A stretch of 29,469 nucleotides of DNA from Pseudobdellovibrionaceae bacterium (GTDB taxonomy: Bacteria; Bdellovibrionota; Bdellovibrionia; Bdellovibrionales; Bdellovibrionaceae), in NCBI GenBank assembly GCA_039810425.1, contig JBDHWW010000037.1, positions 1 through 29,469 of the forward strand, in the 5' to 3' direction. Below, piece by piece: positions 1-29,469 of this stretch (within the stretch, counting starts at the first letter, position 1; every line of letters begins with the position of its first letter). A model generated the notes under the pieces. The model saw only the letters and a list, made by a program, of their open reading frames with translations. It searched no databases and was not told where the DNA came from. Both the position numbers and the translations under genes were made by a program.

Positions 1-21
1 GTCCGCCCCCATTCCCCGGGA

Positions 22-48
22 AAAGACGGACCATCCGGGTCCGTCTTT
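22..48. terminator. Intrinsic terminator-like hairpin
   Basis: Perfect 11-bp stem AAAGACGGACC/GGTCCGTCTTT, 5-nt loop, A-run before and T-rich tail after; probably ends a + strand transcript entering from the left edge. Confidence 0.75.
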
Positions 49-62
49 ATTATCCCAATTAA

Positions 63-193
63 GCCTGGAACTCCTGACTAGTGCCTAGAACTCCTGATGC
101 CTCCCGCATCAGGAGTAGCGGGAGTTTGAGGGGAGAGCCCTCAACAGACAGGATGTCTGTTTGCAGTGACTTTGCGGCAAGAAAAAACTCCGC
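63..193. repeat. Structured intergenic element: 15-nt direct repeat plus stacked hairpins
   Basis: GCCTGGAACTCCTGA (63-77) and GCCTAGAACTCCTGA (83-97); perfect hairpin ACTCCTGATGC/GCATCAGGAGT (90-116); TTGAGGG/CCCTCAA (126-144); AACAGACA-GGA-TGTCTGTT (143-161); possible closing helix 118-127/185-193. Confidence 0.55.
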
Positions 194-347
194 ATTCTCC
201 ACCAAAGATCCCGCCCGCTTGGCACAAAACACCCCCTTCTAATAAACGGGGAGGCCTCAACTAGTAGCACAACTTGTGTTCAAACCTGAAAAAAGGTAAA
301 GCGGCCAGACATCAGCTCGGCTGTATTGCGTTTAACGAGATTATGGA

Positions 348-364
348 TGGGCACGCGCCCTGCA
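348..364 (+). promoter_or_regulatory. Putative sigma-54 (-24/-12) promoter
   Basis: TGGGCACGCGCCCTGCA has exact GG-N10-GC spacing with GGCACG and TGCA, 30 nt before ATG 395. Confidence 0.6.
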
Positions 365-394
365 ATGCCACCTCACAGGATCAAAGAGGTGCTT

Positions 395-973
395 ATGAAC
401 GCGTTATTAAACAACACTGCATTTTTAGTACTCACACTTTTCGCAGTTGCCGCCGGTGCGCAACAACGGTCTTCTATGGAGCTGACTTGCCGTGCGAAAG
501 CCAAAGAAATTGCAGCACAAACTTATTCAAGCTGCGTGACAGAAGCTCGCAACACTCAAATTGATCTCATCCGTAAAGACTATCAAAAACAACTGGCGGA
601 TTTGAAAGCCAAATACGACCGCGAACTGAGAAAAGTCGGCGGTAAATCCACCACCACCCCTCAGGGCCCAGAGGCCTCGGCTCTGAAGAGCACTCCTTCG
701 GTTGCGACTGCCGTTTCTAAGGGAGCAGCCCCTAAACCAACAAAAGGCATTGCAAAAACCCTTCCTACTCGTAAAGAGATGAAGCCCACAGCCGCCCCGG
801 TTGTTCAAGAGATCAAAGAAGACACTGTGGTTGCCTCTCCTGATAGCGGGACGACAGTAATTGAAAGCCAACCGACTCAAAATGACGCCAATGGCGAAAT
901 GCATCTAGAGCTCGTTCCCGCTCCAGCTTCGTCTGATAACAGTACAGCCTCTACGGTCGACCAAACATATTAG
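395..973 (+). CDS. Secreted hypothetical protein (signal peptide, Cys pair, coiled coil, P/T/A-rich tail)
   Basis: ORF 326..973 re-started at ATG 395 behind RBS GAGGTG (386-391); hydrophobic N-terminus ending AGA|QQ. Confidence 0.75.
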   Translation: MNALLNNTAFLVLTLFAVAAGAQQRSSMELTCRAKAKEIAAQTYSSCVTEARNTQIDLIRKDYQKQLADLKAKYDRELRKVGGKSTTTPQGPEASALKSTPSVATAVSKGAAPKPTKGIAKTLPTRKEMKPTAAPVVQEIKEDTVVASPDSGTTVIESQPTQNDANGEMHLELVPAPASSDNSTASTVDQTY

Positions 974-1047
974 TTTTCTTTAATTTGGTGACAAAAACAC
1001 GCCCACATCATATATAATGGACCTCAGATCCTACAGGGAGGTCCTTA

Positions 1048-1305
1048 ATGGGTGAGTTTAGCCTTACACATCTTTTACTATTGGCTGTAATCTTTTTGAT
1101 CTTCTTCGGCCCTAGCCGCTTGCCTCAATTGGGACAATCCCTCGGTAAAGCTATTCGCGGGTTCAAAACCGGATTGAACGAAATCGACGTGGATGCAAAA
1201 GACATCCACGACAATACAAAGTCAAACGAACAGATTTCTCAAAATCAATCTCAAGGCATGAACTCTCAAAAAGTTGAAACTCCGGAGACTCAAAAGAAGT
1301 CTTAA
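1048..1305 (+). CDS. tatA: Twin-arginine translocase TatA/TatE subunit
   Basis: N-terminal TM helix, FGPSRLP hinge, amphipathic LGQSLGKAIRGFK; RBS GGAGG; TATAAT at 1013-1018. Confidence 0.93.
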   Translation: MGEFSLTHLLLLAVIFLIFFGPSRLPQLGQSLGKAIRGFKTGLNEIDVDAKDIHDNTKSNEQISQNQSQGMNSQKVETPETQKKS

Positions 1306-1327
1306 TTTTTTAGTTTTTTGTAATTCC

Positions 1328-1362
1328 AAAAGAGGAAGCCTAAAAAGCTTCCTCTTTTTTTT
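1328..1362 (+). terminator. Rho-independent terminator after tatA
   Basis: AAAAGAGGAAGC/GCTTCCTCTTTT stem followed by a T-run. Confidence 0.9.
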
Positions 1363-1455
1363 GCCATTACAATTTACAATATGGAAGATTTTTCAAATTT
1401 CGCAAGCTGATAGGCACAGAACCACCCTTCAATCCCATTTTAAGCACTCATAGGG

Positions 1456-1471
1456 TGGCCCCCTTTTTGCA
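1456..1471 (+). promoter_or_regulatory. Putative sigma-54 (-24/-12) promoter
   Basis: TGGCCCCCTTTTTGCA = TGGC-N7-TTGCA with GG-N10-GC spacing, about 40 nt before ATG 1511. Confidence 0.65.
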
Positions 1472-1510
1472 ATTGCCCTCGTCTGAATATAACAATGTTA
1501 AGGAGAACCC

Positions 1511-2005
1511 ATGGTTAAAGCATTTCTCGCAACAGCGATTTTAATGACGAGCGTTTCTGGCTTTGCAGCCACTTCTATCAATGACTTCGTTGGCACTTAC
1601 CAACTGGCGGATCAAAAAGCCGAAGGTGATGCTTTTTGCTTTCAACAAATCACAATTAGCCGAGAAAACGATGGTACTATCGGCGTCTACCGCGAAAACA
1701 CTTCTTATGGCCCATTGATCAGCGCGGAGCTCAACGGCAGCCCACGCAAGAGCAGCGGCTCCCACGGCGAAGCCATGAGCAGCCGCAAAGGTAAAGACAC
1801 GGTCACATTAAAAAACAATATTCTGACATTTGAATATAGCGGAACAACAAGCATGCTGGGTGTTCCCGTCAGCCGCGAATCCGACACGATTTCCGCGAAA
1901 CTCGCTCAAGGTGGAAAAGCTTTGGCAGTGACTCGCACAACTTCCGAAGGCCCTATCGTCGGCTTTGGCAAAAACAGCAAAGCTCTCTGCGCCTATACAA
2001 GATAA
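1511..2005 (+). CDS. Secreted hypothetical protein, probably beta-rich, two Cys
   Basis: RBS AAGGAG; Sec signal MVKAFLATAILMTSVSGFA|A; own terminator. Confidence 0.8.
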   Translation: MVKAFLATAILMTSVSGFAATSINDFVGTYQLADQKAEGDAFCFQQITISRENDGTIGVYRENTSYGPLISAELNGSPRKSSGSHGEAMSSRKGKDTVTLKNNILTFEYSGTTSMLGVPVSRESDTISAKLAQGGKALAVTRTTSEGPIVGFGKNSKALCAYTR

Positions 2006-2029
2006 TATAGAAAAGTATCTGAAAACCTC

Positions 2030-2058
2030 AAAGGAAGCCTTCGGGCTTCCTTTTTTTT
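2030..2058. terminator. Rho-independent terminator between convergent genes
   Basis: AAAGGAAGCC-TTCG-GGCTTCCTTT with a C(UUCG)G tetraloop and T8 tail. Confidence 0.92.
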
Positions 2059-2075
2059 CACAGGAAATGATTTTT

Positions 2076-2780
2076 CTAAATACTGAGCAGGCTGTCAGAG
2101 ATAATGCTATGGACGCCCATCGCGAAAAACTCCTTCGCGCGTTCGATATCATTTACCGTATACACGGCCATCTGATAACCAAGACTCAGGAATTTCTCAA
2201 CGCGTTCTTTGGAGGTCATCTTTTGATCCCAGTGCAAGAACTGCGCATCACAGAGCGGGAGAAGGCTCATCTGTTTTAAGAACCAATAGTTTTTCGGCTC
2301 GTCCTCTTCACTGACAAGCAGTGCCCGCGAGACTTCCGGAATGAAACCCTTCGCACGAATAAGACTCAACGGATTAAAGCTCGAAAACACCACGCGTTCA
2401 TCGGCCTTATATTTTTTAACCAGCTGACTCACGCGAATCTCAAGCGAGGGGTCCACTGTGGAATCGGTCTTCAATTCTATGTTCAAAAAATCAGGCACCT
2501 CTTTCGAGGCAAGAACTTGCTCCAGCGTGGTCAAATTCGGAGCAAAAACCCTCGCTTGCTCCAGAGTTAAGGCCTTCATATCCACCGGTGCTTTGTGCAG
2601 GCGTTTCAGATTCACATCATGATAGAGCACTGGCACATAGTCACGGGTCAGGCGGACATCAAACTCCACCATTTGACTGCCGTGTTTTTTGGCGGCTTTT
2701 AAAGACTCCAGGGTATTTTCTGTGATCCCTTCCGCCCAATATCCGCGGTGGGTTTGAAATTTCTTTTCTAATAACATCAT
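2076..2780 (-). CDS. Glycerophosphodiester phosphodiesterase (GDPD; UgpQ/GlpQ family)
   Basis: HRG..ENT, VEFDV, HD, IELK, SSF, YTVN and ISD motifs. Confidence 0.92.
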   Translation of the reverse strand: MMLLEKKFQTHRGYWAEGITENTLESLKAAKKHGSQMVEFDVRLTRDYVPVLYHDVNLKRLHKAPVDMKALTLEQARVFAPNLTTLEQVLASKEVPDFLNIELKTDSTVDPSLEIRVSQLVKKYKADERVVFSSFNPLSLIRAKGFIPEVSRALLVSEEDEPKNYWFLKQMSLLPLCDAQFLHWDQKMTSKERVEKFLSLGYQMAVYTVNDIERAKEFFAMGVHSIISDSLLSI

Positions 2781-2782
2781 GA

Positions 2783-4780
2783 CTATTTTTTCTTCTTGGT
2801 TAAATCCACAGGTGTAAACACCGGGTTATCACGTTTCCCACTCAGGAGCCACTTGTGCGCCGCCTTTCCGACCTGTGACTGCACTTGGCCTGACAAAACA
2901 CCATCCGCGCTCCATTCCCCTTCGGAACTCAAGCGTCCGCCTTTGTCCAAATGGGCCGAAAAGTTCTTCCAGCCTAGCACGTTAAAGCTTTGCGCGTGAA
3001 ACTGAGAAGCCAGCCCCTTCATTTGCAGCTTTCCTTCGCTCATCCAATCCGGCTCAATCAGGTTTTTCAAAATTTGGAACGCGGGCGACCCGACAGAGAT
3101 CGCCATCTTCTGAATTTGCGCTTGGGACTGAATTTCCCCACCAGCATAGGCGACACTAAAGCGCGCTTTTTCAAACGCAACACCTTCCACGGCGGCCGAT
3201 TCAGAGTTAAGCACACCCTTGACGCTATTCATTTTTCCTTCTTGAAATTTCATGTTCAAATCACCGCTGATGGCACCCACCTGGCCTCCGGCCGTCATCA
3301 GGCGCACAACATTCGGTGACAAGCGAATTTCATTGGCTTTGGCCTTCACTTCCACCGTTTGAAAATCGCGATTGGCTGCCAGCTGCAATTGGCCGTCAAA
3401 CACACCCTGATCCGGCAAGAAGCGCGATACTTTCACGTTCCATTGATCTTTATCCAGCGATACATCCGCTGCAATCTCGCGCAGAATCTGCATCTCGCGC
3501 TGACCCTTATTCGAGAAAATAAACTCGAGCCCTCGGTGCACGCCCGAGAGTTTCAAATGGTCCTGATCCGTAATCTCTGCCGTACCGTCAAAACTCCCCA
3601 ACTGTCCCAGAATCAATGCCGGATGCGGCCTATTCATCAGCGCAAAGAGCTTGTCCCCATTCAAATGGTGAATAGCGACGGTGAAGGGGAAGTACTTCAT
3701 CGGCGCCAGTGAAGTCACTCGAATCTCGTCGACTTTCAAGTCTCCGAGATCCCCTTCCAAACGGATGTCTTTAACTTGCATCTGCGCGGTTTTAAAATTC
3801 GACTTTGCAATTGTTGACTGGGCATTCAGCGACACCCACACCTGGCGGCCATTGAGGTCCTCTTTGAGCCACTGGAACTTTCTCATGACTTGAAAAACTT
3901 GGCTGAGCGGAATGTGTTTCAAATCCAATTCTGTTGCAAGCTCCTCTTCTTTCATGCCGTAGTTGGCTTTGATTTGGTAGCTGCCTTCGCGCCAGTTGCC
4001 GGACAAGCGCCCCTGCAAGCTTGCGCGTGGGAACTCGCTGTACTCGCCCCACACGGTTGCGTGCGAGAGATAATCACCAACAAGTTCATCACGCATCAAA
4101 TGCGTTTTTGCCGTCATTTCAACAACACGCGGAGAATTGGATTTTAAACGAATAGCGAGGGAGTTCAAATCAAGCGGCTCCACCAAATTCGGTGCAAAGA
4201 TCTTCAGTTGATCAACTAAAATAGCCCGGACCTGGGGTGCGCTTGAAGACGGGTCACTTTTAGGGGCTGAGGCGTTGTCTTTCAAAGTGACAAAGCGTTT
4301 GATTTGCGGAGTTTCGTTTTTCTTTTCTTCTGTGGAGTTTTCGCAGTTCTTATACATACTCCGCAAATTGACATTCACCTGACCGGCTTCGACCTGGGTC
4401 ACCGGGTTTTCACCTTGAAGGATCGACCAAAACGAAAGCGGCAAGCGGATTTCATCGGCCGTGAGTTCGGGCCGCATCCAGCACTCGTTATCAGATTCCA
4501 TTTTCACTTTTGTGATGAGGACCGCGAATCGCGGTAAAAGGCCGCGGGCAAGGCTGATTTGCGCGCCCTCAAACTCCACTTGCACATCTTTGTGCATGCG
4601 GCTGGCGGCGGATTCGACCATGGACTTTACTTTGCTGGGCGCAATCAGGCCGCGAATGCCCAGGCCCAAAACAATGGCGAGTAAAACGCCACTGAACAGA
4701 ACAAAACGACCCGGCTGTTCAGCAATCAGGTTTTTATCGTCTTCAGAATATCGAGGAGTTCGCGGCCCAGCCATCATCAC
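2783..4780 (-). CDS. Membrane-anchored AsmA-like hypothetical protein
   Basis: 665-aa ORF with one N-terminal TM helix followed by long alternating beta-strand patterns; the family call is inference. Confidence 0.55.
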   Translation of the reverse strand: MMMAGPRTPRYSEDDKNLIAEQPGRFVLFSGVLLAIVLGLGIRGLIAPSKVKSMVESAASRMHKDVQVEFEGAQISLARGLLPRFAVLITKVKMESDNECWMRPELTADEIRLPLSFWSILQGENPVTQVEAGQVNVNLRSMYKNCENSTEEKKNETPQIKRFVTLKDNASAPKSDPSSSAPQVRAILVDQLKIFAPNLVEPLDLNSLAIRLKSNSPRVVEMTAKTHLMRDELVGDYLSHATVWGEYSEFPRASLQGRLSGNWREGSYQIKANYGMKEEELATELDLKHIPLSQVFQVMRKFQWLKEDLNGRQVWVSLNAQSTIAKSNFKTAQMQVKDIRLEGDLGDLKVDEIRVTSLAPMKYFPFTVAIHHLNGDKLFALMNRPHPALILGQLGSFDGTAEITDQDHLKLSGVHRGLEFIFSNKGQREMQILREIAADVSLDKDQWNVKVSRFLPDQGVFDGQLQLAANRDFQTVEVKAKANEIRLSPNVVRLMTAGGQVGAISGDLNMKFQEGKMNSVKGVLNSESAAVEGVAFEKARFSVAYAGGEIQSQAQIQKMAISVGSPAFQILKNLIEPDWMSEGKLQMKGLASQFHAQSFNVLGWKNFSAHLDKGGRLSSEGEWSADGVLSGQVQSQVGKAAHKWLLSGKRDNPVFTPVDLTKKKK

Positions 4781-4859
4781 TTCATTTTGACGGAGCTTCG
4801 GCGGGCCGACAACGAGAATTCAAACTTTTTGGACTCCTTATTCGGACTCGGGAGCCAAA

Positions 4860-5336
4860 CTATTTAAATTCAAATGAAAGGATTTCGTAATCTTTGTCGC
4901 CCTTAGGGCTTTGTACGAGGACGGAATCCCCGGCTTTTTTACCGATCAAAGCACGGGCGAGTGGCGACAAGATCGAAATCATCCCTTGTTTTACGTCAGC
5001 CTCATCCACACCCACGATTTGGTAGGTGGATTCTTCCTCAGTCTCTTCATCAACAATCGTCACAAAAGCGCCGAACACGATACGGTCTGATTTGATTTCC
5101 GCTGGATTGATGATTTCTGCACCGGCAATTTTGCCTTGAATTTCAGCAATACGCCCCTCAATCATCGCCTGACGCTCTTTAGCAGCATCGTACTGAGAGT
5201 TCTCACTGAGATCGCCGTGGGCACGAGCCTCTTCTATGGCGCGGATAACATCAGGACGCTCTTCAACCAACAGTCTTTTTAGTTCTGCATCAAGAAGTGC
5301 TTTCCCTCGAATAGTCATCGGTAATGTATCAGCCAT
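4860..5336 (-). CDS. greA: Transcription elongation factor GreA
   Basis: ARAHGDLSENSQYDAAKE and ISILSPLARALIGK; RBS AGGAG. Confidence 0.97.
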   Translation of the reverse strand: MADTLPMTIRGKALLDAELKRLLVEERPDVIRAIEEARAHGDLSENSQYDAAKERQAMIEGRIAEIQGKIAGAEIINPAEIKSDRIVFGAFVTIVDEETEEESTYQIVGVDEADVKQGMISILSPLARALIGKKAGDSVLVQSPKGDKDYEILSFEFK

Positions 5337-5461
5337 GGACTTTAACTCCTTTTAAAAAACGAGAGCCAGAGTTCTACTCAAAATAGGCCTAAACAGCAAG
5401 AAATTAGTGCTGCGCAGCAGGCTATGCTGTCCAGTTCTGACCTAGACTGGGCACAGCAAGG

Positions 5462-5490
5462 GTGACCCCGAGGGCTATCCCCTTTAAAAT
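5462..5490 (+). promoter_or_regulatory. Putative sigma-70 promoter of the DHH operon
   Basis: GTGACC-N17-TAAAAT; supports a GTG start at 5519. Confidence 0.5.
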
Positions 5491-5518
5491 AGGGCTTATT
5501 TCAAAAGAAGGACCCTCT

Positions 5519-6502
5519 GTGTCAACTGTAGCGGAGCTCATTAAAAAATCGCAAAAAATCATCCTTTCGACCCATCGTCAGTGTGATGGAGACGGCCTTG
5601 GCGCCGAGTTGGCCCTGTACTATGCGCTGAAAAAAATCGGCAAGGACGCGAAGATCGTAAATGTCGATAGCACCCCCCGCAAATACCGTTTTCTGGGGTC
5701 TGACAAAGTTATCGCTCTTTTCCAGAACAACCCGGTCATGGACCTTACGGCCGAGCTCTGTCTGATCTTTGATACCAACGACGAGCGCCTGCTTGAACCC
5801 TTGTTTTCAGGGCTCAAAAAGAGTGTTGGGAAAATTGTCTTCATCGACCACCACCCGGTTTTAACAAATGGCCCCCAACCCACCGCGGAATCGCATATCG
5901 ATGTCACGGCGGCCTCAACCGGCGAGCTGGCCTACAACATTATTCAAGAGCTCGGAATTGAGCTTGATAGCAACATCGCCCGCGCCCTTTATACCAGCAT
6001 CACTTTTGATACCCAGCTTTACCGCTATATCCGTAGCTCACCAAAGTCGCACCTTATCGCTGCGGAACTGCTGACCCATTCTTTTGACCCGCAAGAAGTT
6101 CATCGCGCCCTTTTCGGTAATCAAACGGTACAGAAAATGGCGTTTTTAGCAAAAGCCCTCGGTCAAATTGAGTACTTCTGCCACGGACGGCTGGCGGTGC
6201 TGCGTTTGCGTGATGCGGACTTACTCGCCCACAATCTCGAGCCCGATGAAGCCCGCGATATCATTGATATGGTCATGAATATTGAAAGCCTCGAAGCCTC
6301 TGTGATCTTCCGTGAGGACGCCGAAAATGAGTACAAACTCAGCCTGCGTAGCAAAGGAAAGATCGAGGTTCTCTCAACCGCAGAGAGCTTTGGCGGCGGC
6401 GGCCACACCCATGCCTCCGGCGCTTTCATCAAAGGGAATTATATAGACTTAAAAGATAAAGTTGTGAAAGATCTGACAAAGAAGATTTCGCAAATTGGTT
6501 GA
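5519..6502 (+). CDS. nrnA: DHH/DHHA1 phosphoesterase (NrnA-like oligoribonuclease/pAp phosphatase)
   Basis: H..DGD, D, DHH, DT, SLRS and GGGHTHASG motifs; start moved to GTG 5519 (RBS AAGGA). Confidence 0.85.
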   Translation: MSTVAELIKKSQKIILSTHRQCDGDGLGAELALYYALKKIGKDAKIVNVDSTPRKYRFLGSDKVIALFQNNPVMDLTAELCLIFDTNDERLLEPLFSGLKKSVGKIVFIDHHPVLTNGPQPTAESHIDVTAASTGELAYNIIQELGIELDSNIARALYTSITFDTQLYRYIRSSPKSHLIAAELLTHSFDPQEVHRALFGNQTVQKMAFLAKALGQIEYFCHGRLAVLRLRDADLLAHNLEPDEARDIIDMVMNIESLEASVIFREDAENEYKLSLRSKGKIEVLSTAESFGGGGHTHASGAFIKGNYIDLKDKVVKDLTKKISQIG

Positions 6503-6523
6503 TAACAGGAACGCCCTTTAGCG

Positions 6524-6808
6524 ATGCAAAGAAAGAAACGCGCCGAAATTATTTGCCGATGCAACAACGTCTCTCGTGATGTGATTGAGGACGCGATTGC
6601 CAATGGAGGTTGCGATACCCTGAACAAGATCTTCGACCAAACCATGGCAGGCGTCGGCCCCTGCGGTGGCTCGTGCCGACGCAAGCTCGGCCCCCTGCTG
6701 GATCACTATCTTAAAACCGGAACATTTCCCGAGAAGATCGTCGAAGACACGACTGGCAAAGCCCCGGCTCCGACGGGCGGCAAGAATGAAACCGGCGGAG
6801 AATCTTAA
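6524..6808 (+). CDS. BFD-like [2Fe-2S]-binding protein
   Basis: CRCNNV...GVGPCGGSC cysteine pattern; TAA/ATG overlap with pcp. Confidence 0.85.
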   Translation: MQRKKRAEIICRCNNVSRDVIEDAIANGGCDTLNKIFDQTMAGVGPCGGSCRRKLGPLLDHYLKTGTFPEKIVEDTTGKAPAPTGGKNETGGES

Positions 6809-7434
6809 TGGCACGCATTTTAGTCACGGGCTTTCGGCCTTTTCTTCACCACAGCATTAATTCTTCTGAGCGCGTTTTGACAGCGCTGGCAAAAGAACGC
6901 AAAGACATCGAAGCCGTTTTCCTCCCGGTCAGTTTTCAGAACTCCTTCATTGAACTAAAAAAACACCTGAGCCAAAATCTTCCCTACGACTTTGTCATCA
7001 TGCTGGGGCAAGCCAACGGTCGTGCCGTGGTTTCACTAGAGCGCGTGGCTCTCAATTGGATGGAAAGTAAAAATCCTGACAACGACGGCCAGTGCCCAGC
7101 GAGCGGCAGAATTCTGCCGGGCGCCCCGGACTCCTACTTGGTCGACTTCTTCCCATCAGCGTGGCGGGAGATTCTTTCCTCGGTTGGCAGTGAGGCCGAA
7201 GGGCTCGAATATCCAACCAAGCTCGCCGAAGTATCTCTGACGGCAGGCGCCTATGTTTGCAATAATTTATATTTTAAAATGGTCCATGAGTGGCACGGTT
7301 CAAAAACCCAGCCTTTATTCGTTCACCTGCCCCTGCTGCCTGAGCAGATTGATGAAAATCCAGGATCGCCGTCGATGAAACTGACGACTCAAGTGAAAAT
7401 CATCAATGAACTTTTAAACCTATTGACGGCTTAG
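6808..7434 (+). CDS. pcp: Pyroglutamyl-peptidase I (peptidase C15)
   Basis: LVTGFRPF, GQA, LERVALN (Glu), AGAYVCN (Cys), FVHLP (His). Confidence 0.93.
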   Translation: MARILVTGFRPFLHHSINSSERVLTALAKERKDIEAVFLPVSFQNSFIELKKHLSQNLPYDFVIMLGQANGRAVVSLERVALNWMESKNPDNDGQCPASGRILPGAPDSYLVDFFPSAWREILSSVGSEAEGLEYPTKLAEVSLTAGAYVCNNLYFKMVHEWHGSKTQPLFVHLPLLPEQIDENPGSPSMKLTTQVKIINELLNLLTA

Positions 7435-7477
7435 TTAGAGGAGCTCTCCAAAGCCCTTGGGGAAGCAGCGCCGCCTG

Positions 7478-7939
7478 TTAAGCGCTTTTCTTAGCGGGGA
7501 CCACGACCGTGCCGCCGTTCAGGCGGTAATCAATCATCTTTTGCACGTCAGGCCTGCAAGTCCCGCAGTTCGTGCTGGCATTGGTTTGGCGGCTCACAGA
7601 AGTCGTTGTATGGGCGCCCGCCACGATCGCCTGATCGATCGTTTGGCAAGAAACCCCCCGGCAATGGCAAACCTCTGCTTCCTTGTAGGGATAATTCCAC
7701 TCACCGCGAAGTCTAAGAATCAACTCGCGCAAAAGGATCTCAGAATGGCTCGTGCCGTTTGGAACAGGCCACTGCTGAATGTCGGCGCCGAAACTCTTAC
7801 GCATGGATTGCATAAGGCTCATCATCTCCGTGCAACCACGGAATTGAACTTTCGGGGTCGTTCCTGCCATATTGACTTCAATACGGTCGCGACCTTCGAG
7901 TCCAACACTGAAATTTCTGTTTTCACCTGGCGTCGACAT
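7478..7939 (-). CDS. Protein with a C-terminal BFD-like [2Fe-2S] domain
   Basis: VCHCRGV...ASTNCGTCRP; start set at ATG 7939 because a TAGAAT -10 box lies 8 nt upstream (the ORF track starts it at 7966). Confidence 0.8.
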   Translation of the reverse strand: MSTPGENRNFSVGLEGRDRIEVNMAGTTPKVQFRGCTEMMSLMQSMRKSFGADIQQWPVPNGTSHSEILLRELILRLRGEWNYPYKEAEVCHCRGVSCQTIDQAIVAGAHTTTSVSRQTNASTNCGTCRPDVQKMIDYRLNGGTVVVPAKKSA

Positions 7940-7983
7940 ATTGGTATATTCTATGCGAACCGGCATGAAGTGAAAGGCTAGGA

Positions 7984-8424
7984 ATGAAGTTTCTGATATT
8001 GAGCCGTCTTTCGACCCTTTACTCCACCCAGAGGTTGGTCCAGGAAATCCGTTTGCTCGGCCACGAAGCGGTGGTTGTAAAAGACTGCCTTTCCAGTCAG
8101 GGAGAAGGCGTTTTCTTATGCGGAACCCCGAACGAGCTCGTGCACTGTTTGATGAAACTGCAAGGCCGCGAAGTTCTGTTTCAAGAGTTTATTGCCGAAA
8201 GCCAGGGCCGGGACATCCGGGCCTTTATCATCGGTCAAAATGTCATCGCCAGCATGGGGCGTTCATCAGCAAACCCTTTACTAGAATTCCGCTCCCACCG
8301 TGTAGGTCTTATCCTTGAAGTCAATCCTTGCCCTGGGCTTGAAGGTATTGAAAACTGTAGTCAGAAGAATATCGCCAAGGAAGTTGTTTTCTATGCCGAA
8401 AGTCGCTACCGTACCCATTCTTAA
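7984..8424 (+). pseudogene. rimK: Internally deleted RimK-family ATP-grasp ligase
   Basis: Matches RimK in three blocks (MKFLILSR..LYS..RL..GH; VVK...QGEGV..QEFI.E.QG.DIR..FRS; LILEVN.CPGLEGIE) but is 146 aa against ~300; RIG, RDK, NLHRGG and GVD segments are absent. Confidence 0.85.
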
Positions 8425-9121
8425 AGACAACTACGTTTTCATTCCAACCAACGAGCAAACAAAAGAGTGTGTCATTATCGACCCAGGCCAGGCGGATGTG
8501 GTGAAAGCCTCTATCTTAAAAGAGCAACTCCGCCCGCGTGGCATTCTGCTGACTCACCACCACTGGGACCATATCGGTGGCGCGCAAGAACTTAAAAAAG
8601 CTTTCGACGTTAAAATCTATGCCCCCTTGCAAGAGCAAAAGCTGATTGATTTTGCCGATGTTTACTTGCAGGAAAACGATTTTGTTTTTGACGCCGGGAT
8701 GCAGTTCCGAATCATCAATCTTCCGGGCCATACGACGGGTCATATTGCTTACCTTGAGGAAAAACAGAATTGGCTCTTTAGCGGTGACGTGCTTTTCAGC
8801 CTTGGCTGCGGCCGCATTTTCGATGGCACTGTCGAAGACCACTACAAGAGCATCGGAAAAATTAAAGCACTGGCTCCAAACACGGTTATTCATTGCACGC
8901 ACGAGTATACGGAAATGAATTTGAAATTCTGCCTTGAAAAGTTCCCGGAGGACCTGGTCCTCAAAAAATTCGCCCAACACGTCCAAGAACTTCGCAGCCA
9001 GGGCAAAGCCACGGTGCCATTTCTGCTCAGCCAGGAACTGGAGCTCAATCCATTTTTAAAAGTGAAAAACGAAGCGGACTTCATCGCTCTTCGCGAAGAA
9101 CGCAACAGCTTCAAGGCCTAG
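8393..9121 (+). CDS. gloB: Hydroxyacylglutathione hydrolase (glyoxalase II)
   Basis: DNY, THHHWDHIGG, PGHT.GH, GD.LFSLGCGR, HEYT and NPFL; start at ATG 8393 (RBS AAGGA). Confidence 0.95.
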   Translation: MPKVATVPILKDNYVFIPTNEQTKECVIIDPGQADVVKASILKEQLRPRGILLTHHHWDHIGGAQELKKAFDVKIYAPLQEQKLIDFADVYLQENDFVFDAGMQFRIINLPGHTTGHIAYLEEKQNWLFSGDVLFSLGCGRIFDGTVEDHYKSIGKIKALAPNTVIHCTHEYTEMNLKFCLEKFPEDLVLKKFAQHVQELRSQGKATVPFLLSQELELNPFLKVKNEADFIALREERNSFKA

Positions 9122-10527
9122 GGATGCAGGCCGGTCTCGGATTTAAAACCGAGATCACGCTCCAAGTTTTTGATGAGGTACTCCCGGCGATATGCGAAGA
9201 TCTTTTCAATCTCACTGCGCACGATCGTTCCGCCCAGCAGGCTGCCAACGCTTCCCATCGGTAAAACATAACAAACCCGGTCAACCATCAAAGTACCGCC
9301 CGCAAAAGGACGGAACTCGTGACTGTGGCGCCAAAGTGAATACGGCCCCTCGGTCTGGATATCGGCAAAATAGAAAGGCGGGTCCCAGTCTTCAACGAGG
9401 CTCTTCCACTTCATCGGCACGCCCCGAAGTTTTAACCGATAAACAATCTCACTGCCCGCCTGAATCATTTCGGGCGAACCCGGAACGATTTCAAAATCCA
9501 AAATGGGCGGGGTGATTCTTTGTAAATTACCGACGTGGCTAAAGAACGGAAAGACCTCTTCGGGTTTCCATGGCAAATACTGTTCAGAGACAAAAATCTC
9601 TTCGCCATTCTTATTGCAAACACTTTCAAGAGCTCCTTTCAGATCCGGATACTTAAACTTGTAATCCGTTTGTGACGCCACTTTTGGAATCACCCGCTGG
9701 GACTCCAAAACGAGTGCGGACATTTCACCCATTGACGCCCGAAGCAGCATTGCCGGCACTCGCGGCGCAAGACCCACCGCCAAAATGTCGGCAAGCGCCC
9801 TGGAGAAATCTTCGTTCGTAACAGGGTTCGGCGAAACCAAATTCATCGCTCCGCGGAGAAGACTTTTATCAAGCGCATGCAAAATCAAACCGATCTCATC
9901 GTCGATATGAATCCAGCTTATCCACTGCTTGCCTTCGCCGAGAACAGCTCCCAAGCCACGACGGAAAAGCGGTAAAAGCTTTTCCATCGCTCCACCATGG
10001 GAAGAAAGCACCACCCCTGTTCTGAGGGAAACCGCACGGGTTGCCGTCGGCGCATCGCCGTATGAAAAACCTAAAAGCTCTTCCTCCCAATCTTGGCAAA
10101 CTTGCGACAGGAAGCCATCGCCCGCCGGACTTTCCTCGGTCAAAACCGTATCGCCCTGCGAGCCGTAGTAACCAACGGCTGAAGCACTGATAAAAATTTT
10201 CGGCGCAACAGGAAGGCTTTGAATCAAATTACGGGTCCCGAGAATGCGGGACTCGTAAATTTTTCGTTTGCGGGACTCGCTCCACCGGCCGCCACCGATG
10301 TTTTCACCAGCAAGATGAATCACCGCATCCATCAAACGCAGTTCAGGGTGTCCTTTCAGTGGGCCTTCCATAAGGTTGCCAGTAATAATTTCGCACGGAA
10401 ACGGGAGTGTTGAACGGGCCCTCTCCGCGTCGCGGGTCACCACGTAGATTTGGTCGCCGCGACTCACGAGAGCTTTTCCTAGCTCTTTGCCAATCAGTCC
10501 TGTGGCGCCGGTCATCAGTATTTTCAT
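9118..10527 (-). CDS. TIGR01777 (YfcH-like) NAD-dependent epimerase fused to a C-terminal SRPBCC domain
   Basis: TGATGLIG, HLAGENI..RW, SASAVGYYG, WIHIDD; then VFPFFS...NLQRITPP...F.D.Q..GPY..W.H.H.F. Confidence 0.9.
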   Translation of the reverse strand: MKILMTGATGLIGKELGKALVSRGDQIYVVTRDAERARSTLPFPCEIITGNLMEGPLKGHPELRLMDAVIHLAGENIGGGRWSESRKRKIYESRILGTRNLIQSLPVAPKIFISASAVGYYGSQGDTVLTEESPAGDGFLSQVCQDWEEELLGFSYGDAPTATRAVSLRTGVVLSSHGGAMEKLLPLFRRGLGAVLGEGKQWISWIHIDDEIGLILHALDKSLLRGAMNLVSPNPVTNEDFSRALADILAVGLAPRVPAMLLRASMGEMSALVLESQRVIPKVASQTDYKFKYPDLKGALESVCNKNGEEIFVSEQYLPWKPEEVFPFFSHVGNLQRITPPILDFEIVPGSPEMIQAGSEIVYRLKLRGVPMKWKSLVEDWDPPFYFADIQTEGPYSLWRHSHEFRPFAGGTLMVDRVCYVLPMGSVGSLLGGTIVRSEIEKIFAYRREYLIKNLERDLGFKSETGLHP

Positions 10528-10535
10528 AACACCCT

Positions 10536-10700
10536 CTACTTCTTCAAAGACGTCTTGAAATCATCCAAGGCTCTCTGGTGTGCGAATGTATGATCTACTA
10601 TAGGCTCAGAATATCGGGAAGTCCCAATTTATGAAACCCATTTCCGGATGTACAAACTATTTTTATCAACACGCTCGAGCTGAGCTTGAGGATTAAAAAT
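10536..10700 (-). pseudogene. phrB: C-terminal remnant of deoxyribodipyrimidine photolyase
   Basis: Manual translation IFNPQAQLERVDKNSLYIRKWVS*IGTSRYSEPIVDHTFAHQRALDDFKTSLKK* follows the photolyase tail (RIFNP..Q..KFD....YIRKWVPE...YP.PIVDH..AR.RAL); in-frame TAA at 10629-10631. Confidence 0.85.
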
Positions 10701-10770
10701 TCATTAAATCCCTCGTCTTTATGTTTAAATTTTTGCTACTCTAACGTAAAGTAATCCAGGGACAAACGCG

Positions 10771-12180
10771 ATGCCAAAAGACAAAAAAACACCCACAAAA
10801 GAGCTCAACAAGATCAAGTCTTCCGTTTTCTCACGCGGGCTGTCCATGGCAAAGATGACCCTGAATGCCGGTGCAAGTCTGGCCGGGCATGGCCTGAAGA
10901 ACACCTTTTCCTCAGAAGAAGACAAAGTCGACAACTGGAAGAGGTTCATAAAGACACAAGCTCAAGCCGTCAGCAGCGAGCTTGGCGAACTCAAAGGCAG
11001 CCTCATGAAGGCCGGCCAAATGCTTTCGATGTACGGCGAGCACTTCCTTCCACCCGAAGCAAATCAGTTTCTCAAAGGTCTGCAGTCGGATTCCCCGGCT
11101 TTAAAATGGTCGGCGATTGAACCCGTCATCCGCAAAAATCTTTCACCAGAACAGCTTTCCAAACTCGAGATTGAAAAAGAAGCGCTCTCCTGTGCCTCCT
11201 TGGGTCAAGTTCACCGCGCACGCATCAAAGCCACGGGCGAAGAGATCGTGCTGAAAATTCAATACCCGGACGTTGATGCCGCCATCGACAGCGACCTCAA
11301 GGCCCTAAAGAGTCTTTTAGGGATCCTGAAGTTAGTCCCCAAAGACTTTGATCTCGACCCGATCTTCCGTGAAGTGCATGACATGCTCGTCCAGGAAACC
11401 GACTATGAGCTGGAGGCGCGCCTTACCCAAGACTTCTATCAGCGCGTTCAAGAGGATCCACGCTATGTCGTTGCGAAAGTTTATCCTCAATTTTCCAACC
11501 GCCGGGTGCTCGCAATCTCTTACGAGCCCTCCGTGCGGGCGGATAGCGCGGCAATTCAGTCGCTGTCTGACAACCGCCGCAACAGCATCGCCTTGGATTT
11601 TTTGGATTTATACTTAAAAGAACTTTTCTACTGGCATACGGTGCAGACGGACCCTCATATCGGAAACTACGGGATTCGCTTGAACGCGGATGGCAGCCAC
11701 CAGATCGTCCTCTATGATTTTGGTGCGACACGCGCCTATGGGCTTGAGTTCATAGGTCCTTATCAGCGTATGATTGGCGCGGCCCTTCTGGCTGATGAAG
11801 CCGGTCTGCGGGCCGCCGCCGAAGAGTTGCAGTTTTTAGATCCCAATGACAAGGCGGAGCTCCGGGCGCTCTTTGAGGAATTCTGTTTTGAGTTTGTGGA
11901 ACCCTTCCTAACGCCGGAGGATCCTCGCTTGCCGCCGAACGTGATGGACGACGAAGGTAATTACGACTGGAAAAACACGGATCTTCCGCAGCGACTTTCA
12001 AAGAAAATTTTTGCGGTGATCCGCCAGCATGCGTGGCGAACACCGCCGCGAGAAGTGATTTTTCTCGACCGCAAAACCGGCGGCGTATTTATCTTTATGT
12101 CTGTTTTGCGGGCGCGCTGTCAGGGACGGGGGCTTCTTTTGAAATATCTTGAGCACTCAACTGGCTCAACTCCGCGTTAA
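10771..12180 (+). CDS. ABC1/UbiB/AarF (COQ8-like) atypical kinase
   Basis: LKGSLMKAGQ (KxGQ), ASLGQVHRA, KIQYP, ETDY..E, QTDPHIGN, YDFG. Confidence 0.93.
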   Translation: MPKDKKTPTKELNKIKSSVFSRGLSMAKMTLNAGASLAGHGLKNTFSSEEDKVDNWKRFIKTQAQAVSSELGELKGSLMKAGQMLSMYGEHFLPPEANQFLKGLQSDSPALKWSAIEPVIRKNLSPEQLSKLEIEKEALSCASLGQVHRARIKATGEEIVLKIQYPDVDAAIDSDLKALKSLLGILKLVPKDFDLDPIFREVHDMLVQETDYELEARLTQDFYQRVQEDPRYVVAKVYPQFSNRRVLAISYEPSVRADSAAIQSLSDNRRNSIALDFLDLYLKELFYWHTVQTDPHIGNYGIRLNADGSHQIVLYDFGATRAYGLEFIGPYQRMIGAALLADEAGLRAAAEELQFLDPNDKAELRALFEEFCFEFVEPFLTPEDPRLPPNVMDDEGNYDWKNTDLPQRLSKKIFAVIRQHAWRTPPREVIFLDRKTGGVFIFMSVLRARCQGRGLLLKYLEHSTGSTPR

Positions 12181-14758
12181 TCAGAGTCAGAAGCTTCTGC
12201 ACGTCCACCGGCTTACTCAGCATTTTCACATTGAGATCTTGCAACTCTTCATCGAGAAGCTGATGATAGCCGGACCAAAGAACCATCGGCAATTTTTTAT
12301 TCATCTCGCGCACTTTGCGCGCGAACTCGATACCGGACATGCCCGGCATGGAAAGATCCGAGATGATCATAAAGTACTGACTTTGTAACTCCGTAAAGGC
12401 CGCGAGGGCCGCTGCAGGATCCACAAACGCATCAACCTGAAGACCCTCGATCTCCAGAAGTTCCTTTATCAGGGAACCAATTTCCGGCTCGTCATCGACA
12501 ATCATTACTTTTTGCGCCGACTTAAAATTGTACGGGGTCAGATTTGCTTCTTCGACCGCCTCGGCGTTCACCGCCACCGGCAAGAAGATTTCAAAATCTG
12601 TCCCTTGGCCGGAGGCGCTCTTCACCTCGATAAATCCTTGATGATTACTGACGATTCTTTGCACCACCACCATGCCGATGTTCTGCGCGTAGAATGGGTC
12701 GAATATCTTTTCAATTTCATCGCGATCCATTTCCTCACCGTTATAATGCAGACTCCACTTCACATAAGGATGGTCTTTGATTTGTGTTTGTCGAAACGTA
12801 ATGCGGATTTCACCGCCTTCCGTGCCAATGGCACGGGCCGCATTGACGCACAAATTCAAAAGCGCCTGCTGGATCTGATCCGGATCCGCATTGATATTGA
12901 GATCTCCGCAATCCGCCAAGTCCAAGGTGATGCGAATCTGCGCCGGCAGCGTCGCCCGCAAAAAGCCCATGACTTCAGAAAATATTTTCTTAATCTGAAT
13001 CAGTTGCACGGAGGACTCGTCTTTTCTGCTGAAAATCAGAATCTGCGCCACTAGGTGGCGTGCTCGGTGGCCCGCCCGCTTAATCGCCTCGAGGTAGTGT
13101 TGATTTTTTGGATCCTTGTGAAGACTGAGCATCTTCTCGGTGGTCGCAAGGATGATCGCAAGGATGTTATTGAAGTCGTGGGCAATGCCCTCCGCCAACG
13201 TTCCGATCGCCTCCATCTTCTCTGACTGCAACGAACGCTCTTCGATTTGTTTACGCAGGCGCTCCACTTCTTTACGAATCTCATCGGTGTGAACCCGCTC
13301 AAGCTCCGCCCCCGCGCGCGCCGCAAACACCGACAAAACGGTGCGCTTTAACGGCAGATCCACCATCTCTTTGTCACTGTAGATCATCATGATACCGATC
13401 GCCCGCTGCTCCGAATCCTGAAGCACAAGCCCCATACAGGATTCTACATTGCGATAGCTCAGCATCGGATCCTGGATAAATATTTTGCTGACCGATTTTG
13501 GGTAAACAAAGAACTCACCCGGCTTCAGATTGTCAAACGGCGTGTTTTTCAAATCATAGATGTAATCAGTCCCGAATGTGCCATCGACCCAGTTCACAAC
13601 AAACTTCACCGCATTCGCATACTCGGGCATGAGAACCCCGATCGCCACATTACGAACTTCAAAGGCTTTGGAGATTTGCAAACCGAGTTCGCGTAAGAAA
13701 TCATGGCCCGTCAAAACCTCGGTCTTTTCTTGAATTCGGCGAATCAAATCTTCTTTGGCGGCATGGTCCTCGAGCGTTTGCCGGAGAGAATCTTGGCGCT
13801 TACGTACGAGGTTTGTTAAGAACATCAATGCGCCCATAAAGATCAAAAAAATCGCCATCACCGAAAAACTGGCCAACCGCCAGCCGGCAAAGATCGCATC
13901 CGTGTTGTAACCGACATACGTCATGAGGCCATAGGCTTTTGAAAATTTATAATAGCCGACTTTTTCCAGTCCATCGATGCGGCTGGTCCCTTCAAGGACC
14001 CCTTCGCCATCCATGTTGATGCTTTGGGCGAAGGCAAAACTTTTTCCTTCGCTGCCGTTGCCGTCAGGAAAACGGTAAATCACTTTGCCATCGTCTCGGA
14101 AAACCGTAAAGCTCACCCCTTGAGGCAAATGGAGGTTTTTATAGAAGATCTCAAAATCTTCAACCGAGCGCGTGATTCCGATCAGGCCCTGAAAACGGCC
14201 ATCGGCCCCACGCAGGCTTCTGTTGAGAGAAATCACTTTTCGCTTATCGATCACAGAGGCGGTTCTAGGAGAAAAAACCGTGTAGCTCTTTTGCATGCGC
14301 AGGTAGTTGAAATCCGGGGAATCCTTATAAGAGATTTTCAGCTTTTGCCCGTAGGGCAAAAGCGTCGTCAGACGCACACGGCCCTCTTTATCCACGGCGT
14401 AAATCGAGCGGATAAAACCTTCTGTGAGAAAACTCTGGGCCTGCACAAAAAAACGATTGAGATCGGCGTCGCTGACACTGTCCAAGCCACCGCGTTCTTG
14501 AATGCGGGAGGAAATGTACTCCAGAGGAACCGCCATCGCATCAAACTGACGGCGATTGATTTCATCCAAAGCCAAAGTCAGGGAGCGGGTTTGGGAAAAA
14601 GCCGATTCTTTGAGCTGGGCGCGGGCGGAGAAAATTGAAAACGCGAGGAGGCAGCCCACTAGAAGCACCATGAGGGCATAGAAGACCCACAGGTACTTGT
14701 TAAAGTAACGATCCTTTATACCGACCAAATTTTCAGGATAACGTAGGCGTGGAATCAA
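12095..14758 (-). CDS. Hybrid sensor histidine kinase/response regulator (TM-dCache-TM-GAF-HisKA-HATPase-REC) with degenerate G boxes
   Basis: EKMEAIGTLAEGIAHDFNN H-box, LNLCVNA N-box, VDDE...SDLSMPGMSG...KP receiver; TTG start with RBS GAGGAG. Confidence 0.9.
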   Translation of the reverse strand: MIPRLRYPENLVGIKDRYFNKYLWVFYALMVLLVGCLLAFSIFSARAQLKESAFSQTRSLTLALDEINRRQFDAMAVPLEYISSRIQERGGLDSVSDADLNRFFVQAQSFLTEGFIRSIYAVDKEGRVRLTTLLPYGQKLKISYKDSPDFNYLRMQKSYTVFSPRTASVIDKRKVISLNRSLRGADGRFQGLIGITRSVEDFEIFYKNLHLPQGVSFTVFRDDGKVIYRFPDGNGSEGKSFAFAQSINMDGEGVLEGTSRIDGLEKVGYYKFSKAYGLMTYVGYNTDAIFAGWRLASFSVMAIFLIFMGALMFLTNLVRKRQDSLRQTLEDHAAKEDLIRRIQEKTEVLTGHDFLRELGLQISKAFEVRNVAIGVLMPEYANAVKFVVNWVDGTFGTDYIYDLKNTPFDNLKPGEFFVYPKSVSKIFIQDPMLSYRNVESCMGLVLQDSEQRAIGIMMIYSDKEMVDLPLKRTVLSVFAARAGAELERVHTDEIRKEVERLRKQIEERSLQSEKMEAIGTLAEGIAHDFNNILAIILATTEKMLSLHKDPKNQHYLEAIKRAGHRARHLVAQILIFSRKDESSVQLIQIKKIFSEVMGFLRATLPAQIRITLDLADCGDLNINADPDQIQQALLNLCVNAARAIGTEGGEIRITFRQTQIKDHPYVKWSLHYNGEEMDRDEIEKIFDPFYAQNIGMVVVQRIVSNHQGFIEVKSASGQGTDFEIFLPVAVNAEAVEEANLTPYNFKSAQKVMIVDDEPEIGSLIKELLEIEGLQVDAFVDPAAALAAFTELQSQYFMIISDLSMPGMSGIEFARKVREMNKKLPMVLWSGYHQLLDEELQDLNVKMLSKPVDVQKLLTLINAELSQLSAQDISKEAPVPDSAPAKQT

Positions 14759-14909
14759 CTCTCAGCTCCTCTGTGGCTTCAGTGTATAAAGTCATAAACA
14801 AAACTTGCCAAACAGATTCTCTCCAGTGTCTCAGAGACCGCTCGTTTCGTGTGGCTTATGAAGAAAACAGGATCACTTTATCAAGATCTCGAAATGGACT
14901 TTTGAGCAA

Positions 14910-14947
14910 GGTCAAACGTTGACCCCCTAAACCGGGAATGCTAAGCA
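14910..14947 (+). promoter_or_regulatory. Putative ctaA promoter with overlapping inverted repeat
   Basis: TTGACC-N17-TAAGCA with TG extension; GGTCAA-N3-TTGACC palindrome overlaps the -35. Confidence 0.45.
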
Positions 14948-14953
14948 GATTTC

Positions 14954-15880
14954 ATGAAAACACCTTCTCAGCTTCACCGCTTTGCACAGTTCCTTTTGTT
15001 CTACACTTTGCTCGTGATTTTGTGGGGGGCTTGGGTGCGCATTTCCCATTCCGGAGACGGTTGCGGCGCAAGCTGGCCCCTGTGCAATGGCCAGGTGATT
15101 CCCGAGGCTGAGCACCAGAAAACCTGGGTGGAGTTCAGTCACCGCCTGACTTCGGGGCTATTTGGTTTACTCGTGGCTTATATGTTCTGGGCGGGTCGCC
15201 AGATCGCTCCGAAAGGCACCCCTCTTCGGAGAGCGCTTTTAGCAGTTCTTGTTTTAATGATCACCGAAGCGCTCTTGGGCGCAAAGCTGGTTCTGTTTGG
15301 CCTTGTGGGCAACAATGACTCTTTCCTCCGTCTGTTTGCGATGGGTCTGCATCAAGTCAACTCCCTCCTGCTTTCCGGCATGGTGGCACTCGTGGCCCTG
15401 TTCTCGAGTGATTTGCCGGCAAAGGCTTTGGACTCAGCAAAGGTCTTTGCCAAGAAGCCTTTGCCAAAGGGGGCGCTCGTATTCCTGGTTTTCTTTGTCG
15501 TCGTGGCAATCACCGGCGCCTTTGCATCTTTGTCTTCGACCCTCTTTCCGTCGGAGTCTGTCCTTGACGGCATCACGAAAGACTTTGCGCCGGATGCGCA
15601 CTATCTTTTACGAATTCGTATTTCGCATCCGATCCTCGCGACCCTGATTGGCGGCGGGCTTGCACTGTTCTTCTGGCTGAAATATCAGGACGAAACCAAT
15701 GAAGTTCTTCGCAAGAGCACTCTACAAGTATGTTTGATGCTCGCGGTGGCTGTGGTGTTTGGCTACATCACGCTCTTTAGCCTTGCGCCGATTTGGATGA
15801 AGGTCATCCACCTTCTCATCGCCCACCTCGTGTGGATCGTTCTTTTACGCTGGTATGTTTTGAAAAAACTCGCCTGTTAG
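14954..15880 (+). CDS. ctaA: Heme A synthase (COX15/CtaA)
   Basis: GAWVR..SGDGC..WPLCNG, EFSHR, conserved His residues, about 8 TM segments. Confidence 0.92.
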   Translation: MKTPSQLHRFAQFLLFYTLLVILWGAWVRISHSGDGCGASWPLCNGQVIPEAEHQKTWVEFSHRLTSGLFGLLVAYMFWAGRQIAPKGTPLRRALLAVLVLMITEALLGAKLVLFGLVGNNDSFLRLFAMGLHQVNSLLLSGMVALVALFSSDLPAKALDSAKVFAKKPLPKGALVFLVFFVVVAITGAFASLSSTLFPSESVLDGITKDFAPDAHYLLRIRISHPILATLIGGGLALFFWLKYQDETNEVLRKSTLQVCLMLAVAVVFGYITLFSLAPIWMKVIHLLIAHLVWIVLLRWYVLKKLAC

Positions 15881-16494
15881 GTGGTGAGTTCGTTTGATTC
15901 TGTTAAGCGGTGAAGGAAGAGAATCTTTTCATTGATATCGTTGAATTCCAAAGACATCTGCTGCAAATCGTAATCACGGATCAAGTAGGACGAAAAGGCA
16001 CCGACGATCTCTTCGGGGCCTGAAAGGCTGCGCATGAAAATTTCTTGCTGTTGGGTATCCGGAATATGGGTGTGAATCCAACGAGTCAGAATTTTCAGCA
16101 AATGATCAAGACCGGCTTCACTCTCAGGGCGAACTTCGGTGTTTTCTTCGATTTTCGCCGCTTCCACCACCAAGTAAGGAGTGCCGCGATCCACCACGCG
16201 GCCGAGCCTGACTTTGCCAGCCCCTTGAAGAAAGACCAGTAAAGTTCCGTTCAAGCGTTCTTCGACAATCTGCGGGTAACCATAACCCGCCACACTGCGA
16301 ACATACGAAACGGCCTCGCCAGGTTTCACGGGAGCAACCTGAGAGGCATCCTCAATAAATCCAATAGCAATAGGAAGTTTTTTATCAGCCGCAGTTTTAA
16401 CCATTTCCAAGTAGCGGGGCTCGAAGATGTTCAAAGGCTTTGTCGTCTTTGGAAAAAGACTGACATTGACGAGGGGGAACAAAAAAACTTCCAT
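15877..16494 (-). CDS. Stand-alone LON peptidase substrate-binding (LON-N) domain protein
   Basis: LFPL..V.LFP....PLNIFEPRY.EMV; no AAA+ or protease domain. Confidence 0.88.
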   Translation of the reverse strand: MEVFLFPLVNVSLFPKTTKPLNIFEPRYLEMVKTAADKKLPIAIGFIEDASQVAPVKPGEAVSYVRSVAGYGYPQIVEERLNGTLLVFLQGAGKVRLGRVVDRGTPYLVVEAAKIEENTEVRPESEAGLDHLLKILTRWIHTHIPDTQQQEIFMRSLSGPEEIVGAFSSYLIRDYDLQQMSLEFNDINEKILFLHRLTESNELTT

Positions 16495-16561
16495 GACAAT
16501 TCAGCTCCACAGATTGAAGATTGATTATAAGAAGGTCAGGAGGCAAAAGCTAGATGAAAAC

Positions 16562-16672
16562 ATGCAAGCCGGAAAGCCAATAATCTTTTTTGACGGCATC
16601 TGTCATCTGTGTAACGGATGTGTGAATACCGTTCTCTTAAAGATTGCTCAAGGGCCCGTCTTTCTTCCCTAG
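16562..16672 (+). pseudogene. Remnant of a DCC (DUF393) thiol-disulfide oxidoreductase
   Basis: MQAGKPIIFFDGICHLCNGCVNTVL carries the DCC signature FDGxCxLC, but the frame ends after 36 aa (family ~130-140 aa) with FLP*. Confidence 0.75.
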
Positions 16673-17085
16673 ACCTTCATACGAACATCACCCTTTAAGA
16701 CCGCAACAATCGGACGGTCCGCTTCTGAGAGCAGGGTCAAATCCAACTCTTTTGGCTTCACCCAGCAATAGGCATCATGTTCCGCAAGCTGAAAGGGCTC
16801 CGGTGGTGCTTTCGCCCAATAAAAGACCAAGCGGATTTTCTTACCCGGATATTGGTGAATATTTTCACCGATGTGGCTTTCAACTTCGATGATGATACCG
16901 ATCTCTTCGAGAATTTCCCGTTTCAAGGCCGAAACCTCGTCCTCACCGTTTTCAACTTTGCCGCCGGGGAACTCCCAATGGCCGGCGCCACTCATCCCCG
17001 GACCGCGCCGGAAAATCAACACCTCACCCGCGCGATAGAGGACCGCCGCCACGACGTGAACGCCATCTTGTTGATACAAATTCAA
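16669..17085 (-). CDS. NUDIX hydrolase, MutT/NudG-like
   Basis: WEFPGGKVENGEDEVSALKREILEEIG Nudix box. Confidence 0.92.
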   Translation of the reverse strand: MNLYQQDGVHVVAAVLYRAGEVLIFRRGPGMSGAGHWEFPGGKVENGEDEVSALKREILEEIGIIIEVESHIGENIHQYPGKKIRLVFYWAKAPPEPFQLAEHDAYCWVKPKELDLTLLSEADRPIVAVLKGDVRMKV

Positions 17086-17154
17086 AGCAAAACCCCTTCA
17101 ATGAGACAGCCAGACCAAAGTATATCTCCAGAGTCGCTTGAAACAAAGAGTTCA

Positions 17155-17183
17155 TTAACAAACGCAATTTTTTTTGCTACATT
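17155..17183 (+). promoter_or_regulatory. Sigma-70 promoter of the YoaK/Na-Pi/DMT operon
   Basis: TTAACA-N17-TACATT with an extended -10 TG. Confidence 0.6.
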
Positions 17184-17193
17184 GTAGGCAGTC

Positions 17194-17958
17194 ATGTTTT
17201 CAAGTCCCGACAACCTCTCTCATTACTCGGTCCGTAACGCTTTCATCTGGTTAGCTCTCGCCTTCCAAGCCGGGGTTGTTAACGCAGGTGGGGTTTTAGC
17301 TTGCCACCGCTTCGTCACTCACACCACGGGCTTCGGCACTTCTTTCGGCATCGAAGTCGCGAATGGCCAAACACAATTGGCTATTGGCATGCTTTCGGTG
17401 CCGCTGTTCTTCGTCTGCGGCGCCATGATCTCAGCCTTTCTTGTCGATCGCCGCTTGATTCAGAACCAACCCCCGAAGTACGCCGCTGTTTTATTTCTAA
17501 TGACTCTTCTGATGGGAACGACTCTTTATGCGGGTCTTGCCGGCCAATTTGGAACTTTCGGCGAACCTCTCACCAGAGCACGTGATTATATTTTGCTCGC
17601 ATTGCTGGCAATGACAAGTGGCTTGCAAAATGCCATGGTCACCACGGCGTTCGGCGCCATTGTCCGCACCACGCACCTTACGGGAATTTCAACCGACCTG
17701 GGCATCGGCCTTATCCGGTTGATCTCGAACGCGCAAAAACCGGAACAACGTCGTAACGAAGTCCGTGCGACCTGGATGCGCGCGGGGATAATCTCTTCAT
17801 TTATCCTCGGTTCTACGCTATCTTCTTTTATCTATCTTTCAGTGCAATACTGGGGGTTTGTCATCCCATTCCTGATTTCTGCCCTCTTGTGGATGATTAG
17901 CCTAAGCTTCTTCAAAAAAGAAACCCTGTTGTCGTTGAAAAATAAGATCGCCAGTTAG
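17194..17958 (+). CDS. YoaK/DUF1275 family membrane protein
   Basis: LAFQAGVVNA, FVTHTTG, GLQNA, VRTTHLTG..TDLG. Confidence 0.9.
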   Translation: MFSSPDNLSHYSVRNAFIWLALAFQAGVVNAGGVLACHRFVTHTTGFGTSFGIEVANGQTQLAIGMLSVPLFFVCGAMISAFLVDRRLIQNQPPKYAAVLFLMTLLMGTTLYAGLAGQFGTFGEPLTRARDYILLALLAMTSGLQNAMVTTAFGAIVRTTHLTGISTDLGIGLIRLISNAQKPEQRRNEVRATWMRAGIISSFILGSTLSSFIYLSVQYWGFVIPFLISALLWMISLSFFKKETLLSLKNKIAS

Positions 17959-17966
17959 GACATGCA

Positions 17967-19568
17967 ATGATTGATTTGGGCAACTCGTTTTTTATTATTT
18001 TGATCAGCGGTATCGCTATTTTCTTGTACGGGATGAGCATGGCGAGCCACTCCCTCGAAAAGCTGATGGCCAACAAGATCACAGGCCTGATGCACAAATT
18101 ATCTGAAAGCAAGTTCCTCTCCATCGTGGTCGGCATTTCTTTGACCACTCTTTTGCAAAGTTCCGGTGCGGTCACGTCCATGCTTGTCGGGTTGGGCTCA
18201 GCGCGCGTAATCACCTTGCGGCAAGTGATGGGCGTGATCATTGGAACCGCGATCGGCTCGACGCTGACAGTTCAATTGATCTCTTTGGATTTGGGGCAGT
18301 ACGCATTGCCGCTTTTCACTATTGCTTTTGCGGTATACTTCCGTGCGAAAAAGCCCGTGTTTAAAAATATCGCCATGGTTTTTATGGGCTTTGGCATGCT
18401 CTTCTTAGGATTAAAACTCATCGGCACTAGCGCGCACCATTTTGCTGAAATGGAAATGATGAAGGACGTTTTCAAGTCGCTGCGGGATAATCCAATGTAC
18501 TCACTGATGATCTCGATGGTCTTTTGTATGTTCGTCCAAAGCAGTGCCGTGACCATCGGTATTGCGATGAGCCTTGCAAGCGTTGGTGTGATCTCAATCT
18601 ACGATGCGATGCTGTGGGTTTACGGCGCAAACATCGGAACGACATCGGTTGCCTTGATTGCGGCGGCCGGCAGCAACCATATCGGCAAGCAAGTGGCTTG
18701 GGCGCATTTTTTCTATAAACTTTTGAGCGCGGTTCTTTTCTATCCGTTCACGAATATCTTTATTGAGTTCCTTGAAACCTTCAACACAACGCCTTCCCGC
18801 ATGACGGCGAACGGCCATTTGGCCTTTAACGTGATTTCCGCAATCGCCTTCTTTCCATTCATCAATAAGGCCGCGAGTTTTATCGAGAAGATGTTCCCGC
18901 CAAACCCTGAAGATGCCTTCGGCACTGAGTTTGTAAATCTCAACAACTATCAGAGCTCCGCCCTGGCGGTATCTTACGCAAACCGTGAGATCATGCGGAC
19001 CGCCGACATCGTGCGCAGCATGATTGAGGACTCCATCCGCCTATTTGAAACCGCGGATCCGGTGCTCATTCAGTCAATCAAAGAGCGGGATAACAAGGTG
19101 GACTTCCTTTACCGCGAAACAAAAATGTTCCTTCTCGACCATGCCAACAAAAGCAACACGGTCGTACACCAGAACATCATGAGCATGATTATGTTCATTA
19201 GCGATCTTGAGCGCGCCGCCGATGCCATTGACATCAACATCATTGCCTTGGCGATTAAGAAAAATGCGCTTCACTTGGAATTTTCTGACGAAGGCATGTC
19301 TGAGATCAAAAGCCTGCACAGTCAAGTTGTGATGGTGGCGCAAATGGCGATCAACTCATACCAGACTCGCGAACTCTGCCCTGAAGTGATTCAGCTAAAG
19401 CGCGAACTCGCGAAGCATGAGATTTCACTTCGTGAAAATCATATCGGCCGCCTGAACCGCGGCATGCGTGACTCCATCAACACGAGCTCCATTCACTTGG
19501 ATCTTTTGAGCGAGTACCGCCGTATCGCAAGCTTGCTTTGCAACCACGCTTATTCGACCCAGAAATGA
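17967..19568 (+). CDS. Na+/Pi cotransporter family protein (YjbB-like) with PhoU-like C-terminus
   Basis: Two QSS repeats, GTAIGST and GANIGTT, DLERAAD in the soluble tail. Confidence 0.92.
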   Translation: MIDLGNSFFIILISGIAIFLYGMSMASHSLEKLMANKITGLMHKLSESKFLSIVVGISLTTLLQSSGAVTSMLVGLGSARVITLRQVMGVIIGTAIGSTLTVQLISLDLGQYALPLFTIAFAVYFRAKKPVFKNIAMVFMGFGMLFLGLKLIGTSAHHFAEMEMMKDVFKSLRDNPMYSLMISMVFCMFVQSSAVTIGIAMSLASVGVISIYDAMLWVYGANIGTTSVALIAAAGSNHIGKQVAWAHFFYKLLSAVLFYPFTNIFIEFLETFNTTPSRMTANGHLAFNVISAIAFFPFINKAASFIEKMFPPNPEDAFGTEFVNLNNYQSSALAVSYANREIMRTADIVRSMIEDSIRLFETADPVLIQSIKERDNKVDFLYRETKMFLLDHANKSNTVVHQNIMSMIMFISDLERAADAIDINIIALAIKKNALHLEFSDEGMSEIKSLHSQVVMVAQMAINSYQTRELCPEVIQLKRELAKHEISLRENHIGRLNRGMRDSINTSSIHLDLLSEYRRIASLLCNHAYSTQK

Positions 19569-19582
19569 TAGGAGCGCTTCCC

Positions 19583-19918
19583 ATGCTACGCAGTATCAGC
19601 CTGCTGTTTTTTTCAAATATTTTTATGACATTTGCGTGGTATGTCCACTTAAAGAACTTTAAATCTGGTGCGATATGGATTGCCATTCTTGTCAGCTGGG
19701 GGATTGCTTTTTTCGAGTACTGCCTGCAAGTTCCCGCCAATAGAATTGGCTCCGACTATTTTTCTCTTCCCCAACTGAAGGTCATCCAGGAAGTGACGAC
19801 GATGGTCGTCTTTGCCGGCTTTACAGTCATGTATATGAAACAACCCATCAAATTAGACTTTCTCTGGGCGAGTCTCTGCATGATCGGCGCGGTTTACTTC
19901 ATGTTCCGCGGGGCCTAA
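19583..19918 (+). CDS. DMT family (DUF486) small membrane protein
   Basis: SNIFMTFAWY.HLK, SWGIAFFEY.LQVPANRIG, QLKVIQE; start at ATG 19583 (RBS AGGAG). Confidence 0.9.
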   Translation: MLRSISLLFFSNIFMTFAWYVHLKNFKSGAIWIAILVSWGIAFFEYCLQVPANRIGSDYFSLPQLKVIQEVTTMVVFAGFTVMYMKQPIKLDFLWASLCMIGAVYFMFRGA

Positions 19919-20484
19919 TTGACGGGACGAACTTTTTGCGTCGCCTTGAGGACCGCCTCAAATTCACGCTGAAATTTCCCCATCACATCTTGAGCGACCT
20001 TTTCCGGGCTTAATTTTAAATCTTCCAGACTGCAAGTTTCAACCGGAGTGCCCTTGTTGGTGCAATTGATTGCCAAATGAATCATCGTCGAAACTGGCGA
20101 CTTCGTGGCAATGCTGATATTGAGCTTCTTCTCGCCCCAGAAAATATCATCACCCTCGCGCTCTAGTTGAGCCTTCCCAAGAGCGACGTGCGCTTCGGCT
20201 TGCAAATAGTCTCGAATAATTGAAGCAAAAAGTCTTTGCAGCGCCACCCCCGAAAACAGATCGCGGTCAAAGACCTCAATGATAAAGTGCAACATCTCGG
20301 CGCCTGCAATCGGCGACTTTGCGAGCAGGTCTTCCCCATCCACCATGTGCTCGAATGAAATATCACAAGGACCGGCCCAACTGACTATGGAGTTTCCAAG
20401 GACGCCGTAGGTGAGATACGCGTACAAGGATTTCAGCTGAGTGCCATCATAAGTGATTTTTTCTTTGATAAAAAGTCTCTGCAT
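19915..20484 (-). CDS. DUF366 family protein
   Basis: YDGTQL...AY...G..G.SIV.W.GPC, MVD.ED, MLHFIIE, QRL, GDD...KL.ISIAT. Confidence 0.85.
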   Translation of the reverse strand: MQRLFIKEKITYDGTQLKSLYAYLTYGVLGNSIVSWAGPCDISFEHMVDGEDLLAKSPIAGAEMLHFIIEVFDRDLFSGVALQRLFASIIRDYLQAEAHVALGKAQLEREGDDIFWGEKKLNISIATKSPVSTMIHLAINCTNKGTPVETCSLEDLKLSPEKVAQDVMGKFQREFEAVLKATQKVRPVN

Positions 20485-20492
20485 GAACTCTC

Positions 20493-21179
20493 CTATGTTA
20501 GATATAAATTTTTAGCTTCAACACCCGCCACCGCAAAAGCGCGTTTCGAGCGCAGGCAAGACTCACACTCGCCACACCATTTCTCTTTCGCCAAATAACA
20601 AGGCCACAGAAGGTGCCATGGCATATTCAACGCCACCCCCTTCTTAACGATATCCGGTTTCTGCAACTTTACAGTGAAACACTCAACCTGCACATGATTC
20701 GCCGTCGAATACGAGAGCGACCGGGTGAGGTCTTTCATGAAAGCTTCGGAATTATCAGGGAAGGTCGTAGCTTCTTCAGCGTTAAAGCCAGGAATCACAA
20801 TCTGTGCGCCGAGAGCCTCGGCAAACGCCGCCCCGATATTAAGGAAAATACCATTGCGATTTGGTACCCAAACGGATTTCGCCGTTTGTAGCGACTGCGC
20901 CTGGCTTTGAATATCCACATTTTTACCCGTGGGAACTGTTTCTGAATCCATCAAAAGCGATGACGTATTGAAGTCCTTAAACCACGGCAAAGACAAAACT
21001 TTATGCGGGATATTCAGGTGCGCTGCAAGCTTTGCCGAGGACTCGACCTCCTTCTTGGAGGCTTTCTGGCCGTAGTCAAACGTCAGCGCCAACACCACGT
21101 CTTCTTTTTGCGCGGCCACAAAAAGATTTACAGAGGAATCCAGCCCCGATGACAACAATACGACAGCTTTTCTTTTCAT
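20493..21179 (-). CDS. queC: 7-cyano-7-deazaguanine synthase
   Basis: SSGLDS PP-loop, FDYGQ, WVPNRN, FPDN, CY..CGECESC zinc site. Confidence 0.93.
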   Translation of the reverse strand: MKRKAVVLLSSGLDSSVNLFVAAQKEDVVLALTFDYGQKASKKEVESSAKLAAHLNIPHKVLSLPWFKDFNTSSLLMDSETVPTGKNVDIQSQAQSLQTAKSVWVPNRNGIFLNIGAAFAEALGAQIVIPGFNAEEATTFPDNSEAFMKDLTRSLSYSTANHVQVECFTVKLQKPDIVKKGVALNMPWHLLWPCYLAKEKWCGECESCLRSKRAFAVAGVEAKNLYLT

Positions 21180-21194
21180 GATAATAAAACCTTG

Positions 21195-22910
21195 TTAGTT
21201 ACTCGGACGCAAATCGCGGACTAAAATCTGAATGCTCTTTTGTCCCGCGAAATAATTCCACTGCAGCTCGCCCAAAACATCGAGGTAAGCCACGTCGCTC
21301 TCGAGAACCTGAAGCTGACGAGGCGATGGAGAGAATAGCAAAGCTTCCTGACTAGAAGGTCCCCCATCACCGTCGAGCAGTTTTAAACGCCAGTGACCAC
21401 CTTTGAGACTTTTCTTAGAATGCACCATCACCCGCTGAAAATGAATCAATGGCGTTGTAAAACCGGTACCGAATGGACCGACGAAATCATACCACTTCAT
21501 GAGCGGGGTTCCAACATCCGCGAGTTTCGCCTCAACATCATAGAAGACTTCAAGCGCTTTTGGTTTTTCATGAAGATCCTGGAAATACTTTTCCAAGCGG
21601 TCCATCACTCCTTCAAGCTTGTCCGCATGCAGTTCGAAACCCGACGCCGCGGAGTGCCCGCCAAAGCGACTCAGCAAATCACCTGCCGAAGCCAGGGCCT
21701 CCACCAAACAAGCTTCTTGCCCTTGTGGCAAGCGCGCACTGCCGACGATCACATTGTCATCACCCCACGCGCCCACGAAGGCCGGCTGGTTAAAGACCTG
21801 AGAAAGCTTGGTCGCAATAAGCCCCACGACCCCGCGATGGAAATTGCGAGACGCCACAAAGACAAAATTTTCGCGGTTCCAATCCTTGAGAAGCTCCATC
21901 GCTTCAGCTTCCGCATCGCTTTGCAGCTGCACGCGCGTGGAATTGTTTTTCAAAACCTGACGAACCATTTCATTGGCTTTGCCGTCGTCATCAACAAGGA
22001 ATAAATCAATCGGTAAAATACCGGACTCCATGCGGCTAAGAGCATTTAATTTCGGCGCAAAACGAATCGCGACGTCCTGGCTCGTCAGCGCGCGGTTATC
22101 AAGGCCGAGTTCAATCAAAAGCGCGCGCAGACCCGGCCGCTTTGTCTCGGCCAGCTTCAAAAGACCGTGCTTCACGAGCACGCGATTGTCCTCCACGAGA
22201 GGCACCATGTCCGTTAAGGTGGCAATCGTGAAAAAATCTAAAACATCTTTCAAATCAAAATTATTTTTCGGAAGGCCCGGATGGTCCACAAAGTAACGCT
22301 TCAAAGCCCGCAACAGATAAAACGCCACCCCCGCTCCGCAGAGATAGCCTAAGCCCGAAACATCGGCTCCATGGTTGGGGTTCACAACGACATAGGCCGG
22401 CGGCAAAACAGGTCCCGGCAAGTGGTGATCCGTCAGAATCACATCCACTCCGATTTTCCGGGCCGTTTCAACCGCAGGAATCGCGGTAATTCCCACGTCC
22501 ACGGTCACGATCAACGTCACACCTTGCTTATGCAGCTCTTCAACCACATCGGCATGAAAACCATACCCTTGCGACAAGCGCTTGGGCTGATAATGAATGA
22601 CGTCGGCAAAACCCAAAGCCAGCATGCCGGTTTTTAGCAACGCCAGCCCCGAAGTGCCATCCAAGTCAAAATCGGCATAGATACAAATTTTTTCTTTATT
22701 GAGGGCTGCGCGACCCAAGCGCTCCACGGCCCTAGCCATGCCATTTAAAAGCATCGGTTCTTTTAGCTCTGTTAACTTAGGAAATAAAAGCTTGTCGACC
22801 TGCTCAGAAGCCGCAAACCCCCGGGAGGCGAGAATTTTGCCGATCAGAGGAGGAAAGGGTCCCTCTGCCGGTTTAATCTCTTGATCTCGCGATCTCCAAA
22901 GAGGACTCAT
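21195..22910 (-). CDS. recJ: ssDNA-specific exonuclease RecJ
   Basis: DFDLDG, TVDVG, TDHH, LCGAGVAF, D.VPL..DNR, GVVGL.A, GSAR, FGGH, PFG. Confidence 0.96.
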   Translation of the reverse strand: MSPLWRSRDQEIKPAEGPFPPLIGKILASRGFAASEQVDKLLFPKLTELKEPMLLNGMARAVERLGRAALNKEKICIYADFDLDGTSGLALLKTGMLALGFADVIHYQPKRLSQGYGFHADVVEELHKQGVTLIVTVDVGITAIPAVETARKIGVDVILTDHHLPGPVLPPAYVVVNPNHGADVSGLGYLCGAGVAFYLLRALKRYFVDHPGLPKNNFDLKDVLDFFTIATLTDMVPLVEDNRVLVKHGLLKLAETKRPGLRALLIELGLDNRALTSQDVAIRFAPKLNALSRMESGILPIDLFLVDDDGKANEMVRQVLKNNSTRVQLQSDAEAEAMELLKDWNRENFVFVASRNFHRGVVGLIATKLSQVFNQPAFVGAWGDDNVIVGSARLPQGQEACLVEALASAGDLLSRFGGHSAASGFELHADKLEGVMDRLEKYFQDLHEKPKALEVFYDVEAKLADVGTPLMKWYDFVGPFGTGFTTPLIHFQRVMVHSKKSLKGGHWRLKLLDGDGGPSSQEALLFSPSPRQLQVLESDVAYLDVLGELQWNYFAGQKSIQILVRDLRPSN

Positions 22911-22982
22911 TCCTGCTCCCGTGTTTCAGTTAAAGGCCGCCATCATCCCGGCGGTACCCCGAAAGATGGAATATTATAAAAC

Positions 22983-23008
22983 AAAAAAGGCGACTTTTCA
23001 GCCGCCTT
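22983..23008 (-). terminator. Rho-independent terminator after secF
   Basis: Minus strand AAGGCGGCT-GAAA-AGTCGCCTT followed by a T-run. Confidence 0.85.
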
Positions 23009-23017
23009 CTTCGAAGC

Positions 23018-23971
23018 TTACGCCGCTTTAGCGCGCGCTAACTTCAATTTTTCCATGATCAACACAAAAGGTGCCGCCACGTAAATCGAAGAGTAGGTAC
23101 CGAAGAAGATACCAATACAGATCGCAAAGGCGATATCTGACACCGTTCCATCAGCAAACAAATACAAACAAAGTGCGGATACGAATGTCGTCCCAGAAGT
23201 AATGATAGTGCGGCCGAACATATCGTTGATCGCTCTATTCACGACAAAGTGAATGCCTTTGTCGCGGTAGTGCCCCTCTGTTTCACGGATACGGTCAAAC
23301 ACCACGATGGTGTCATTCAACGAAAAACCAATCAATGACAGCAAGGCCGCCAAAACCGGTACGTTCACTTCTTTACCCACCAAAACGAAGATCGCTAAAG
23401 TGATGATCACGTCATGCACCAAGCACACCACCGCACCTGGGGCGAATTTGTAATCAAAGCGAAGACCAACGTACACAAGGATCACGATCAAGCAGTAGAA
23501 TACCGCCAGAAACCCATTGCGCTTCAACTCCGCTCCCACCTGGGGACCCACCGTATCCACGCGGCGGATATCTGGTTCGTTTGCCGTGAGGTCTTTGCTG
23601 ATGGCATCTTTCAAACGTGCAATCGATGCATTCAAGAGCTCGTTCGTTTCTTTATCTGTTTTGCCGTGTTCGCCTTGGAAACGGATAATGTACTCATTCT
23701 GGTCACCGAAGCTTTGAACACCGACTTCGCCGAGGTTCAATTTTTCAGTCGCCTTACGGACCTGATCAATATGAGTTTCTTTAGCGAACTTCACCTGCAT
23801 CTCGGTACCGCCCTTGAAGTCAATACCCCAAGTAACACCGTGAATCGCAAGATAGATCAGAGAAACAATCACCAACAACAATGAAATACCGCCAAAAAGG
23901 CCGACCTTACCTACGAAGTCGACACGGCCAGAAGAGTCCTGTGGATTCGTTTTATTTACGTTTTTTTCCAT
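23018..23971 (-). CDS. secF: Protein translocase subunit SecF
   Basis: GIDFKGG, VGPQVG, HDV, GFSLNDTIVVFDRIRE, GTYSS; start could be 23980, 23977 or 23971 (AGGTG spacing favours 23971). Confidence 0.96.
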   Translation of the reverse strand: MEKNVNKTNPQDSSGRVDFVGKVGLFGGISLLLVIVSLIYLAIHGVTWGIDFKGGTEMQVKFAKETHIDQVRKATEKLNLGEVGVQSFGDQNEYIIRFQGEHGKTDKETNELLNASIARLKDAISKDLTANEPDIRRVDTVGPQVGAELKRNGFLAVFYCLIVILVYVGLRFDYKFAPGAVVCLVHDVIITLAIFVLVGKEVNVPVLAALLSLIGFSLNDTIVVFDRIRETEGHYRDKGIHFVVNRAINDMFGRTIITSGTTFVSALCLYLFADGTVSDIAFAICIGIFFGTYSSIYVAAPFVLIMEKLKLARAKAA

Positions 23972-23980
23972 ATTCATCAC

Positions 23981-25669
23981 CTATACCGACAATTTCTTAA
24001 CGCCCATTTTGTTTACTAACGTATCCACGATCACTTTAGAAAGGAATACGTTTGCAAACATCGTCGTTATGATACCAATCAACAAGTTCACCGCGAAACC
24101 ACGCACAGGACCTGTTCCAAAGTACAACAAGACAACCGCGGTGGCCGCTGTCGTGATGTTGGCATCGACAATCGCCGACATCGCTCTGTGATAACCCTCT
24201 TGAACAGCGCGCTTCCAAGAAGAACCCGCACGGAGTTCCTCACGAATACGCTCGTTGATCAGAACATTCGCATCCACGGCAAAACCAACGGTCAAGGCGA
24301 TCGCGGCGATACCTGGCAGCGTCAAAGTCGCCCCCAGTGACGTTAGCAATGCAAACACAGAGACGATATTCACGGCCAAGCAAATGTCCGCAATGACACC
24401 CATTGAACGGTAGTAAACCCCCATAAAGATCACAATCAGGATCGCGCCGATATATGAAGCCATTTTAGCTTTATGAATAGAGTCAGACCCCAGCGACGGA
24501 CCAACGCGACGTTCTTCCAACTGCTCCAGAGTCGCAGGCAAGGCCCCGGCACGCAAAGCGGTTGAAATCATCTTCGCTTCTTCCATACCTTTTTGACGGT
24601 CCCGCCCTCCACCCAAAGTGATCACCGCGCGGCCGCCCGAGATACGGTCTTTGATGTTCGGCGCCGATTTAACCACCCGGTCCAAAACAATCGCCATACG
24701 CTGGCCGGTATGTGTACCCGTCAAGTCTGCGAATTGCTTTGCACCATGACTGTTGAAGGTCAGGGCCACTTCTGGCTCGCCGTACTGACCGTAGCTGACG
24801 AAAGCGTCATCCAAAGCACCGCCGTCTAGATCTGTGTCTGTTTTCAACAAATAAGGGATTGCGCCAATTTCCATCTTTGTCGCGTTCTCAGATTTCTCGA
24901 AGTACACAACTGTTTTTTCCGGCAATTTTGCCTTCAAATCATTGTTCAAACGAGTGACGTACTCAGAATACTTCACGGTCGCCATTGAATAGCCGCCCGC
25001 TTTTTCAGCGTCGGCGATCATTGCCTGAAGTTCTTGAATGCTCTTTTCACCAGACACGATCATGAAGTTCAATTTCGCGGTGGTATTGATCAGCTCTTTT
25101 GCACGCTCCGCATCGGCCATACCTGGCAACTGAACCAAGATACGGTTGTCACCTTGCTGGGTAATGCTCGGCTCCGCCACACCGAACTCATCGATACGGT
25201 TACGGATCGTTTCGATCGCTTGATGAATGACCTTTTGCTTATATTCATTCAAATAAGTATCGAAGTAACGGGTCACGATTTCGCTGTCATTTTCGTTCAT
25301 GAGCTGCAAAGTCGTGCCGTAGTGTTTGGTCAAGTACTCTTTCGCTTTTTCTAACGACGCTTTATCACCGGTAATTGTGATTTCGCCTTCTTCAGCCTTC
25401 AAAGATTTCACATCCGTCACGCTGATGTTTTCTTTTGCGAAGTCCGCCTTTAAACTGTTCACCAAACGGCCCGTGGATTCTGCGATCACACCCTGGACGT
25501 CCGCCCCCATCACCAAGTGCAAACCACCCTGGATGTCCAAACCGAAGTTCAATTTGGCTTTAGAAGGCCACCACTTGTTCTCCATGTTCACAACATTCGG
25601 TGTCACCCACACAATCGCGAGTGCAACACCCAATACCGCTAGCACGCTTCTCCAACGCAAACTTTCCAT
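23981..25669 (-). CDS. secD: Protein translocase subunit SecD
   Basis: GLDIQGG, RIDEFGVAEP, VGPSLG, TLPGIA, AVDANVLI.ERIREE, GTGPVRGFA. Confidence 0.97.
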   Translation of the reverse strand: MESLRWRSVLAVLGVALAIVWVTPNVVNMENKWWPSKAKLNFGLDIQGGLHLVMGADVQGVIAESTGRLVNSLKADFAKENISVTDVKSLKAEEGEITITGDKASLEKAKEYLTKHYGTTLQLMNENDSEIVTRYFDTYLNEYKQKVIHQAIETIRNRIDEFGVAEPSITQQGDNRILVQLPGMADAERAKELINTTAKLNFMIVSGEKSIQELQAMIADAEKAGGYSMATVKYSEYVTRLNNDLKAKLPEKTVVYFEKSENATKMEIGAIPYLLKTDTDLDGGALDDAFVSYGQYGEPEVALTFNSHGAKQFADLTGTHTGQRMAIVLDRVVKSAPNIKDRISGGRAVITLGGGRDRQKGMEEAKMISTALRAGALPATLEQLEERRVGPSLGSDSIHKAKMASYIGAILIVIFMGVYYRSMGVIADICLAVNIVSVFALLTSLGATLTLPGIAAIALTVGFAVDANVLINERIREELRAGSSWKRAVQEGYHRAMSAIVDANITTAATAVVLLYFGTGPVRGFAVNLLIGIITTMFANVFLSKVIVDTLVNKMGVKKLSV

Positions 25670-26010
25670 TAGCTCTTTCCTTCTGTTGTTGCTTTTGCCT
25701 GAGATGACAAGATCTGGCTACGCAAGATCTTTACGCGAACTCCATCCGCGATTTCCAAAGTGACAAAAGTGTCGTTGATTCCTTCGATGGTGCCAAGGAT
25801 TCCGCTGGTCGTGATCACGGCGTCACCACGTTTCAGTTCCGTCACGAACTTCTGGTGATCTTTTTGTTTTCTGGCTTGTGGACGGATGATCAAGAAATAG
25901 AAAATCACGAAGATAAATATGAATGGCAAAAACATTTCTAATCCCGACGGCTGGGCGGCGCCGCCAGTTGCTTGAGCAAATGCTTTTGAACCAAAGAGTA
26001 ACCAATACAT
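25669..26010 (-). CDS. yajC: Preprotein translocase subunit YajC
   Basis: IFYFLIIRPQ..KQK, LKRGD.V.T.SGI.G; RBS GGAGG. Confidence 0.96.
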   Translation of the reverse strand: MYWLLFGSKAFAQATGGAAQPSGLEMFLPFIFIFVIFYFLIIRPQARKQKDHQKFVTELKRGDAVITTSGILGTIEGINDTFVTLEIADGVRVKILRSQILSSQAKATTEGKS

Positions 26011-26098
26011 GAATCAACCTCCACTTAAAATAGAAGTAAAAAATTGACCATGTTCTGCTAGCGAAATCAATCGTTTATGATTGGAAACTCTCATTCTG

Positions 26099-28230
<2,132 letters not shown>

Positions 28231-28247
28231 GGTTTAAGTCTTAGCAC

Positions 28248-28275
28248 AAAAAAATGCGGGGCGTAAGCCCCGCAT
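28248..28275 (-). terminator. Rho-independent terminator just upstream of queA
   Basis: Minus strand ATGCGGGGC-TTAC-GCCCCGCAT plus a T-run; perfect 9-bp stem. Confidence 0.88.
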
Positions 28276-28332
28276 GACCTTCTTTGGGGAACCACCAAAC
28301 CCAGAGAAAGTCGAAATACTTGAATTGAAAAC

Positions 28333-28485
28333 CTAGGCGCTGCGTCTCCGCTCTGTGGCCTCCAGTTCGGGCCGTATGAGGCGCCCCTGCATCCGTTGCC
28401 GGGCGACCAAATTCGCCCATATGGCGACGCTTAAGGCCCCTGAGTACACCACACAAAATAATAAGATCATTTGTCCTTCACTCAT
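28333..28485 (-). CDS. Unannotated 50-aa single-TM small protein
   Basis: MSEGQMILLFCVVYSGALSVAIWANLVARQRMQGRLIRPELEATERRRSA*; RBS GGAGG 5 nt upstream; hydrophobic ~22-mer then Arg-rich tail; own terminator. Confidence 0.6.
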   Translation of the reverse strand: MSEGQMILLFCVVYSGALSVAIWANLVARQRMQGRLIRPELEATERRRSA

Positions 28486-28776
28486 TGATTCCTCCGTGAA
28501 TCAGGGCCTATGTTGACGGTGAGGGTTTTAGCCATCCTAGCTCCCCCTTGTTCCGTCTTGAGGAGCTTCCGTGCCCCTCTGTCTTTGTGACTGATGAGGG
28601 CATTTTCTAGGTTAATTAATCCGCTCTTTTTTTAAGCAAAATTCTTTGGCACCTGGTCCAAACTTCCAAAATACCGACCAGGGTCCTGAAACTTATCAGG
28701 TTTTGGCGATTGACTCCCCCCAGCCCAATATGGTTTAAAGGGAGTCCCTCAGAATCAATACAGATTCATTTTGTGC

Positions 28777-28815
28777 GCGCGGATGGTGGAATTGGTAGAC
28801 ACGTACGTTTGAGGG
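28777..28815 (+). pseudogene. 5' half of the resident tRNA-Leu(GAG), truncated after the anticodon loop (att junction)
   Basis: GCGCGGA TG GTGGAATTGGTAGACAC G TACGT TTGAGGG, then non-tRNA AT-rich sequence; no variable arm, T arm or 3' acceptor strand. Confidence 0.9.
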
Positions 28816-28870
28816 ACTTGTTAAGTTTTTTATTTATGAAAGGAAAATTAAAGGTTTAAATTGGTATTGG

Positions 28871-28900
28871 TAGACGAAAAATCCCCCTCTTTGGTAGATT
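28871..28900 (+). promoter_or_regulatory. Putative sigma-70 promoter for the second tRNA
   Basis: TAGACG-N18-TAGATT with extended -10 TG and an AT-rich upstream tract, 21 nt before the tRNA. Confidence 0.5.
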
Positions 28901-28921
28901 GTCTACTGCTCGAAAAAAAAT

Positions 28922-29006
28922 GCGTCAGTGGCGGAATTGGTATACGCGCACGTTTGAGGGGCGTGTTCCTAACGGATTGTGGGTTCGAGTCCCACCTGAC
29001 GCACCA
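28922..29006 (+). tRNA. tRNA-Leu(GAG), complete, CCA encoded
   Basis: Acceptor GCGTCAG/CTGACGC, A73, CCA; D-loop GG; anticodon arm CACGT-TTGAGGG-GCGTG; long variable arm; GTGGG-TTCGAGT-CCCAC. Confidence 0.96.
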
Positions 29007-29399
29007 TTTATCATTTTCTTTCATTTGCACTAATACGGCGAACGGCTTTTTCAAGTTAAATTGAATATTTAGTCCATCTAAAATCGGGTTAGAAAGTAGC
29101 TTATCAAGCAGGTTTCGTCTTTCTTCGGGTGTGCTTTCTTTCCATAATGATTTAGCTGACTTGCCCAGTTCTAAAACGGATTTCGCCGTTTCCATCACGG
29201 CGGAAGTTAAGCCCTTTTGAAGCGTTTCTAATTGGTCAGTAAGGTCATCGCGGTTTGAACGAATACGCGCCAACTGCTTATCAAAATCCGTTTGCGCTAT
29301 ATGGCCCTGCAAACGCATATCAAAGAGTTTGTTCTCAAAGCCTTGCAGTTCCTGCTCCTTCGCCTTGAACTCCGCCATTTGCATTTCTGTGGCTTGCCC

Positions 29400-29469
29400 T
29401 CTAAGTCACTATGGTCGAAGCACGCACTAATCCATTGAACAACCAGCGGAGCTGTCCTTACTCGACGAA
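29400..29469 (+). mobile_element. Possible non-coding left end of an IS110-family element interrupting the recombinase
   Basis: Coding character ends near 29398-29405; CTCT at the junction, TATGGT -10-like box at 29410-29415, then GCACGCACTAATCCATTGAACAACCAGCGGAGCTGTCC, which I recall as resembling IS110 leader regions (unverified recollection). Confidence 0.4.

Follow-up and report, generated by a model that had tools for sequence, protein, structure and literature searches.

How does a bacterial chromosome come to carry a tRNA-Leu gene that breaks off in its anticodon loop and, 106 nt further on, a complete tRNA-Leu(GAG) gene of different sequence, and what became of the broken gene's function? 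The window (the whole stretch of DNA analysed, 29,469 nucleotides) is the entire contig C37 of the G000 assembly, which comprises 149 contigs, 3.54 Mb, and has a G+C content of 49%. By the names of close protein homologues and of two related records, it comes from Bdellovibrio-like bacteria (Pseudobdellovibrionaceae, Bdellovibrionales, Bdellovibrionota). Host genes (recJ, secF, secD, tgt, and queA) lie to the left of the broken tRNA gene, and the contig ends 463 nt past the complete tRNA, within a repeat. The answer that we hold to be very probable is that the host's only tRNA-Leu(GAG) gene received, in its anticodon loop, a site-specific element with a tyrosine integrase, which left the gene unrepaired and supplies a tRNA of its own. 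The features on which this reading draws are:

27211-28230, minus strand: queA, the host gene beside the tRNA locus.
28710-28739, plus strand: probable native promoter of the host tRNA-Leu(GAG), suggested by conservation (TTGACT at 28710-28715, an 18-nt gap, TTTAAA at 28734-28739).
28777-28815, plus strand: nt 1-39 (5' half) of the host's native tRNA-Leu(GAG), forming the arm of attL on the host side; recognized by identity and synteny with relatives.
28810-28815, plus strand: TTGAGG, the anticodon-loop letters that host and element have in common and the likely strand-exchange region (core in G180 and G007, junction in all six cassettes).
28816-28921, plus strand: left arm of the element (P' arm of attP), a 106-nt spacer between the junction and the replacement tRNA.
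28922-29006, plus strand: complete element-borne tRNA-Leu(GAG) with the acceptor stem GCGTCAG/CTGACGC (ARAGORN; Rfam RF00005, 52.3 bits).
29007-29392, minus strand: C-terminal 129 codons of a large serine recombinase (about 530 aa), recognized by its homologues, a remnant of a second, nested element.
29393-29469, no strand: terminal part of a multi-copy repeat, by which the serine recombinase gene is cut at 29392/29393 and with which the contig ends.

The broken host gene

The 39-nt fragment ends with TTGAGGG at the 3' edge of the anticodon loop, and the next letters (ACTTG) do not continue a tRNA. It has the 11-mer ACGTTTGAGGG in common with the intact tRNA (28805-28815 and 28950-28960), and its acceptor strand GCGCGGA is incompatible with the CTGACGC of the intact gene. 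Compared with the 5' part of intact tRNA-Leu(GAG) genes, the fragment is identical at 39 of 39 positions in G001, which argues against a chance match, and at 38 of 39 in G005; the tRNA of G015 reads as that of G001. Fragment-type intact tRNA-Leu(GAG) genes are present in five of the six same-genus relatives (G001, G003, G004, G005, and G006), and the sixth, G002, has another Leu(GAG) type. Past nt 39, the native gene continues with GCGTA... and ends with ...TCCGCGCACCA.

Searching 28231-29006 against 40 relatives and G000 itself returned alignments with G005 (87% identity), G001, and G006 that cover the intergenic region and the fragment and end at 28815 (query position 585); G002 aligned to query position 570 and G003 to 352. 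The alignments with G005, G001, G006, and G003 also span the upstream region and thus identify the same locus. Since the intact genes of relatives match the fragment and homology ends at its last base, the fragment is what remains, at the queA-adjacent locus, of the host's native tRNA-Leu(GAG), with the break at the anticodon loop's 3' edge. The initial annotation had reported a host tRNA-Leu(GAG) broken at the anticodon loop; its coordinates and letters are correct, and the queA-linked gene that it proposed to compare is intact in the relatives with a fragment-type gene. The TTGAC-N-TTTAAA arrangement upstream of the fragment also precedes the intact native tRNA of same-genus relatives, and it is probable that the native promoter was kept in front of the broken gene.

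The complete tRNA and its cassette

The stems of the intact tRNA are fully paired (acceptor 7/7, anticodon 5/5, T 5/5), and an Rfam search over 28100-29469 found nothing besides tRNA. The T stems of the window and of G180, a genome from another genus, differ by one compensatory pair (GTGGG/CCCAC versus GAGGG/CCCTC). The six cassette tRNAs described below differ in sequence and all have fully paired acceptor, anticodon, and T stems (7/7, 5/5, 5/5). Full stem pairing together with the compensatory change favours the view that the element tRNA genes are functional. The closest match among tRNAs that have no visible cassette is the Leu(GAG) tRNA of G024, a member of another genus (93%). The earlier claim that the intact gene is foreign and not a host/element chimera is borne out by the acceptor mismatch, by the pairing of the gene's own stems, and by its recurrence across genera, and the tRNA at 28922-29006 is foreign, element-borne, and non-chimeric.

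We used 28816-29006 (191 nt) as a query against 384 genomes of the order. G180, in which the host fragment is a different one, matched over all 191 nt with 91% identity, and partial matches were found in G230 (query positions 1-59 and 103-152), G312 (11-191), and G007 (52-191). An integrase search added a sixth cassette genome, G313, so that the set comprises G000, G180, G230, G312, G313, and G007. The genomes compared are mostly draft assemblies, and related genomes are not independent of each other. The plan of the cassette is a local host 5' half, followed by TTGAGG, an element spacer, and a complete tRNA-Leu(GAG) that lies 106-113 nt past TTGAGG. The host 5' halves differ between the cassette hosts, and TTGAGG stands at the junction in all six; in G000, G180, and G230, the element sequence begins with GACTTGTT. 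The exact junction is rare in the collections surveyed: a junction pattern returned two loci in the genome collection and none in metagenome contigs or viral contigs, with the first version of the pattern having a gap one base too short for G312. The spacer and tRNA together form a cassette that is mobile across genera.

Cassette spacers contain two TTGGTAGA-type motifs, the second of which lies inside a GGTAGA...CTACC palindrome. In the window, the two spacer motifs are at 28867-28874 and 28891-28898, and the second is part of the imperfect palindrome GGTAGATTGTCTAC at 28893-28906, just upstream of the tRNA. The 29.5-kb window holds three copies of TTGGTAGA, all within 28792-28898, where 0.46 are expected for the whole window; three or more copies occurred in none of 100 shuffled sequences.

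The Leu(GAG) gene is the only one among the 27 tRNAs found in the G000 assembly, which settles the earlier suggestion to look for further copies as far as the assembled tRNAs go. A tRNA-Leu(UAG) is present on contig C5, and the codons CUU and CUC together make up 39.6% of the Leu codons in 740 long ORFs. In the 384-genome search with 28816-29006, most of the matching genomes gave a single match, a figure that counts matches and not gene copies. It is plausible that the host needs the element tRNA.

The initial annotation had also given the replacement tRNA a promoter of its own. A consensus scan for promoters and terminators called none in 28500-29100, and read-through from the host promoter would explain expression equally well, so we do not retain this claim. 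The scan is insensitive at this locus, as it also missed the conserved native promoter-like site. There is a weak promoter candidate that overlaps the palindrome (TTGGTA, a spacing of 17 nt, and an A/T-rich hexamer). The predicted RNA fold of fragment plus spacer (145 nt) is unremarkable (z 0.44), with no notable structure. We infer that the replacement tRNA is expressed, whether through the weak candidate at the palindrome or through transcription running on from the host promoter, and that the host may need it.

Far junctions, integrases, and competing explanations

The displaced 3' halves of the host genes were located in three related genomes. In G180, the same contig holds the host 3' half 9.9 kb further downstream, behind ...TTTGGTAGACACATAAGTTTGAGG; in G007, the 3' half is 112 kb away, behind ...TTTGGTAGACGCATAAGTTTGAGG; and in G230, it is on a different contig (C19), preceded by the same arm as in G180. 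In all three, the partner of the 3' acceptor strand is the 5' fragment of the same genome and not the element tRNA, and the two halves in G007 match the intact tRNA of its congener G116. At neither far end, that of G180 or that of G007, did ARAGORN call a tRNA. Regular-expression and BLAST searches of the G000 contigs found neither the displaced 3' half, nor a downstream flank of the G005/G001 type, nor an attR arm of the G230 type. With 149 contigs and only 27 tRNAs, the far end of G000 may be unassembled or lost. The earlier prediction of a displaced 3' half at the far boundary therefore holds for G180, G007, and G230, and the predicted half was not found in G000.

From these junctions, attP was reconstructed as ...TTGGTAGAC-N7-TTGAGG(G)-ACTTGTTA.... 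Its left arm holds an imperfect copy of the tRNA stretch between D-loop and anticodon loop (about 23 nt), and its right arm (ACTTGTTA...) is unrelated to the tRNA 3' half. The letters that flank the loop sequence in attP form an imperfect inverted repeat resembling an anticodon stem. The idea that the replacement tRNA frees attP from likeness to the host tRNA has to be given up, as the left arm retains the copy of about 23 nt. The core that attB and attP have in common reads TTGAGG for G180 and GTTTGAGG for G007, and by analogy that of the window is probably GTTTGAGGG. The attL sites lack the 3' half, and the attR sites lack nt 1-15; for the window, this refers to attL alone. No circular attP form was seen. 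Williams reportedly described, in 2002, the anticodon loop as a sublocation of tRNA-targeting islands and prophages.

Tyrosine recombinases (PF00589; phrog_1 integrase) are encoded directly behind the element tRNA in G180 (about 356 aa) and G007 (about 362 aa). Homologues with at least 70% identity occur in six of the 384 genomes (G180, G007, G230, G014, G000, and G313), and in four of these (G180, G007, G230, and G313), the integrase adjoins the cassette, which answers in the affirmative the earlier suggestion that the cassette might stand beside homologous recombinases elsewhere. G312 had no tyrosine-integrase homologue at E<=1e-30. In G000, what is left of the integrase is residues 206-355 (the last 150), with 88.7% identity; they stand at the beginning of contig C141 (2.6 kb), where DNA homologous to the G180 element's interior is present as well. 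The N-terminal part of the integrase was not found in G000, and the 73 nt with which C141 begins, ahead of the integrase remnant, have no match to other contig ends. The responsible enzyme would thus be a tyrosine integrase, of which G000 keeps a C-terminal remnant on the separate contig C141; the link between C37 and C141 is putative.

The elements differ in size and content. In the 10-kb element of G180, the PHROGs matches are the integrase and one protein of unknown function, and only the integrase and a methylase-like protein are above threshold in PHROGs or Pfam. The 112-kb island of G007 encodes FtsK-like, DUF3854, DNA polymerase A, SSB, IS21, ClpB-like, and restriction endonuclease proteins and extra flagellar switch genes. 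The Pfam scan of G007 covered 101 of the 114 listed ORFs, the other 13 being outside the island or already scanned. Searches of the G180 element with Pfam and PHROGs, and of the 101 G007 ORFs with Pfam only, turned up no families of phage structure or lysis; many ORFs had no match at all. On this content, neither element looks like a temperate phage, though either could still be a very divergent phage or satellite.

The large serine recombinase at 29007-29392 offers another candidate: it could have broken the host gene, with the cassette belonging to a serine element. It adjoins the cassette in the window and in G312, where it stands behind the tRNA in place of a tyrosine integrase, and serine integrases get by with hardly any homology, their targets usually ending up disrupted. 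Its 129-codon piece has 20 homologues at E<=0.001, of which 15 carry both PF00239 and PF07508; they are mostly 508-556 aa long, and the best is 95% identical. A Pfam search with the piece alone, a truncated remnant, matched neither these families nor any other. The recombinase frame continues antisense through the tRNA to 28848, and all five homologues inspected end with W-C-x-x-x-D-(L/S)-N. These tails are probably the antisense of a tRNA 3' end (TGG-TGC being the reverse complement of GCACCA), which would tie the family to tRNA genes.

Against the serine recombinase as the responsible enzyme stands, first, its occurrence behind unbroken genes. A 74% identical remnant lies directly behind the tRNA-Leu(CAG) on contig C40, which is native and unbroken: synteny with G005 (90%) extends over the upstream flank and all of the tRNA, as far as the tRNA's 3' end. 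In G117, likewise, this remnant follows a Leu(GAG) gene whose upstream sequence is of native type, with neither fragment nor spacer. The cassettes of G180, G007, and G313 are accompanied by a tyrosine integrase and have no adjoining serine recombinase, and a tyrosine integrase adjoins the cassette in G230 as well. Finally, identity between the cassettes of the window and G180 is 91% as far as the CCA end, past which the two sequences are unrelated, as a later insertion behind the tRNA would predict. The remnants behind unbroken native tRNA-Leu genes point to a separate, second kind of element, which lands behind such genes and leaves them unbroken and which, in the window and in G312, came to lie behind the tRNA of the first element; we give the serine recombinase only a small chance of having opened the host gene.

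The 76-77-nt repeat that cuts the serine recombinase gene also ends C1, C5, C28, C29, and C35, with different flanks each, which makes six contig ends in G000. The 77-nt sequence is absent from 40 relatives, and no G000 contig continues it. It is perhaps an insertion sequence; a group II intron was considered and dropped, as the six flanks have no common target sequence.

An explanation that dispenses with the integrase altogether is a small insert, a short non-coding cassette that spreads as a tRNA inside a tRNA into anticodon loops, with integrases merely nearby. G134 has a 5' fragment, about 160 nt, and then a complete tRNA in which the 7:66 pair is A.C, and this could be a short, 5'-duplicating insert; for the window itself, the far end is unseen. 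The related genomes speak against a small insert, as the host 3' half is far from the 5' half in G180 and G007 (9.9 and 112 kb) and on another contig in G230, a conserved element arm precedes it in all three, and an integrase immediately adjoins the cassette tRNA in four genomes. We consider the chance of an integrase-independent insert very small.

Misassembly would be a trivial cause, with two tRNA-Leu loci joined through the 11-mer common to their anticodon loops. The assembly is of metagenome type, in 149 contigs, and C37 terminates in a repeat only 463 nt past the tRNA. A 12,820-nt contig of X1, from a separate assembly made with a second assembler, bridges 28400-29103 with zero differences; this is partial support, as run X1 is probably the source sample and the contig is not independent data. 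A 263-nt contig from an unrelated study (X3) has the identical junction up to 28821 and a different spacer, with 149 instead of 96 letters before the tRNA, and the separately assembled G180 and G230 also have the identical junction sequence. In runs X2-X4, coverage is restricted to tRNA-like pieces or to the serine recombinase region. A false join is, on these grounds, extremely unlikely.

Equally little credence attaches to a native GCGTCAG tRNA with the fragment as a decayed duplicate or the relic of an older event: elements that duplicate a 5' part would also leave a 5' fragment upstream of an intact tRNA, but GCGTCAG-type tRNAs, which the initial annotation had named as the finding that would overturn its reading if native to relatives, are present in none of the six same-genus relatives (five have the fragment-type gene), the 3' half of the intact gene is unlike the native one (76% over 78 nt versus 100% for the fragment), and spacer and tRNA move between genera.

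Mechanism and relation to known systems

The sequences show a target that is split and left unrepaired, and a whole tRNA with the same anticodon that has been carried in. On the preferred reading, insertion of a tyrosine-integrase element into a host tRNA gene, the sequence of events may be as follows. The element would insert in the anticodon loop of the single tRNA-Leu(GAG) gene, with strand exchange presumably within TTGAGG and the TTGGTAGA repeats on both arms serving as predicted protein-binding sites. Its attP would have in common with the target only the loop letters TTGAGG(G), besides the imperfect left-arm copy that runs from the D-loop to the anticodon, and none of the tRNA 3' half. 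Since attP thus offers loop letters and a 5'-side likeness and nothing of the 3' half, neither junction rebuilds a tRNA: attL retains the host promoter together with nt 1-39, and the host 3' half would end up at attR. The element's complete tRNA-Leu(GAG), which lies 106 nt inward from attL and runs in the direction of the broken gene, would make good the loss. The label "destroy and replace" from the initial annotation is right for this and is well supported by the related genomes.

In G000, the element looks decayed. A serine element has landed behind the element tRNA, the repeat cuts the recombinase of that element, and of the integrase only the remnant on C141 was found. With the element decayed, the foreign tRNA may now be a fixed replacement.

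A more tentative thought, which we regard as possible but on balance doubtful, is that integration wires the replacement tRNA to the promoter of the broken gene, which would couple expression of the spare to the integrated state and make the island hard to lose. This draws on the position of the tRNA, always 106-113 nt past the junction, on its orientation in the direction of the host gene, and on the absence of a terminator-like structure between the two; the GGTAGA palindrome ahead of the tRNA could, moreover, allow an element protein to gate it. If it were true, the host's leucine tRNA would, after decay of the integrase, be permanently replaced by a gene from another genus.

The mechanism itself is of a known kind. 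Its first description dates from 2024, from mycobacterial phages, under the name tRNA-dependent lysogeny; the actinobacteriophages concerned include Fionnbharth K4, Cluster L, and Gaia (Guerrero-Bustamante and Hatfull, mBio 2024, PMC10865867). According to the portions of that paper available, tRNA-dependent lysogeny was shown experimentally: the enzyme is a tyrosine integrase, attB lies in a tRNA gene, the core measures about 10 bp, no tRNA is rebuilt, and the phage tRNA of the same isotype is required for lysogeny. In Gaia, the target is tRNA-Leu(CAA), the core is 8 bp, and the phage tRNA is next to int. In the same portions, the authors expect to see the strategy beyond actinophages and point to the Lactobacillus johnsonii prophage Lj965.

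Measured against this part of PMC10865867, the elements described here agree in several respects. Their attB is inside a host tRNA gene; the core is short (8-17 bp in the phages versus 6-9 bp here); no functional tRNA stands at attL or attR, with the far ends here known from related genomes; the element carries a tRNA of the same type, in six of six cassettes; and the candidate enzyme is a tyrosine integrase, which adjoins the cassette in four relatives and of which G000 has the remnant on C141. They depart from what this text describes in that the hosts belong to the phylum Bdellovibrionota, no phage structural genes were found in the elements, the tRNA lies 106-113 nt inside attL and is co-oriented with the broken gene and its promoter, and attP keeps a likeness of about 23 nt to the 5' side of the tRNA.

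Phage-related sequences in Sinorhizobium meliloti that replace a host tRNA gene by a foreign one are described in the available part of PMC11476347. As here, a host tRNA is inactivated in these sequences and in Lj965 (the latter via PMC10865867), and a tRNA of the same isoacceptor type, resembling those of other taxa, is brought in; unlike here, the cases that these excerpts describe are prophage-like and belong to Alphaproteobacteria and Firmicutes. The prophages of PMC12429752 make no use of tRNA-dependent lysogeny.

Classical tRNA-targeting islands and prophages (Islander database, PMC4383910) also use a tyrosine integrase, a crossover in the anticodon loop, and stem arms as flanking repeats, and a displaced tRNA fragment marks the far end of the island, as it does here. 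The classical attP carries the 3' (rarely the 5') part of the tRNA and regenerates the gene at one junction, whereas here neither junction regenerates a tRNA and a separate whole gene is supplied. Among the matches listed in a literature search on tRNA-dependent lysogeny, no title concerned Bdellovibrio-like bacteria or non-phage islands, and the layout was not described in the titles and abstract openings of papers on integrases, tRNAs, or genomic islands in Bdellovibrio. What is distinct here is the phylum, the non-phage-like islands, the tRNA at attL, and the 5'-side likeness of attP to the tRNA.

These observations extend the integration strategy beyond phages of Actinobacteria to integrative islands of 10-112 kb in Bdellovibrio-like bacteria of at least four families of one order, the tRNA-Leu(GAG) genes of which differ everywhere except in the anticodon loop. 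They are also a warning for island mapping that expects a regenerated tRNA and one displaced fragment, as in this case the island itself contains the intact tRNA, and the target survives as two fragments. Furthermore, they show a way in which a core tRNA gene can be swapped for a foreign one, which is then fixed as the element decays; if the replacement is indeed wired to the promoter of the broken gene, this would be a route for the horizontal replacement of core tRNA genes in predatory bacteria.

Serine recombinases at the 3' ends of tRNA-Leu genes

Members of a large serine recombinase family (length approximately 530 aa) were found at the following sites:
window 29007-29392, minus strand: recombinase remnant, belonging to a second, nested element
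C40:185-507, another contig of the same genome (G000): recombinase remnant
P0001-P0020: homologous proteins

In the five homologues examined, the recombinase reading frame appears to terminate within the antisense of a tRNA 3' end, and the C-terminal tails read W-C-x-x-x-D-(L/S)-N. Recombinase remnants directly follow intact genes for tRNA-Leu(CAG) and tRNA-Leu(GAG). These observations suggest a family of elements that insert at the extreme 3' end of tRNA-Leu genes and whose recombinase C-terminus would be altered upon integration.

Interrupted genes and contig ends

Six contig ends whose flanks are unrelated share an identical repeat of 76-77 nt (start, TTGCCCTCTAAGT):
window 29393-29469
ends of G000 contigs C1, C5, C28, C29, and C35

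The repeat probably represents one end of a multi-copy insertion sequence absent from the bin, and a search of 40 relatives found no copy of the repeat. A related end (TTGCCTTGTAAGT) lies in the serine recombinase gene copy of another genome of the order, G312, with the insertion point 9 nt off. The tyrosine integrase gene on G000 contig C141 is also interrupted: the remnant starts abruptly at residue 206, just ahead of the LFGTGMRLGEA box, and the 73 nt preceding it (C141:1-73) matched no other contig end.

Variation and conservation around the split tRNA

Three further features lie near tRNA-Leu(GAG) genes:
window 28231-28640: conserved non-coding stretch from queA to the tRNA promoter
G134 C72:7003-7283 (locus L049, about 2010-2385): 5' fragment and complete tRNA-Leu(GAG)
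L047:2372-2582 (G180); L013 19065-19304, minus strand (G007); L063 about 1398-1630, reverse strand (G313): conserved small ORF

The non-coding stretch has 69-87% identity among same-genus relatives, and a short section of it (28248-28303) recurs beside the split tRNA in G007, where queA is elsewhere. It had no Rfam hit at E<=0.01 and could represent a leader or small RNA that has not been described.

At the G134 locus, a tRNA-Leu(GAG) 5' fragment is followed by about 160 nt with GGTAGAT motifs and a complete tRNA-Leu(GAG), whose acceptor pair 7:66 is A.C; G7 of the fragment would pair. The arrangement may reflect an insert that duplicates the 5' half instead of importing a complete gene. The locus has a distant tyrosine integrase (29% identity) 2 kb downstream.

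The small ORF (approximately 75-80 aa, N-terminus M-x-x-V-x-x-I-D-E-(L/I)-K) has the element tRNA on one side and the integrase on the other, overlapping the integrase start in a different frame. The G007 copy has no Pfam match, and the product of the ORF may act in excision or regulation.

Cargo of the G007 island

The split tRNA bounds one large island:
G007 C1:424350-536520: island of 112 kb

It encodes three FliG-like proteins and one FliM-like protein, all extra, together with a ClpB-like ATPase, a DisA-type diadenylate cyclase domain protein, two Mrr-type endonucleases, and one IS21 pair, a cargo that is unusual for an island.
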